From Clostridiales bacterium (GTDB lineage Bacteria > Bacillota > Clostridia > Christensenellales > UBA1242): DNA of 64,000 nt. Location: positions 139,085-203,084 of the forward strand of contig SVHS01000001.1 of assembly GCA_015055745.1 (NCBI GenBank). The letters run 5' to 3'. Positions 1 through 64,000 of this stretch are shown here, one piece after another; positions within the stretch are counted from its first letter, which is position 1, and each line of letters opens with the position of its first letter. The notes below the pieces were generated by a model. It saw only the letters and a program-made list of their open reading frames with translations, did not search any database and had not been told where the DNA came from. Made by a program: the position numbers and the translations under genes.

Positions 1-352
1 TATAGTAGATGTAAAAACAGTAAAAAAAGGTGATTTGGTGGGCTATGATTATAGATTTGTAGCACATGGTAGTATGCGTGTGGCTATCTTGCCTATAGGA
101 TATGCTGATGGATTTGATATACGATATATCGGAGCAGACATCATAGTGGGTGATACAAAATGTAGGGTTTTGAATATATGCATGGATTGCTTTATGCTAG
201 ATATTTCAAATACTGATTTAAAAAAAGGAGATGAGATATCTATTATCGATAAATCAAACTCCTTAAAGTATTTTGCCAATTATTCTCGTACTAGCGAGTA
301 TGAGGTGATGACAAAGTTTTCGCATATGCGAGCGGTGAGGATTGTGGTCTAG
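1..352 (+). CDS. alr: alanine racemase, C-terminal part (5' end outside window)
   Basis: Frame open from the window edge to TAG 350-352. The translation (VKKGDLVGYDYRF, ILPIGYADGF, CMDCFMLDIS, SEYEVMTKFSHMRAVR) fits the conserved Alr C-terminal domain pattern. Confidence 0.7.
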   Translation, partial: IVDVKTVKKGDLVGYDYRFVAHGSMRVAILPIGYADGFDIRYIGADIIVGDTKCRVLNICMDCFMLDISNTDLKKGDEISIIDKSNSLKYFANYSRTSEYEVMTKFSHMRAVRIVV

Positions 353-1074
353 CTCCTATCTCCACGTATTGTAAATATAAACAGCAATAATCTAAGTAAT
401 GATAATATAGATGTCACCAATGCAGCTACATAAGTCCATGCCGCAGCATTTAGCACTTTTTTCACACCCTTAGCTTCTTCATTGTCCATCTCACCAGTAG
501 CCACTAGCATATTGTATGCTCGCTTGCTAGCGTTTAACTCTACAGGTAGAGTCACTAGACAAAATACAATGTTTAATGCATATAATCCTGCACCTATATA
601 TAAAAATACATCTGCCATAGTAGCTTGGAATACTAGTTCCATGATGATACCTATGAATAAGAATACCCATGTTAGACTACTACATACATTCAATACAGGC
701 ACCAAAGCATTCCTAACCTTTATAGGTGTGTATTTTTCTTGATGCTGAAATACATGACCTACTTCGTGAGCTGTGACGCCTATGGCTGCGACGGTACTTT
801 GATCGTATACAGATTCAGATAGAGATACTGTATTTGTTTTAGGATTGTAATTGTCTGTGAGCTCGCCTTTTATGGGTTGTATTTTGGTGTCACCACATCC
901 ACCACTATTGAGCATATATCTCGCTACATCTTTTGCTGATTTTCCACTCTTGGTATCGATTTTGGCATATTTGTTAAATGTAGTGTAGACTTTTGATTGT
1001 GCCCATATACCCAATATTATGCCAGGTATCATGACAATGCCAAGAATATAATAAACTAAATAAGCGTAGTACAT
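349..1074 (-). CDS. yugP: YugP-type putative neutral zinc metallopeptidase (membrane)
   Basis: 241-aa ORF with HEVGH zinc motif, flanking TM segments, and NASKRA and VLNAAAWTYVAA motifs as in B. subtilis YugP (from memory). Confidence 0.8.
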   Translation of the reverse strand: MYYAYLVYYILGIVMIPGIILGIWAQSKVYTTFNKYAKIDTKSGKSAKDVARYMLNSGGCGDTKIQPIKGELTDNYNPKTNTVSLSESVYDQSTVAAIGVTAHEVGHVFQHQEKYTPIKVRNALVPVLNVCSSLTWVFLFIGIIMELVFQATMADVFLYIGAGLYALNIVFCLVTLPVELNASKRAYNMLVATGEMDNEEAKGVKKVLNAAAWTYVAALVTSILSLLRLLLFIFTIRGDRS

Positions 1075-1384
1075 TTTTTCTCCTATATTATTTTTATGAT
1101 ACTACTATTTTATTTATTTGTCAATGTTTTATGCGGAGAGTATTTTTTTATTTATTATAATAAGGAATTATTTAATATAATAATATAAATTGTATATAAT
1201 TAAAGATTGAATTTAGCCTGTAAATACCCTAGAAAATAGGTGGAAACTCAAAAATCTAAAAAAAATTATAAAAAAATTAAAAAAATATTTAAAAATTATT
1301 AGTAATTAATATTTCTTTGTGTTATAATACCAATGTAGATAAATGTCTAAAATAATTTTATTTTAGCGTTTTAAAGGGGTGATT

Positions 1385-3763
1385 ATGTTTGAAATTTTCA
1401 AACCAGTCAGTAATTTCTTTGATCAATTAAGCGATTATGTGACTTACAATGAAGTATTCATCGTATCTATAGCTTTATTTTTATTTATCATGCTAGCAGT
1501 GATTATTTCTACATCACGTTCTTATGAGGCTAGACTGATCAAAGCGATAGATATGTTCAATACATATTTTATAGATAATCCACAGATTACGGAAGAGAAT
1601 CTGGTGGCTTTCAATGCAAAAATGAAGACTAGAAAAGTGCCAAAACAGCTCAGAAAACAGTGGCAACAATTTGTCTTATATCGTGAAGATAAGGCAAGTC
1701 ACTATATGTCTTTTGAAAACTGTGTGTCCAATCCTATAAAAAATAGTACATACAAGCGTGATATTACTATTATGAATATTTTGGCATACATCGTGGCTGG
1801 AATATCTTTGTTATTAAATTGTTTTTATGCATATGAAGGCGCAGGTGAAGGTGCCGATTTTGGTATGGTATTGCAGAATGTACTACTCTCTCCAGTGATT
1901 GTTTTGCTAATAAATTGGATAGTGACTATATTCTTGGACTTGAGACATAATGCTATAGTGAGTGATTTGTATCAAAATTATCAATATTTTGAGGTGAATA
2001 TTGACAAGGCTACTCAGACATTACCAGAATATGTGGATTATGAAGTGTTGTTTGATAGACAAGAGATCAAAAAAGGTATTCCGATCCTTTATGCATATCT
2101 TCAAAAGCGTGCAGAAGAAGAGCAAAGAGAGCTAGAAAGAGCAAGACTTAAAAATGTCGAACATGAGAAATTTAATTTTGACGAAGCTGGAGTGGCTGGT
2201 TCTCTAGTATTAGAGAGAGCAATGCAAGAGGCAGAAAACTATATTGCAGAGCGTAAAAAATATAATCAAGATACTCAGCAGATAAACTCAGATATCACTC
2301 AAGAAGACATGAATTATCGTGAGATTACAAAAGAGTACAATAGACAAATGCAAGTAAGTAAAGAGACTTTTGCAAACTTCAAGTCCCAGCTAGAAGAAGT
2401 ATCTTCTACTATCGAAGCAAACTATCTAAAGAAACAGCAACAGCAAGAGCTAGACAGACAGCGAAATCTTGAGAGAGATTTTGATACTGCTACAGAGAGA
2501 CACAAAAAAGTCATCGAGAGCTACCATGCTGAGCTAGACTCAGTAGATAAGTTTATCGCTGAGAGTAGAAAGTCGCTAGAAGACGCTATGATGAGTGAAT
2601 TTGCCACTTATAGTGGCAAGGTTTATGATGAGGCTAAAAAGGTTGTCGAAGAGAGAGAAAAAGCAAAGCATAATAAATTAAAGAATGAAATTAAATCACT
2701 CGAAGAAAGACTTATCAGCAAAGATCAAGAGCTAGATAAAGTATATGAGCAATTGCAGGCATTGAATGATAGATTGGCTCAGATGGGAGATGTACCTACC
2801 GATACATACACTCAGCCAGAGCCTGAAAATTATGAGCCTCAGTATCTAAATGAAGAGGTATCTCCAGAGGAGTCTATAGTCCAATATCCAGCGTATGATC
2901 AAAATGCTAGTGCAGAATTGACAGAATTCCCAAATGAGATACCTGAATATCAAGAGCCAGTATATTCTGAAGAACAAGGGGTTGAATCTTTAGAGCCTAT
3001 ATATACTGAGACAAATATCTCCACTGATCCGATCGAGGAAAAAGTAGTGCAAGGCGCTACGGAAAGCAAGGGGCAAGACGAACAAAAACCAATATTAACA
3101 GTCGATGATGTAATAAACAATTACTATGCTCAGAAAAAGGCCGCAGAAGAATCTCTGCCAGAGATGCAAGCAGAGGTTAAAGAGGAAAAAGTAGAAAAGA
3201 AAAAAGCAGGTCGTCCAAGGAAAGTGGTGACTGAGGTCGCTACTACAGAAAAGAAAAAGCCAGGTAGACCTAGAAAAGAAAAGCAAGCAGAGACACAGCC
3301 TAAAAAAGGACCTGGTCGTCCAAAGAAAGTGACCTCAGAGACTGCTGAGGAAAAACCTGTAAAGAAAGGACGCGGTAGACCTAGAAAAGTGCAGATTGCT
3401 ACTGCTAATGAGCCAAAGAAAGGCAGAGGTAGACCTAAAAAGCAAGTATCAGTAGAAGAAAAAGTAAATACTGAGAAAAAGAAAAGAGGTCGTCCAAAGA
3501 AAGAAGTGGCAAAGACTGAAAATGTGGCTCCAGTAAAGAAAGGTCGTGGAAGACCTAGAAAAGTACAGGTAGCTGAGGCAAATACAGAGCCAAAGAGGGG
3601 TAGGGGTAGACCTAGGAAGACAGATAGTATTCCTCAAGACATCTCAGATATAGATGCGTATCTAAAAGAGATAGATGATGCTATTGCAAAAGAAAATGCT
3701 AAGCTAGAAGAAAATCAAAAAGAGCTAGCAAAAAAAGCAAAGATTGCAAAAAATAAAAAATAA
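1385..3763 (+). CDS. membrane-anchored coiled-coil protein with C-terminal array of eight AT-hook motifs
   Basis: ORF track 1379..3763. ATG 1385 sits 5-7 nt after AAAGGGG. About 3 TM helices lie in the first 190 aa, followed by long E/K/Q-rich heptad-like segments, an acidic P/E linker, then 8 x GRP(R/K)K. Confidence 0.8.
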   Translation: MFEIFKPVSNFFDQLSDYVTYNEVFIVSIALFLFIMLAVIISTSRSYEARLIKAIDMFNTYFIDNPQITEENLVAFNAKMKTRKVPKQLRKQWQQFVLYREDKASHYMSFENCVSNPIKNSTYKRDITIMNILAYIVAGISLLLNCFYAYEGAGEGADFGMVLQNVLLSPVIVLLINWIVTIFLDLRHNAIVSDLYQNYQYFEVNIDKATQTLPEYVDYEVLFDRQEIKKGIPILYAYLQKRAEEEQRELERARLKNVEHEKFNFDEAGVAGSLVLERAMQEAENYIAERKKYNQDTQQINSDITQEDMNYREITKEYNRQMQVSKETFANFKSQLEEVSSTIEANYLKKQQQQELDRQRNLERDFDTATERHKKVIESYHAELDSVDKFIAESRKSLEDAMMSEFATYSGKVYDEAKKVVEEREKAKHNKLKNEIKSLEERLISKDQELDKVYEQLQALNDRLAQMGDVPTDTYTQPEPENYEPQYLNEEVSPEESIVQYPAYDQNASAELTEFPNEIPEYQEPVYSEEQGVESLEPIYTETNISTDPIEEKVVQGATESKGQDEQKPILTVDDVINNYYAQKKAAEESLPEMQAEVKEEKVEKKKAGRPRKVVTEVATTEKKKPGRPRKEKQAETQPKKGPGRPKKVTSETAEEKPVKKGRGRPRKVQIATANEPKKGRGRPKKQVSVEEKVNTEKKKRGRPKKEVAKTENVAPVKKGRGRPRKVQVAEANTEPKRGRGRPRKTDSIPQDISDIDAYLKEIDDAIAKENAKLEENQKELAKKAKIAKNKK
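3200..3625 (+). repeat. in-frame AT-hook repeat array (8 x K-K-x-G-R-P-R/K-K, about 20-25 aa spacing; last four hooks form a duplicated two-hook unit)
   Basis: AGRPRK, PGRPRK, PGRPKK, RGRPRK, RGRPKK, RGRPKK, RGRPRK, RGRPRK. PVKKGRGRPRKVQIATANEPKKGRGRPKK is echoed by PVKKGRGRPRKVQVAEANTEPKRGRGRPRK. Confidence 0.85.
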
Positions 3764-3907
3764 GCATCAATATAACAAAAAAAGAGTTAGGATAAGATTT
3801 TATCTTAATTCTTTTTTCAATAATTTTGTAATTCATAGTACATTTTTACAAAAAGTATGATATACTTAGCAAAATATCTATAAAGAAGAACACTAAAAGG
3901 AATTGAT

Positions 3908-4903
3908 ATGAATGAACCTGTAGAATTAAATTTTAAAAGTAAAAAACCATGGTTAAAAGCAGTGATACTTGGCTTTTTGATAGGCCTTGCTGTCATACTT
4001 CCAGGTATCAGTGGTGCGACACTTGCTATTATATTTGGATTGTATTCAAAAATGATTTATTCATTTGGTAATATTTTCAAGCAATTTAAAAAATGTTTCT
4101 TATTTTTACTACCTATAGGTATAGGTATTGTGATAGGTGTTGCTGTAGGTTTTTTCTTTGTGCGAGAAGTTTTTGAAGCACAGCCCTTTATTGTGATATG
4201 TCTTTTTGCGGGGCTGATGATAGGCTCATTTCCAGCAGTCAAGGACGAGATCAAGGGTGTAAAGTGGAATACAAAAAGGATTATCCTATTTGCACTTGGT
4301 ATTTTGATACCTATTTCTGTCGGTATCGTATCAATATTTATTCAGACAGCTTCATCTGCTCCTATTATTGCTACACCTATGCTTATGGTTTTTTATTTTG
4401 TGTTGGGTGGTGTAGTGAGTATTACGCAAATTATTCCAGGACTTTCTTGCTCGGCGCTTCTTATGGCGTTTGGACAATTTGGTGCAATCCTTGCCTCTAT
4501 TCATTTTGATTATTTAAAAGCAAATCCTCTTGTAATAGTGACACTTTTATTGTTGGTTATAGGCTTTTTGATAGGGCTTGTGGTATTTTCAAAATTGTTA
4601 AATAAATTGTTTGAAAAAAAGAGAGATGATACTTTTACTATGATTGTAGGATTGTCACTTGGTTCAATAGTCACAATGTTTTTAAATCCAGATATTTATG
4701 CGGCATACACATCATGGGTGTCAGTAGGCGAAGTGTTCAAATATTTAGGCATAGGTGTAGTACTTTTAGCTGTAGGATTTATTATCTCTTACATGCTTGT
4801 AAGGTATCAAAGGAAAATTAATGAAAAAGCAAAGATAAATACACAAAAAGAAACTGAAAACATAAAAGAAATCACAAATATAGACCAAGAAAAAGACAAA
4901 TAA
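3908..4903 (+). CDS. DUF368-family polytopic membrane protein (family recently linked to undecaprenyl-phosphate recycling)
   Basis: 331-aa ORF with about 8 TM segments and a GISGATLAIIFGLY motif typical of DUF368. SD-like AAAGGAA upstream. Confidence 0.55.
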   Translation: MNEPVELNFKSKKPWLKAVILGFLIGLAVILPGISGATLAIIFGLYSKMIYSFGNIFKQFKKCFLFLLPIGIGIVIGVAVGFFFVREVFEAQPFIVICLFAGLMIGSFPAVKDEIKGVKWNTKRIILFALGILIPISVGIVSIFIQTASSAPIIATPMLMVFYFVLGGVVSITQIIPGLSCSALLMAFGQFGAILASIHFDYLKANPLVIVTLLLLVIGFLIGLVVFSKLLNKLFEKKRDDTFTMIVGLSLGSIVTMFLNPDIYAAYTSWVSVGEVFKYLGIGVVLLAVGFIISYMLVRYQRKINEKAKINTQKETENIKEITNIDQEKDK

Positions 4904-4927
4904 AAAGAGCCACTTTGGCTCTTTATT
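4903..4927. terminator. bidirectional rho-independent terminator between convergent genes
   Basis: AAGAGCCA / TGGCTCTT stem flanked by an A-run and a T-run. Confidence 0.65.
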
Positions 4928-5111
4928 TATTTAATGCTTTGAGTAAAGAGTCGATATCGACCTCGTGTACTTGACAAGCTTCTTCTAATGTCTCCATCTG
5001 AGAGCAGGGGCAATATAGACAGTGAAAGCCAAATTGCGTCAATATCTCTTCACCATTTGGGTGATTTTCTAGTACAAAACTAATGATGTCTGTCTTTTTA
5101 AATTTTTTCAT
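4923..5111 (-). CDS. DUF1858 / hybrid-cluster-protein-associated redox disulfide protein
   Basis: 62-aa ORF with a GFHCLYCPCSQMETLEEAC motif. Strong SD (AAGGAGA) upstream. Confidence 0.6.
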   Translation of the reverse strand: MKKFKKTDIISFVLENHPNGEEILTQFGFHCLYCPCSQMETLEEACQVHEVDIDSLLKALNK

Positions 5112-5120
5112 AATTTCTCC

Positions 5121-5936
5121 TTATCTCCTATATCCGCATCTGTGGCAATATAAAGATCCTTTAATAAGTTTGCTTTTGCATTGCGGACAAAGGGTTTCTT
5201 GATGATTAGTATACTCAGTTTTTTGTGTTTGGTCAAATTTATTTTCTATTTCTTGTGTTAAATTTGTATTTTTATGTGACGATGAAAAGAATTTTTTTCT
5301 TTGTACATTGCCATCACTTTTCTCAGCTATGCGTAAAGAAAATTGATTTAGCGAGATACCTATTTTGGTTAGAGATTTACTAATTTTGTCTCTTATGTCA
5401 CATATAATATTGTTTCCTAAGTCTAAAGAATCCAATCTTTTTCTTAAAAAATACGTCCTGATATCGTTTTCTATGTAGGATAGTACTAAATCATTAGAAT
5501 GCAATGCTGTGGTGCTATATACTTCATGACATATGGCGGTACAAAATTTTTTTGCATCAGTCACAGAGAGATTGATATTAGCTTCAAATAGTAATTTTGT
5601 CAGTCTATCATGGTATATTACTTTATCTGCGTAAGATAGTGGAAAATCAAAAGCTCGTGTATTTACAAAGAAAAAATCTATTTTTAGTTTCTTTAGATTT
5701 TTTTGACCTTTTCTTTGTCTGTCATATAGGTCTAGAAGAGTCTCTTTGCTGAGAATGTAGGTACCAGCAGTAAACTCATAAAAAAATCGATCTTTGTATG
5801 TGACAAAGCAAACGATATCGTCAAATATAGTGATTTTATCTCCGATCTTGATAGTGACAAAATTGCTAGACACCAAGCCTTTAGAAATATCTGACGGAAC
5901 TAAATAATTTAGTTTATTTTTAAACAAATTAAACAC
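5121..5936 (-). CDS. SPFH-like protein with C-terminal zinc ribbon (COG4260/YdjI-like)
   Basis: 271-aa ORF ending CPQCKSKLIKGSLYCHRCGY (CxxC-x9-CxxC). The N-terminal 200 aa resemble virion-core/SPFH-type proteins by eye. GTG start. Confidence 0.45.
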   Translation of the reverse strand: MFNLFKNKLNYLVPSDISKGLVSSNFVTIKIGDKITIFDDIVCFVTYKDRFFYEFTAGTYILSKETLLDLYDRQRKGQKNLKKLKIDFFFVNTRAFDFPLSYADKVIYHDRLTKLLFEANINLSVTDAKKFCTAICHEVYSTTALHSNDLVLSYIENDIRTYFLRKRLDSLDLGNNIICDIRDKISKSLTKIGISLNQFSLRIAEKSDGNVQRKKFFSSSHKNTNLTQEIENKFDQTQKTEYTNHQETLCPQCKSKLIKGSLYCHRCGYRR

Positions 5937-5986
5937 ACTAATATTATATCATATTTCTAGATAAATTACAACTTTTTCATTTTATC

Positions 5987-6015
5987 TTGACAATATATAA
6001 TTGAAATTATATAAT
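5987..6015 (+). promoter_or_regulatory. consensus sigma-A-type promoter directly abutting the ltaS-like start codon
   Basis: TTGACA (5987-5992), 17-nt spacer, TATAAT (6010-6015), 7 nt, then ATG 6023. No Shine-Dalgarno sequence. Confidence 0.6.
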
Positions 6016-6022
6016 TATTTAA

Positions 6023-8176
6023 ATGTTTAGGACAGTTTTTAATAAGCTCTTGATGCTATTTTATTACGTAGTAGGTGCGCTTATATTGGAGGCGCTTACT
6101 TTTCATATCCTAAATCTTGGCACGGTACCTGAATACTATTTTTACAATCTATCTATCATTTTTACTATAGCTGTGATAATCTTTGTGATACCAAACTATG
6201 TGGCGCAATATGTGTTGTATACTATTATACTCACTATCCAAGTGATATTTATATATGTAAATTATTCTTTGCTGATGATTTATGGTGATTTGTTTTCTGT
6301 GGATATGATAAATATGATAGGAGAGGCTGGAGCAGCTATGACGTCTAGCTTTATTTATGTTTCTGTCATATTGCAGCTTGTTGGAGTATTTTTAGCTATC
6401 GTGCTTATTGGTGGTATTTTACTAAAATACTGCAACAAAGACAAAAATAATTTACGTTATCATTTTTCTATATTCAATGTGATTATTATACTTAGTTTTC
6501 AATGTTTTAGTATAGGTTATTTTGTCAATACTCGTCAAGAGATCAATAAGCTGGCTAGCTTGTCCGAGGCAAATTATATGGCTAGTGATACATTCCTTAT
6601 GAATACTTCGTTTTTGAAAGAAAGCAGCTATACAAAGTTTGGTACATATGGATATTTTGCAAATATTATTGCCAATCAAATGGTGCACAATACTAGTATT
6701 ATTGAACGTGCGACATTGGACTATTTTACTAAAGGTGATATTTATGGTACAGAGGGAAATAGTAGTCCTGTATTTAGTGTCGATAATGGAAATAATGTCA
6801 TAGTCATCATGATGGAGTCACTGGAGTGGTTTGGTTTTGGTGATGGTACGTATAGTAGTGAGCTTGATTATCTTACTCCAGCGTATACACCAAATATTTA
6901 CGGATTAATATATGGTGATGTAGATAAAGTAAATGATGATTCACTGATCGCTACTTCATTCTTTGCAAAATCCAAGACAAATATGTCTGAGGGGCAAGGA
7001 ATAATAGGAAATTATCCAGTAGGGCAGAGTCTTACAGAAGTGGTAAGAAATGATACGGACGATAGAAAAGCATTAGGATACGCCATGCCAAATGTGATGA
7101 GAGATTTAGGTTATACTACGACTTATGTGCATTCAAATGAGATAGGATTTTATGATAGAGTAGAGACGCATCATCATTTAGGTTTTGATAGGGTGATAGG
7201 TAAAGACAATCTGACAGATAAAGAAGGCAATCGTATTTACTCAGGCGATGAGCTTGAGTTTGACAATTGGGATGCTGAGGGTAGATTTGTAGAAAATGCT
7301 ATTGATTATATTGTGCCAAAAGATGCTGATAAATTTTATACTTTCTATCTAAATGTATCTTCTCATGGTCCGTATGAAAAGAAATACAATCTTCATGACG
7401 GAGATGCTATAAAATATTATTATTATGTAAAATATGGCGAAGATGACTGCGTACAAAATGAAAATGGTGATTGGGTATTGTCTGTAGCTGAGAATGAGGC
7501 GACTTTTAGTGACTGGTATCTAAATGTGAAAGAGACAAGGCCAAACGATAGCAGTCTTTGGGAAGAAATGGTATATTATCAGTGTGGTGTGATAGGTCTT
7601 GATGATGCTATAGGTGTGATTTTAGGTAAGTTAGATGAATACGGTATCGCAGATGAGACTACTTTGTTGCTTTATTCTGATCATTATTCTTATTATGATG
7701 GTCTTACTCATAGATTCAAGGGGTTTGATGAAGATGATTTTACGTCTATCGAATTAAATACTATACCTTTGATAATCTCCAGCCCTGGGCTCAAAGAAAT
7801 AAACACATCTAGCGCGAAATATACCATAACAGATAGATTTTGCTCAGCATACGATATAGTGCCTACATTGTTTGATTTACTAGGAATACAATTTAATGAA
7901 AATTTGTATTTAGGACATTCATTATTTAGACCAGCTGATTATGTCTACGGCGAAGGTGATGAAAAGACTGATATGGTAGTATATTACTCCAATACTGGTG
8001 GTTTATTTAGCAAAGATGTATATACTTTCAATTTTTCAGACTTTGTCAGCCCTACCCATGTAGATAGTGAGACTATAGCGCTATTCAAGTCAGAAGCAAG
8101 TGCTATTTTACAGAAATTGAATTTCTTAAGCATATTAAATCGATATAATCTGTATTATAAATTAATAAATATTTAA
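6023..8176 (+). CDS. ltaS: LTA synthase family protein (N-terminal 5-TM domain plus extracellular sulfatase/alkaline-phosphatase-type domain)
   Basis: 717-aa ORF with multiple N-terminal TM helices, then MMESLEWF, NVSSHGPY and LLYSDH motifs of the LtaS/sulfatase fold. Confidence 0.7.
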   Translation: MFRTVFNKLLMLFYYVVGALILEALTFHILNLGTVPEYYFYNLSIIFTIAVIIFVIPNYVAQYVLYTIILTIQVIFIYVNYSLLMIYGDLFSVDMINMIGEAGAAMTSSFIYVSVILQLVGVFLAIVLIGGILLKYCNKDKNNLRYHFSIFNVIIILSFQCFSIGYFVNTRQEINKLASLSEANYMASDTFLMNTSFLKESSYTKFGTYGYFANIIANQMVHNTSIIERATLDYFTKGDIYGTEGNSSPVFSVDNGNNVIVIMMESLEWFGFGDGTYSSELDYLTPAYTPNIYGLIYGDVDKVNDDSLIATSFFAKSKTNMSEGQGIIGNYPVGQSLTEVVRNDTDDRKALGYAMPNVMRDLGYTTTYVHSNEIGFYDRVETHHHLGFDRVIGKDNLTDKEGNRIYSGDELEFDNWDAEGRFVENAIDYIVPKDADKFYTFYLNVSSHGPYEKKYNLHDGDAIKYYYYVKYGEDDCVQNENGDWVLSVAENEATFSDWYLNVKETRPNDSSLWEEMVYYQCGVIGLDDAIGVILGKLDEYGIADETTLLLYSDHYSYYDGLTHRFKGFDEDDFTSIELNTIPLIISSPGLKEINTSSAKYTITDRFCSAYDIVPTLFDLLGIQFNENLYLGHSLFRPADYVYGEGDEKTDMVVYYSNTGGLFSKDVYTFNFSDFVSPTHVDSETIALFKSEASAILQKLNFLSILNRYNLYYKLINI

Positions 8177-8193
8177 AAACTTTTTAAAAACTG

Positions 8194-8222
8194 TTGACAA
8201 CGAGGAAAATTTGTTTTATAAT
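8194..8222 (+). promoter_or_regulatory. sigma-A-type promoter for tRNA-Asn
   Basis: TTGACA (8194-8199), 17 nt, TATAAT (8217-8222). Confidence 0.6.
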
Positions 8223-8236
8223 ATACTCGTTGTTAT

Positions 8237-8311
8237 GCCTCGATAGCTCAATGGTGGAGCACTCGGCTGTTAACCGATAGGTTGTAGGTTCGAGCCCTAC
8301 TCGGGGCGCCA
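8237..8311 (+). tRNA. tRNA-Asn (GUU)
   Basis: Cloverleaf folded by hand: acceptor GCCTCGA/TCGGGGC, D stem GCTC/GAGC, anticodon loop CTGTTAA, T loop TTCGAGC, encoded CCA. Confidence 0.9.
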
Positions 8312-8317
8312 AAAATC

Positions 8318-8343
8318 ACTCAGGATAATTCCTGAGTTTTTTA
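8318..8343 (+). terminator. rho-independent terminator after tRNA-Asn
   Basis: ACTCAGGA-TAAT-TCCTGAGT perfect 8-bp stem plus T-run. Confidence 0.75.
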
Positions 8344-8514
8344 TTTATATGTTTGATTGCGTGCAGGCTTAAGGGCTACCTTAAGTCTTTTTTATGTCTA
8401 TTGAGTCGAAATTTGAATGTAAATAAAGTATTTTGTACAAAAATAAAAGAATTTTGTACAAAATACTTGACAGGGCTGGAAAAATGTGGTAAAAACACAT
8501 CAGAGGACGAGTAT

Positions 8515-8880
8515 ATGACATTGAAAGAAAAGAAATATTTTGGTAAAATCCATAGATGTAGATTTATCATCAAGAGACTCGATGGTCTGGGGATAAATCG
8601 AAAATATTTGGGATATTATTATGTGGTGGATATTTTAGATATTATGATTAATGATGATATGGAAATAAAGTCTTTTTCAAGGCAGATATATCCACAGATA
8701 GCTAGCAAATATGGTAAGACGGAGTGTACGGTCGAGAGGAATATAAGAAGTCTCATAGATAAGACATGGGGAATAAATGTGTCAAACTTGTTGGGTGACT
8801 TTTCTCCATCTGAAGAGAAACCCACTTGTCAAAAATTTTTGTACGCGGTAAAAAATTATATCATACAAGACATTGCATAA
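8515..8880 (+). CDS. stand-alone Spo0A C-terminal (DNA-binding) domain protein, no receiver domain
   Basis: ORF track 8353..8880. ATG 8515 follows GAGGA and a TTGACA-17-TAAAAA promoter (8467-8495). GINRKYLGYYYVVDIL, IYPQIASKYGKTECTVERNIRSLIDKTW parallels Spo0A [40 protein letters not shown] (from memory). Confidence 0.6.
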   Translation: MTLKEKKYFGKIHRCRFIIKRLDGLGINRKYLGYYYVVDILDIMINDDMEIKSFSRQIYPQIASKYGKTECTVERNIRSLIDKTWGINVSNLLGDFSPSEEKPTCQKFLYAVKNYIIQDIA

Positions 8881-8888
8881 AGAAAAAA

Positions 8889-9239
8889 TTACATAAGTGA
8901 AATTATGTAATTTTTTAATACTCTAATTTTATTGAGGTTGCTATTGTTTGTAAGATTATATTGACTCAAGTTCATTATCTTTTCGCTATGGCAATTTTTG
9001 AGCATACCGTTCACTCCATAAGATACTGATCTAGAGGTGATGTGATATCTATCTTTGATGTACTCTATAGCTTGGTGATAGGTAGAAGTAGAGTCGTCAT
9101 TATTTCGTATCATATATGAGATAATGTGCATGATATAGCTAAATCCGATATAAGATTCGCTCATGCCGATAGAAGACAAAACCACTCGTATTTTGTTATT
9201 CAACACATCTATAGGCATTTGACTAAAATCTTTATTCAT
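8889..9239 (-). CDS. second, more divergent Spo0A_C-like domain protein
   Basis: ORF track 8889..9344. Internal ATG 9239 is placed 6 nt after a TATAAT. GMSESYIGFSYIMHIISYMI, AIEYIKDRYHITSRSVSYGVNGMLKN has the same helix pattern as the neighbouring gene. Confidence 0.4.
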   Translation of the reverse strand: MNKDFSQMPIDVLNNKIRVVLSSIGMSESYIGFSYIMHIISYMIRNNDDSTSTYHQAIEYIKDRYHITSRSVSYGVNGMLKNCHSEKIMNLSQYNLTNNSNLNKIRVLKNYIISLM

Positions 9240-9430
9240 AACGGTATTATAAACTAAAATTTGACAAAATGCAATGCTTTCCAAAAAATTAATTTCAAAA
9301 TATATATTATATTTTTTCATTTTTTTGTAATATTTGTTTGACAATTAATGTGGAATTTTTTAGAATATTATCAAATATTATCAATTTTGAGGCGATTTTC
9401 GAGATAGATTAAGATTGGACAGGGGTAAAA

Positions 9431-10165
9431 ATGGTCAAAAAGAAAATATCAGGACAGACAATAGCTATTATTGTTTTGGCGATTTTGTTGTTGCTCACTG
9501 CTGTATTTGGTGGTGTGTACGCTTTCTATAGTGCCAGGACAAATAAAGTATCAGGTAAGATTTTGATGGCTAATCTAAAGATTAGTTTGTTTTCTTCATC
9601 AGGCGAGAGTGAAAAGAGTGAGATATTGATTTCAAATAATAAAAATGTAGTACCTGGTCAAAAATTGGTAAATACACCTCTTAAAGTAAGAAATCAATCT
9701 AGTGTTAATATTTATCTTGTAGTAGTGTATGAGATAAAGGCGACCACTCCAGAGGGATATCCTATCACAGATGATTATGTAGAGCCAGTATTGGGTTTGG
9801 GTGTAGATTACCTTAGCCCAGGTAATAGAAGATACGAAGATACTACAAATAATAAAGAATGGTTAGATTATGTGTTTACATCTAATGATGGTAAAAAATT
9901 TCGTTGTTTAGCTTCTACTAGTACACATGCTCCTACAGCAGATAATGAAGAAGGCATAGCTGTCATACCAGAAAACGAATTGATGTTGGCAGCACATATG
10001 GGAAATGACTATCAGAGTGCTAGTATATCATTTATCTTCCAAGCTTATGCTATCGGTGCAGAAAGCTTCCAGTTTGCAGAGGCTACTACTAGAGAAGAAA
10101 AGTGTGACGAGATCATCAGCGCTATCTATAAGACACAAGATAATAAATTCTTGGACATTGTATAA
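9431..10165 (+). CDS. secreted TasA/camelysin-family (peptidase M73-like) protein with SipW-type signal peptide
   Basis: 244-aa ORF with SD GGGG, an N-terminal TM/signal followed by AFYSARTNKVSGKILMANLKISL, PGQKLVNTPLKVRNQSS, and C-terminal ISFIFQAYAIG, like TasA (from memory). Confidence 0.5.
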   Translation: MVKKKISGQTIAIIVLAILLLLTAVFGGVYAFYSARTNKVSGKILMANLKISLFSSSGESEKSEILISNNKNVVPGQKLVNTPLKVRNQSSVNIYLVVVYEIKATTPEGYPITDDYVEPVLGLGVDYLSPGNRRYEDTTNNKEWLDYVFTSNDGKKFRCLASTSTHAPTADNEEGIAVIPENELMLAAHMGNDYQSASISFIFQAYAIGAESFQFAEATTREEKCDEIISAIYKTQDNKFLDIV

Positions 10166-10221
10166 AAATATAAAAGAGACATACGAAGAGTATGTCTTTT
10201 TCTTCGGACTAGCTATCATAT

Positions 10222-10812
10222 ATGTCTAATTTTCGCATAGATTATGATATGGGTAAGATATGGATAGTCCTCATTATTTCTAGTCTTATTATGACGTGTT
10301 TTACAGCTCCGTCTAGTATTATTTCTACTATGATGAATGCAGCGAAAATGGGTGTCACTATGGCGATAGAATTTATCGGTATTTACGCTGTGTGGATGGG
10401 TATAATGCAGATATTAGATGATTGCAAACTGAGTCATAAATTGTCCAATTTCCTATCACGTCCCGTGAGATTTATTTTTGGCACTACTGATCCTGAGACA
10501 GAAAAAAATATCTGTCTCAATATTGCTTCAAATATTATCGGTATCGGTAGTGCAGCGACACCATATGGTATCAAAGCGATGCGAGGATTGGACAAGGGAA
10601 GTGATCGAGCTACTCGTGCCATGATCATGCTGGTAGTGATAAACTCCACAGGCATACAGTTATTACCTACTACAGTAATAGGTATGAGAGCTATGGCAGG
10701 TAGTCTCAGTCCGAGCTGTATATTGTGGCCGACTATACTAGCGACATTTGTGCCTACTATTCTCGGTATTTTACTCGTAGCTATCAAGTATAGAAGGAAG
10801 AAACATGGTTGA
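10222..10812 (+). CDS. spmA: spore maturation protein A (nucleoside-recognition/Gate domain); true start may be ATG 10249
   Basis: NIIGIGSAATPYGIKAM, LLPTTVIGMRA and C-terminal KYRRKKHG closely parallel B. subtilis SpmA. Confidence 0.8.
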   Translation: MSNFRIDYDMGKIWIVLIISSLIMTCFTAPSSIISTMMNAAKMGVTMAIEFIGIYAVWMGIMQILDDCKLSHKLSNFLSRPVRFIFGTTDPETEKNICLNIASNIIGIGSAATPYGIKAMRGLDKGSDRATRAMIMLVVINSTGIQLLPTTVIGMRAMAGSLSPSCILWPTILATFVPTILGILLVAIKYRRKKHG

Positions 10813-11311
10813 TTTGATTATACCTATGCTGATAGCCTTTGTTATGATTTATGCTCTAATAAAAGGTGTAGATGCATACAATGGCTTTGTCAAAGGTGCA
10901 AAAGGCGCACTTCCACTCATGGCATCGCTTTTGCCTTATATGATAGCAATGTTTGTGGCGGTGGAGCTGTTTAGAAACAGTGGTTTATCTACATATCTTT
11001 GCCGTTTTTTAGCACCTGTTTTTGAGTTTATTGGAGTACCTGCAGAATTGTGTGAATTGACACTTATTCGTCCGTTTAGCTCAAACGCTGGCTACGTCGT
11101 CCTGCGAGGGATTTTTGATACATATGGAGTGGATAGCTATATAGGGAAATGTGCGAGTGTCATTATGGGCAGTAGCGATACTATTTTTTATGTGAGTAGT
11201 ATATATTTTGCTTCTACAAAGGTCAAAAAAACTTTGCTTACTATACCTATTGCTTTGCTGTGTAATGTGGCGTGCTGCGTGCTAGCTTGTTTTTGCTGTC
11301 GATTTATATAA
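10805..11311 (+). CDS. spmB: spore maturation protein B
   Basis: 168-aa membrane ORF overlapping spmA by 8 nt. LIRPFSSNAGY, IMGSSDTIFYV motifs. Confidence 0.75.
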   Translation: MVDLIIPMLIAFVMIYALIKGVDAYNGFVKGAKGALPLMASLLPYMIAMFVAVELFRNSGLSTYLCRFLAPVFEFIGVPAELCELTLIRPFSSNAGYVVLRGIFDTYGVDSYIGKCASVIMGSSDTIFYVSSIYFASTKVKKTLLTIPIALLCNVACCVLACFCCRFI

Positions 11312-11393
11312 TATAATGTAAAATTTTGGAAATGCATTGATTTTTTTATTCTCTTGTGGTATAATCCAACACGGAATAAAAAAGGAGAATGCA

Positions 11394-12296
11394 ATGCACG
11401 AATATTGGCACGTCACGTTAGAAGCACTTATTCATACGGCACAGATATTGCCTCTTCTTTTTATTGTCTATTATCTTATCGAGCTCTTTGAGTTCAAATG
11501 TGCTCACAAGATGCAAAGTAGTAAGTTTCTAAAGGGTAAAGCTAGTCCTGTGTTTGGTTCGTTGCTTGGCTGTGTACCTCAGTGCGGGTTTTCTGTAGTG
11601 TCTACAGATCTATATAGTCGTGGTATAATATCTGTGGGAGCGTTGATAGCTGTGTATATTGCTACTAGTGATGAGGCTATCCCTCTTATGTTGTCCAACC
11701 CAGCATCTATCGGTTGGATGTTTGCTCTTATAGGTGTCAAGATAGTACTTGGTATCTCGGTAGGTTTTTTAGCTATAGTATTACATAAGGCATTGTTCAA
11801 GAAAAAAGAAATACACGATCATGAGGAGCATGAGCATCATGACCATGATCATGAAGAGAGTGAGGCTGTGGTGCATGGAGGTTGTTGTCATCACAACGTG
11901 GAGACCAAGTCTTTTGATTGGCTTCACCCGTTGTTGCACTGTCTCAAGATTAGCGCATTTATATTGATTATCAATATTTTGTTTGGATTTATCACTCATA
12001 TTTGGGTGGGCGAGGATAGATTGATAGCGTTCTTGTCTCAGAGTAGAGCTTTTCAGCCAGTACTAGCTATCCTCATCGGTCTTATACCAAACTGTGCTTC
12101 TAGTGTCGCACTTACTGAGCTATTCTTATTAGGAGGTTTATCATTCGGTGCGCTAGTGGCAGGACTTAGTGTAAATGCAGGTCTTGGGCTTATTATTCTA
12201 CTCAAACAAAACAAAAATTGGAAAGAAAATTTATTTATCATATGCATGCTCGTTATCCCTAGCTTGATAGTAGGTTACGCATTAAATTTTATATAA
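11394..12296 (+). CDS. putative 10-TM metal exporter (ArsP_2/PF11449-like) with His/Cys-rich cytoplasmic loop
   Basis: ORF track 11337..12296. ATG 11394 follows AAGGAGA. LGCVPQCGFSVV, IATSDEAIPLML and IPNCASSVALTELF motifs; loop HDHEEHEHHDHDHEESEAVVHGGCCHH. Confidence 0.65.
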   Translation: MHEYWHVTLEALIHTAQILPLLFIVYYLIELFEFKCAHKMQSSKFLKGKASPVFGSLLGCVPQCGFSVVSTDLYSRGIISVGALIAVYIATSDEAIPLMLSNPASIGWMFALIGVKIVLGISVGFLAIVLHKALFKKKEIHDHEEHEHHDHDHEESEAVVHGGCCHHNVETKSFDWLHPLLHCLKISAFILIINILFGFITHIWVGEDRLIAFLSQSRAFQPVLAILIGLIPNCASSVALTELFLLGGLSFGALVAGLSVNAGLGLIILLKQNKNWKENLFIICMLVIPSLIVGYALNFI

Positions 12297-12374
12297 TATA
12301 AGGATTGGAATTACAATCCTTTTTTCTTTTGCATAAAACAGGCTGTTTAGCAAAAACTACTATCGGAGGAAATT

Positions 12375-12824
12375 ATGGAAAAGAAAGAAAACAAGGATAT
12401 AGAATTACTAAATAGAATATATCAAGATGCTACAGTAGGTACTTTAGCTATAGATAAGATTCTGAAAAAGATAGAGGACGATACTCTAAGGAAGCTTTTT
12501 TCAAAGCAATTTGAATATTATCAGAAATTTGCAGAGAGATGTGATGTGTTGGCTATGAAGCTAGACGGAGAGGTAAAAGAAAATAGTTTTTTCAAAAAAG
12601 CAAAACAAACCGCTATGCTGTATATGTCGCTTTGGATGGATAAGTCTCCTAGACATATAGTAGAGCTGATGATCACTGGTACTACTATGGGGATAGTGGA
12701 TACTATAAAAGCGCAAAAAGATCTTAAGACTAAAAATGAAGAGATAAATACTCTTGTTGCCGAATTTAAGAAAATGCAGGAAGAATTTTACGAAAAATTG
12801 AAAAAACAATTAGCTAAGGTTTAA
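12375..12824 (+). CDS. hypothetical helical protein
   Basis: 149-aa ORF with SD GGAGGA. Predicted all-alpha; no family recognised. Confidence 0.5.
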   Translation: MEKKENKDIELLNRIYQDATVGTLAIDKILKKIEDDTLRKLFSKQFEYYQKFAERCDVLAMKLDGEVKENSFFKKAKQTAMLYMSLWMDKSPRHIVELMITGTTMGIVDTIKAQKDLKTKNEEINTLVAEFKKMQEEFYEKLKKQLAKV

Positions 12825-12847
12825 TTATATTTTTTAGGGAGAATATT

Positions 12848-13039
12848 ATGAACGAAGAAATCAATGCATATGTTGAATATATAAAAAAAATTGGCACGGT
12901 GCATAGACCTAAAATGCCAAAATTTGATATTTCTGCATATAGTGATAATGAATACCTTAGTGCAATAGAAGGCTTAAATGTAGACTTTGATGCTATTGAT
13001 GATGAGTATTTGACTATTAGACATTTAAAAGGAGACTGA
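12848..13039 (+). CDS. small acidic protein, candidate non-canonical antitoxin of the downstream MazF
   Basis: 63-aa ORF with SD GGGAGA. Its TGA overlaps the mazF ATG (TGATG at 13037-13041). Acidic C-terminal half. No RHH/AbrB-like N-terminus visible. Confidence 0.45.
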
Positions 13040-13401
13040 TGGAAGTAAATCGTGGCGATATCTATTATGCTGACCTAAGCCCTGTGATAGGTAGCGAACA
13101 AGGTGGAGTTCGTCCTGTTTTGGTGGTGCAAAACGATGTAGGTAATAAGTATAGCCCTACAGTCATAGTGGTAGCTATCACTAGTCAGCTAAGCAAAGCC
13201 AAACTTCCTACTCATATAGAGCTACCTAGAGATAGATCAAGACTTTCTAAGGATAGCGTCATATTGCTAGAGCAAATTCGTACTTTAGACAAACGTAGAC
13301 TCCAAGAAAAGATCTCCACTCTTGATGAGGATATCATGGATATGGTAGATGTGGCACTGATGATTAGCTTAGGAGTCACACAGTCGCAACATTCGCTCTA
13401 G
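13039..13401 (+). CDS. mazF: MazF/PemK-family endoribonuclease toxin (EndoA/NdoA-like)
   Basis: [58 protein letters not shown] is near-identical in pattern to B. subtilis EndoA. Confidence 0.9.
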
Positions 13402-13517
13402 CTAGATTGCTAATCGCAATCGTAAGCCTTTCGCTCTGTTGCTCCTTTAGCCCCTCAAAGCATGCTACTTTGTGGGAGACCCCGATATAACCTTCGCTCT
13501 AGCTAGATTGCTAATCG
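13392..13517. repeat. 25-bp perfect direct repeat (TTCGCTCTAGCTAGATTGCTAATCG) at 13392-13416 and 13493-13517, period 101 bp, bracketing a GC-richer insert
   Basis: Read directly. The first copy overlaps the mazF stop codon. An internal hairpin CCCTCAAAG-N7-CTTTGTGGG lies at about 13452-13476. Confidence 0.85.
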
Positions 13518-13639
13518 TAATGTACATAATTTTTTACAAAAATCAAAAATTCGACAAATGTTTTTTTACAAAAATCCTTTACATTGACTAAAATTTGTGA
13601 TATTATCTTATCAGAAAATGTCGAAATAAGGAGTCAAAT

Positions 13640-14704
13640 TTGGAAAAACGTTTAAATGAATACAGTATCTATGCATTGAGAGCTATGGCTAGAAATATAG
13701 GTGTATCTTCACCTACGAGCAAGAAAAAAGAGCATTTGATTCAAGAGATTATGGATATTTATTTAGGTAAAAAACAGCCAGTCGAGGCAAAGACCAAGCA
13801 AGGTCGTCCACCGAAATCTTCTGGTTATGATTTTTCGTTCAATTTTGATCAGCCTATTAGTCCTACACTTGTGCTAAAGCAAGAGGTTGACACGCAGTTT
13901 GAGTACAATGATGTAATAAATAAAGCTGGCGCCGTAGAGCTGGTGAATAACAATTCTGGTATACTTTGGGTGCAAGAAGGTCTAAAGTATACATGCTATT
14001 TTATCCCTAGTGACGCTCTTATGGTGTATAATATCAAGGCAGGTGATAGGGTAGTAGTGCACATTGATTCTTTTGAAGAGCCTCGTGTAAAAGAGATCTT
14101 GAGTATCAATGGTGTCCCTGCTATGAAGTTTGATAATAATCGCCGAGATTATAGTGATATTGAGCATTCTTTGCCTAGTGTGGACTTGTCTTTCGTGGGT
14201 GACACTTTTACTCGACTACACATTAAAAAGGGTGAAAATGTCTACCTTTATGGTTCAGATAATAATGCCAATACTACCACTATCATCAATATGTTAAATC
14301 AGTGTCAAGCAAAGCGTAAAATATATGTCAACGTGTCTCTCGCTGATAAAAATAAATTGTATCTAAATAATCTCAAAGATGCGGAGATGTTTGTGGCTAA
14401 TATCACTGATGATTTAGACCATGTGCGTAGGATAGTGGCACTAGCTATAGAAAGGGCAAAGAGACTACTAGAAAATGGTGAATCAGTAGTAGTCGCTATA
14501 GATGATGTGCTCTCACTCACCGGTGTGGACAAAGAAGATCTCAATCTTACAAAAAATATTATATCTCTTACCAAAGATGGACTCGATGCAGGCTCTATCA
14601 CTACATTAGCTATCATGCCTTTCGATAAAAATATAAATCAAATAGAAAAACTAGCAGATAAAAGATTCAAAATTTCAAATAACGAAGTGATTTTTATTGA
14701 TTGA
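13640..14704 (+). CDS. Rho-like protein with degenerate ATPase motifs (Rho_N plus OB RNA-binding plus truncated RecA-like core)
   Basis: 354-aa ORF with TTG start after AAGGAG. Collinear with E. coli Rho by eye, but Walker A PPKAGKT is replaced by GSDNNANTT. Confidence 0.6.
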   Translation: MEKRLNEYSIYALRAMARNIGVSSPTSKKKEHLIQEIMDIYLGKKQPVEAKTKQGRPPKSSGYDFSFNFDQPISPTLVLKQEVDTQFEYNDVINKAGAVELVNNNSGILWVQEGLKYTCYFIPSDALMVYNIKAGDRVVVHIDSFEEPRVKEILSINGVPAMKFDNNRRDYSDIEHSLPSVDLSFVGDTFTRLHIKKGENVYLYGSDNNANTTTIINMLNQCQAKRKIYVNVSLADKNKLYLNNLKDAEMFVANITDDLDHVRRIVALAIERAKRLLENGESVVVAIDDVLSLTGVDKEDLNLTKNIISLTKDGLDAGSITTLAIMPFDKNINQIEKLADKRFKISNNEVIFID

Positions 14705-14880
14705 TTTGGTAAGAGACAGGTGTCTCGGTTTTTGTTTTTTAGGGAGTTTTATGCTCCCATTTTTTAATATAAAAAACTCAATAAATTTACGAAATAATAT
14801 GATAATTATTTGTAAAATTATATCGCTTGTGGTAAAATAATTTTAATATTATATATTAAAAGGTGATTTTCGGGGGTTCG

Positions 14881-17800
14881 ATGAATAAAATAAATAAAAA
14901 ATTTGGTTTGTCGATTATTTTAATATCATGTTTTGTTTTTTGCATGTCAGCGTTATGTGGCTTTTTTGTGGATAAGCAAGAAAAACATATTGTACAGGCG
15001 CTAGATATCACTACAGCTGAGACCACAGGAGATACTGCTGCTGAGATATCTTGGAGCAATATATCTTTGATGAGTGAGACAGGTACATCTATTACAATAT
15101 TAGGCTCAGACAAATACTTTGTAGATTATACAGAAAATATGACAGCCATCTCTGGTGGTACAAAGATTACGTTCTCTAGTACAAATTTTGATAAGATAAA
15201 TTTTGATACCAGAGATGATACTACTTTGGACGGTACAGCTGGTATCATCACCACTACTATGAAAAGTGGCTACCAGCACACTGGTTATAAGCTTGGCTAC
15301 GCAGATACAAATGATGACGGTACGAAAGAATATACATACCTATATGAAGTAGAATTAGTCGATGGGAAATTAGGTGTTTATAAGTTAGCAAATAATATTA
15401 GAGGAGAAAATTTAAATACAGATGAGGAGAGTGCATTCTCTCTCACTCCAGAAGATCTAGATCCTGATTACACTGGTACTCTAGCGATGTGTGCTACTTG
15501 GGCATATATTGAGTATGGTCTAGATATGTATTACGAGACCAGTTCACTAGATGATACACTAAAATCTACTTCTCATACTTTCTCAATAGGGGATTACACA
15601 GCGATTACTGAGACTCCAGATAATGATAAGTCATTTGGTGGCTGGTATATTGATAAAACTAAATTAACAAATAGTGAATTATCATTTGACAATGAGCAAA
15701 TCAATATTGATGCAGATGAAGACTTGGAAGATGTGACATTATTGAATTTTACTCAAAAAGACACAAATGAAAGCATTATAGGAGAGATGTCGTTTATAGT
15801 GCAAGATGGTGCTACTTCTAGTGATTCAGTATACTTCATCACTCATATGAAAGGTTGGGGTACACTTACTCAGTCTCAGACAAATCCAGTAGTGCGAGCA
15901 ATGTGGTCTACTGCATATGACTTGCAAATGAGCAGACATAGTGATGCTACCAATAGAAGGGATAAGGAATTAAATGGTATCAAAGCTAGTAATGATACAG
16001 ATATACTTGTAGATACTGCTACGTTCACTATTCAGTACACAAGTACAGGTACTTATGATTATCCATTTACTTACAATATAGGAAAAGCTTTTTATAAATC
16101 AAGTGATTTTGGAAGCGAAAACAATACTTATAATTATGCCAAAGGTAGTAATAATTTTTATTATATTTACTATTATGGATATGAAATCAAATCATGGACC
16201 ATATGGTTTGCGGATAACAGTGGTAAAAATTATTATATGTATTTGAACGGTGATACATTTGATATTAATAATACATCTAGATCTATATCTAATGATTCTG
16301 GCTTGTTAAATTTTGATATGGGCGATTTAGCTCAGTTTGTAGATCAATATACATTCATCAACGGTATCACTACTGATTGTATTTTCATGATACCAGATTG
16401 GACTCCAGTAAAAATTAAATTACAATTAGAAAATGGCAATTATACTAATGAATTTAAATATGATAACGATTATGTAATAAGCAACACTTATACCCCTACA
16501 AAGACAGGTAAGACATTCTTTAGCTTTAAGACCAACGCGGGAAAGCATATAGCACAATCAGCTAAATGGTCATATACTACATTTGCTCATAATGAATTTA
16601 CAAATAAAGGTATAGATCCAAACAATCACAATGTGAGTACGTATTCATTGACAGTAGAGAGGATCTACTTGGACAATATTTATCGTATCAATCTAGATAT
16701 GGGTGATGGTGGCGGTATCAATACATTGGTAGCAAATAATTACACTGCCACTGGAGATGTGGGCTCATATTCAAATAACTATTACACTTGTACCTTATCA
16801 TTTGGTGCATATGATTATATATCATGGTATGATTTTGACGGTACTGGTGACGAATATTTGACTGAGATGAAAGAGATATATGATGGCTATACAGAAGGTA
16901 TAGACTATGATGGTACTAATGACTTTGGTATGCTAAATAAATTGTTTACAGATGTAGATGGTAAGCATTATATATACCTAGTCAATGGTGAGAGATATAG
17001 TAATCTACCTGTATTCCTCAAGTCTGGCTCAGACCTTATATTCTGGATAAACGATACGGCAAATACTGTTAGTGGTAAGCAATATATTTATACGACATCT
17101 CAGTACAATGACGGAGACCATGCACAGGAGATAGATACTCAAAGATATACTAAATCTACCACATGGAGCTTAGCTGATGGTGGCACAGCAGGTGCTCTCA
17201 GCTGGACAGCATATTATTATAAAAAGGGCTATGCATTAAATATCAGCACTTTATTTGAGGGTAGTGCGGGTAGATATGGATATGCTACAGTCACTATGAC
17301 AAATCCGAGCGATGATAGTGTATTGGAAAAATATGTAGTCATATATGATGTGTTAAATAAAAAGATGCAAGCATATAAATATTCTACCGCTGATTTGACT
17401 AAGACTACTATTAAAGATTTTGATTTGACAAATCCTGTAAATGTATATATTTATGTAGACGCAGATACTACTATCACGATCTATGACCAAAGTCAAGACT
17501 CTGATGCTATGGCGAGTGGCAAATTTGACAGCATGATAGGATATCAGTACTTAGATATTTCTATATCTACAAATGTATCTGATATATTCGATGGAAGTGG
17601 ATATTCATATACTATTTTAGGTACAGATTTGGAATCTAAAAAATTGGATTCTGATGAGACAGTAGATATAGAGCTTAGCTATGAATATATTGATTACGAT
17701 ATGACAGTTCAGCTAAATAATGGAAATGCTGGCTCATTCGTGGTGCAGTTTGCTACAGGTAAGAGCGGTACCATGACTAAATATACCATACAGGATATGA

Positions 17801-20574
17801 ATATTGGTCAGTATTATTCTATACAGTACAATGCGGCAGTGGGATTTGAATTGCAAGACGATGCATTTAAATTTAATGATATTGTATTGCAAAAATATAG
17901 CGATAAACCTATACAAAATTACACTTGGGGACGCACTTCAAATCAATTTAATGGTACATGGCTAAGAGAAAATTTCTACAGTCAGTGTGGAAATAATTAT
18001 TCACTTGATAATATTGACTTGGGAACACTCATGATAAACACTCAAGACTATGTCTTTAAGTATGGAGTGAAAGTATATGACTCTACTGTGAGTGCAAACA
18101 ATGGTTTTATCGATGAATATGTCTATATGACCGAAGATGAAAAGATAGCATATATTGATAATTTGAAAAAAGAAAATACTAGTATCACTGATGAAGAGAT
18201 AAAGGAAGTAGAAGACTCTATCATTACTTATGTGTTTGAATTATCTGAAGATGACACTACTCATCTTCCTACCAATAAGGGCTCTCTTCGTGCGGTAATC
18301 AATGAATTGGCAGGAGTATCTACAGATTATAATTTTTATACATATATATCAAAAAATGATGTACTAAATGATGCTGGTGATATAATCAGAGCAAAAGATA
18401 CTCGATATGCGATATTAAATAGTAGATTGTATTTCTTGTATGATCCGCTCACTAAAAAAGATAATTTCTATACGACCTATGATTTTATATTGACAGATAC
18501 TACTAAGATATCTCGAGAGATAGAGGTGAATACTGGTAAATTATCTTACATGGTTGATTATACTAGTGGTGAGATAGTGCCAGAAGAAAATAGAATAATC
18601 TATACTCTTCTAGAAGTGAGATTATTATATACAGTCGATGTGAGTGCAGAATATGTCGGTGTAAATATAGACGATGATGGAAAGTATATAGATGACCCTA
18701 CAGGTGACAAGAAGATTACATTAAATGGTGCCAATAACAATGCTCTTACAATGATATATAATACTACGTATGAGAGCTATAGTGAATGGACTGGTAAGTA
18801 TTATACTTACATGGGACTAAACAACACTTTGACTTGTACTCATGATGCTCTCAGGTACAACACTTCTCAAGTGTTATACTCAGTAATCCCTTCTACAGCT
18901 GACGGAGTAGAAGATACGCTAAATGCGTTGGAAGTTATAGACACTACTTTCACTATCAACGAAGACACTACTTTATATAGTCTAGTAGTCACATACAATC
19001 CTCAGCCATTGAAAGCTACAGTGGTGTATCAGATAAATGGTGAAGCTGCTACTGCGTCTGAAATAAATAACTATTTGAGTGATTTTGCATTTGGTATACA
19101 AGGAGTGACTAGGCGTATCACTGATACTTGTTATATAGGTGATGTGTTGGCTTTGTCATATACTGACATAGCAGATGATCAGTATGATATCATGGTCAAT
19201 ATTAATGGGGTAGCACAGGCATCGACTTCTGTACAAGGATCAAAATATTTATATAATTATGAGATATTTACACAAGATTATGACAATGCAGGTATTGAGA
19301 TAGTAGTGAATGCTCAGCAAATGAATGGTGATGAGTTTATTATTGCAGGATTTATGCTGGCTGATTCTAGTCAAAAGACTGGTAATGAAGATTTTACTAC
19401 AGACTTCTCATATAAGATAAAAGTAAACGACAACGAGCAACCAAATGGATCTAGGATTTTAGACGGTGCCAAAGTGACAGTCTCAGATGTCACAGTAGCT
19501 ACAGGATATACACATGTCGGCTATAAAAAATATGGTGCTACCACCTATACACAAGGAGACTTGGAGATTAATGCCTTTGACTCCGCTAATCATGGCGGAA
19601 GATATTGGTTGGTGGTCACTAAAAATATAGATATTAATGCTTCACTTTATACTTCTAATACTAGTGGTAAGTACAATCTAAATGTAGGATTGAATACTGG
19701 TACAGAATTATCTGGATTGTATATAGGTCAGACTATTACATTGACTGCAGACAATGACCCTACAGACAATGAGAGATTGGATCACTTTTATCTAACTAGT
19801 GATGTTGATAAAAATCCTATCACTCAGGTCATTATCACTAGTGAATTGTTAGAAAATATTGGATATAACGAAACCCCTGTCAATAAGACTATTGATTTCG
19901 GTGTATATGTAAAGAAGATTTATAAGCTTGATTATACTATAGATGGCACTCAATACGCTGATGTCTCAATCAAGGTAGGCAAAGATAATTATACTTCAGG
20001 TACATATGTAGATAATGCCACAGAGATATCTATCAATGTGACACCAGAGAGTGTAGGTAATTATAATGTTTACTTAAATGGCGCATTGCAAGATGCAGGT
20101 AAGATAGACACCACTCTAAGTATCACAAAAGATACAGAATATGTCATCAAGATCACACCAAAATCATATGCTGTGATAGTAAATGAGGGTAGATATCAAA
20201 CATTGACACAGCTCGAGGCTAATGCTCCTCAAGAGGTTGAATCTGGCAAGATAAATAACGCAAGACTAAACAATAGTACAAACTTATCTCAGTCATATGG
20301 CTCTAAAGCTACACTTACAGCGATGAGAAAGAGATCAAAGACAGCAGAGCTTGCTACTATCACGATAGTGAGTCAAGGCAAGACTATCGTAATATCATTA
20401 AATGGTGAAGATATCACAGCTATCACTGTAGATGGTGTGGTAGTGGCTGACTTGAGTGCTACAGGATTTGGTTTGGCTATCAGTACAAATCATATATCCA
20501 TTACTTACACTACACAGGCAGATATGACTATTACATTGGACTATAAAGCATACAAAACAATCAATACAAAATAA
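14881..20574 (+). CDS. giant secreted/surface protein (about 1897 aa), beta-rich, T/Y/N/D-rich, no family assigned
   Basis: ORF track 14863..20574. ATG 14881 gives MNKINKKFGLSIILISCFVFCMSALCG, a signal/anchor. Scattered Listeria-Bacteroides-repeat-like motifs (KSFGGWYIDKTKL, TGYTHVGYKKYG). Confidence 0.85.
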   Translation: MNKINKKFGLSIILISCFVFCMSALCGFFVDKQEKHIVQALDITTAETTGDTAAEISWSNISLMSETGTSITILGSDKYFVDYTENMTAISGGTKITFSSTNFDKINFDTRDDTTLDGTAGIITTTMKSGYQHTGYKLGYADTNDDGTKEYTYLYEVELVDGKLGVYKLANNIRGENLNTDEESAFSLTPEDLDPDYTGTLAMCATWAYIEYGLDMYYETSSLDDTLKSTSHTFSIGDYTAITETPDNDKSFGGWYIDKTKLTNSELSFDNEQINIDADEDLEDVTLLNFTQKDTNESIIGEMSFIVQDGATSSDSVYFITHMKGWGTLTQSQTNPVVRAMWSTAYDLQMSRHSDATNRRDKELNGIKASNDTDILVDTATFTIQYTSTGTYDYPFTYNIGKAFYKSSDFGSENNTYNYAKGSNNFYYIYYYGYEIKSWTIWFADNSGKNYYMYLNGDTFDINNTSRSISNDSGLLNFDMGDLAQFVDQYTFINGITTDCIFMIPDWTPVKIKLQLENGNYTNEFKYDNDYVISNTYTPTKTGKTFFSFKTNAGKHIAQSAKWSYTTFAHNEFTNKGIDPNNHNVSTYSLTVERIYLDNIYRINLDMGDGGGINTLVANNYTATGDVGSYSNNYYTCTLSFGAYDYISWYDFDGTGDEYLTEMKEIYDGYTEGIDYDGTNDFGMLNKLFTDVDGKHYIYLVNGERYSNLPVFLKSGSDLIFWINDTANTVSGKQYIYTTSQYNDGDHAQEIDTQRYTKSTTWSLADGGTAGALSWTAYYYKKGYALNISTLFEGSAGRYGYATVTMTNPSDDSVLEKYVVIYDVLNKKMQAYKYSTADLTKTTIKDFDLTNPVNVYIYVDADTTITIYDQSQDSDAMASGKFDSMIGYQYLDISISTNVSDIFDGSGYSYTILGTDLESKKLDSDETVDIELSYEYIDYDMTVQLNNGNAGSFVVQFATGKSGTMTKYTIQDMNIGQYYSIQYNAAVGFELQDDAFKFNDIVLQKYSDKPIQNYTWGRTSNQFNGTWLRENFYSQCGNNYSLDNIDLGTLMINTQDYVFKYGVKVYDSTVSANNGFIDEYVYMTEDEKIAYIDNLKKENTSITDEEIKEVEDSIITYVFELSEDDTTHLPTNKGSLRAVINELAGVSTDYNFYTYISKNDVLNDAGDIIRAKDTRYAILNSRLYFLYDPLTKKDNFYTTYDFILTDTTKISREIEVNTGKLSYMVDYTSGEIVPEENRIIYTLLEVRLLYTVDVSAEYVGVNIDDDGKYIDDPTGDKKITLNGANNNALTMIYNTTYESYSEWTGKYYTYMGLNNTLTCTHDALRYNTSQVLYSVIPSTADGVEDTLNALEVIDTTFTINEDTTLYSLVVTYNPQPLKATVVYQINGEAATASEINNYLSDFAFGIQGVTRRITDTCYIGDVLALSYTDIADDQYDIMVNINGVAQASTSVQGSKYLYNYEIFTQDYDNAGIEIVVNAQQMNGDEFIIAGFMLADSSQKTGNEDFTTDFSYKIKVNDNEQPNGSRILDGAKVTVSDVTVATGYTHVGYKKYGATTYTQGDLEINAFDSANHGGRYWLVVTKNIDINASLYTSNTSGKYNLNVGLNTGTELSGLYIGQTITLTADNDPTDNERLDHFYLTSDVDKNPITQVIITSELLENIGYNETPVNKTIDFGVYVKKIYKLDYTIDGTQYADVSIKVGKDNYTSGTYVDNATEISINVTPESVGNYNVYLNGALQDAGKIDTTLSITKDTEYVIKITPKSYAVIVNEGRYQTLTQLEANAPQEVESGKINNARLNNSTNLSQSYGSKATLTAMRKRSKTAELATITIVSQGKTIVISLNGEDITAITVDGVVVADLSATGFGLAISTNHISITYTTQADMTITLDYKAYKTINTK

Positions 20575-20575
20575 T

Positions 20576-20605
20576 AAAAAGACTAGCAATCGCTAGTCTT
20601 TTTTA
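20576..20605 (+). terminator. rho-independent terminator of the giant gene
   Basis: AGACTAGC-AATC-GCTAGTCT stem plus T-run. Confidence 0.75.
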
Positions 20606-20691
20606 ATTTCTAATATAAAATTGTAAAAAATCTCTTGCGTAAAATAAATTTTTGTGTTATATTATAAAAGTCAATTAGTATTGACATCATT

Positions 20692-20779
20692 GCCGGTGTG
20701 GCGAAATGGCAGACGCACAGGACTTAAAATCCTGGGGGCTTAACCGCCCGTGTCGGTTCGACCCCGACCACCGGCACCA
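20692..20779 (+). tRNA. tRNA-Leu (UAA), long variable arm
   Basis: Acceptor GCCGGTG/CACCGGC, anticodon loop CTTAAAA, T loop TTCGACC, encoded CCA. Confidence 0.9.
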
Positions 20780-20784
20780 CTACC

Positions 20785-20815
20785 AAACTAAATCGAACCC
20801 GATTTAGTTTTTTTA
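20785..20815 (+). terminator. rho-independent terminator after tRNA-Leu
   Basis: AACTAAATCG-AACC-CGATTTAGTT 10-bp stem plus T-run. Confidence 0.75.
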
Positions 20816-20887
20816 TATTGATTTTAAAATAAGTATTGTAAATTTTTATAAATTTTGTTATAATTCTTATATTTTAAGGAGAATATT

Positions 20888-21409
20888 GTGAAAACAATTT
20901 TTACATTAGAAGACATACAAGATTTATTAATGCGAAAGTATGCTTTAGATTGGCAATATGATGTTTGGGATAGACAAACTGGAGAAAAAAGAAGTGCAGC
21001 ACTTGAAGACTTTGATTATTCAGGAAGATATAACACAACAGAACTTGCATTTTATGATAAATATGGAATTGACAGAAATTTAGAAGTTTATGTGTCCGAC
21101 TTTGAGTTCATTACTTACAGAGATGAAAGTAATGTTATGGGTAGTGGTTCTACTACTTATGTTGACAAAGACTTTACAAAAGAATGGATAAATTTGTTGT
21201 TATATGCTCACGGAGAAAAATATGCAAAACGTCTTTTAGAATATGCAGAAAATAACCAACAAAGAATTAAAGAAGAAGCTGGACAAAAGGTTGAGAAATA
21301 TAGATTAAAAGTTCAAGCTCAAGCGAAAGGTCCTTACACATATTATAGAGATTTGGAACAGAAAGCTAAAAGTGTCTTATTTTTTGATAATATAACAGAA
21401 ATCAAATAA
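20888..21409 (+). CDS. hypothetical cytoplasmic protein
   Basis: 173-aa ORF with GTG start after AAGGAGA. No motif recognised. Confidence 0.5.
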   Translation: MKTIFTLEDIQDLLMRKYALDWQYDVWDRQTGEKRSAALEDFDYSGRYNTTELAFYDKYGIDRNLEVYVSDFEFITYRDESNVMGSGSTTYVDKDFTKEWINLLLYAHGEKYAKRLLEYAENNQQRIKEEAGQKVEKYRLKVQAQAKGPYTYYRDLEQKAKSVLFFDNITEIK

Positions 21410-21524
21410 AAAACACCCGAACTCTAACTTTTGTTTGAGTGTTTTTCATTTTATAAAGTTTTTCTTCCGTCTTACTTACAAATTGGGTCAAAATTTGAAT
21501 CGTTTTAGCTGATTGTTTTTTTAT

Positions 21525-21553
21525 TTGCAGTTTTTGTGTATTTGTGGTATAAT
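21525..21553 (+). promoter_or_regulatory. extended -10 promoter abutting the polA start codon
   Basis: TTGCAG (21525-30), 17 nt, TGgTATAAT (-10 at 21548-53), AACCTC, then ATG 21560. Confidence 0.5.
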
Positions 21554-21559
21554 AACCTC

Positions 21560-24088
21560 ATGGAAAAATTTGTAATCATAGACGGAAATAGTTTGATAAA
21601 TAGAGCGTATTATGGATTACCGATGCTAAAGAGCTTGTCAGGTAAGCCGTGCAATGCTACTTATGGCTTCACAAATATGATGCTTAGCATGATACTGAGT
21701 GAGAAGCCAAAATATTTAGTGTGTGTGTTTGATGCGGGTAAGCATACTTTTAGGCATGATATGTATGCAGAATATAAGGGCACTAGAGATAAGATGCCGG
21801 AGGATTTGGCATCGCAGCTTTTTGACCTAAAAGAGCTACTCAAAGCTATGGGTATCCAGACTATGGAGCTAAAAGAAATTGAAGCGGACGACATTGTGGG
21901 TAGCCTTACTAGGAAATTTAACGCAGAGTTTATTCTCATATCTGGCGATAAAGATCTTTTACAGCTAGTCAACGACCACACCACAGTATGGCTCACTAGG
22001 AAAGGTATCTCAGATGTGTTGAAAGTAGATGAAGCAGTGCTCATGAGTGAATTTGGCTTGAAGCCTTATCAAGTGATAGAGTTAAAGTCTATCATGGGTG
22101 ATAGCTCTGACAATATTCCTGGAGTCATGGGAATAGGTAAGATAGGTGCTAATGCACTCATAGAGCAGTATGGTAGTCTAGATAATATTTACGCCAACAT
22201 TGATACTGTGCCAAATAAGTATAAAAACAAATTGATAGAGCATAAAGATATGGCTTATTTATCTCATAAGCTTGCTACTATCAAGTTAGACGTGGATTTG
22301 CCATTTGAGCTAAAAGATTGTGAGTATAGTCTGCCGTTCAATCGTGAAACTTATGCTATAATGCAAGACTTGGGATTCAAGTCGATGCTAAACCGTAAAG
22401 ATTTGTTTAGAAAGGGTATGGATACCTTAGATAAAATAGAGACAGAAAATCTCATTACTGATATTATAGAGATTGACAATATCGAGACCTTGGACAATAT
22501 GTTGTCTGAGATGAAAGATTCTTTTGCGGTCTATGCTGATCAGATGTCTCTTCACCTTGCTAAAAATGATAAAGAGTATATCTTATACACTAGTGGCGAA
22601 ATATTTAATAAAAATATCGATAAAATCATTGATCTTTTTGCAGGAGAAGCTCAAAAGATTTGTTTTGATTGCAAGACTCTAATGCATGATTTAGGAAATT
22701 TTGGTATAAAGATAAATAATTATTTTGATGTATCGCTTGCTATTTATATTGCTAATGAATTAGACGCAGAGATTACTCTAGATGATGCACTAAAGCTCAA
22801 TGAAATCACGACTACAGCACGAGCTAATCCTCTCTTTAGACTAAAAGAAATATATGTCAACAAGCTTATCAAGAGTTTACAATTAAAGCTCTATAGTGAG
22901 ATAGAATTACCTTTAGTAGAAGTTTTGTACGATATGGAAAAGTTTGGTATCAAGATAGACGCAGAGCAGATCAAGACTTTGAGCAAAAGTTATCATGAAG
23001 AGCTCGATGCTATAGTGGACAAAATTTACACTCTTGCTGGTGAAGAATTTAATATCAATAGTCCAAAACAATTACAAAGTATCTTATTTGACAAATTAAA
23101 AATCGAGTACAAAGGTAAAGCGGGCACATCTATAGAAGTATTGAATGCTATAGCTGACAAACATGAAATAGTAAATTATATCATCAGATATAGAAAAATC
23201 GCCAAGCTCATCAGTACTTATCTAGACGGAATGTTGGCTTATGTGTCAGATGATGGCAAGATTCACACGACATTCATGCAGAGGACCACATCTACAGGTA
23301 GACTTTCTAGTCGTGAGCCAAATCTTCAAAATCTACCTATCCGAGATGATGAGGGAAGAGTATTGAGAAAGATGTTTTCTAGCTCTTTTGAAAATGGCAC
23401 AATTATCAGTGCTGACTACAATCAGATAGAGCTTCGCTTAATGGCAAACTTTAGCCAAGATGAAAATATGATAAACGATTATCTCTCAGGTAAAGATATC
23501 CACACTGCTACAGCAAGCAAGATATTTAATTTGCCGATAGATTTTGTAGATAGTAGTATGCGTAGGGTTGCCAAGTCAGTAAACTTCGGTATTATTTATG
23601 GTATTGGAGCGTATGGATTGAGCCAAAATATAAATAGTACAGTGAAAGAAGCTGACGAATTTATTAAAAAATATTTATCCATTTATCCTAGGGTAAAAGA
23701 ATATGGAGATGAGCTCATCGCTAGCGCTAGAGAAAAAGGCTACGCAGTCACGATGATGGGCAGGATCCGTCATCTAAACGATATCAATTCTGGCAATCAT
23801 ACAGTACGCAGCTTTGCCGAGCGTGTAGCTAAAAATATGCCTTTGCAAGGTAGTGCTAGTGACATCATTAAGATAGCTATGAAAAAAGTGTATCAACGTA
23901 TGAAAGAGAATAACCTAAAGAGTAAATTGGTAATACAAATCCACGACGAATTGGTAGTAGATTGTTATCCAGGAGAAAGTGATATAGTAAAACGAATATT
24001 AAAAGAAGAAATGGAGTCAGTGGTTGATTTAAAAGTTCCACTTTTGGTAGAAGTATCAGAAGGTAAGACTTTGTATGAAGCAAAATAA
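21560..24088 (+). CDS. polA: DNA polymerase I
   Basis: ORF track 21536..24088. MEKFVIIDGNSLINRAYYGL is the usual Pol I N-terminus. Also has a 5'-nuclease domain and the DYNQIELRLMA, KSVNFGIIYG, QIHDELVV polymerase motifs. Confidence 0.9.
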   Translation: MEKFVIIDGNSLINRAYYGLPMLKSLSGKPCNATYGFTNMMLSMILSEKPKYLVCVFDAGKHTFRHDMYAEYKGTRDKMPEDLASQLFDLKELLKAMGIQTMELKEIEADDIVGSLTRKFNAEFILISGDKDLLQLVNDHTTVWLTRKGISDVLKVDEAVLMSEFGLKPYQVIELKSIMGDSSDNIPGVMGIGKIGANALIEQYGSLDNIYANIDTVPNKYKNKLIEHKDMAYLSHKLATIKLDVDLPFELKDCEYSLPFNRETYAIMQDLGFKSMLNRKDLFRKGMDTLDKIETENLITDIIEIDNIETLDNMLSEMKDSFAVYADQMSLHLAKNDKEYILYTSGEIFNKNIDKIIDLFAGEAQKICFDCKTLMHDLGNFGIKINNYFDVSLAIYIANELDAEITLDDALKLNEITTTARANPLFRLKEIYVNKLIKSLQLKLYSEIELPLVEVLYDMEKFGIKIDAEQIKTLSKSYHEELDAIVDKIYTLAGEEFNINSPKQLQSILFDKLKIEYKGKAGTSIEVLNAIADKHEIVNYIIRYRKIAKLISTYLDGMLAYVSDDGKIHTTFMQRTTSTGRLSSREPNLQNLPIRDDEGRVLRKMFSSSFENGTIISADYNQIELRLMANFSQDENMINDYLSGKDIHTATASKIFNLPIDFVDSSMRRVAKSVNFGIIYGIGAYGLSQNINSTVKEADEFIKKYLSIYPRVKEYGDELIASAREKGYAVTMMGRIRHLNDINSGNHTVRSFAERVAKNMPLQGSASDIIKIAMKKVYQRMKENNLKSKLVIQIHDELVVDCYPGESDIVKRILKEEMESVVDLKVPLLVEVSEGKTLYEAK

Positions 24089-24264
24089 ATATAATATAAA
24101 AAATAAAATAAATTTAATTTTTTAAAATTTTTATAATTTATTAAAAAAATAAGTGAAATTAAATACAAATAATAAATAAAATACTAAAAAATAAATAAAA
24201 AATTTCAAACTAATATTAATAAAAAGGTTTGAGATTTTTTAATTTTTGTTATATTATTATATAA

Positions 24265-25587
24265 ATGACTAACGAAGAAAGAAAGATTCACTATATGAAT
24301 CGTAATATTAAATTAGCTCCGTTTTATCTCGCACTCACGTGGGATGTGATTTTTGTGTGGACTATTTCTACAATGTTTTTCTCCACTCAAAAAGGACTAT
24401 CATATACTCAGATTGTGTCTCTTGATTCAATATTGATGTTTGCAGGTGCTTTGATGTGTATACCAGTGCAGAGGCTGATGCAAAATGTCAAGAAAGTCCT
24501 CGCTACGCGGATAGGTGTGATGTGCTATGGTATATATTTATTGCTTTGTATCTTTGGTACTCACTATATCTCATTTATGGTGGCTCAGATATTTTTGGCA
24601 TTGGGTTATGTGATCAATGGTGTAAAAGCAAATTTGTTTTTGACAGAGTCGTTGTCTGTGCTCAAGAAAGATAAAGACTATGAGCGAGTATATGGCAAAG
24701 GTATGAGTCTTGTGTATATAGTAGAATGCATAGGTGCTATAGCTATTACTTATATTTATAATTGGAACGCCTATGCTGCATATTGGATATCTTTTGGAGC
24801 AGTAGTTTTGGCAGAAATATTGATGTTGTTTTTAAAAGAACCGTCTAAATATCAAGATAGAAATGTTGAGATAGCTTCCACAGCGCAAGACGCTACACAA
24901 AAGCCTCATAAATCTAAAAAGCCTGATTCATATTTTAAGATAGCTTTCTCTGGATTTTTTATAGTTTTATTGATATATATGTTCTTCATTAGAGGAGCGT
25001 TATCTATAGCTAGCTCAAACTATAAGATATATCTACAGCAAATGACAGATCTAGGAGTGTTGCCTGTATGGATATTTGGTTATCTTTATGCTCTGAGCAG
25101 GATATCTATAGCTATTTCTAGTAAATATCAATTTAAGTTTAATCTAAAATTTGGTGTTAGAAGTCTTTTGATTATCAATTCTTTGATACTGATTACTTTC
25201 TTAATATGCGGTATCACATATATTGTCAATCCGACAGCGATTTGGTCTATAGTCATCATTGTCATACTCAGCTGTGTCCAAGGCTCGCTACGTATACCGA
25301 CACAAATATTTGTAAATAATTATATGCAAGTCTGTATGCCTCATAGAAATCTAGAACGTGCATATGCTATACGTACGACTGTGGAATATATGGGATATGC
25401 ATTGTTTAGTGGATTATATGCATTATTATTAGGAGTATTACATGATAGCTATGGTGTAACGAATCTTGTATATATATCTATATTAGCTATTCCTATCATT
25501 GTGATGTCTGTGATCTTTATACGGGCATTGGTCAAAAAACACGCACAAAAATTTACAATTATCAAAGAGGAATATACAGAGGATTAG
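24265..25587 (+). CDS. MFS-type transporter (12 TM)
   Basis: 440-aa polytopic ORF with two 6-TM halves separated by a charged loop. Confidence 0.55.
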   Translation: MTNEERKIHYMNRNIKLAPFYLALTWDVIFVWTISTMFFSTQKGLSYTQIVSLDSILMFAGALMCIPVQRLMQNVKKVLATRIGVMCYGIYLLLCIFGTHYISFMVAQIFLALGYVINGVKANLFLTESLSVLKKDKDYERVYGKGMSLVYIVECIGAIAITYIYNWNAYAAYWISFGAVVLAEILMLFLKEPSKYQDRNVEIASTAQDATQKPHKSKKPDSYFKIAFSGFFIVLLIYMFFIRGALSIASSNYKIYLQQMTDLGVLPVWIFGYLYALSRISIAISSKYQFKFNLKFGVRSLLIINSLILITFLICGITYIVNPTAIWSIVIIVILSCVQGSLRIPTQIFVNNYMQVCMPHRNLERAYAIRTTVEYMGYALFSGLYALLLGVLHDSYGVTNLVYISILAIPIIVMSVIFIRALVKKHAQKFTIIKEEYTED

Positions 25588-25647
25588 AGGCTCTGCTGTT
25601 GACAATTTAAAATAAATGTGTAAAATATATTAGAGTACGGGGGAGAT

Positions 25648-26133
25648 ATGAGTGAAATAAGAAACAAGCTTAATAAGAAGTATGACGGTGTAGCAGAAGT
25701 AAGTGATGGAATGTTTCGAGTATTTGATAAGCAACAATGGGGATTTACTAATGACAAAGGTGAAGAAATAGTTAAACCTCAATATAGTGATAGTAGAGCA
25801 TTTCACGAGGGTTTTGCAGGTGTAATGAAAGACGGCAAATGGGCTTTTATAGATAAAAGTGGTAAAGTGATTTGTGATTTTATATACGACAAAGTTAGAG
25901 ATTTTAGTGGTGGTCTAGCAGAGGTGAGCAAATGGACTGATGGTAAAGCTCTTTGGGGATATATAGATACCACTGGTAAAGAAGTGATCGAGTGTAAATA
26001 CGATTCTACTAGTCCATTTGGTAATTCTGATATTACTGTCGTGGGCATAAACAATGGTTTGATTAGAATAGATAGAAAAGGAAATGAGGCTAATCTAAGC
26101 GGATTTTATGGAATGTTTGGTACAGATTTATAA
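25648..26133 (+). CDS. WG-repeat (KWG) protein
   Basis: Repeated WGFxxxxGxxxxxPxYD-type units (QWGFTNDKGEEIVKPQY, GKWAFIDKSGKVICDFIYD, LWGYIDTTGKEVIECKYD). Confidence 0.7.
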   Translation: MSEIRNKLNKKYDGVAEVSDGMFRVFDKQQWGFTNDKGEEIVKPQYSDSRAFHEGFAGVMKDGKWAFIDKSGKVICDFIYDKVRDFSGGLAEVSKWTDGKALWGYIDTTGKEVIECKYDSTSPFGNSDITVVGINNGLIRIDRKGNEANLSGFYGMFGTDL

Positions 26134-26134
26134 A

Positions 26135-26166
26135 TAAAAAAAACATGATAAAATCATGTTTTTTTC
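26135..26166. terminator. bidirectional terminator shared by the WG-repeat gene (+) and SRP RNA (-)
   Basis: A-run, AACATGAT-AAA-ATCATGTT, T-run. Confidence 0.75.
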
Positions 26167-26171
26167 ATGTA

Positions 26172-26449
26172 AGTGGTAAGTTGCACTGGTCAAATTCGAA
26201 ACAAATTGACTGCTGGCATAATCACGATGTACTCCACCAAAGCAACCCTATAGCACATACTGTATCCTTCTTAATGCTGCTACCTTCCGGTCCTGACATG
26301 GTTCGTAGGGCAATATTGTATAAGACCTTGATTTCAACGTGCATTGAGACTACTCAACACAACCAAATTTGCCCCTCAGTTTGCCGTTCGGCCTCACTGT
26401 AGTGGATTGTGAGTACAGGGCACCACTAGCTCCCCGCCTAGCACAACTC
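26172..26449 (-). ncRNA. ffs: signal recognition particle RNA, long Bacillus type (scRNA with Alu domain)
   Basis: The reverse complement contains GCTAGGCGGGGAGCTAGTGGTGCCCTGTAC at the 5' end and CATGTCAGGACCGGAAGGTAGCAGCATTAAG (conserved domain IV), both matching B. subtilis scRNA as I recall it. 5' GAGTTG pairs with 3' CAACTT. Promoter and terminator are correctly placed. Confidence 0.85.
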
Positions 26450-26455
26450 AATAAT

Positions 26456-26484
26456 ATTATATAGTAAAAGTATAAAAAATACAA
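26456..26484 (-). promoter_or_regulatory. sigma-A-type promoter of SRP RNA
   Basis: On the minus strand: TTGTAT (26484-79), 17 nt, TATAAT (26461-56), then 6 nt (ATTATT) before G at 26449. Confidence 0.6.
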
Positions 26485-26500
26485 GTCTTTTTAAAAAAAA

Positions 26501-26539
26501 TTGATAAGAAATATCAAAAACTTTGATAAGAAATATCAA
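26501..26539. promoter_or_regulatory. two tandem copies of palindrome TTGATA-N5-TATCAA (period 22 bp), candidate operator
   Basis: TTGATAAGAAATATCAA at 26501-26517 and 26523-26539. A degenerate third copy (TTTTGATGATAAAT) follows. Confidence 0.45.
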
Positions 26540-26611
26540 AAATTTTGATGATAAATAAAAAAAGAATTTGAAAATTTGCTTTCATATGATATAATATAAG
26601 CGGAGAAATTT

Positions 26612-27331
26612 ATGAAAAAATCAAATGCTGAGAGATTTATTACGGCGTATAACAATATTGATTATAGTCTTAGGACTATATATGATTTCAAGCGTAGTAT
26701 GTCATTTAGTGATGTGGTGAGACGTAGCGTGGTGTTAAATTCTGTAGTGAGAAAATATGAAGAAGATTTGATAGACTATGGTAGGCTAAGAAATGCTATC
26801 ATTCATCAAGGTAATCATAAATACATCATCGCGGAGCCTCATGATGATATAGTGGAGAAGATAGAGCGCTTAGCAGAGCTGATATCTGAGCCACCACTTG
26901 CTGTAGATATGGTAGGTAATAAAGAAGTCATCACCATAGATGCACATATGAGCATATCTTCTGCTATAGAGCTTATTTATAGGACAGGATATTCAAATCT
27001 GCCTACTTATGATGGAGATAGACTTGTAGGTATATTAAATGGCAGAAAGCTCATCACAGTATTGGGTCAAAAGATAAGTATCGGTGCCAATATCCAAGAA
27101 TATATCACAAATACGACAGTGGGAGAAATTATTGGAGAGATGGGTGAAGACTATTATTTTATACTAGCTGATGAGTCTTTGAGCATTGATTCTGCTATGA
27201 ATTTCTTTGAAAATAATAGAAAGCTATTGATAATACTCATCACAAAAGATGGAAAAGATACGGGAAAACCCTTGAAAATTATATCATCTGCTGATATAAT
27301 AGACATGAAGAAAATTTTGGACGTGTATTAA
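26612..27331 (+). CDS. HEPN-like N-terminal domain fused to a CBS pair
   Basis: 239-aa ORF with SD GGAG. The N-terminal helical domain ends in GRLRNAIIHQG (R-x4-H). Two CBS repeats follow (VDMVGNKEVITID...GILNGRKLI; VGEIIGE...KIISSADIIDM). Confidence 0.6.
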   Translation: MKKSNAERFITAYNNIDYSLRTIYDFKRSMSFSDVVRRSVVLNSVVRKYEEDLIDYGRLRNAIIHQGNHKYIIAEPHDDIVEKIERLAELISEPPLAVDMVGNKEVITIDAHMSISSAIELIYRTGYSNLPTYDGDRLVGILNGRKLITVLGQKISIGANIQEYITNTTVGEIIGEMGEDYYFILADESLSIDSAMNFFENNRKLLIILITKDGKDTGKPLKIISSADIIDMKKILDVY

Positions 27332-28176
27332 TGAAAATAGCTAAATTATGGAAAGATTATACAGTATTATCTACCGCAAATGGCGAAAAACTTGAGCGTA
27401 TCGGTGGATATACTTTTTTACGACCTGATCCTCAGGTAATATGGCATACAGATAAAAATCTATCTACAAATGTAGATGCTTACTACAAGAGAAAGGAAAA
27501 CAAGTCTGGAGAGTGGAAGCTAAATCCTAAGATGCCAAAATCTTTCGTCGTAGAAAGAAAAGGTGTCAAGTTTCATATCGAGCCTATGAGTTTCAAACAT
27601 ATTTGCTTATTTCCAGAGCAGGCAGTCAATTGGGATATCATGACAGACCTTATCAAAAAAGAGAAACGAGAGATCAAGGTGCTAAATTTATTTGCATATA
27701 CTGGCGGAGCGAGTGTGATGTGTGCTTTGGCTGGAGCAAAAGTCACTCATGTAGATGCGGCTAAGAGTATGATCGATATAGCGAAAATCAATGCAAAACT
27801 AAATGGTATAGATTATATCAGATATATCTTGGAAGATTGCCAAAAGTTTGTAGAGCGAGAGATCAGAAGAGGAAACAAATACGATGCCATTATTATGGAT
27901 CCACCGTCTTTTGGCAGAGGTCCAAAAGGTGAGACATGGAAGATAGAGGAAAATATCTTTGATTTTGTACGTTTGTGTGGCAAAGTATTGAGTGATGATC
28001 CACTTTTTGTGTTGATCAATAGTTATACTACAGGCTTGCAAGCGAGTGTCATGGAAAATATACTAAACGCTACTATCCGAGGTGGCAAGAATGAGAGCTA
28101 TGAAGTCGGATTGCCTACTGAGGAAGAAGGTATAGTCTTACCTTGTGGTTGTAGTGCGATAAAAATATTTAAATAA
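27331..28176 (+). CDS. class I SAM-dependent RNA methyltransferase (PF10672/COG1092, RlmI-like catalytic domain without PUA)
   Basis: VLNLFAYTGGASV (SAM motif I), VTHVDAAK, AIIMDPPSFGRGPKGE (motif IV). The ATG overlaps the upstream TAA. Confidence 0.7.
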   Translation: MKIAKLWKDYTVLSTANGEKLERIGGYTFLRPDPQVIWHTDKNLSTNVDAYYKRKENKSGEWKLNPKMPKSFVVERKGVKFHIEPMSFKHICLFPEQAVNWDIMTDLIKKEKREIKVLNLFAYTGGASVMCALAGAKVTHVDAAKSMIDIAKINAKLNGIDYIRYILEDCQKFVEREIRRGNKYDAIIMDPPSFGRGPKGETWKIEENIFDFVRLCGKVLSDDPLFVLINSYTTGLQASVMENILNATIRGGKNESYEVGLPTEEEGIVLPCGCSAIKIFK

Positions 28177-28184
28177 GGAAAATT

Positions 28185-28886
28185 ATGAATATAGAACCAA
28201 ATATTATATACGAAGACAATCATATCATAGTGGTTATCAAGCCGCACAATATTTCTGTGCAAGAAGATGAGAGCAAAGATATCGATATGCTTACTATTAT
28301 CAAAGATTTTATCAAAGAACGTGACAAAAAAACAGGTAATGTTTTTCTAGGCCTTGTACATAGATTGGATAGACCGACTGGCGGTGTTATGGTATTTGCC
28401 AAGACTAGCAAAGCAGCTAGTAGATTGTCAAAACAATTGAAGGACAAACAGCTCAAAAAGAAGTATTTGTGTGTAATCAATGGTAGACCACAGCTAATAC
28501 AAAATCGTCTTACCACCTATCTCAAAAAAGACGAAAAGACGAACACTGTGCACATTGCGCCAAAATTGGAATTAGGTGCTAAAGAAGCAATCCTTGAGTA
28601 TGAAGTCATCGAGACCAAAAATAAATACACATTAGTAGAGGTAGACCTTATCACAGGTAGGAGTCATCAGATTAGAGTGCAGATGTCATCTCAGCTAAAT
28701 AATCCTATCTATGCAGATTTCAAGTATGGCGACAAGGACCATTCTGGTAATCTTGCATTATGGGCATATGAGCTTACCTTTACCCATCCTACTACAAAAG
28801 AAAATATGAAGTTTAGAGTCGCACCAGCGTATGACAATTCTATCTTCAAAATTTTTGAGCCGACTATAGAGAAGATGATAAACTAA
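28185..28886 (+). CDS. RluA-family pseudouridine synthase (no S4 domain)
   Basis: GLVHRLDRPTGGVMVFAKT catalytic-Asp motif, YLCVINGRP, GRSHQIRVQM. Confidence 0.8.
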   Translation: MNIEPNIIYEDNHIIVVIKPHNISVQEDESKDIDMLTIIKDFIKERDKKTGNVFLGLVHRLDRPTGGVMVFAKTSKAASRLSKQLKDKQLKKKYLCVINGRPQLIQNRLTTYLKKDEKTNTVHIAPKLELGAKEAILEYEVIETKNKYTLVEVDLITGRSHQIRVQMSSQLNNPIYADFKYGDKDHSGNLALWAYELTFTHPTTKENMKFRVAPAYDNSIFKIFEPTIEKMIN

Positions 28887-29138
28887 TCATTTTCTTTTTT
28901 ATATAAAAATCACAAAATAGTATGAAAAAATCATAAAAAATCCTATAATTTTTACTAAAATTATGAAATTTATAAATTTTTTATAAAAACATAATGATTT
29001 TCCTATCAAAATACGGGTATTTTACTATGGTTTTTGACTATAAAAAATATTTGAAAAAATCTTAAAAAATTTTTCAAAAAGGTATTGACTATATTCAAAA
29101 TAAGTGTTAAAAGTAATGTGAATTTAAAGGAGAGTATA

Positions 29139-30644
29139 ATGAACAAATTAGCAGTATTTGAGTTGGGTGTACATGATATCAAATTGACTATCTACAAGTA
29201 CACTGCTAGCGGATATTTTTGTGCAGAGCAACAGATTGTCGAGCCAGTAAAACTCACTCAAGACATGGAGAGAGATGGATATATCAAGCCAGCTCGTATC
29301 CAAGAGACTATCGCTGTTTTGAAGAATTTTAGGAAGATAGTAGATGGGGCAAAGATAGAAAATCATATTTGCTATGCTAGTCCAGTAATCGCACAAGCTA
29401 GGAATCAGATAGCATTTTTAGATGAAGTATATAAGACAGTATCTTTATACTTTAGAGTACTTACACAGGAAGAGCAAGTATCAGCATTGCACAATGCTAT
29501 CATGTATTCTTTCTCTATGACTAGGGGATTGATAGTACAGATTGGTGACTATTCTACTGAGATTATCAAGTTTAACCGTAGAGTGATCACAAATAGCATT
29601 TCGCTTCCTTTTGGTACTGTCAATCTATTGGATAGAGTCAATGATAAATCTATGTCTGACAGGATGGATAAGGTGGTAGAGATTATGACTGCTGAGTTTA
29701 AGAAGCTCGATTGGTTATATTCATTTGAGGAAGACAGTGAGTTTATCGGTGTGGGAGAAGTATTTGAGGCATTGGGTAGATTGTCTAGAAAATCATCTCG
29801 TTATCCATTGGACGTCGCACATAATTATGAGATTACTACTGAGAGCTTCCAAAATGTATACAATTTGATTCGCGGTCTTGATTTAGATAAAGCCAAGAAA
29901 TTGAAAGGCATCTCTGACAAGCGTGCTGATGTGATAGCTATCGGTATGGCTGTGGCTAAAGTGTTGTACAATGAATGTGTACGTACTAGTGTAAAGGTGT
30001 CTACAAATGGTGAAATGTATGGCATAGTGGCTAAAAATCTATTAGGTCAGACAGGAGAAAAACCTTTGCTAGATATATTGGGATATTCTTTGAGTGCCAT
30101 CAACGAATTTTATCCTACCAATGTAAATGCTGATAATAATTATGCTCTAGCTGTCATTTTGTACAAGCAATTGAAAGTATTGCACAAGCTTACACGTCCT
30201 TATGTGAGGGTATTGAGGATAGCTGCTAGTATGTGTATGTCTGGTAAGATTATTTCATTTGAAAACTATCAGAAAAACAATTTCCCAGTCATACTTTATA
30301 GCAATATTTACGGTGCTTCACATAGAGATATCGTGTTAGCTGCGTTTGTAGCTAGTAGTCAAAATGTAGATGATTTTAGTCTTTCTGAGTGGGTGAGATA
30401 CAAAGACTTAGTGACAGATGAAGATATGGACGCTGTCAAGAAATTGGCTATCCTTATTAAAATGGCTACTTTGATGAATATCACAAATTCAAATTCCATC
30501 AAAGATGTAGCTTGTGATGTATTGGGAGACACGGTTATCCTCAAGACAGAGGTGGAGAGAGATGCTACATTGGAGATTAGTCAAGCTATGTCTATAGCTG
30601 GAGATTTCAAGAAAGTATACGGTAAAAATTTACAGATTTTATAA
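29139..30644 (+). CDS. Ppx/GppA-like protein with degenerate catalytic motifs
   Basis: ORF track 29085..30644. ATG 29139 follows AAGGAGAG. Collinear with Ppx/GppA, but DLGSNS becomes ELGVHD, DIGGGSTE becomes QIGDYSTE, and the C-terminal LHDIG becomes MCMSG. Confidence 0.6.
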   Translation: MNKLAVFELGVHDIKLTIYKYTASGYFCAEQQIVEPVKLTQDMERDGYIKPARIQETIAVLKNFRKIVDGAKIENHICYASPVIAQARNQIAFLDEVYKTVSLYFRVLTQEEQVSALHNAIMYSFSMTRGLIVQIGDYSTEIIKFNRRVITNSISLPFGTVNLLDRVNDKSMSDRMDKVVEIMTAEFKKLDWLYSFEEDSEFIGVGEVFEALGRLSRKSSRYPLDVAHNYEITTESFQNVYNLIRGLDLDKAKKLKGISDKRADVIAIGMAVAKVLYNECVRTSVKVSTNGEMYGIVAKNLLGQTGEKPLLDILGYSLSAINEFYPTNVNADNNYALAVILYKQLKVLHKLTRPYVRVLRIAASMCMSGKIISFENYQKNNFPVILYSNIYGASHRDIVLAAFVASSQNVDDFSLSEWVRYKDLVTDEDMDAVKKLAILIKMATLMNITNSNSIKDVACDVLGDTVILKTEVERDATLEISQAMSIAGDFKKVYGKNLQIL

Positions 30645-30683
30645 TCATGGTGAATAATACAAAATATAATTTTAGGGGGAAAT

Positions 30684-31676
30684 ATGTTTAGTATAAATCT
30701 TGCCATCAAGTTTGGTAGCAACGAGATCATCATTTATCGCAAAGGCTTTGGTATAATTGCCAAAGAGCCTGCGTATCTCGCTGTGACCGAAAATGGAAAA
30801 AATATCAAAGTAAAAGCTACAGGCAAGCAAGCGGAGAAATTATTTCACTCCAAGTCAAGTAATGTCACAGTGTATCAGCCCATAGAAAATAGTGAGATAG
30901 TAAATGAAAAAATGGCTACTATTTTGATGAGTGAGATTATCAAAAATGTGATACAAGACAAATTTTTACTTACTCACTTGGATATGATGGTTGCAGTGCC
31001 TTGTGCGCTAAACGAAAAACAGCTCAAGCTTCTCAAAAAAGTATTGCATCAAAGTGGTGTAAATAGAATAACTTTCGTGCAAAATGGTGTGTGCGCTAGG
31101 GCGAATCTTGATATGGATTCTCATGCTCGTATTATGGTGGTAGATATTGGTAAATATATTACTGATATTTCTGTAATGAATGATTATAATTTTGATTTTG
31201 GTAGAATGTATTTCATCGGTGGAGCAGATATGGACAAGTCTATCACTTCATTTATACAAGATAATCATAATCTAGAAGTTTCAGATATGACTAGTGAGGC
31301 TGTCAAAAATGAGGTAGCATCACTTTATGATAGAGACCTTTACAAGACAGAATATATTGGTATAGACGAGAATAATAAATTTGTCCGTAAGGATATTACA
31401 GCCAATGAAGTACGTGTGGCGATACAAAATGTGTATGACAAAATATTTGAGCTAATCAATCTTGTATTAGATGAATTACCTAAAGACATCGTGGCTGACA
31501 TATATCATGGAGGAGTGATATTTACTGGAGGAGCTAGCTGTATAGCAGGACTGTACGAGTATGCCAAGAAAAAGCTAGATATGCCTATTATAGTGCCAGA
31601 TGAGCCTATGGATAGTGTGATACTCGGTGCAGGTAAATTGCTAAATAAAAAAGAATATTTGAAGATTGAATTTTAG
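30684..31676 (+). CDS. divergent MreB-like actin-fold protein
   Basis: 330 aa, collinear with MreB (EPAYLAV, IGGADMDKSI, GVIFTGGASCIAGL, ILGAGKLL). Phosphate-1 GIDLGTANT becomes AIKFGSNEI, and phosphate-2 DIGGGTT becomes DIGKYIT. Confidence 0.6.
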   Translation: MFSINLAIKFGSNEIIIYRKGFGIIAKEPAYLAVTENGKNIKVKATGKQAEKLFHSKSSNVTVYQPIENSEIVNEKMATILMSEIIKNVIQDKFLLTHLDMMVAVPCALNEKQLKLLKKVLHQSGVNRITFVQNGVCARANLDMDSHARIMVVDIGKYITDISVMNDYNFDFGRMYFIGGADMDKSITSFIQDNHNLEVSDMTSEAVKNEVASLYDRDLYKTEYIGIDENNKFVRKDITANEVRVAIQNVYDKIFELINLVLDELPKDIVADIYHGGVIFTGGASCIAGLYEYAKKKLDMPIIVPDEPMDSVILGAGKLLNKKEYLKIEF

Positions 31677-31769
31677 TATATTTGGTCTAATAATAGCGAA
31701 GATAAAAATTGTATACTTTACTCTTCGCTTTTTTTATATGCTTTTGCTAATATTGGCGTAGGAGGTAAT

Positions 31770-32561
31770 ATGGCGAGAGTGATAGTATTGACTTCTGGTA
31801 AAGGTGGTGTAGGTAAGACCACTGTGACTGCCAATCTTGGTATGCATTTGGCTAGTAAAAATTATAGAGTATGTCTTGTAGATATGGATATAGGGTTAAA
31901 CAATCTTGATGTCGTGATGAATCTAGAAGATAGAGTCTTATATACCATGATAGATGTTATTGATGGTAGGTGTAGATTAAAGGAAGCGTTAATACAAGAC
32001 GACTATTTTCCACTGTTGTATGTTTTGTCCAGTGGAGGACTAAATCAAGACCTCACTATACATATTTCACAGATAAAAAATATTATCAGTAGTTTGCACG
32101 ATTCTTTTGATTATGTATTGATTGATTGTCCTGCTGGGATAGATGCCGGATTTAGGCGAGCAGTGAGCTGTGCAGATGAGGCTATCGTGGTGACGACACC
32201 ACATTTATCTAGTATACGAGATGCTGATAAAGTAGTGACGATATTATCGAGCTACAATATATCCAGCAAACGCTTTGTCATCAATAGAGCACGAGGTGAT
32301 CTCATACAAGACAAGGTTATGTTTGATGTATATGATATAGGTAAGACTCTCGGCATAGATTTCGGCGGAGTAATCCCAGAAGACGATAAGGTTATCATTA
32401 ATACTAGTGACAATATCAAAAACAATAAAATCGCATCAAATAGAGCTTTTGAAATCTTGGCAAACAATATCATTACTGGTGAAAAAAAGTTATTTGACTG
32501 TACATACAAATATCGTGGGATACTTGGCTCGATAAAAAAGCTACTAAAAAGGAGCGTATAA
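31770..32561 (+). CDS. minD: septum site-determining ATPase MinD
   Basis: TSGKGGVGKTT deviant Walker A, LIDCPAGI, and a C-terminal amphipathic helix (GILGSIKKLLKR). Confidence 0.9.
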   Translation: MARVIVLTSGKGGVGKTTVTANLGMHLASKNYRVCLVDMDIGLNNLDVVMNLEDRVLYTMIDVIDGRCRLKEALIQDDYFPLLYVLSSGGLNQDLTIHISQIKNIISSLHDSFDYVLIDCPAGIDAGFRRAVSCADEAIVVTTPHLSSIRDADKVVTILSSYNISSKRFVINRARGDLIQDKVMFDVYDIGKTLGIDFGGVIPEDDKVIINTSDNIKNNKIASNRAFEILANNIITGEKKLFDCTYKYRGILGSIKKLLKRSV

Positions 32562-32788
32562 TGAATCTTAAAAATAGATTAAATTCCATTATTCAAAAAG
32601 ATAAAAAAAATAATCCGAAATACTTGATCAATATCATCAAGTCAGATTTTTATTACTTGATTAGTAATTATTTTGAGGTGGATTTTGAAGACATAGATGT
32701 CAGTATTGATCTAGATGGAGATAAATACGTCATCGAGCTAAGTTGTCTCGGCGAACGTATGAAGATGATGCGCACTTTACCTGAGTGA
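32561..32788 (+). CDS. minE: cell division topological specificity factor MinE
   Basis: 75-aa ORF whose ATG overlaps the minD stop. Position and size fit, and DFYYLISNYFEVDFEDIDVSIDLDGDKYVIEL resembles the MinE C-terminal domain. Confidence 0.6.
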   Translation: MNLKNRLNSIIQKDKKNNPKYLINIIKSDFYYLISNYFEVDFEDIDVSIDLDGDKYVIELSCLGERMKMMRTLPE

Positions 32789-32823
32789 TACATATTTAGA
32801 TAGATAAGAAAATATATTTAAGT

Positions 32824-33615
32824 ATGAAAAAAATAAAAATAGGTATTAGCTTTTTTCTAATGTGTTTTGCGTGTATTTTATGTGGGCAGTTTGTTTTGCT
32901 TATAAACTATATTTTAGCATTATCATTGCATGAATTGGCACATTTATTTGTGGCTACAAAGCGAGGTTATTCATTAAAAATTATACGCCTAGATATGTTT
33001 GGACTAGCAGTAGAGCTCAAAGAAAATATTGACGATAGAGATGCATTTGCTATCAATGTAGCAGGACCAGTACTTAATATATTGCTAAGCATCATCTGTA
33101 TGGCGCTTTATTGGTTGATACCTATTAGTTTTTTGTATCTAAATACATTTTGTATCGCAAATATCGGGTTAGCTATTTTCAATCTTCTTCCTATTTATCC
33201 GCTAGATGGTGGCAAGATTTTTCGAGGGCTTATACATAGCGACAAAGTTTATCGAGTTTTAGATGGGGTTATTCGATATACTTTTACTATCGTATTTGCA
33301 GTGCTTTTTGCTATATCTTGTAGAAAATCTATAAATCTATTATTCCTAATACTTGCCGTATTTTTCTTCACCAGTAGGCCAAGTAAAGTTCCTACTATGT
33401 CGATATTCAAGTTTAGTCAAAACAAATCTTTTGACAAAGTCATCATGCTTAAAGTGACAGGCGAGGAAGATCTATTTTCTCTAGTCAAGCAAATTAAACG
33501 CACTAAATATACCATATTTTACTATGCCAGCGAGGACAAATTTATAGACGAGGATTTACTCATAGATTATGCTACACGATTTCCACTATATCAAAAATTA
33601 AAAGAAGTAAAATAA
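32824..33615 (+). CDS. spoIVFB: M50 site-2 protease, SpoIVFB-like
   Basis: LHELAHLFV (HExxH in a TM helix), NLLPIYPLDGGKIF (LDG motif), and position between min genes and rplU as in Bacillus. Confidence 0.65.
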   Translation: MKKIKIGISFFLMCFACILCGQFVLLINYILALSLHELAHLFVATKRGYSLKIIRLDMFGLAVELKENIDDRDAFAINVAGPVLNILLSIICMALYWLIPISFLYLNTFCIANIGLAIFNLLPIYPLDGGKIFRGLIHSDKVYRVLDGVIRYTFTIVFAVLFAISCRKSINLLFLILAVFFFTSRPSKVPTMSIFKFSQNKSFDKVIMLKVTGEEDLFSLVKQIKRTKYTIFYYASEDKFIDEDLLIDYATRFPLYQKLKEVK

Positions 33616-33629
33616 TTTATGATAACCGG

Positions 33630-33658
33630 TTGACAAATAGTTCTTTTTTTGCTATAAT
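33630..33658 (+). promoter_or_regulatory. consensus sigma-A promoter of the rplU-prp-rpmA operon
   Basis: TTGACA (33630-35), 17 nt, TATAAT (33653-58). Confidence 0.7.
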
Positions 33659-33664
33659 ACCCGC

Positions 33665-33734
33665 GTAGTACCACATTGAAAAGGTTTTAAATCGTTATGA
33701 TACCTTTAGAGTGAGTCTTTATAGGAGGTAACTA
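33665..33734 (+). ncRNA. possible L21 ribosomal-protein leader
   Basis: About 70-nt 5' UTR with hairpin AAAGGT-N18-ACCTTT ahead of SD AGGAGG. Firmicute rplU operons are known to carry such a leader. Not verified against a covariance model. Confidence 0.35.
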
Positions 33735-34040
33735 ATGTACGCAATCGCAAATATTTCAGGTAAACAATACAAAGTAGAAGCGGGCTCTACACTATTAGTA
33801 GACAGATTGAATGCAGAAGTTGGGGATAGTGTTTCTTTCCCAGTGATGCTTACTGTAGACGGTGCTAAAGTGAAAGCTGGCAATCCTGTGATTAAAGATG
33901 TAGTTGCTATGGCTAAGGTAGTCGCTCACGTTCAAGACAAGAAGATTACAGTCTTCAAGTACAAGCCTAAAAAGAACGAGAGAAAGAAACAAGGTCATAG
34001 ACAGCCATACACCAAGATTACAATCGAAAGCATAGGTTAA
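33735..34040 (+). CDS. rplU: 50S ribosomal protein L21
   Basis: MYAIANISGKQYKVEAG, KITVFKYKPKKNERKKQGHRQPYTKI. Confidence 0.95.
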   Translation: MYAIANISGKQYKVEAGSTLLVDRLNAEVGDSVSFPVMLTVDGAKVKAGNPVIKDVVAMAKVVAHVQDKKITVFKYKPKKNERKKQGHRQPYTKITIESIG

Positions 34041-34041
34041 T

Positions 34042-34377
34042 ATGATAAACATTTCTATCGAGAAGATTAACCAAAACATTGTGACTATCGAAGCAAAAGG
34101 TCATTCGGGCTATGCAGATGCAGGCTCTGACATAATATGCAGTGCTGTATCTACATTATTGCAGTCATTGGCAAATGGTCTTACAGAAGTGGTGGAGATA
34201 TCATCTGAGATTATCATCGATGAAGATGAGCCACATCTATATATACATTTGCAAGACTCAGACGATGTGAAGATGTCTAAGGCACAGATCCTAATGCAGA
34301 CTACTTATATTAGTCTTAAGGATTTAGCAGATAGTTACGCAAAATACATTAAATTAAAGGAGAAGCAAAATGATTAA
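34042..34377 (+). CDS. prp: ribosomal-processing cysteine protease Prp (YsxB)
   Basis: [18 protein letters not shown] motif; located between rplU and rpmA. Confidence 0.85.
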
Positions 34378-34651
34378 GATTAATATTCAATTATTTGCGC
34401 ACAAGAAAGGTGGCGGTAGCACCAAAAATGGTCGTGATAGTGAATCAAAGCGTCTTGGTGTGAAAGCTGGTGATGGTCAATTTGTACACGCTGGCTCTAT
34501 TATAGTTCGTCAAAGAGGCACAAAGATTTATCCATCTACAAATGTGGGTTGTGGTAAAGATTACACTTTGTTTGCACTTATCGATGGTATCGTTCGTTTC
34601 AAGCGTGACGGTCGCGGTCGTAAAGTGGCTACTGTAGAAGCAAAGATATAA
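34370..34651 (+). CDS. rpmA: 50S ribosomal protein L27 with N-terminal Prp-cleaved extension
   Basis: [10 protein letters not shown]|[22 protein letters not shown]. The extension ending in LFA before HKK is the known Prp cleavage context. Confidence 0.95.
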
Positions 34652-34654
34652 TTT

Positions 34655-34680
34655 AAAATGGTCAGATGACCATTTTTTTA
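34655..34680 (+). terminator. rho-independent terminator after rpmA
   Basis: AATGGTC-AGAT-GACCATT plus T-run. Confidence 0.75.
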
Positions 34681-34735
34681 TTCCCTATTGACAAAGGTAT
34701 GAAGATATGCTAATATGCGCATGCTAGGAGTAAAT

Positions 34736-35149
34736 ATGAAAGTAATTAATATGAAAGATGGTATTGAGAGAAAAGAGATTTTAGATAATGATTGTATACT
34801 ATTTGGCAATGATGGTACAAATAAATTTGAAATACTAAAAAAGGGTAGTTTTGTAAATGCTGTGTACGACTACGATATAGATGTTGAATTGAAAAAAGAT
34901 GTGGATATTGAGACCAAATTACAGATTAGGAACATTATAGGTGCACATTTTACACAGTTTGGTGAAAAAGGTATAGGTAGCTATAAAGTATATTTGTCAT
35001 TATTACATGATCCATATAGGAATTTTGAAATTGTAGATGCAAAGATAAATAAGATTACCAAGAGATTCAATCATAATGTTTTTTATTCTAAAATGATGGA
35101 ATTGCATGGTGAAGAATCTACATTTTTACCAGAAGATAATTGTGACTAA
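34736..35149 (+). CDS. hypothetical protein
   Basis: ORF track 34715..35149. ATG 34736 follows AGGAG and a TTGACA-17-TAATAT promoter (34688-34716). Confidence 0.5.
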   Translation: MKVINMKDGIERKEILDNDCILFGNDGTNKFEILKKGSFVNAVYDYDIDVELKKDVDIETKLQIRNIIGAHFTQFGEKGIGSYKVYLSLLHDPYRNFEIVDAKINKITKRFNHNVFYSKMMELHGEESTFLPEDNCD

Positions 35150-35179
35150 AAAAACATCAGATTTAACTGATGTTTTTTC
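35148..35179. terminator. bidirectional terminator between convergent genes
   Basis: AACATCAG-N6-CTGATGTT flanked by an A-run and a T-run. Confidence 0.7.
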
Positions 35180-35183
35180 ATGT

Positions 35184-35918
35184 TTATTTTAAAAATCGCT
35201 GATCAAATCGTGTCTTACACATAAATATTATCCACACTAAAATATCTAATATATATAGTACTGTAAATATCAATATTACCAAATAATTTACTGTCCAATA
35301 AGCAATGGTCGCCAATAATCCTGCAGTAAGTACTAGTGCTATAATAAGTGCGAGAATACCAAATTTTGATAAATTAGTCTTTACTTTCATGCTGTTATTT
35401 ATTTCTTTATCTTCAAGTGAAATATTTACACATAAGTTTTCGTTGATTTCAAATAGCCTATTTCCCAGATGTGTATCCAATAGCTCATCTACAAATGCTG
35501 CAGGCATAAATTGAAGCTTTGGGCTGGCCATGCTATCTTTTACTTTAAATAGAGATTTTACATAGATATTATATGCGCTATTGCACACTTTTTCATAAGT
35601 ATTGTATCTAGGCATGAGATTGACTACTCTAGATTTGTCACCTATCTTTGAGATAAATTTATTTAGCAAATTGTTGTCAAAGTTTAGACTAGCATAGCAT
35701 ATGACTGTATCTTCGCTGTCAGCCTTGGATAAAAGTACTTGAATGACGCGTGTAAGATTGTTGTAATAAATAGCATTAGCTCTGTGACCATAAGTTTCAA
35801 ATAATTTTAAAATATTTGCCTTTACGACAAAAAGAATATTATCTCCAAAACGATTACGGAGAAGATTGATTTTATTGTTAAGTTCAGTGATGCTATCCAC
35901 TACAAATATAACTTTCAT
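35184..35918 (-). CDS. hypothetical protein with cytoplasmic alpha/beta N-domain and two C-terminal TM helices
   Basis: ORF track 35184..35966. ATG 35918 (MKVIFVVDS) lies 7 nt after a TATAAT (35931-35926). Confidence 0.45.
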   Translation of the reverse strand: MKVIFVVDSITELNNKINLLRNRFGDNILFVVKANILKLFETYGHRANAIYYNNLTRVIQVLLSKADSEDTVICYASLNFDNNLLNKFISKIGDKSRVVNLMPRYNTYEKVCNSAYNIYVKSLFKVKDSMASPKLQFMPAAFVDELLDTHLGNRLFEINENLCVNISLEDKEINNSMKVKTNLSKFGILALIIALVLTAGLLATIAYWTVNYLVILIFTVLYILDILVWIIFMCKTRFDQRFLK

Positions 35919-36040
35919 ATAGAGTATTATACACGTTTTTGTCGTAAAATAAAAACATTTTGACATAAAAATCTTAAATCTCGATAAATTCTTTGTTGAT
36001 TTTAATTATTTGTGATAAAATAAAAATATAGAGGTGCAAG

Positions 36041-36955
36041 ATGAAACAAGTGAAGATGTTGAGAGATGCTATGAAAAATAATTATATCGTACCAGCATTC
36101 AATTTTGCAAATTTTGAAATATTGAGAGGAATACTAGATGCGTGTATCGAGACCAAGAGTCCCGTGATTTTACAAGTCAGTGAAAGTGCACTAAATTATT
36201 TTGGCGATGATATCATGTGTGGTCTTATTGCTGGATTTAGGAAAATGAAATTACCTATATCTGTTCATCTTGACCATGGAGCAAACATGGATATAATCAA
36301 GCGAGTCATCAAGCTCGGCTTTGATAGTGTGATGATAGATGGTTCGACTTTGCCATACAAAGAAAATGTAAAACTCACTAAAAAAGTGGTAGATTATGCT
36401 CATGCGCGAGGAGTATCGGTGGAAGGTGAGCTTGGAATATTGGCAATAGCGAACGATGATGGACTTTATTCCGATGGTGAGCGTTTCACCAATCCTCAGC
36501 AAGCAAAAGACTTTGTCTCTCTGACAGGAGTAGATAGTTTGGCAGTATCTATAGGTACAAATCATGGAGTAAATAAGTATATCGGAGAGCCAAAAATTAG
36601 ATTTGATATTTTAAAGAAAATAGAAAAAGAAATACCGAATACTCCTATAGTACTTCACGGAGCGTCTCTTGTGGAGCAAAAGTATGTAGATAGTATAAAT
36701 GAACATGGTGGATTTATAAAAAAATCAGCCGGAAATGACAATTTATTGGAAAATGCACATAAGACCAATATTAGTAAGATAAATATGGACACAGATTTTA
36801 GATTGGCATATACTTCTGCTGTGCGTGAATTTATGGACAGCAAGGCGGATAAATATTGTCCTCGCACTTATGGACGAGCAGGCATAGATGAGGTGAAGCG
36901 ATGCGCCATTGATCGTATCAAAAAAATCTGCCATTCACACGATAAAGCAAAGTAA
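36041..36955 (+). CDS. fba: class II fructose/ketose-bisphosphate aldolase
   Basis: VPAFNFANFE, VHLDHG, GELG, TNHG and LHGAS motifs; SD GAGGTG. Confidence 0.8.
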   Translation: MKQVKMLRDAMKNNYIVPAFNFANFEILRGILDACIETKSPVILQVSESALNYFGDDIMCGLIAGFRKMKLPISVHLDHGANMDIIKRVIKLGFDSVMIDGSTLPYKENVKLTKKVVDYAHARGVSVEGELGILAIANDDGLYSDGERFTNPQQAKDFVSLTGVDSLAVSIGTNHGVNKYIGEPKIRFDILKKIEKEIPNTPIVLHGASLVEQKYVDSINEHGGFIKKSAGNDNLLENAHKTNISKINMDTDFRLAYTSAVREFMDSKADKYCPRTYGRAGIDEVKRCAIDRIKKICHSHDKAK

Positions 36956-36981
36956 AAAAGAGGAATTAATCCTCTTTTTTC
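36954..36981. terminator. bidirectional terminator (fba / XRE gene)
   Basis: AAGAGGA-ATTAA-TCCTCTT flanked by an A-run and a T-run. Confidence 0.7.
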
Positions 36982-37661
36982 TCTGTATTTTCATTTTCGA
37001 TATTTGTATCTGGAGATACTGTATCTTGAGCTTCTTTTGCTTTCTTTTCTTTGTAGTAGCCTCTAGGTTTTTTAACCATAGCTCCCCATAGTATGATAGC
37101 GATTTGTAAAGGTGCGCCCACTATATATACAGGCCATATATTGATGCCTACCAACAACAATTGTATATGAATACTAGCCAATAAGCTCCATACTAGCACA
37201 GATAATATTATAAATAAGTATCTAAATCGACCCCATATACTGTTGAAGACTATCAATACGATACAGCTGAGCGGTAATGCCCACAAAAATGCCATATAAT
37301 AATTAATATGTGCTAATATCTTTAATAATACAAACAATACTGTAGCACATAGCCATACTGCACATACTGAAAGCAAAGTGACGATCAGGCTAGTAGGGAA
37401 CATTTTTGGAGGTTTGTCACTCTTAGGTTTTGCTGGAGTGGTAAACTCTACATCTTCATGTGTGAGGTCATCTAGAGTCACATTGTAAAATGAAGCTAAC
37501 TCGTATAGTACCTCTATACTAGGCAGAGATTCTCCGGTCTCCCATTTTGATATACTTTTATCTGAGTAGTTAAACTTTTCAGCTAGTTCCATTTGAGTTA
37601 ATTTATTTCGTTTTCGTAATATTGATAAATTTTTACCTATTACTTTATTGATATTTTCCAT
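36966..37661 (-). CDS. XRE-family HTH protein with four C-terminal TM helices
   Basis: IGKNLSILRKRNKLTQMELAEKFNYSDKSISKWETGESLPSIEVLYELASFY is a canonical Cro/C1 HTH, followed by hydrophobic segments. Confidence 0.75.
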   Translation of the reverse strand: MENINKVIGKNLSILRKRNKLTQMELAEKFNYSDKSISKWETGESLPSIEVLYELASFYNVTLDDLTHEDVEFTTPAKPKSDKPPKMFPTSLIVTLLSVCAVWLCATVLFVLLKILAHINYYMAFLWALPLSCIVLIVFNSIWGRFRYLFIILSVLVWSLLASIHIQLLLVGINIWPVYIVGAPLQIAIILWGAMVKKPRGYYKEKKAKEAQDTVSPDTNIENENTEKKED

Positions 37662-37821
37662 TTTCTTACCCGTTTTTCAAAAAGATTTTATCTTTTATAT
37701 TCAAAATTATATCATATTCTAAGATTAATGGCAAATGATTTTTACTTTTCTACTCAAAATAGACGAAATTTACAAATTCTCTTTTAACGAGAATTAAAAA
37801 GACCGTTAAAACGGTCATTTT

Positions 37822-39519
37822 TTACATTACGCTAGGTATATCTATTATCAGTACTTTTAGCATATTCTTTAATATTTTTGTGGTGATACTGATTAGATAT
37901 AACCAATCATTTTTCACTTCTAGATTTTCTTCACTCCTGATACGGTTATTTTCATAGAAACTATTGGCGAAATTACATACATTGTAGATATATTCACATA
38001 TGTAGCTAGGCATTTTTTCTTCCAATGCTTTGTTGAAATACTTGTAGATACTTAGTAGAGATAGTCTTAGGTCTCTATCTGTCTTTGTTTTAGCTAGATT
38101 ATTTAGCTTGAGGTTGTCTAGATTTTCGCTCTCCAATATTTTATTCAATCGCAAGTAAGTGTATAGTATATACGGACCAGTCTTTCCTGATATTTTACTA
38201 AATTTTTCGATGTCAAAGATATAGTCTCTTTCACGATTGTTTTGGAAGTCTGCAAACTTGATAATAGCGTTGACCAATATATCTAGATCTTCAGGCTTTG
38301 AGTCTTCCAAACCTTCTTTGTTTGCTATCAAAGTCTCTTTTACTTGATTGAATAAGCTATCTAACTTTGGATTGTCTCCAGCGCGAGTTTTAAAAGGTTT
38401 ACCATCAGTGCCGTTTACAGTACCGAAAGGGCAGTGGGTAAAATCTTCACGCTTTCCTAGTCCTAATATTTCACAAGAGCGGAACACTTGCTCAAAGTGT
38501 AGACCTTGTCTTAGATCTGTAAAGTACAAGAAGTGGTCGATATCAAAGTTTTCTCTTCTTTCATACACTGTGGCTATATCTGTAGAGCCGTATAGATATG
38601 CACCATTACTTTTTCTAAAAATCAATGGTGGTATCTCAGTAGTATCTGTCTCTTTTGCTACAGGTATTACATATGCTCCTTGGCTTTGTAATAGTTTGTT
38701 TTCGGCTTTATATTTTTCAAATAAGGTAGGTAAGTACTTGTAAGCACCGCTTTCTCCTTCCCACATATCAAAGCTCACATCTAGATATTTGTATAATCTT
38801 TTGATATCATTACCAGATATTTCGCATATCACTTTCCAGTATTTTGCATATTCTTCATTACCTTCTTGCAGGTCTTTTGTAATAGTCGCACACTTTTCTT
38901 TTAACTCTTCATCTTCTTTACATCTAGCACTCATTTCTGGATATAACTTTTCTAGTACTTCTAAAGAAATTTCATCGATAGAGATATTTTTTTCTTTTAG
39001 TCCGTATATGACTTGACCGATTTGTAATCCATAATCACCCAAATGTACGTCGCTGATGGTCTTGTGTCCAGCGAAAGTTAAGATTCTTTTGACAGATTCG
39101 CCTACGATAGCACTTCTCAAGTGTCCTACATGTAGAGGTTTGGCGATATTCGGACCACCGTAATCTAAGAAGTATGTCTTAGGAGCGTCAGTTTTGAGAC
39201 CAAAGTTTTCACTAGAGTCGATATCTACGAGACACTTATTTATAAATGAGTCACTTAGTGTAAGATTGATAAAGCCAGGGGTGACAAATTCAAAGCGAGT
39301 AAAGTATTCACCTACATCGGTCATTTTGTCTAGCTCAGCTATCACGGCATTGGCGATGTTCATAGGACTGGTGCGATACGTTTTAGCTAATTTGAAAGCA
39401 TCGTCACACTGATAGTCGCAAAGCTCTGGACGATTTGATTCTATCACAGTGCATTCGCACTCATACCCTGCATTTTTAAATGCAATATTCAATAATTTTT
39501 GCAAATCTTGCGTAATCAT
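37822..39519 (-). CDS. argS: arginine--tRNA ligase
   Basis: 565 aa with PNIAKPLHVGHLRS (HIGH), the class I fold and a C-terminal DALR-type anticodon-binding domain. SD AGAGGT. Confidence 0.9.
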   Translation of the reverse strand: MITQDLQKLLNIAFKNAGYECECTVIESNRPELCDYQCDDAFKLAKTYRTSPMNIANAVIAELDKMTDVGEYFTRFEFVTPGFINLTLSDSFINKCLVDIDSSENFGLKTDAPKTYFLDYGGPNIAKPLHVGHLRSAIVGESVKRILTFAGHKTISDVHLGDYGLQIGQVIYGLKEKNISIDEISLEVLEKLYPEMSARCKEDEELKEKCATITKDLQEGNEEYAKYWKVICEISGNDIKRLYKYLDVSFDMWEGESGAYKYLPTLFEKYKAENKLLQSQGAYVIPVAKETDTTEIPPLIFRKSNGAYLYGSTDIATVYERRENFDIDHFLYFTDLRQGLHFEQVFRSCEILGLGKREDFTHCPFGTVNGTDGKPFKTRAGDNPKLDSLFNQVKETLIANKEGLEDSKPEDLDILVNAIIKFADFQNNRERDYIFDIEKFSKISGKTGPYILYTYLRLNKILESENLDNLKLNNLAKTKTDRDLRLSLLSIYKYFNKALEEKMPSYICEYIYNVCNFANSFYENNRIRSEENLEVKNDWLYLISITTKILKNMLKVLIIDIPSVM

Positions 39520-39583
39520 AATTACCTCTTTTTATTCTTAGATATTAGCACATTTTTATCTAAAATACAAGAGTTTTGTGATT

Positions 39584-39612
39584 AAAAAAACTCTGCTGTT
39601 AAGCAGAGTGAT
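39584..39612 (-). terminator. rho-independent terminator upstream of the argS promoter
   Basis: Minus strand: CTCTGCT-TAAC-AGCAGAG plus TTTTTTT. The argS promoter (TTGTAT-17-TAATAT) lies downstream of it. Confidence 0.7.
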
Positions 39613-39699
39613 TTTCTATGGCTCGGAGTTAGAGTGCTTATACGCACCCGAAATCGTTTTTAGATTAATAATTAAAATTTTAATATTCCAGAAAATAAT

Positions 39700-40323
39700 T
39701 TATAAAATTAAGTTAAAACATTCTTTATCCATTTCGTTGTTGTGTTCTCTTATTGTTTGCTTTTTACCTAAATCTAATCCTCGATAATATGGAATATATA
39801 TTTTGCTATTTGATACTTGATAAGACAATGTAAGTTTATTAATATCATATTCAAATTCAATTTTTCTAAAAGTAGGGTCAACTAAAATCCATTTACCATC
39901 GTAAAAACATTCACAAAAAGAATGTCCTATATGAATTGGTTGTTTTACTTTATTTTGTAAATTTTTTATCCAATTAAATTCTGCGGTGTGTAGAAAAGTT
40001 GTTGGAATTCCTACCTGCCTTGCCAAAGTAGAAAAAACAATTGACCAATCAGTGCAACCTGATGCAAAACCACTTTCCCAAATTTCTTTTGCGGTTCTTT
40101 GAAATTTTACTTTATCTTTTTCTTCTTGTGGAGGTTTTACATTTAAACAATGATGAATCCAATTAATTAAAGAATCGATTTTAGTATGATTTGGATTTTC
40201 TTTTATTTTATTATTATAATCTCTTAATACCCTATCAATAACAAGTTCTGTTTCTAAAAATGATTTTGTTAAAAACCCTTCTTCTAGATATTGATTGCAG
40301 TCGCTGATAGTAAGTTTTTCCAT
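39700..40323 (-). CDS. transglutaminase-core (papain-like Cys-His-Asp) domain protein
   Basis: GFASGCTDWSIVFSTLARQVGIPT, IGHSFCECFYDGKWILVDPT matches the Transglut_core pattern (C..., H, D). Confidence 0.65.
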   Translation of the reverse strand: MEKLTISDCNQYLEEGFLTKSFLETELVIDRVLRDYNNKIKENPNHTKIDSLINWIHHCLNVKPPQEEKDKVKFQRTAKEIWESGFASGCTDWSIVFSTLARQVGIPTTFLHTAEFNWIKNLQNKVKQPIHIGHSFCECFYDGKWILVDPTFRKIEFEYDINKLTLSYQVSNSKIYIPYYRGLDLGKKQTIREHNNEMDKECFNLIL

Positions 40324-40442
40324 ACATATTCTCCAATATTTTCATTATAACACAAACCTATATAATTTGCTATTGGTTTTAAAAAATTTATACAAGTTTA
40401 TTTTGAAAAAGGAAAGACCATTCCAAAGCATTCATATAAAAA

Positions 40443-40480
40443 GAAAAATACGCACCCATTAATGTTTATGGTGTGCGTAC
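40443..40480 (-). terminator. terminator after tRNA-Ser
   Basis: Minus strand: TACGCACACC-N12-GGGTGCGTA plus TTTTT. Confidence 0.6.
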
Positions 40481-40490
40481 AGTTCCCTTG

Positions 40491-40579
40491 TGGCGCGGAG
40501 TTAGGGATTCGAACCCCAGGATGCTGTTAACATCAACGGTTTTCAAGACCGCCGCTTTCGACCGCTCAGCCAACTCCGC
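40491..40579 (-). tRNA. tRNA-Ser (UGA), long variable arm
   Basis: Minus strand: GCGGAGT acceptor, anticodon loop CTTGAAA, variable arm, T loop TTCGAAT, ACTCCGC-G-CCA. Confidence 0.9.
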
Positions 40580-40764
40580 ATATTCAAATACTTTTTTAGT
40601 ATAACATAAAATTTTGCTTTTGACAAGTGAATTAAATAAAAATTTTTAATATTTTTTATTTATTAAGTTTTAAGGAAATTCTCATATTATTTGGTTGTCA
40701 AAGGGGTGATTTCATGATATAATACAAATATACATAAATGGATAAGGCTAGAGCATAGGATATA

Positions 40765-41301
40765 GTGATGGAGAGGAGTGTATACTTAGTACTTAGTCAG
40801 CCAGGTACTTTTATCTCAAAGATGTTGAAGTTCTTTACTCATGATGAGTACAATCATGTGTCTATTTCTTTGTCTCCGACATTGGACAAAATGTATTCTT
40901 TCGGAAGAAGAAATTTATACAATCCATTCACTGGAGGATTTATCGAAGAGGGTAAAGATTCTGGAATATTCAAGCGCTTTGGTGATACTAAAGCTCTGGT
41001 TTTAGAGATAAAAGTCAAAGAAGAAGAGTATTATAATATAAAATATTTCATCGATTACTTTGTGCGACACAAGACGGAATTTAAATACAATTATTTCGGT
41101 GTGATATGTGCGTATTTCAAGAAAAATCACGAAGCTAGGAAAAAATTTTATTGTTCTCAGTTTGTCAGGGCATGTTTGGCAGGGTTTAATATACAAAATT
41201 CAGATGATTTACCAAAGATTATCAGGCCTATAGATTTCCTCAAGTTAGACAATAAAAATATTATCTTTAAAGGCTTGCTTAAAAATTATAGTGGTATATA
41301 A
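40765..41301 (+). CDS. permuted papain-like (NlpC/P60 superfamily, YiiX/YycO-like) hydrolase candidate
   Basis: 178 aa with N-terminal YNHVSISL (His) and later FYCSQFV (Cys), the permuted order seen in that family. Start may be GTG 40765 or ATG 40768. Confidence 0.4.
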   Translation: MMERSVYLVLSQPGTFISKMLKFFTHDEYNHVSISLSPTLDKMYSFGRRNLYNPFTGGFIEEGKDSGIFKRFGDTKALVLEIKVKEEEYYNIKYFIDYFVRHKTEFKYNYFGVICAYFKKNHEARKKFYCSQFVRACLAGFNIQNSDDLPKIIRPIDFLKLDNKNIIFKGLLKNYSGI

Positions 41302-41327
41302 AAAACGGGATCAAATCCCGTTTTTTG
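41300..41327. terminator. bidirectional terminator (40765 gene / gap)
   Basis: AACGGGAT-CAA-ATCCCGTT flanked by an A-run and a T-run. Confidence 0.75.
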
Positions 41328-41334
41328 TTTGTAG

Positions 41335-42393
<1,059 letters not shown>

Positions 42394-42436
42394 TCAAACA
42401 TATTTTAAATTTTTACCTAAAGGTCAATATTAATAC

Positions 42437-43027
42437 ATGCTCTATGTGATATTTGCATATTTTATGACTGTCTTTGTAGTGATATTTGCCCTAAATGTGA
42501 GGAAGACAAGATACCAGCCATATCCGTCATTGAAGTTAAGGCGAGACGGCATATCTTTTTATTCAAAATCAACCCATCGTATAAAAGCCGAAAATACAAA
42601 GGTAATGCAGGTGGAAAACCGTGTGTATTTAAGACAAAATAAAAAGATGATCACACTCTTAAATGTAGATAAAGTAAAAGTAGATGAAGGATATATTTAT
42701 TTTAAAGCATTAGGTAGAGTGAAAATATTATTTTCTTGCAAAAGTATCTATCGATATTTCAATCTAGATATAGAGTCAGACAAAATAGATATACGAGATA
42801 AGCGACAACAAGCTTTACAGGATATGATAGATCATTTATTTGATGTCAATCAATCAATGATTCTTAAGAGATATATTCGATTTGTCCGTGAAGTTATGAA
42901 TATAGATTTTAAAAATGGCAAGCTAACAATAAAACAAAATAAGTTTATGATACCATACACTTTAAAATACAAGCTAAATAATGTGATAAAGCAAGTGAAA
43001 GTCAATCAAACACTTTGTAAAAAATAA
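42437..43027 (+). CDS. hypothetical protein with N-terminal TM helix
   Basis: 196-aa ORF; no family recognised. Confidence 0.4.
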   Translation: MLYVIFAYFMTVFVVIFALNVRKTRYQPYPSLKLRRDGISFYSKSTHRIKAENTKVMQVENRVYLRQNKKMITLLNVDKVKVDEGYIYFKALGRVKILFSCKSIYRYFNLDIESDKIDIRDKRQQALQDMIDHLFDVNQSMILKRYIRFVREVMNIDFKNGKLTIKQNKFMIPYTLKYKLNNVIKQVKVNQTLCKK

Positions 43028-43048
43028 AAAATATGATATAATAAATAT

Positions 43049-44356
43049 ATGAGAAGTGCTATAATTAAGAAAATAAAAAAAGATTTAAAGATCACTGCTA
43101 CATTTATTGCATCTCTAGCGATAGCAGTAGTAGGCACAGTAAGCTACAAAAATATACAATACGCCGACTATGCTCCGACAAAGCAGGTCGAGGCGGTAGC
43201 ACAGGCTTTAGATTGCGATCTTCGATATACTGCTAAAGTAGGAGGTATGTATTGTAGACCAAAGCATAATGGAGATGAGCCGGTGTATGTCTATATTGAC
43301 GATGCCTATACCTCAGTGCAGAGAGATAAAGCTATTCAAGCATTGGATTATGTCTTTGGTATTATTGGTCAGATAAATGATAAATATAGATATCAAGTGG
43401 TAGACAAAGCTACTTATGATAAGGTTGGCTCAAAATCTAAAATATCTTTTTTTACTGAGCAACATGAAGGGGCTGTTGCTGTAATATTTCCTAATATTGA
43501 TATTATGTCTCTTGTGACATCTAAAATAGTAGAAAATGAGGGAAAAATTTATTTAAATCCTACCCAAAAATCTTACAGTCTATATAGTGCTTTTGTTCAT
43601 GAGCTGGGGCATTGGTGCGGATTAGCGGATGTTTATACTAAGAATGTAAACAGCAATGCCTGGGATATACAGCGATATGCTGGGAATACATATATGAATA
43701 GTACTTGTAAATTCTCAGAATTTACACCAAACGATGTCAAATGCTTTTATTCTCTCCTCGCAGAAAAAGGTGTAGACCTATCAAAAGCAAAGGCTTGGGT
43801 GGCGGACTATGAGAAACAATATTACTATAATGAGACCCAACGAATGTTTGGTAAGGATGAGCAGAATCGCACGAATGAAACTGTCGGGGATGATTTTATC
43901 TGTGAAGGAGAGCTGTCAACAGCAGAGCTACTAATACAAGATCTGATGCGAAAGTATGGGTATAATGGTGTAACAAACTCACAGATCTTAGAATTAAGGA
44001 AAAATGCTGATATACTACGTTATAGGGTGATAGTGGACGGACCAAACTATAGTCTCCAAATATTGGATGAATCTGATAATGTGCTTGATTCAGCGAGTGG
44101 TGAAGTGCTTTACGTAAATGGTTCGGCTGTATTAAAGGACGTGGAATTGAGTCATACTTTATATCCCGGGGTGAAGGAGTCTGGTGATGCTGATTATTAT
44201 AAAAAAGGTTGGATAAAAGATTTATATGTGTTGCCTCTTTGCTCTAATAATAGCTCCATTACAAAAGTTTTATTTTGCAGTCCTGGTGTTGCGCTCGAGT
44301 TACATGATTTAGATCTAGAAAAGCTCTATAGTAACGATTCTGGTTTGGAATACTAA
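43049..44356 (+). CDS. signal-anchored putative zinc metalloprotease (HExxHxxGxxD, snapalysin-like motif)
   Basis: 435 aa with an N-terminal TM, then FVHELGHWCGLADVY followed by NTYMNS (possible Met-turn). Confidence 0.45.
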   Translation: MRSAIIKKIKKDLKITATFIASLAIAVVGTVSYKNIQYADYAPTKQVEAVAQALDCDLRYTAKVGGMYCRPKHNGDEPVYVYIDDAYTSVQRDKAIQALDYVFGIIGQINDKYRYQVVDKATYDKVGSKSKISFFTEQHEGAVAVIFPNIDIMSLVTSKIVENEGKIYLNPTQKSYSLYSAFVHELGHWCGLADVYTKNVNSNAWDIQRYAGNTYMNSTCKFSEFTPNDVKCFYSLLAEKGVDLSKAKAWVADYEKQYYYNETQRMFGKDEQNRTNETVGDDFICEGELSTAELLIQDLMRKYGYNGVTNSQILELRKNADILRYRVIVDGPNYSLQILDESDNVLDSASGEVLYVNGSAVLKDVELSHTLYPGVKESGDADYYKKGWIKDLYVLPLCSNNSSITKVLFCSPGVALELHDLDLEKLYSNDSGLEY

Positions 44357-44382
44357 AAAAATAAATATACGGTAATACATAT

Positions 44383-45663
44383 ATGGAAAATATAAATGAC
44401 GAGATGAATATAAATTCGACCCCTTTGGCTGAGAAGATGAGGGCTAATTCTTTAGATGAATTTATCGGTCAAAAGCATATAGTGGGTGTGGATAGCTTGA
44501 TAAGGCGAGCATTGAAGGCAAATAGATTGGGTAGCTGTATTTTTTACGGTCCGCCGGGAGTGGGTAAGACTACTCTGGCGTATATTGTGGCAAAGTCTTT
44601 GAGCTTGGAGTATGTGAAGCTAAATGCAGTATCTAGTGGAGTGACAGAGGCAAAGAAAGTAATAGAGCAAGCGAAGTCTCACTTTGAGCTTACGGGTAAA
44701 TCTACCGTCTTGATATTAGACGAGTGTCATAGGTGGAGCAAAGCACAGAGCGATTCTGTATTGGAGGCGGTGGAGCGAGGATATATCACTTTTATAGGTA
44801 CCACTACAGAAAATCCTCACGTGAGCATGACTCCTGCTATAGTGAGTAGATGTAGATTGTTTAGATTTCAGCCATTGACACTTGAAGACATAAAAGATGC
44901 GTTGCTCATGGCGATAAAAGATAAAGCAAGAGGCTTTGGTAGACTAAATGTAAAGATAGATATCGATGCTTTAAATCATTTTGCGATGTTTGCCAATGGA
45001 GATTTGCGCTCGGCATACAATGCTCTAGAGCTGGCTGTATCCACTACGCCGATGAAAGATGGAGTGGTACATATAGATAAGCTAGTAGCCAGTCAATGTA
45101 TACAGCGACCAGTGATATCAGTAGATGAAAATACTTATTATGATATGCTTAGTGCGTTTTGCAAGAGTCTTAGGGGTAGCGACAGTGATGCAGCATTGTA
45201 TTATGCGGAGAGATTGATCACCGCAGGTTGTGATCCGTTGCTGATATGTAGACGACTCATCGCTCATGCTAGTGAAGATGTAGGGATGGCGGACAGCAAT
45301 GCGGCACTCATGGCTATGGTGGCTATGAATGCTGTCAAAAATCTAGGTATGCCAGAGGGAAATATTCCTTTGGCTCATGCTATCACATATGTGTGTGAAG
45401 CGGAGAAATCAAATAGCGTCATACAGGCGATGAATAGTGCCAAGCATGACGCAGAGTACAATCCTGACGACAATATCCCAGAGCATCTTAAAAATTATCA
45501 TTACGAAGTGGACGATGTGCCAGAGTATAAATATCCTCATGATTATGGTGGGTATGTGCGACAGCAATATCTTCCAGACAAATTGAAAGATAGGAGATAT
45601 TACAATCCTTCTCACAATGGCAAAGAAAAAGGAATGATAAGAAAAAAAGATAAATTTCAATAA
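44383..45663 (+). CDS. rarA: replication-associated recombination protein A (AAA+ ATPase)
   Basis: FYGPPGVGKTT, ILDECHRW, IGTTTENP, plus the C-terminal MgsA domain (YYDMLSAFCKSLRGSD, HLKNYHY). Confidence 0.9.
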   Translation: MENINDEMNINSTPLAEKMRANSLDEFIGQKHIVGVDSLIRRALKANRLGSCIFYGPPGVGKTTLAYIVAKSLSLEYVKLNAVSSGVTEAKKVIEQAKSHFELTGKSTVLILDECHRWSKAQSDSVLEAVERGYITFIGTTTENPHVSMTPAIVSRCRLFRFQPLTLEDIKDALLMAIKDKARGFGRLNVKIDIDALNHFAMFANGDLRSAYNALELAVSTTPMKDGVVHIDKLVASQCIQRPVISVDENTYYDMLSAFCKSLRGSDSDAALYYAERLITAGCDPLLICRRLIAHASEDVGMADSNAALMAMVAMNAVKNLGMPEGNIPLAHAITYVCEAEKSNSVIQAMNSAKHDAEYNPDDNIPEHLKNYHYEVDDVPEYKYPHDYGGYVRQQYLPDKLKDRRYYNPSHNGKEKGMIRKKDKFQ

Positions 45664-45748
45664 AATATTATGAAAAAACATTTGATTTTTGGCTTCAGAT
45701 TATAATATAATGTAAAGGAATAGAGTAATTATTCATAGGAGGAAATTT

Positions 45749-46288
45749 ATGGAACTAAAGGGTAGTCAGACAGAGAAAAATTTATGGACAGCTTTTGCTG
45801 GTGAGAGCCAAGCAAGAAACAAATATACATATTATGCTAGTCAGGCGAAGAAAGACGGATATGAGCAGATATCTGCTATTTTCCAGCTAACTGCAGACAA
45901 TGAGAAAGAGCACGCTAAGATGTGGTTCAAGCTACTTCACGGCGGTGCAGTGCCTGACACTATGGCAAATCTAAAAGATGCTGCAGCAGGAGAAAACTAT
46001 GAGTGGACAGAGATGTACAAAGAGTTTGCTGAGACTGCAAAGAAAGAGGGCTTTGATGCTATATCAAAGATGTTTGAAGATGTAGCTAAGATTGAGGCTG
46101 AGCATGAGGCTAGATACAATGCTCTTCTTGAGAATGTAAAGAAGAAAAAATGCTTTGTTAAGAAAGAAGTGTCTGTATGGGTATGTAGAAATTGTGGACA
46201 CAAGCATGTGGGCAAGTCTGCTCCAGTGGTATGTCCAGTGTGTACTCACCCACAGGCATACTTTGAGCTAGAGTCAAACAATTATTAA
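45749..46288 (+). CDS. rbr: rubrerythrin
   Basis: The ferritin-like N-domain has ExxH motifs ([18 protein letters not shown]). C-terminal rubredoxin-like CRNCG...CPVC. Confidence 0.9.
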
Positions 46289-46336
46289 AAAGAAAACAAT
46301 TTTCTGACGAAAATATGTTTTGGTGTTAGATACAAT

Positions 46337-46369
46337 AAAAAAGCATATCAAATGATATGCTTTTTTTTA
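46337..46369. terminator. bidirectional terminator (rbr / 46370 gene)
   Basis: AAGCATATC-AAAT-GATATGCTT flanked by an A-run and a T-run. Confidence 0.75.
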
Positions 46370-48526
46370 TCATTGTGATACTACTTCCAAAATGCGTCTT
46401 CTTTCAGCAGTCAATGTAAAGTCGCCAGTAAGTCTAGCTACTTTGAGACTTTCAAAACATCTTTTTACGGTCGCTACTTTTACATTTGCTTTGTCAGCAA
46501 TTTCTTTTATTTCTTCTTTAGATATATTTTCAAAACTTTGAGTCATGAATTTAGAAGATACTTTTGTCATTAATGATGCTTTAGTTTCTTGTTTTTGTTT
46601 AACTTCTTTTGGTTTTTTAACTATTGGCTTTGCTGGAGTAGTTTCTGTTTTTGGAGTCTCTTCTGGATTTGTAGTGTCAGCTGGTTGTGTAGGAGCTCCG
46701 TAGTAATTGTTGGTTATATTGTTTACTACTGAATGGTCATCTTTAGAAGAATTGTCAGTATTTGAATGATCATCTTTTGAATTATCTACATTGTATATTG
46801 TAGTATCTCCAGTCTTTTCTTGTTGAATCAATTCAGTTAGTCTTGCCAAATAACTTTTATCATCTTCTATTACTTCTTCAGCTTCTACTTCTGCAGGTAA
46901 TTGTATCTCGTCGCCAGTTTCTTCGATGACTTCTGCCTCGGTAGAATCATCATCGTTGATAACGTCATCGTCGCTAGTGGTTTCATCAGTAGTATCATCA
47001 CCAGCGATAGGGTTTTCGATAATGTCTTTTAACCATTGAGGTATTGTGTCATCATCTTCTTCAGATTCTTTCTCTTTGTCATCATCTTCTTCTAGAGTAT
47101 CTTCTTCACGAGGTGGGAATTTATATGGGACACCTCCCACCACTATAGCTTCCTCTGCTTTTGGTGTTGTATTATCATCACTGCTGTCAGTGAAGGTGCC
47201 ATCAGGTGGTGTCTCAGGGTCTAGTAGGCTAATGTTATCAATTTCATCTTCATTGTTATTGTCGTTTTCGTTGTTTAGATCATCAATGATTTCGTCTTCA
47301 TCTTCAGGTATGATTATATCTTCATCATTTTCATCTTCTACCATTACATAATTATTTACATAATCTTCTATTTGAGGGAAGAGATCTTTACCGTTGATCA
47401 ATTCTTCTGCCATGCGAATCTTTTTATCTTTGTTTTTCCTTAATACAGGTTTGATAGCTTTGTTTGCTTCTTTTACATTTTTATTATATGTATCTATCTC
47501 TTGAGCAGTAGTAGGATCCAAGTTTCCGATAATTTTAAAGTAATTTGCGATATTTGCATAGATGTCTATATTTTCCATTACATATTTTTTACCTTGCTTA
47601 GAAGTAAGAGTGGCGTGTAGTACAGAGCCGTTGATATCGTTTCTAACGAAATTATTTATCTCTAACATTAGGTTCCAGATAGGAGTTAATTCGTCTTTAA
47701 TATTTTCAGTGCTTTTTCCTTCATTTATTAATTTATGCTCTGTCTCTGCATATATTTTACCTAGCTCTTTAGCGAATTTTTCTAGCTGATGTATTCTATT
47801 TCTATTTTGGATATTTAAAAATACTTTGTACAATCTCTTAAATGGATTGTTACTTTCTCTTAATGTTAAGATTTTGTCATTCGCTTTGTCGATATTGTCT
47901 AATAGAGTCTTTAGATTCAAATTCTCAAATGCTTCACCATTTTTATAAGCTTCCAAATCTTTGGTGATGCTTTTATTGTAAGCTATATTATGGGCTATTC
48001 TAGTGATGACATGTTTTGATACCAATACAGTAGCAGTAGCTGCTAGACCTGCAAATAGTCCTACTGTACCTAACTGAAGCATATTGACCAAAGTGCTACT
48101 ACTAATGGTGATAAGACCGCCCAATACCTTTGAGCCTGCAGCTAGAGATGCATTGGCCCAACCTGCGCCCACGCCAAAAGCTACGCCTGAGGTCATGAAT
48201 AGTGGTGCCAAAAACTTTTTGATAAATCTATTGGTACCAAGCTTCATTTTCTTTATAGAATAGTCTATCTTTAGTTTGCTACCTAGACTCTTTGGTGTCT
48301 TATAATCATCTTCATACCAAACCGCTGGTATCATAATTCCTTTTTTGTACGCATACCAGTTATATAAAGTCTTAGCTTGATCTGTATTTAGATTATTTAG
48401 CTCTAAAAAACTACGGAAATCTTCCTCTTTTGGAATAAGTGATTCTCCTTCTCGTGATTTTTCCTTTATAAAATTATCAAATTCTTCAAATAATTTATTG
48501 ATATCTCTCTTGAAATTGGTAGTCAT
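46370..48526 (-). CDS. hypothetical membrane protein with long poly-acidic region and C-terminal HTH-like module
   Basis: ORF track 46370..48586. ATG 48526 follows AAGGAGGGG. Gly/Ala-rich TM pair, D/E/N low-complexity region of about 200 aa, and C-terminal ISKEEIKEIADKANVKVATVKRCFESLK. Confidence 0.6.
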   Translation of the reverse strand: MTTNFKRDINKLFEEFDNFIKEKSREGESLIPKEEDFRSFLELNNLNTDQAKTLYNWYAYKKGIMIPAVWYEDDYKTPKSLGSKLKIDYSIKKMKLGTNRFIKKFLAPLFMTSGVAFGVGAGWANASLAAGSKVLGGLITISSSTLVNMLQLGTVGLFAGLAATATVLVSKHVITRIAHNIAYNKSITKDLEAYKNGEAFENLNLKTLLDNIDKANDKILTLRESNNPFKRLYKVFLNIQNRNRIHQLEKFAKELGKIYAETEHKLINEGKSTENIKDELTPIWNLMLEINNFVRNDINGSVLHATLTSKQGKKYVMENIDIYANIANYFKIIGNLDPTTAQEIDTYNKNVKEANKAIKPVLRKNKDKKIRMAEELINGKDLFPQIEDYVNNYVMVEDENDEDIIIPEDEDEIIDDLNNENDNNNEDEIDNISLLDPETPPDGTFTDSSDDNTTPKAEEAIVVGGVPYKFPPREEDTLEEDDDKEKESEEDDDTIPQWLKDIIENPIAGDDTTDETTSDDDVINDDDSTEAEVIEETGDEIQLPAEVEAEEVIEDDKSYLARLTELIQQEKTGDTTIYNVDNSKDDHSNTDNSSKDDHSVVNNITNNYYGAPTQPADTTNPEETPKTETTPAKPIVKKPKEVKQKQETKASLMTKVSSKFMTQSFENISKEEIKEIADKANVKVATVKRCFESLKVARLTGDFTLTAERRRILEVVSQ

Positions 48527-48667
48527 TTTAACCCCTCCTTGTTTATCAATTAGTCGAATTATAATACACACTTGGCAGTTTGTCAATACCGAATTTTAAA
48601 AAAATTACCCAAAATCTTATAGAATTTGAGTAATTTATTACATAAAAGTATATAATTTTACAAATTT

Positions 48668-49273
48668 TTACTTCAAAGTATTGAGTTTGTCTACCAAATC
48701 ATACATTGTTCTCAATTCGTGAATGTGTACTATAAATTCTTTTGCAAACATGATTTCGACAAATTCATAGCTAGACATATCAATATTTTCTTTATCGTAG
48801 GTATATATGACATTTTTGCACATTTCTATCATTCTGTCAAAGCATTGGTCTATATCAAACCAATCAATGTGTTCTATCAATGATTCTATCGATAGGCTTA
48901 ATGATTGACAAAGTGAAGCCATTTCTGTTTCGACTTCGACCCAATCAATATACCCATCATATAAATTACCATCAGTAAATTCATAATGAGGCTTTCCTAT
49001 AATAACTCTATTGATTAAATTTTTGGAAACGTTGTCTACAGATTCAAAGTAGTTATGCTGTCGCTTGATATACATATTTAAATATACCAAGATGCAAGAA
49101 GCGTAGCTCAATTTACTATTGGGTACTATCCATTTCTTTGAGGGGCATAATGCATAATATGATAGACATTCGTACAAATGGGGAAAATATTTTTTGATAG
49201 CATGCTTGTCTATTTGTGATGATAATACATTGTTCATGTCGGTAATATTATCACCAAACACAATCTTTGTCAA
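48668..49273 (-). CDS. hypothetical protein
   Basis: 201-aa ORF with a TTG start 3 nt after the cmk stop. No family recognised and start uncertain. Confidence 0.4.
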   Translation of the reverse strand: MTKIVFGDNITDMNNVLSSQIDKHAIKKYFPHLYECLSYYALCPSKKWIVPNSKLSYASCILVYLNMYIKRQHNYFESVDNVSKNLINRVIIGKPHYEFTDGNLYDGYIDWVEVETEMASLCQSLSLSIESLIEHIDWFDIDQCFDRMIEMCKNVIYTYDKENIDMSSYEFVEIMFAKEFIVHIHELRTMYDLVDKLNTLK

Positions 49274-49276
49274 TAT

Positions 49277-49927
49277 TTAGATTTGAATATGTTCTAACAT
49301 TTTGTCTACGACTTCATCTGTATTGAGATGGGAAGAATCGATTATAAATGCGCCATTTGGTATTACTAGTGGAGCGATTTTTTTATTTTTATCAGCCAAA
49401 TCGCGTTGTTTTAATTGATTTTCCACATCTTTTAGTGTGATTTTTGAATTTTTTTCTAGTTCTTCTTTTAGTCTTCGTTTAGCTCTTACATTTACATCGC
49501 AATCCAAATAAAACTTGTATTCGGCATCAGGGAACACGAAGCTACCGATGTCTCTACCTTCGATGACTACATTATGCTCACGACAAAATCTTCTTTGACA
49601 ATCATCTATCAATTTTCGAATCGATCTATTTGAAGACACTTTTGGAGTAAGGATACTGATGTTGTTGTCTCGCAGTCTAGTGGAGTAATCTGTCCCATTT
49701 ACTATAACGACTTGATGGTTGTCTTGCATCTGTACATTGATATCAAAATCAAAAGTAGGTGAGTCTGTAGAGATGTCTGAGATGTCTACTTTTTTGTCCA
49801 TTAAATATGCAGTGACAGCACGGTAAAGAGAGCCTGAATTGAAGTGAATAAACCCTAGTCTTTTACTTAAGATTTCTGCTACTGTAGATTTGCCACTACC
49901 TGCAGGTCCATCTATAGAAATAATCAT
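49277..49927 (-). CDS. cmk: cytidylate kinase
   Basis: [15 protein letters not shown]-loop, [13 protein letters not shown]. The start overlaps the eno stop (ATGA). Confidence 0.9.
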
Positions 49928-51180
49928 AAGCTATATCTTGCCTTTTTCTTTAGCTCTCGCTCAATGCGTATAAGCTGGTTGTATTTTGCCACTCGGTCTG
50001 TCCTAGATATTGATCCTGATTTTATTTGTCCAGCATCAAGTGCTACTGCTAGGTCTGCAATAAATGTGTCTTCAGTCTCACCACTTCTGTGAGAGATTAC
50101 GGTGTTGTATCCATTTTCTTTAGCGATACGTATAGTCTCGAGCGTCTCAGTGAGACTGCCGATTTGATTTAGTTTGATAAGGATAGCATTTGCTACACCT
50201 TTAGATATGCCTTCGCTCAAAATCTTTGGATTAGTCACAAAAACATCATCTCCTACGATTTGAATTTTTGAGCCTAATTTTTTTGTTATTTTTGTCCAGC
50301 CTGTCCAGTCATTTTCGCTCAATGGATCTTCGATAGAAATGATAGGATATTTTTTTATGAGCTGAGCAAACCAGTCTATCATCTCAGTGGTAGTTTTTTC
50401 TCCGCCTTTGCTTTTCTTTAGCTGATATTTTTTTGTATCGTTATTATAAAATTCGCTAGCTGCTACGTCCATTGCTATAGATATGTCCCGACCTGCTACA
50501 TAACCTGCATTTTTGATAGCTGTCATTATTGCCTCTAGTGGCTCTTCATTGTTTTTAAAGTTTGGAGCGAATCCGCCTTCGTCTCCCACACCAGTAGAGT
50601 AGCCTTTTTCCTTGAGGACTTTCTTTAGCTCTACAAATGTCTCGCTAGCCATTTGCATTGCGTGACTAAAAGTCTTAGCGCCGATAGGCATGATCATGTA
50701 TTCTTGGAAATCTACATTGCTGTCAGCGTGTGCGCCGCCATTGATGACATTCATCATGGGTACAGGTAGTTTTGTACCGTTGCCGATAGTTTTGTATAGA
50801 GGCTTTTTCTTTTCGATAGCATTTGCTCTTGCTACAGCTAGACTCACGCTAAGTATTGCATTAGCGCCGAGTTTGGTCTTGTAGTCTGTGCCGTCAAGAT
50901 CTAGCATAAGTTTGTCTATTTCTTTTTGGTTGCTTACGTCTTTTCCGATAAGGGCGGGCGCGATGATTTTGTTTACATTTTGGCAAGCAGTGAGCACTCC
51001 TTTTCCATGGAAGCGTTCACCACCGTCACGTAGTTCGAGGGCTTCTCTTTCACCAGTAGATGCACCACTAGGTACCATAGCGGTGGCGACCACTCCGTCT
51101 GCTAGCTCGACTCTACATTCAACAGTCGGATTACCACGGCTGTCTATCACTTCATAAGCTTCTATATTTTTTATTTTCAT
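49924..51180 (-). CDS. eno: enolase
   Basis: [33 protein letters not shown]. Confidence 0.95.
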
Positions 51181-51522
51181 ATTATTTCTCCTTGTTAAAA
51201 TTATATCACATTTTAATTTTTTTCAAAACAAAACTACATCATTATTTTTTTGCTAAACCTTTCTTGCTTTATATAAGAGTAAAAAATAAAAATCAAAAAA
51301 TTATATCAATTCGACAAAAACATATGCAAAAACACTGCATTTTTGATGATTTTTATAAAAATTTTATGATTTTCACAGCAATTCAAGGTAAAAACAAGTA
51401 TTTTCTACAAGGTAAAAATTTTTTCATAAAAGAAAGTTTCATCATTCGACAAACAAAATTTCTTTTCAATACGAGTCGTCAAAACGCTACACAAAAAATT
51501 AAATTTGTGCTATCATACTCAC

Positions 51523-52125
51523 ATGAAAATTTTAAGTCTAAAAGTAAAATCAAAAAACAATCCAAATATTTTCATCGCAGAGACTGATGGTGGAGAGGTA
51601 GAGCTACATAGTGAAGTGATAGTGAAGTATGGTGTCGGAGTGGGCGAGATAGATGATAAAGATTTTGTAGAGTATGTTGATGATAGTGCGGAGATTATTG
51701 GTGCTAATCTATGTATGAAATATATCTCATCTAGGCTCAAGACAGAAAAGCAAATCAAAGACTATCTTTATAAAAAAAGTTATACTACGCGTATTATAAA
51801 TAGGATAATAGAAAAACTAAAAAATTATTCTGTCATCGATGACTCAGAGTTTGCTGATAGCTATATTAGGAGCAATCAAAATTTTAGCAAAAACAAACTC
51901 AAGCAAAAACTCGCTTCATTTGGTGTGGGGGCTAGCTTGATAGAAGAAAAATTGACCGATGTAGACGATATGGATAGCTGTGTGTCTCATGCAGAAAAAT
52001 TCTTGCGTGGAAAAATGATGACGAGAGAAGTAAAAGAAAAACTTTATCGCAAGCTGGTGAATCTTGGTTTTGGTTATGATGTGATAAAGAGAGTGATAAA
52101 TAAATTTGATTTTGAGGAGGAATAA
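51523..52125 (+). CDS. recX: recombination regulator RecX
   Basis: ORF track 51505..52125. ATG 51523 follows TGcTATCAT plus 6 nt. Repeated three-helix modules (IKDYLYKKSYTTRIINRIIEKLKNYSVIDDSEFADSYIRS). Confidence 0.7.
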   Translation: MKILSLKVKSKNNPNIFIAETDGGEVELHSEVIVKYGVGVGEIDDKDFVEYVDDSAEIIGANLCMKYISSRLKTEKQIKDYLYKKSYTTRIINRIIEKLKNYSVIDDSEFADSYIRSNQNFSKNKLKQKLASFGVGASLIEEKLTDVDDMDSCVSHAEKFLRGKMMTREVKEKLYRKLVNLGFGYDVIKRVINKFDFEEE

Positions 52126-52469
52126 TGATAGGTATAGATATTGAGCAGATCAGTAGATTCGAGCATTGGACAGATGAGGGATACAAGAGAGTGTTTGCAG
52201 AGAGTGAGATAGAGTATGCCAAAAGGTTTGAAGATTCACTCGAGCATTTTTGCGGATTCTTTTGTGTGAAGGAAGCATTTGTAAAAGCTCTCGATGATGA
52301 TGGTATTAGTTATAGCCAGATAGAAGTACTTCACAATGAAAACGGAAAGCCTTATATCCATCGCACCAAATACATTGACTCTATCTTGTGTGAACATTTT
52401 GCAAATAAGATAGATATCAGTATCTCGCATTGTAAAGATTATGCTGTCGCTGTCGTGATTGTGGAATAG
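52125..52469 (+). CDS. acpS: holo-[acyl-carrier-protein] synthase
   Basis: MIGIDIEQISRF, FCVKEAFVKAL, ISISHCKDYAVAVVIVE. SD GAGGAGG; the ATG overlaps the recX stop. Confidence 0.85.
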   Translation: MIGIDIEQISRFEHWTDEGYKRVFAESEIEYAKRFEDSLEHFCGFFCVKEAFVKALDDDGISYSQIEVLHNENGKPYIHRTKYIDSILCEHFANKIDISISHCKDYAVAVVIVE

Positions 52470-52784
52470 CAAAAAATAAAAATTGCATTAAAATTTTTAA
52501 AAAATGCAATTTTTTCATGATTTTTTGCATATTTTTTGATTATTTTTAAAATTTTTCAATATTTTTTATTTATTAATTATTTCCTTATTTAAAATATTTT
52601 TCTTATTTTCACATGAAGTCGAAGATAAAGAACATACTAATCGAGAGAAAAGAAATTTATTTTGTCAAGCGATTTTACAAAATATTGTTGAGAAAATTTT
52701 AAAATTTCTCGTCAAATAATTTGTTTTTTCGCCAAAATATTTGTATACTAAAAGTATAAATTTTCAGGGGAAAAGGAGTTTGTT

Positions 52785-55700
52785 ATGGGAAAACTAACAA
52801 AGAAGAGTACGAAGATTGCAGTGCGTTCTTGTCTAGCATTCTTTCTAGTCGCAATGTTGGTATTGTCTGGTGTGGGCATTTATGCTTTCTTCCATAAGAA
52901 AGAAGATGGTGCTACTCCAGAGAATCCATTAGCATGGTCTATAGACGCATGGGACGGCAAGACTGTGAGTGCTGCAGATTTCGTATCAGATTTTGGTGGT
53001 CGTGGTGACAAGACTATCACTATCGACTCAGCCGAGTCTTTTGTATATTTCGTCGAGGAGGTAAATAAAGGTGTCGACTACGCTGGTCACACGATTTATC
53101 TAAATTCAAACATTGACCTAGGCGGATATAGGATTGACTCTATCGGTAATGAAGATCATCCGTTCCGTGGTACATTCGACGGTGGATACTATACGATCTA
53201 CAATGCGAGTATTAAAGGTAATGGTCTGTTTGGACACACAGAGAGAGCTGTGATCAAAAATATCGGTCTATACGGCTGTACTATAAAAGGTGCAGGAGAG
53301 TATGTAGGTGGATTGATTGGTACAGCGGTGAATACTGATGTGTACGATTCATTCGTGCGCCTTGGCTCAGTGAAGGGCGAAAATTATGTAGCAGGTCTAG
53401 TAGGTAAAGTAGTGAGCACAAATAGTGTCCATCACTATATCTCTCAGTCTTTCGCAGATACTGCACTAGAGGGTGAAGTAGTAGGAGGCTTGGTAGGTGA
53501 GCTTTATTCAAATGATTCTACTTATAGCAAGCTAAATATGAGCTACTCATACTTCACAGGTGCAGAGAAAGCGATCGCAAAAGCTGAAGAAAAATATTAC
53601 TCAGCTGACAAGATTATCGCTTCACCTAGATCTAGCGCAGAGTTTGTCTTCTGGGATACATATGATGCAGAGTACAAAAATGGTGACACATGGTGTGACT
53701 ATTCTTTCCGTGCGTATTCTGATGAATTGGATTTCCGTTTCCCTATATTAAGTAGATTCAATAAAGTATACAATACAGGTTCTTATTATGAAAATGTATT
53801 GGTGGTAGATGGTGAAGCTCAAGATAGCGCTAGCTTGTCAGATGCTATCACTACAGCAGATAGTTCTGCTTCTTCAGAGATTCGTCTCTTGGTAGATAAA
53901 GTTTATCTAGAAGAAAGAGCCGAGATAGAAAATACTACTCTTACTATCTCAGCTGTGAAGAATACTACTATTGTGAGAGGTGAGAGCAATGAAGATAGCC
54001 TTATCGTAAGTAAAGGTACATCTACTCTTATCCTTGGTGATGAGTCAAACAAAGAGCTTATCTTAGATGGTAATAGTGACTATGTAGAGTCAAAGGATAT
54101 CTCATCAGGAGCTCTAGTCGTAGCTACTGGTCATGACTTTGTGATGAATAAGAATGTCACTATCCAAAATAATATCAACAATATGACAGATTACGGTGGT
54201 GGCTTATTAGTTTATGATTTGGACGTAGATGATGTCACTATTCGTGGTACTGTACAGCACTGTCAGGGTAAGAATGGTGGTGGTGTGGCAGTCATCATGC
54301 CTAAGGCTACTATTCAGATGAAGATTCTTAATAATATAGGTACTGGTCTATATCTAGATACCAAGATGGATGCTCCAGCAGAGCAGACATTTAGCTCTCT
54401 ATATGGCACTCCGCGCGTAGCTAGACCTATGGCTGACGCTCCAGGTCTATCAGCTTCAGGTAATTATACACTTAGCGACGGTACTACTGTAGATGATAAT
54501 GACTATACCTACGGTACAGGTGGTGTGTACTGTAGTGGTAACTTGACGTTCTTTCCAGACAGTAAGGGTATCTCAGTTTCTGGTAATAGAAGTCATTATG
54601 GTACAGGCGGTATTAGTGCTAAATATATAGATCTTGATCCGGAAGTTGAGATGTTCTATGCGGGTTCAAGTTGGATCCATATTGATAATAATGTCACTAC
54701 AGGTGGCAGCAGTAGTGCTGACTGTGTGGCTGCGATATATTCAAATTCTTCTATATCATTACACAATGTTCTGTTTTCTATATCTGGCAATACATACGGT
54801 GAATCATCTTCGTCTCCTTATTACAATCGTAGTGGTGCTATTGTGTATTGTGGTGAATCTTTGGGATTAAAAGGATTCACTATGGGTGGCGAAAATTCAC
54901 TCATTCAAAATAATTACGTATACCAAAGCGGTGAGAATGCGTTTAACGGCTGCGTTTCTGCTATATATGCCAATTCTGGAATCGGTCGTTTGGAAACAAT
55001 TGATATCTCAAACAATGTCGTAGGTGGAAATTGTGATGGTGGTAGCTATAGTGCAGCTACAATGTTTGAGATTGGTTCTGAAACTTTTGGTCAGGTTACT
55101 GTGTGTGATATTACTCTTTCTGAGAATAGTTGTTTACCTTACAGCTCATATGCTGACTTTTATATTCCTCAACAAGGTGCTATTGTTGATGGGGGTATTA
55201 TGAATAGCACGACTCGCTTCTCAGTATATAAGGCAGGTGTGATGCCTACCACTTGTGTAGATGGTGGTGACACAGATCCGGATAGTGCAAGTACTATTGC
55301 TAATATAGATACGTCAAGTTATGATTGGTGGTCAGATTGTCTTATCACACTAGTATCAGAGAATGGTTATACAGCTCAGCCAATACGTACCAAAGGTACA
55401 AACTATATCCTAGCAGTAGATTCTTCAGGAGGTGGTGGCTCAGGTGGTAGCTCTTCTGGTGGTAATCAATACGAGCTATATCTTCCAGAGCACTATACTT
55501 ATGCTGACGGAGTATTGACAGGCGTCAGTGATGCGGGCTTCGCTTATATGAATGAGCAGTTAGGCACATCTTATTCTAGCTTATCTGATTGTTATAGTGA
55601 GACTCTAGATATCTATATTCCTAATATATCAGGTGTCAATACTATTAGCGAATTCTTGAGTAGTGTATACAATGCTGACCACGTGATCATAGAAAGCAAT

Positions 55701-58700
55701 TATACTACTATCAATGGTGTTCCTTATTATATAGAGTATCTAGAAGTACAAGGTGGTACAGATCCAGATAATGCTCCTAGTATCCATAGTTCTGCTAATG
55801 TGACCAATTTGGTGACATTGGGCTATTATTATAGTCTAGTGGGTGAGATATATGTATCTAATGCGGCTGATGGTAATAGCAGTGGCTTCACTTTCACTAT
55901 CGACGGTACGGCATTCAATTATGAGTACGAAAATGGTACTACAGAGTACGTGTACTATGGTAGAAACTGGTATGAGAGCGGTGGTGGACCATTGTACCTA
56001 AGATGGAAATACGGCAAGTGGACTAATTGGTCAAGCTACGCTCACCCTACAGGAAACTGGATGGACGCTACTAGTGATTTGATCACTGAGTGGTCTGATG
56101 CAGACAGTGCAGAAGGTGGCTTCGCTGTAGAGATCCCTTATACTATAAAAGAAAATATTTACATTCTATGGCTCCCAGAGCATTATACTTGGAGCGCATG
56201 GGACGTGACTGGTATCAGTGACGAAGGTTATAGCTTGTTAGGTGTGTCCCCTGGAGAAACCGTGTATAGAGGTGGTACTATCTATGTGCCTGCTTACTCT
56301 ACCGAGAGAGGTGAGTTCCCAGAAGGGCAAGGTCATATTGCTTCCGAAGCATTTAGCTGCTTCAGCGAAATAGAAAATATATACATCGAAGAAGGTTTCG
56401 TGTCTATCGGTGACGAAGTGAATAGCTCTTTTCTTCACAAGATATCATTCCCTAGCACTATGAAGACCTTTGGTTCTTATGTAGTCACACGTACAAATTG
56501 TATAGAGTTTAGAGGCACAGGTCTCACTGCAGATGGCTACTCTATAGGTGGACCATTGGCGGAATATACAGGTAGTTCTAATGGTTCTTCATATCCACTA
56601 GTGGCTCTATTCGAAGACCACGCTAGTGCAGAGGCTCTAGGAGAATTTATAGCTAACAAGTGCTCTACAGGTGCGATAATCGCTCACCCTATCGATGTGG
56701 TATTCCATCACAGCGATGGCACTACAGAGACTATCACTACTGTCACGTTTGACGGTGCAATAAATGAGAATAATGATATACGGAGAAGATATATTGATTT
56801 AGGTAGAGACTACGACTACAGCTATAGCAGCAGTGGTGTAATGTTTGAGCTTCCTACTGAAGTAAGTGGCAAAGAGTGGGATCTATCAGCTTATGGCAAC
56901 TACACTGGCGATGAAGCTGGTATGAACCTTGGCGAATACTTGTATCACGCTAGTAGCAGTGGGCATACAGGTGACGAGCTACATATCTACGCTTTACCTG
57001 ATTACGATCTATACCTCCCAGAGCACTTCACTTACAGTGGAGCTACTCTCACAGGTATCAGTGACGCAGGTAAGGCAATCCTTACAGCTAAAGGCTCAGG
57101 CGCAGTAGTCTCTATCCCTAGCGCCAATGCCGACGGTGTGACTACTACGACTATCGGTGGTAGCGCATTCAAGAGCCAGACTGCTATCGGTGAAGTCATT
57201 ATCCCAGAGGGTATTACTTCCATTGGTACATATTTGTTCCAAAAATGTACAGGTTTGACTAGTGTAGAGATCCCATCTAGTATTACTACTATTCCAAACT
57301 ATATGTTCAATGGTTGTACTGCTTTGACTAATTACTCTATACCTTCACATATTACATCTATTGGATGGAGTGCATTCAGTGGCTGTACATCATTAGCAAG
57401 TATTACAATCCCATCTAGTGTGACTAATATTGGATTGAGTGCATTTAATGGTTGTGCATCATTAACAAGTATTACAATCCCATCTAGTGTGACATCTATC
57501 GGTACATATGTATTCCAGGGTTGTACAAGTTTGACTAGTGCTAATTTACAATATAAGGCGACTTCTATTTCAGACGGTATGTTTGACAAATGTGGTGCAT
57601 TGACAAGTGTGACTATACCATCTAGCATTACATCTATTGGTCAATATGCATTCAGAAATTGTTCATCATTAACCAATATTACAATCCCATCTAGTGTGAC
57701 ATCTATCGGTACATATGCATTCCAAGGTTGTACAAGTTTGGCTAGTGCTAATTTACAATGCAAAGCTACTTATATTCCAGAATATATGTTTGATGGCTGT
57801 ACTGCATTGACTGATGTGACTATGCAATCTAGCATTACATCTATTAATGCTTATGCATTCCAAGGTTGTACATCATTAACAAGTATTACGATCCCATCTG
57901 GTGTAACCTCTATTAAAATTAGAGCATTTGCAAACTGTACAGCATTAACAAGTATTACGATCCCATCTAGTGTGACATCTATTGGCTTAGTTATATTCGT
58001 TTCTTGTACAAATCTAACAAATATCATAGCTGAAAATCAGACTTACTATAATACTTACAATACTAGCGGACATGCTCTTTATACTTACAGCTCAAAATTA
58101 ACATATCCGATTTCTCTAAAATATCAGTATTTAAATGGTACGACTACTACTGAGTATCATCTATACAAGAGAGCTATCGGCTGGACAAAGGGTAATGATG
58201 GCAAGTGGGCTCTTAATAGTAGCTATGCATTACCTACTTTGTCATCAGGTTTGTGGTTATGTAATGGAGAAATCATATCTACTACAAGTCAGTTGAATAC
58301 ATTATTTACATCAGGTACAATCACTGAAGATATTGTCTTAACTGAGGCTTCAGCTGACCTATATCTTCCAGAGCACTTTACTTACGATGGCGCTACTATT
58401 ACAGGTATCTCTGACGCAGGGCAAGCTATAGTTGACGCAAAATCAACATATGCAATGATTATACCTAGAGTCAATACTTCTGGCACTAAAGTTACAGCGA
58501 TTGCTGGTTCAGCATTTAAAGACGATACTAAACTTTCAAGTGTATTTATTACCAATACTATTATTAGTACAGGAGCGTATTGCTTTAAGGGTTGTACATC
58601 TTTGACTCATGTAGATATAGCTCCAAGCATTGGGTCTTTAGGAAATGATTGCTTTGATGGTTCTGGTCTAACATCTATGAATTACTTGGGTACATTTGCT

Positions 58701-61700
58701 CAATGGCTAGATATTATTTTCAACGTTGGAGCTTCTCCGACATATCAAACTAAAAAATTAACTATCCAAGGTGTAGATATTGTAGGAAATGTAGTAATAC
58801 CTGATGGGGCAACAAAAGTAGCAGGTTTAAGCAATTGTACAGGTATTACAAGCATTACAATATCTAGCTCAGTCACTACTATTAGTGGTTATGCATTAGA
58901 TGGTTGTACAGGTATCACGTCTATTAATATTCCAGAAGGAGTGACAGTGATAGGTACTGCAGCATTCTTAGATTGTAGTAATCTTCAGAGTGTAATTATT
59001 CCAAGCACTATTGAAGCTGGTGGAATAAATCAAAGAGCATTTAGTGGATGTACTTCTCTCGCATCTATGAATTACTTGGGTACATTAGCTCAATGGTGTG
59101 AAATCATTGGAGACACTAATACTTATACAACTAACCCTACTTACTACACAAAGAAATTAACTATTAATGGAGAGGACATTGTTGGAGATATTGCTATTCC
59201 TAATACGGTAGCAAGTATCAGTGATTACACTTTCTATAATTGCTTAGGTATTACAAGTGTTGCTATACCTAGCAGTGTGACTACATTTGGTTACGCTGTC
59301 TTCACAGGCTGCTCAGACTTGACTACAATCATCGCTGAGACCAAAGATCTATACACTACTTACACTACTAGTGGTCATGCATTGTATTCATATGCTAGCA
59401 AGCTCACTTACCCAGTGACTGTAAACTTCAATCATGCAGACGGTAGCGTCACTACTGAGTATCACTTATACAATAGAGACGCTGGCTGGGTGAAGAATAG
59501 CGATGGCACTTGGTCATACAATAGCTCATATGCTCTTCCTACTGAGGTCGGTCCATGGACAGACGCAGATGGCAACGAAGTAGACGTGGCTAAGCTTACT
59601 GAGATGCTTGCAGTGAGTGGTGTGACCGTCATCGAGCTATCTTCTGTCAAGGCTATCGAGACAGTGCCTACAGTGAGTGGTACATACACTTACTCAGGCT
59701 CTACTCAGACTCCTACATGGAGCAATTATGATAGTACACAATTGACTATCGGCGGCACATATAGTGCTATCAATGCTGGCACTTATACAGCTACATTCAC
59801 TCCAAAAGATGGCTATCAGTGGTCAGACGGTACTACTACAGCTAAATCAGTGCAGTGGACTATCGCTAAGGCAAATATCACTCCAGTAGTAAGTATGGCA
59901 GGCTATGCTTATGCTGGTACAGTGTCTACACCATCTATCAGTGGAAATACTGGTAATGGCGCAGTGACATATTATTACAACACTACAAATAGCACTACAG
60001 GCGGTACAGAGTGGAAGAATATCACATCTACTACTCTAAATGCTGGTAAGTACTATATCTACGCAGTAGTAGCTGAGTCAGACAATTATAATGGTGCTAC
60101 TACAGCGACAGTATCATTCACAGTAAGTGAAGGTACTATCGACTATACAGCTACAGGTGTAAATGCTACTTATGATGATACAAATACACCTTATAGCATC
60201 ACAGTAAATACTACTACTAATGGCGCAGTGATCACTTATAGTACTAGTGCAAGTGGTACTTATAGTGCTACTAATCCTACATATACAGATGCAGGTACTT
60301 ACACTACATACTTCAAGATTACAGCAGCTAACTATACTACAATAGAAGGCAGTGAGACTGTGACTATAGCAAAATGTACTGGCACTTTGACATTCGAGAG
60401 TGACACAGTGACATATGACGGCTCTACTCACAGCATTACAGCTGCAGGACATGGTGGTACTATATATTACGCTACTAGCGAAACTGGCGCTTACACTACT
60501 ACAGCTCCTACATTCACAGTGGCTGGTACACATACTGTATGGGCAAAACTAGTAGGTGATAAAAACCACACAGACGTAGCAGCAAAGAGCGCTACACTCA
60601 CTATCAATGCTTATACATTGACTAGTGGCATGATCACTCTTGGTACTACATCATACACATATGATGGTACAGCTAAGACTCCTAGTGTCACAGTGACATT
60701 CAATAGTAATGCATTGACTCTTGATACAGATTACACAGTATCATACAGTGCCAATACAAATGTAGGCACAGCAAAAGTGACTATCTCTGGTAAAGGAAAC
60801 TTTACTGGCAGTGTAGAAAAGTCATTTACTATCTCAAAAGCTACTCTAGCTACTCCTGTAGTCGCAGACCTAGAGGTAGATGGTTGGGATAGTCTAGCTA
60901 CAGCTAAATGGTCAGCTATCAGTGGTATCGGTAATGCAAATGTGACATATACAGTCGTATTGTACAGAGGTACTACAGCTATATCTACCAAGACTGGCTT
61001 GACAGCTACTACATATGACTTCTCTACAGAGGTAAGGGCACAGGCAAATAGCTATTACTTTACAGTACAGGCTATCAGCTCAGATACAAACAATGTAAAT
61101 AGTGGTACTGCAGCAGAAAGTTCAAAATTGTACTCTACGGCTATCTCTACTAGTGGAGATAACGGTATCGCAAGTGCCGAGATTAATGGTGCTACTAGCT
61201 ACATCATGATCGCAGGTGAGAGTAATATCAGTATCGAAGCAGTATTAAATAGCGGATATTCATTCGGTGGTTGGGTCAGCGGACATGCTAGTCTCACAGT
61301 ATCTGCTACTGATAACTTAGCTACTACAGTAGCTCTAAGTAGGACTACTACTCAGACATCTATTACATTACAGGCAAGCACTGGTGTAGTAAATAAGATC
61401 ATCACTATCAATACTTCTAATACTTTAGCTGGTAATACTCAAAAGGTAATGGTATACGATAGTACTGGTACAAACCTAATAGGTGAGTATACTTCTACAT
61501 TTGAGATATTCTCAGGTGAGAGCTATGTCATCAAGGCATACTCTACATTGGTGTCTGACGATACAAATTATATCTACCAGACATTGACTGTATCAGGCGG
61601 CACTACAGAATTGAACGCAAGCTCTCCTACAGATACTGTACTAGAGGGCGTGGTATATACAGGCGTAGTAAACACAAATATGACTATCACATTTGCATAT

Positions 61701-62612
61701 ACTACTCGCGCTATGAATACTATTACTATTGAGACTACTGGTACAAATGGCAATACATACAATGTAATGGCACAAGGTATCACTACTCCTAGCGGTACTA
61801 CATCATTTAAAGTAATCTCAGGTGAGACATACGCTATCAAGTTTACAGCTGATATCATCTCTAGTGGTAATGCTACTCAGATTTTGAATGTCTACATTGA
61901 CGGCACATTATCTGATAACTGGAAAAATATTACTGCTAGCGTGACAAATAGGACCATTGTTGCTTCATCTGTTATCACAGCAGATAAGACTATCAAGCTA
62001 GAGTATGTCTCAGCATATACGACAGAGGTAGAGGTGCCTACTACAGATATCACAGGAGCTACAGTATCAAATACTGGTGCTACTACAAATAGCAGTGGTG
62101 CACACGTAGTCCCAGACGAGTCAGGTAATCTAGAATTGACTATAGATACTACTCCTAGCTCACAGACTACAGAAAAGACTTACGTATTCTTAGGCTTCAC
62201 TTATACTATAGATGGTCAAACATATAATGCAGGATATCAAGGTGACGAAAACATCAGTACTCCTACATTCAATCAGAATACTCAGTATGATGATTGGACA
62301 GGTGAATACACATATACAGTAGATTCTTCAGTAGAGAAGATTACAGTAAACGTCACTGAATATATATCTGTGGCATTAGATGCAGATGCATGGAGTGATT
62401 CTGGTGTAAGTCAATTGACATTCGCATCATCTGACGGTAGAAGTAAGACAGTAGAGTTTGGTGCTACTACTATAGGCTTATACTCAGGCGATTGGACTAT
62501 ATCTACAGTAGCTGGCGAATCTATCGATATCGATAATTTGTCTGCTCTATTGCCTGCTGAATATACAGTGGAAGATAATGGAGATGGTACATTCGCTTTG
62601 ACTATCTCTTAA
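52785..62612 (+). CDS. giant modular surface protein (3275 aa): signal anchor, GLUG-motif domain, Pmp-like beta-helix, four LYLPEH-delimited modules with BspA-type leucine-rich repeats, Ig/MBG-like repeats, beta-rich C-terminal region
   Basis: Single uninterrupted ORF with SD AAGGAG. YVGGLIG/YVAGLVG/VVGGLVG (GLUG), repeated GGG/GTGG beta-helix turns, 23-aa IPSSVTSIGxxAFxGCTSLTS repeats, and YTYDGTAKTPSVTV-type repeats. Confidence 0.9.
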   Translation: MGKLTKKSTKIAVRSCLAFFLVAMLVLSGVGIYAFFHKKEDGATPENPLAWSIDAWDGKTVSAADFVSDFGGRGDKTITIDSAESFVYFVEEVNKGVDYAGHTIYLNSNIDLGGYRIDSIGNEDHPFRGTFDGGYYTIYNASIKGNGLFGHTERAVIKNIGLYGCTIKGAGEYVGGLIGTAVNTDVYDSFVRLGSVKGENYVAGLVGKVVSTNSVHHYISQSFADTALEGEVVGGLVGELYSNDSTYSKLNMSYSYFTGAEKAIAKAEEKYYSADKIIASPRSSAEFVFWDTYDAEYKNGDTWCDYSFRAYSDELDFRFPILSRFNKVYNTGSYYENVLVVDGEAQDSASLSDAITTADSSASSEIRLLVDKVYLEERAEIENTTLTISAVKNTTIVRGESNEDSLIVSKGTSTLILGDESNKELILDGNSDYVESKDISSGALVVATGHDFVMNKNVTIQNNINNMTDYGGGLLVYDLDVDDVTIRGTVQHCQGKNGGGVAVIMPKATIQMKILNNIGTGLYLDTKMDAPAEQTFSSLYGTPRVARPMADAPGLSASGNYTLSDGTTVDDNDYTYGTGGVYCSGNLTFFPDSKGISVSGNRSHYGTGGISAKYIDLDPEVEMFYAGSSWIHIDNNVTTGGSSSADCVAAIYSNSSISLHNVLFSISGNTYGESSSSPYYNRSGAIVYCGESLGLKGFTMGGENSLIQNNYVYQSGENAFNGCVSAIYANSGIGRLETIDISNNVVGGNCDGGSYSAATMFEIGSETFGQVTVCDITLSENSCLPYSSYADFYIPQQGAIVDGGIMNSTTRFSVYKAGVMPTTCVDGGDTDPDSASTIANIDTSSYDWWSDCLITLVSENGYTAQPIRTKGTNYILAVDSSGGGGSGGSSSGGNQYELYLPEHYTYADGVLTGVSDAGFAYMNEQLGTSYSSLSDCYSETLDIYIPNISGVNTISEFLSSVYNADHVIIESNYTTINGVPYYIEYLEVQGGTDPDNAPSIHSSANVTNLVTLGYYYSLVGEIYVSNAADGNSSGFTFTIDGTAFNYEYENGTTEYVYYGRNWYESGGGPLYLRWKYGKWTNWSSYAHPTGNWMDATSDLITEWSDADSAEGGFAVEIPYTIKENIYILWLPEHYTWSAWDVTGISDEGYSLLGVSPGETVYRGGTIYVPAYSTERGEFPEGQGHIASEAFSCFSEIENIYIEEGFVSIGDEVNSSFLHKISFPSTMKTFGSYVVTRTNCIEFRGTGLTADGYSIGGPLAEYTGSSNGSSYPLVALFEDHASAEALGEFIANKCSTGAIIAHPIDVVFHHSDGTTETITTVTFDGAINENNDIRRRYIDLGRDYDYSYSSSGVMFELPTEVSGKEWDLSAYGNYTGDEAGMNLGEYLYHASSSGHTGDELHIYALPDYDLYLPEHFTYSGATLTGISDAGKAILTAKGSGAVVSIPSANADGVTTTTIGGSAFKSQTAIGEVIIPEGITSIGTYLFQKCTGLTSVEIPSSITTIPNYMFNGCTALTNYSIPSHITSIGWSAFSGCTSLASITIPSSVTNIGLSAFNGCASLTSITIPSSVTSIGTYVFQGCTSLTSANLQYKATSISDGMFDKCGALTSVTIPSSITSIGQYAFRNCSSLTNITIPSSVTSIGTYAFQGCTSLASANLQCKATYIPEYMFDGCTALTDVTMQSSITSINAYAFQGCTSLTSITIPSGVTSIKIRAFANCTALTSITIPSSVTSIGLVIFVSCTNLTNIIAENQTYYNTYNTSGHALYTYSSKLTYPISLKYQYLNGTTTTEYHLYKRAIGWTKGNDGKWALNSSYALPTLSSGLWLCNGEIISTTSQLNTLFTSGTITEDIVLTEASADLYLPEHFTYDGATITGISDAGQAIVDAKSTYAMIIPRVNTSGTKVTAIAGSAFKDDTKLSSVFITNTIISTGAYCFKGCTSLTHVDIAPSIGSLGNDCFDGSGLTSMNYLGTFAQWLDIIFNVGASPTYQTKKLTIQGVDIVGNVVIPDGATKVAGLSNCTGITSITISSSVTTISGYALDGCTGITSINIPEGVTVIGTAAFLDCSNLQSVIIPSTIEAGGINQRAFSGCTSLASMNYLGTLAQWCEIIGDTNTYTTNPTYYTKKLTINGEDIVGDIAIPNTVASISDYTFYNCLGITSVAIPSSVTTFGYAVFTGCSDLTTIIAETKDLYTTYTTSGHALYSYASKLTYPVTVNFNHADGSVTTEYHLYNRDAGWVKNSDGTWSYNSSYALPTEVGPWTDADGNEVDVAKLTEMLAVSGVTVIELSSVKAIETVPTVSGTYTYSGSTQTPTWSNYDSTQLTIGGTYSAINAGTYTATFTPKDGYQWSDGTTTAKSVQWTIAKANITPVVSMAGYAYAGTVSTPSISGNTGNGAVTYYYNTTNSTTGGTEWKNITSTTLNAGKYYIYAVVAESDNYNGATTATVSFTVSEGTIDYTATGVNATYDDTNTPYSITVNTTTNGAVITYSTSASGTYSATNPTYTDAGTYTTYFKITAANYTTIEGSETVTIAKCTGTLTFESDTVTYDGSTHSITAAGHGGTIYYATSETGAYTTTAPTFTVAGTHTVWAKLVGDKNHTDVAAKSATLTINAYTLTSGMITLGTTSYTYDGTAKTPSVTVTFNSNALTLDTDYTVSYSANTNVGTAKVTISGKGNFTGSVEKSFTISKATLATPVVADLEVDGWDSLATAKWSAISGIGNANVTYTVVLYRGTTAISTKTGLTATTYDFSTEVRAQANSYYFTVQAISSDTNNVNSGTAAESSKLYSTAISTSGDNGIASAEINGATSYIMIAGESNISIEAVLNSGYSFGGWVSGHASLTVSATDNLATTVALSRTTTQTSITLQASTGVVNKIITINTSNTLAGNTQKVMVYDSTGTNLIGEYTSTFEIFSGESYVIKAYSTLVSDDTNYIYQTLTVSGGTTELNASSPTDTVLEGVVYTGVVNTNMTITFAYTTRAMNTITIETTGTNGNTYNVMAQGITTPSGTTSFKVISGETYAIKFTADIISSGNATQILNVYIDGTLSDNWKNITASVTNRTIVASSVITADKTIKLEYVSAYTTEVEVPTTDITGATVSNTGATTNSSGAHVVPDESGNLELTIDTTPSSQTTEKTYVFLGFTYTIDGQTYNAGYQGDENISTPTFNQNTQYDDWTGEYTYTVDSSVEKITVNVTEYISVALDADAWSDSGVSQLTFASSDGRSKTVEFGATTIGLYSGDWTISTVAGESIDIDNLSALLPAEYTVEDNGDGTFALTIS
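57181..58035 (+). repeat. in-frame 69-bp (23-aa) BspA-type LRR array, about 12 units, containing a near-identical 207-bp (3-unit) duplication
   Basis: The ITIPSSVTSIGTYAFQGCTSLTS consensus is read repeatedly. 57457-57663 versus 57664-57870 is highly similar at the nucleotide level. Confidence 0.9.
58520..59340 (+). repeat. second, more degenerate LRR block of the giant protein
   Basis: ITSITISSSVTTISGYALDGCTGITSINIPEGVTVIGTAAFLDCSNLQS etc., interrupted twice by MNYLGT(F/L)AQW segments. Confidence 0.8.
59670..60850 (+). repeat. about five tandem 75-90-aa Ig-like/MBG-type repeats
   Basis: The pattern (Y/T)xYxG...TP...(V/I)T(Y/F)...AGTYT...(I/V)xKA recurs five times. Confidence 0.7.
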
Positions 62613-62616
62613 TTAA

Positions 62617-62647
62617 GAAAAAGAAGGACTAATGTCCTTCTTTTTTA
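62617..62647. terminator. bidirectional terminator (giant gene / rubrerythrin 2)
   Basis: AGAAGGAC-TAAT-GTCCTTCT flanked by an A-run and a T-run. Confidence 0.8.
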
Positions 62648-63235
62648 ATTTATACTGAAGTCTATCCTAAAATATCCTTGTCCCATATGGCATAGAGGAC
62701 ATATCTTAGGAGCGCATTTATCTTTTACTATAGTGCCACATTCATCACACTTGAAAGCATGATCGCCATCATTGCATTTATATAAGCAGTTTGAGGTGAG
62801 GCTATCGTGTAGATGACGAAGAGTCCTTTCATGTGTTCGTTCAACCTTTGATATCATATCAAATAGCTCTGCCACATCTTTGTAGCCTTCATCTCTTGCA
62901 ATGTCAGCAAATTTCGGATAGATAGACTCGGCACTCATGTGTTCGTTGTCTGCTTCGTTTTGCAGTACTTGTACCAATTCACCACTTTTAAAAGGATAGC
63001 CAGCAGTGATCTCGATATTTTGAGTTTCGTTTTCACCATATTTTACTATCATGTTAAAAAACTGCTGTGCATGAGCCATCTCGTTGTGGGCCAATGTCCT
63101 TATGAGCATACTCATGTACTGATAACCTTCTTTTTGTGCCATTTTTGCCAAAAATTGATATCTAGCACCTTCTTGACATTCAGCGGCGAATGAACGAGCT
63201 AGATTTTCTTTTGTCTTGCTTTCTTGAAAATTCAT
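62645..63235 (-). CDS. rubrerythrin-family protein (second paralogue)
   Basis: ORF track 62645..63247. ATG 63235 follows GGAGGG. Ferritin-like ExxH motifs (HNEMAHAQQF, KVERTHERTL) and C-terminal CDECG...CPLC. Confidence 0.85.
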   Translation of the reverse strand: MNFQESKTKENLARSFAAECQEGARYQFLAKMAQKEGYQYMSMLIRTLAHNEMAHAQQFFNMIVKYGENETQNIEITAGYPFKSGELVQVLQNEADNEHMSAESIYPKFADIARDEGYKDVAELFDMISKVERTHERTLRHLHDSLTSNCLYKCNDGDHAFKCDECGTIVKDKCAPKICPLCHMGQGYFRIDFSIN

Positions 63236-63310
63236 AATACCCTCCACACATATTTCTTGCCAGATTTTTGTTTTTGATACAATGATGGGACATTAAATTT
63301 AAGAAGATTT

Positions 63311-63350
63311 CATAAATTTTCATAAATTTTAATAAATTTTCAGAAAATTC
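63311..63350. repeat. four tandem 10-bp units (CATAAATTTT x2, AATAAATTTT, CAGAAAATTC) immediately upstream of the tRNA-Ala -35 box
   Basis: Read directly; exact 10-bp register. Confidence 0.85.
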
Positions 63351-63351
63351 A

Positions 63352-63380
63352 TTGACAAATCATTTTGTATTTGATATTAT
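63352..63380 (+). promoter_or_regulatory. sigma-A-type promoter of tRNA-Ala
   Basis: TTGACA (63352-57), 17 nt, TATTAT (63375-80). Confidence 0.6.
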
Positions 63381-63402
63381 ACATATGCATTGCGAATGAC
63401 AT

Positions 63403-63479
63403 GGGGGATTAGCTCAGTTGGCTAGAGCGCCTGCCTTGCAAGCAGGAGGTCATCGGTTCGAGCCCGATATTCTCCACCA
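63403..63479 (+). tRNA. tRNA-Ala (UGC)
   Basis: Acceptor GGGGGAT/ATTCTCC with G3:U70, anticodon loop CTTGCAA, T loop TTCGAGC, encoded CCA. Confidence 0.9.
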
Positions 63480-63615
63480 TGAGGTTGGAGATATTCTCTG
63501 TGAGTGATTTACACTAGGAGATATTTCCACCATGCGCATGCGCATTTTTAGATGCGGAGTAGACTCTTTATCCTGGTGCGACGACAGTATACACAGTCTA
63601 TCATATAATTAACGA

Positions 63616-63692
63616 AGAGATGTAGCTCAGCAGGTTAGAGCACCACCCTGATAAGGTGGGGGTCGATGGTTCGAGTCCATTCATCTCTACCA
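63616..63692 (+). tRNA. tRNA-Ile (GAU)
   Basis: Acceptor AGAGATG/CATCTCT, D stem GCTC/GAGC, anticodon loop CTGATAA, T loop TTCGAGT, encoded CCA. Confidence 0.9.
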
Positions 63693-63716
63693 AGTGACCG
63701 TGAGGTCATTTTTTTG
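63693..63716 (+). terminator. rho-independent terminator after tRNA-Ile
   Basis: TGACC-GTGA-GGTCA plus T7 run. Confidence 0.6.
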
Positions 63717-63808
63717 TTTGATATTCACATTGTTTCTTGCTTTAGAATATTATGTTGTAGGACTGGGAATTAAGCGAATTAGTTTCATGTCCAATCTAAG
63801 GAGAAAAT

Positions 63809-64000
63809 ATGAATTTCGAAAAAGGAAAAGACGATAAGTCTTGCTGTGTAAGATTTAGTCACGAGATTTGTTGCTATCCTTCATACTACAATGAAGATGA
63901 CAAGTATGATAACAAGAAGGAAGAGCATTGTGACTGTCGTAGAAGAGACGACAAGAGAGATTGTAAAGATCATAGGGATTATGACTGTGACGAAAAAGAT
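63809..64000 (+). CDS. Cys-rich, highly charged small protein, 5' part (runs off window end)
   Basis: ATG 63809 follows AAGGAGA. My translation is MNFEKGKDDKSCCVRFSHEICCYPSYYNEDDKYDNKKEEHCDCRRRDDKRDCKDHRDYDCDEKD, open to the window edge. Not in the ORF track because no stop is reached. Confidence 0.5.
   Translation, partial: MNFEKGKDDKSCCVRFSHEICCYPSYYNEDDKYDNKKEEHCDCRRRDDKRDCKDHRDYDCDEKD

Follow-up and report, generated by a model that had tools for sequence, protein, structure and literature searches.

The locus lies in a 64,000-nucleotide stretch of a Clostridiales bacterium genome (the window), in which reading of the sequence placed three forward-strand genes tightly packed at 26612-28886 (Table 1). 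The stop codon of gene 1 (TAA) and the start codon of gene 2 (ATG) have one base in common, and genes 2 and 3 are separated by 8 nt, exactly the layout described in a first-pass annotation of the same DNA. Gene 1 is preceded at a distance of 17 nt by a promoter-like site, and no terminator-like site was found between that site and position 28886. Additionally, the one-base overlap of genes 1 and 2 is retained in 24 of 50 related genomes. These features support the proposal, also made in that annotation, that genes 1-3 form a single operon. Upstream of gene 1 the window contains the SRP RNA gene and a gene for a WG-repeat protein, and downstream the methyltransferase and the Rlu-type synthase; neither lspA nor ileS was found in the window. 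Tblastn suggested a conserved 85-aa ORF in front of gene 1, but this is the antisense of the SRP RNA gene and was discarded.

Table 1. Features of the three-gene locus (positions are those of the window)
Feature	Coordinates	Strand	Description
Promoter-like site TTGAAA-16-TATAAT with TG extension	26568-26595	+	11/12 matches; consensus match only
Gene 1	26612-27331	+	239 aa HEPN-like/CBS-pair protein
N-terminal all-helical domain, aa 1-98	26612-26905	+	AlphaFold2 model; probable minimal HEPN
Upstream acidic [DE]x3[KR] motif, D17-x3-R21	26660-26674	+	First helix
Rx4H motif, R60-N61-A-I-I-H65	26789-26806	+	End of helix 50-63
CBS pair, aa 99-239	26906-27328	+	First repeat canonical, second divergent
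Gene 1/gene 2 overlap, TAATG	27329-27333	+	One base common to stop and start
Gene 2	27331-28176	+	281 aa class I SAM-dependent methyltransferase (PF10672)
Gene 2 DPPSF motif	27898-27912	+
Gene 3	28185-28886	+	233 aa RluA-family pseudouridine synthase without S4
Gene 3 catalytic Asp62	28368-28370	+	Sequence reading

The C-terminal part of the gene 1 protein had been described as a canonical CBS pair. This held for the first repeat, which matched the Pfam CBS model with 36.8 bits over residues 103-151, but not for the second, which is divergent, fell below the Pfam threshold and is backed by a motif of the family alignment, GIIT..D. In Foldseek searches the full gene 1 model aligned over about 140 columns to solved CBS pairs with a probability of 1.0 and a TM-score of about 0.7 on the target, and solved CBS pairs were also matched by the gene 1 sequence. 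Sequence and model together thus assign to this part of the protein a tandem-repeat CBS pair (Bateman module).

The N-terminal domain was modelled by AlphaFold2 (pLDDT 89.5, pTM 0.80) with predicted helices at residues 5-24, 32-39, 44-48, 50-63 and 78-92. It had previously been taken to end at GRLRNAIIHQG (residues 57-67); the domain in fact runs on through a conserved IAEPH and another helix to about residue 95. An Rx4H string such as the one contained in this segment occurs at chance level when taken alone. It rises above chance here because L59, R60, N61 and H65 are invariant in all 91 members of a set of divergent homologues (29-57% identity to the window N-domain). Further upstream, an acidic residue (D or E) occupies position 17 in 86 of the 91, and a basic one (K or R) occupies position 21 in 75.

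These motifs are of the kind used to recognise HEPN domains. In Anantharaman et al. (2013; PMC3710099), the criterion is an Rx4-6H motif in which the R is followed directly by a polar residue (N, D or H), situated where core helix 3 ends and the loop to helix 4 begins, accompanied by a second motif consisting of an upstream acidic residue, typically within Ex3[KR]. The gene 1 family has both, an Rx4H with a polar N and the upstream acidic motif. Indeed, the predicted structure places H65 in the loop after helix 50-63, with 78-92 as the last helix, which fits the position of the HEPN active site. Motif invariance, the model and the Foldseek alignments described above therefore support the earlier description of gene 1 as an all-helical domain with HEPN hallmarks fused to a CBS pair.

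Profile matches pointed in the same direction. Among the 91 N-domains we found weak matches to HEPN_RiboL-PSP (58), HepT-like (25), DUF3644 (11; a HEPN family according to PMC3710099), HEPN_Cthe2314 (11) and HEPN_Apea (5), none of them individually at the curated threshold, and the NCBIfam HepT_toxin model was matched by 11 of 98 full-length members. The N-domain of the window protein itself gave no matches in Pfam, NCBIfam or PADLOC scans, and Foldseek with its model returned nothing significant from the PDB or from viral models.

The closest solved HEPN protein by sequence is HepT, the toxin of the type VII HepT-MNT toxin-antitoxin system (Shewanella SO_3166). A profile search of PDB sequences found the HepT chains 5yep and 6m6w and aligned the family LRNAIVH, together with the preceding helix, onto the Rx4H motif of HepT (LRNIAVH, within LRNIAVHDY), which we take to be its catalytic motif. 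Against a HepT alignment of limited breadth, hhalign placed the motifs in the same register over 65 columns (P=0.0086); neither match is significant (E ~0.5; P=0.009). Alignment begins only at HepT residue 48, and one core helix may therefore be missing from the domain of about 95 aa. The two proteins also differ in their setting. Unlike in HepT-MNT, no gene for an MNT nucleotidyltransferase antitoxin lies near gene 1, and whereas HepT is regulated by its antitoxin, regulation of gene 1 would come from the fused CBS pair. Taken together, HEPN homology of the N-domain is likely, and the domain is probably a minimal HEPN.

The N-domain might nevertheless be a non-catalytic binding or regulatory module, whether HEPN-like in the manner of MtlR or of an unrelated helical fold, in which case gene 1 would encode a CBS-controlled regulator, acting on transcription, on translation or on a partner enzyme, and not an RNase. 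The window protein has no significant HEPN match, regulatory HEPN families such as MtlR are included in PMC3710099, one source labels a homologue 'predicted transcriptional regulator', and the promoter-like site is preceded by a palindrome, TTGATA-N5-TATCAA, that occurs there twice. However, the palindromes are present in 2 of 81 loci, in this species only, and were rejected as a conserved operator, while the 'regulator' label probably traces to the CBS part. Nor did a helix-turn-helix or other DNA-binding family appear among the recurrent matches of the 91 N-domains. Moreover, the R, the polar N and the H are strictly invariant, whereas non-catalytic HEPN domains tend to lose the Rx4-6H motif, as PMC3710099 states. 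We therefore regard a purely regulatory role as unlikely.

The first-pass assignments of the two downstream genes were confirmed. Gene 2 matched PF10672 at 56.1 bits (cut-off 27) and contains motif I as VLNLFAYTGG, as well as a DPPSF motif. Its best NCBIfam similarity was to the RlmK half of RlmK/L, at 74.7 bits against a cut-off of 466, and the RlmI model gave 50.9 bits against a cut-off of 712. The closest solved chain, 2igt (E=1e-49), is an uncharacterised methyltransferase. We consider gene 2 to encode a putative RNA methyltransferase of PF10672. Gene 3 matched PF00849 at 112 bits and carries HRLDRPTGG at residues 59-67, which includes the catalytic aspartate, Asp62. The match to TIGR00005 begins at model position 72, and the S4 domain is therefore absent; every equivalog model scored under its cut-off. 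By these profile matches gene 3 is classed as an RluA-family pseudouridine synthase without S4.

We compared the locus across 62 species-level Christensenellales genomes with enough flanking sequence. The trio of gene 1, methyltransferase and Rlu is kept in 50 of them. In eight others gene 1 is followed by ileS, in some cases with a small membrane-like ORF (X) between the two, and in seven of these the Rlu gene comes next; the remaining four have other arrangements; in sister genomes, then, ileS holds the position of the methyltransferase. The SRP RNA gene is divergent and upstream in eight of the nine Christensenellales loci scanned (seven ileS-type). No T-box was detected at the gene 1-ileS loci, and the idea that they are under T-box control was dropped. 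The whole block is syntenic, comprising polA, an MFS gene, SRP RNA, the trio, Ppx, MreB and MinD, and because the entire surroundings are conserved in this way, co-conservation of the trio mostly reflects general synteny. Conserved synteny alone is no proof of a housekeeping function.

Co-conservation of the three genes thus holds within the order, but not outside it. In a wider sample of 51 loci, drawn by a degenerate DNA pattern and biased to members with an AAT-coded Asn and LRNAIVH...AEP, the trio was found in only three among the matches listed, and 38 of the 51 sampled members among these matches lacked a recurrent neighbour. It was also absent from all four singly sampled distant loci with enough flank (including L092). 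Gene 1 has the methyltransferase as its neighbour only within part of a single bacterial order. On contigs from Enterococcus and Listeria, and on other Lactobacillales-like contigs, the homologue lies directly upstream of lspA, and rluD follows lspA wherever the contig is long enough (Enterococcus, locus L095 and at least eight metagenome loci); the Listeria record contains the homologue, then lspA, and then ends. The Rlu gene of these Bacilli is an ordinary, S4-containing rluD, located behind lspA and before a PyrR leader.

The lspA-rluD(-pyrR) order of Bacilli is a well-known housekeeping arrangement. The gene 1 family resembles this cluster, and the ileS-lspA linkage, in that its homologues stand upstream of lspA/rluD or ileS/Rlu. 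Unlike the Bacilli cluster, the window has an Rlu gene without S4 and a PF10672 methyltransferase in the middle position. Literature searches combining lspA, rluD and CBS found nothing. The gene order of the trio is specific to its lineage, which has its own version of a variable operon.

This distribution bears directly on the logic proposed in the first-pass annotation, whereby gene 1 is a ligand-gated toxic RNase and genes 2 and 3 protect or repair its RNA targets, the three forming one cleavage-plus-protection module. The HEPN-like motifs and CBS sensor of gene 1 would suit such a module, as would the retained translational coupling between genes 1 and 2 and the linkage of a pseudouridine synthase to the family in Clostridia and Bacilli alike. 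However, only some Christensenellales and three loci of the wider sample have the methyltransferase adjoining gene 1, sister genomes have ileS in its place, the Bacilli synthase belongs to the lspA/PyrR-leader housekeeping setting, and the majority of the sampled members listed have no such partner at all. Synteny, furthermore, spans the whole neighbourhood and not the trio alone. The proposal was not borne out, and we consider it highly improbable.

An identical copy of the gene 1 protein is present in Clostridiales MAGs, and public annotation of the family is limited to 'CBS domain-containing protein'. A word-indexed search for which only the N-domain was used yielded fragments from close relatives and nothing else, whereas an exhaustive profile search revealed the whole family, which at 50% identity has 1,306 cluster representatives, almost all of about 235 aa. 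The family is widespread and uncharacterised, mainly of Bacillota, and each member likely consists of a minimal N-terminal HEPN and a C-terminal CBS pair. By tblastn, occurrence of homologues on plasmids or phages was nearly nil, amounting to three plasmid matches and two 'phage' records that resemble host DNA.

The same two domain types are found in DS-11 of E. coli (WP_000257686.1; DefensePredictor; NCBIfam NF053863), a CBS+HEPN single-protein anti-phage system validated in 2026, the function of which is abolished by the substitution Y157A in the CBS adenine pocket and by R330A or H335A in the HEPN (PMC13092281). A CBS-gated HEPN logic of this kind is what we propose for gene 1. Gene 1 might even be an abortive infection effector of the DS-11 type, in which the CBS pair senses an infection-related adenine derivative and activates the HEPN RNase; both domains are required for defence by DS-11, and DS11_antiphage was the NCBIfam model with the most matches in the family (70 of 98 members, best E=1.5e-10). 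One member (L087) sits among HNH, WYL and DUF4145 genes, a defence-like setting, and another (L111) bears a weak SRA-like N-terminal fusion. In contrast, gene 1 resembles DS-11 in the CBS region only and scores far under the family cut-off (13.3 bits against 260, over residues 102-142, a single CBS repeat), and the Enterococcus homologue likewise matches the DS-11 model nowhere outside its CBS region. The two domains also stand in the opposite order: DS-11, of 365 aa, has a C-terminal HEPN with its Rx4H at 330-335, whereas in gene 1 (239 aa) the HEPN is N-terminal and the motif lies at 60-65. PADLOC gave no match for gene 1. Finally, DS-11 is a validated defence gene, whereas gene 1 is core and syntenic, with a fixed, order-wide position (polA, SRP RNA, Ppx, MreB, MinD) unlike that of patchy defence genes. 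A DS-11-type function for gene 1 is, in our view, improbable; a defence role for the family as a whole is possible.

HEPN-CBS fusions as such have been catalogued before. PMC3710099 places HEPN-CBS and HEPN-CBS-HD fusions, with alr3009 and Pelobacter propionicus gi 118580987 as examples, in the Swt1-like/Abi2 HEPN group and, in purely computational work, proposes that they couple nucleotide sensing to RNA stability. Judged by that description, gene 1 is of the same kind, a HEPN with an intact Rx4H joined to CBS, and differs from the HEPN-CBS-HD fusions in having no HD domain. This agrees with the Swt1-like context guessed in the first-pass annotation. Its further statement, that no system of this composition had been described, stands for the exact gene 1-methyltransferase-Rlu trio, of which we found no description, but not for the fusion type, which is represented both in that catalogue and by DS-11. 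Term searches of PMC3710099 found no linkage to rluD, lspA, ileS or a methyltransferase, and 'pseudouridine' occurred zero times. The same proposed logic, a small-nucleotide sensor domain that controls a dimeric HEPN RNase, is seen in Csm6/Csx1 (CARF-HEPN), RNase L and Ire1 (KEN). The sensor of gene 1 is a CBS pair as opposed to CARF or ankyrin/kinase domains, and unlike Csm6/Csx1 gene 1 has no CRISPR or cyclic-oligoadenylate context.

Our preferred explanation, to which we give a probability of about 55%, is that gene 1 encodes a putative nucleotide-gated RNase within a housekeeping RNA-metabolism operon, rather than a toxin with a protecting or repairing partner. We infer for the gene 1 protein an RNase activity, dimerisation, ligand gating and a cellular RNA target. 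The CBS pairs would form dimers and take up a ligand, either an adenine nucleotide or a related compound, and binding would determine how the two HEPN domains are positioned relative to each other. The Rx4H motifs of both would jointly form a metal-independent endoribonuclease site, such that the protein would be an RNase gated by its ligand. In this gut bacterium, one of the Christensenellales ('Ca. Onthoplasma'-like), gene 1 is core and syntenic and is probably co-transcribed with genes 2 and 3, the putative RNA methyltransferase of PF10672 and the RluA-type synthase without S4, and the present operon may derive from an older linkage of the gene 1 family to an ileS/lspA/rluD neighbourhood.

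In a more specific version the family would be an endoribonuclease of the core genome, gated by adenine nucleotides and directed at the translation apparatus, its placement reflecting a tie to ribosome biogenesis or quality control. On this account the recurrent siting before rluD-type synthases, ileS and an rRNA-type methyltransferase would be a functional tie; as an example, immature or unmodified 23S rRNA or tRNA could be cut at falling energy charge. If this is correct, bacteria would have in this enzyme a housekeeping equivalent of the Las1 or RNase L of eukaryotes. We offer this version as speculative and distinctly doubtful.

If the broader reading of gene 1 as a nucleotide-gated housekeeping RNase is correct, many Bacillota, including Listeria and Enterococcus, would carry a small nucleotide-switched RNase in the core genome and not on mobile elements. 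The CBS-gated HEPN principle validated for DS-11 would then extend to ordinary RNA metabolism, and the family would be a candidate for RNA decay that depends on energy status or on a second messenger. Beyond the gene 1 family itself, the particular trio of the window adds little. In a transposon screen of E. faecalis, the CBS-domain gene EF1724, which is possibly the gene 1 homologue of that species, was reportedly listed as important for fitness.

Reading of the sequence together with Pfam bore out three forward-strand open reading frames with the domains claimed in the first-pass annotation: a HEPN-like/CBS gene (gene 1), a methyltransferase gene (gene 2) and a gene for an RluA-type pseudouridine synthase (Rlu; gene 3). 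The TAA stop of gene 1 and the ATG of gene 2 have one base in common (TAATG, 27329-27333), and 8 nt separate gene 2 from gene 3. Given this overlap and gap, a promoter-like site ahead of gene 1 and, in a simple scan, no terminator-like site within the trio or directly 3' of it, we regard the proposed operon as real. A second promoter-like site (11/12 positions) lies at 27272-27300, inside the final stretch of gene 1 and right before gene 2, and may be a chance match in AT-rich DNA; 21 such sites were counted against 14.9 expected. Additionally, two 22-nt direct repeats at 26496-26542, just 5' of the gene 1 promoter, each carry the palindrome TTGATA-N5-TATCAA. They are operator-like in appearance and occurred in 2/81 loci, only on same-species contigs.

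Features of the trio and its upstream region (window positions)
Feature	Position	Strand	Description
Gene 1	26612-27331	+	ORF, 239 aa; Pfam CBS
Gene 2	27331-28176	+	ORF, 281 aa; Pfam PF10672
Gene 3	28185-28886	+	ORF, 233 aa; Pfam PF00849
Promoter-like site	26568-26595		upstream of gene 1; near-consensus TTGAAA-16-TATAAT, extended -10 element; consensus match
Large bacterial SRP RNA	26181-26446	-	Rfam RF01854, 150 bits

The surroundings of the trio are ordinary chromosome, with polA, an MFS transporter, a WG-repeat protein, Ppx/GppA, MreB and MinD nearby. An 85-aa ORF at 26145-26402 (+) was rejected as a conserved protein: it is an antisense shadow of the SRP RNA, and its tblastn conservation is that of the RNA. 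The MAGs that carry the identical gene 1 protein or a near relative of it bear the labels Clostridiales, Clostridia, Christensenella or 'Candidatus Onthoplasma'.

The helical N-domain of gene 1 (residues 1-98) was examined as a candidate HEPN domain. Searched exhaustively with a profile, 1.84 billion cluster representatives yielded 1,306 proteins at E<=0.001; since nearly all are 225-250 aa long, the N-domain and CBS pair constitute a conserved family in themselves. Where its members are publicly named, they are 'CBS domain-containing protein' (e.g. in Virgibacillus and Streptohalobacillus). Across 91 diverse N-domains (29-57% identity to the query), L59, R60, N61, H65, A74 and P76 show no variation; D/E occupies position 17 in 86 and K/R position 21 in 75. 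These are both of the HEPN RNase hallmarks named by Anantharaman et al. 2013 (PMC3710099), namely an upstream Ex3[KR] and Rx4-6H with a polar residue after the R. In the AlphaFold2 model of residues 1-98 (pLDDT 89.5, pTM 0.80), the helix spanning 50-63 ends in R60-N61, H65 falls in the loop after it, and 78-92 form the last helix. The helical domain with its motif is as the first-pass annotation described it, except that it runs to about residue 95 rather than ending at the motif.

The N-domain of gene 1 itself matched nothing in Pfam, NCBIfam or PADLOC, whereas many of its 91 relatives gave weak matches to HEPN families: HEPN_RiboL-PSP (58/91, best E=2.9e-4), HepT-like (25/91, best E=1.3e-4), HEPN_Cthe2314 (11/91), HEPN_Apea (5/91) and DUF3644 (11/91), the last a HEPN family according to PMC3710099. 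DUF6548, which is not established as HEPN, was matched by 28/91. A profile search of PDB sequences found chains of the RNase toxin HepT at E about 0.5, with the family's LRNAIVH falling on the Rx4H motif LRNIAVH of HepT. An hhalign comparison with a HepT alignment made for this analysis gave P=0.0086 across 65 columns, with the register unchanged. Foldseek of the N-domain model against PDB and viral models gave no significant match. We consider the sequence support for HEPN homology convergent but weak; a HEPN-like domain fused to a CBS sensor is likely, and we put homology at a probability of about 0.8. That gene 1 encodes an active RNase is a prediction we hold at slightly better than even odds.

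The claimed CBS pair is present, but its repeats are not both canonical: only the first passes the Pfam threshold. Support for the second comes from the family alignment and from the full model, whose fold matches solved CBS pairs. Two recently solved chains named 'CBS domain-containing protein', 9zni_6 (E=1.4e-4) and 9znf_4 (E=0.18), match the CBS part of gene 1; their names are of a kind typical for large complexes.

A protein of this kind is already known: HEPN-CBS dates as a prediction from 2013, and in 2026 a sister architecture was validated. PMC3710099 describes active Swt1-like/Abi2-group HEPN domains fused to 'CBS and HD', and suggests that nucleotide ligands might act on HEPN-CBS proteins to regulate RNA stability. 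The DefensePredictor study (PMC13092281) validated DS-11 of E. coli, which combines CBS and HEPN domains and whose defence was abolished by CBS Y157A, HEPN R330A or HEPN H335A, each alone; its authors propose that an adenine derivative gates the nuclease through the CBS domain. The NCBIfam DS-11 model (NF053863) is the one matched by most family members (70/98). However, against gene 1 and its Enterococcus homologue the match covers only the CBS part (where a region is reported) and falls far under the cut-off, and the domain order of gene 1 is reversed; therefore gene 1 is not a DS-11 orthologue. It probably works on the same principle, however.

Gene 2 encodes a class I SAM-binding fold with a DPPSF motif, and its PF10672 assignment held. 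In NCBIfam it most resembles RlmI-type enzymes and the RlmK half of RlmK/L, far under equivalog cut-offs; among solved structures the nearest is a methyltransferase from Agrobacterium, itself uncharacterised. Its core (residues 103-230 only) also matches PADLOC mad2, the methyltransferase of the MADS defence system (E=8.8e-19), probably through generic fold similarity. Gene 3 carries the catalytic HRLD motif and is about equally like the catalytic domains of RluC, RluA and RluD; since its match to the RluA subfamily model begins at model position 72, the S4 domain is missing, as had been claimed.

Conservation of the trio proved lineage-dependent. Among the best 80 of 466 matching species-level genomes, 62 Christensenellales genomes have at least 2.3 kb of downstream sequence, and 50 of these show gene 1, methyltransferase and Rlu in order, down to 46% gene 1 identity, with the one-base overlap kept in 24 of the 50. 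In eight others (L067, L068, L072-L074, L077, L078 and L080), ileS takes the methyltransferase's place, sometimes preceded by a membrane-like ORF of 170-327 aa without a family match, and Rlu comes next in seven; four are arranged otherwise. No T-box leader was detected upstream in the ileS-type loci. Flanking genes beyond the trio are also conserved, and in 8/9 Christensenellales loci scanned, ileS-type included, the gene 1 homologue has the SRP RNA upstream in divergent orientation, which argues for an ancestral unit in this order of SRP RNA, gene 1 and Rlu with a variable middle gene. A degenerate-pattern scan of metagenome contigs, which biases the sample, yielded at least 85 true family members, and of the 51 loci with at least 1.2 kb downstream, among the matches listed, three had methyltransferase-Rlu next, eight lspA-rluD, two ileS and 38 no recurrent family.

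Homologues in an Enterococcus record, a Listeria record and a Lactobacillales-like contig have lspA as the next gene downstream; in the first and last, lspA is followed by S4-containing rluD, a PyrR leader and pyrR. The Enterococcus record (L091, OR846607.1) reads fhs, HEPN/CBS gene, lspA, rluD, PyrR leader, pyrR, pyrP, and the Listeria record (L090, OR849199.1; 2.2 kb) ends after lspA. Both are deposited as 'phage' (UNVERIFIED_ORG) and look like host chromosome. An E. faecalis transposon study lists the CBS-domain protein EF1724, which is conserved across the 24 Enterococcus species it examined, as important for rich-medium fitness. Judging by locus-tag order, EF1724 may be the gene upstream of lspA, and the phenotype could stem from polar effects on lspA or rluD.

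The well-known housekeeping cluster of ileS, lspA and rluD thus links the family to an RluA-type synthase in two classes. The first-pass annotation had read the trio as a cleavage-plus-protection module. Since the Rlu link recurs through this cluster, the methyltransferase joined it only locally and most family members stand alone, that logic is unsupported, and the pattern does not fit an obligate toxin-protector pair. As the best explanation, gene 1 would instead encode a nucleotide-gated, predicted HEPN RNase of a widespread uncharacterised family, within a housekeeping RNA-metabolism operon of lineage-specific composition. Most interesting is that a core-genome linkage to rluD, lspA and ileS recurs, which hints at a housekeeping, rather than defensive, role for a predicted bacterial HEPN RNase.

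Five distant members sampled singly had unrelated, non-recurrent neighbours, as did one of three further lookups on short contigs, the other two being too short to inform. One of the five (L087:5001-5708) is flanked by genes for an HNH protein, a WYL regulator, two DUF4145 (HEPN) proteins and large helicases, a setting that, unlike the window, looks like a defence island. Another locus (L111:277-1401, -) encodes a 374-aa ORF (start codon provisional) in which a region of roughly 140 aa precedes the HEPN-CBS body; this region weakly matches SAD/SRA (E=3.6e-4, below threshold), and the variant may be a sensor of modified DNA. Finally, L103 carries a long, low-complexity basic N-terminal extension (start codon likewise provisional).
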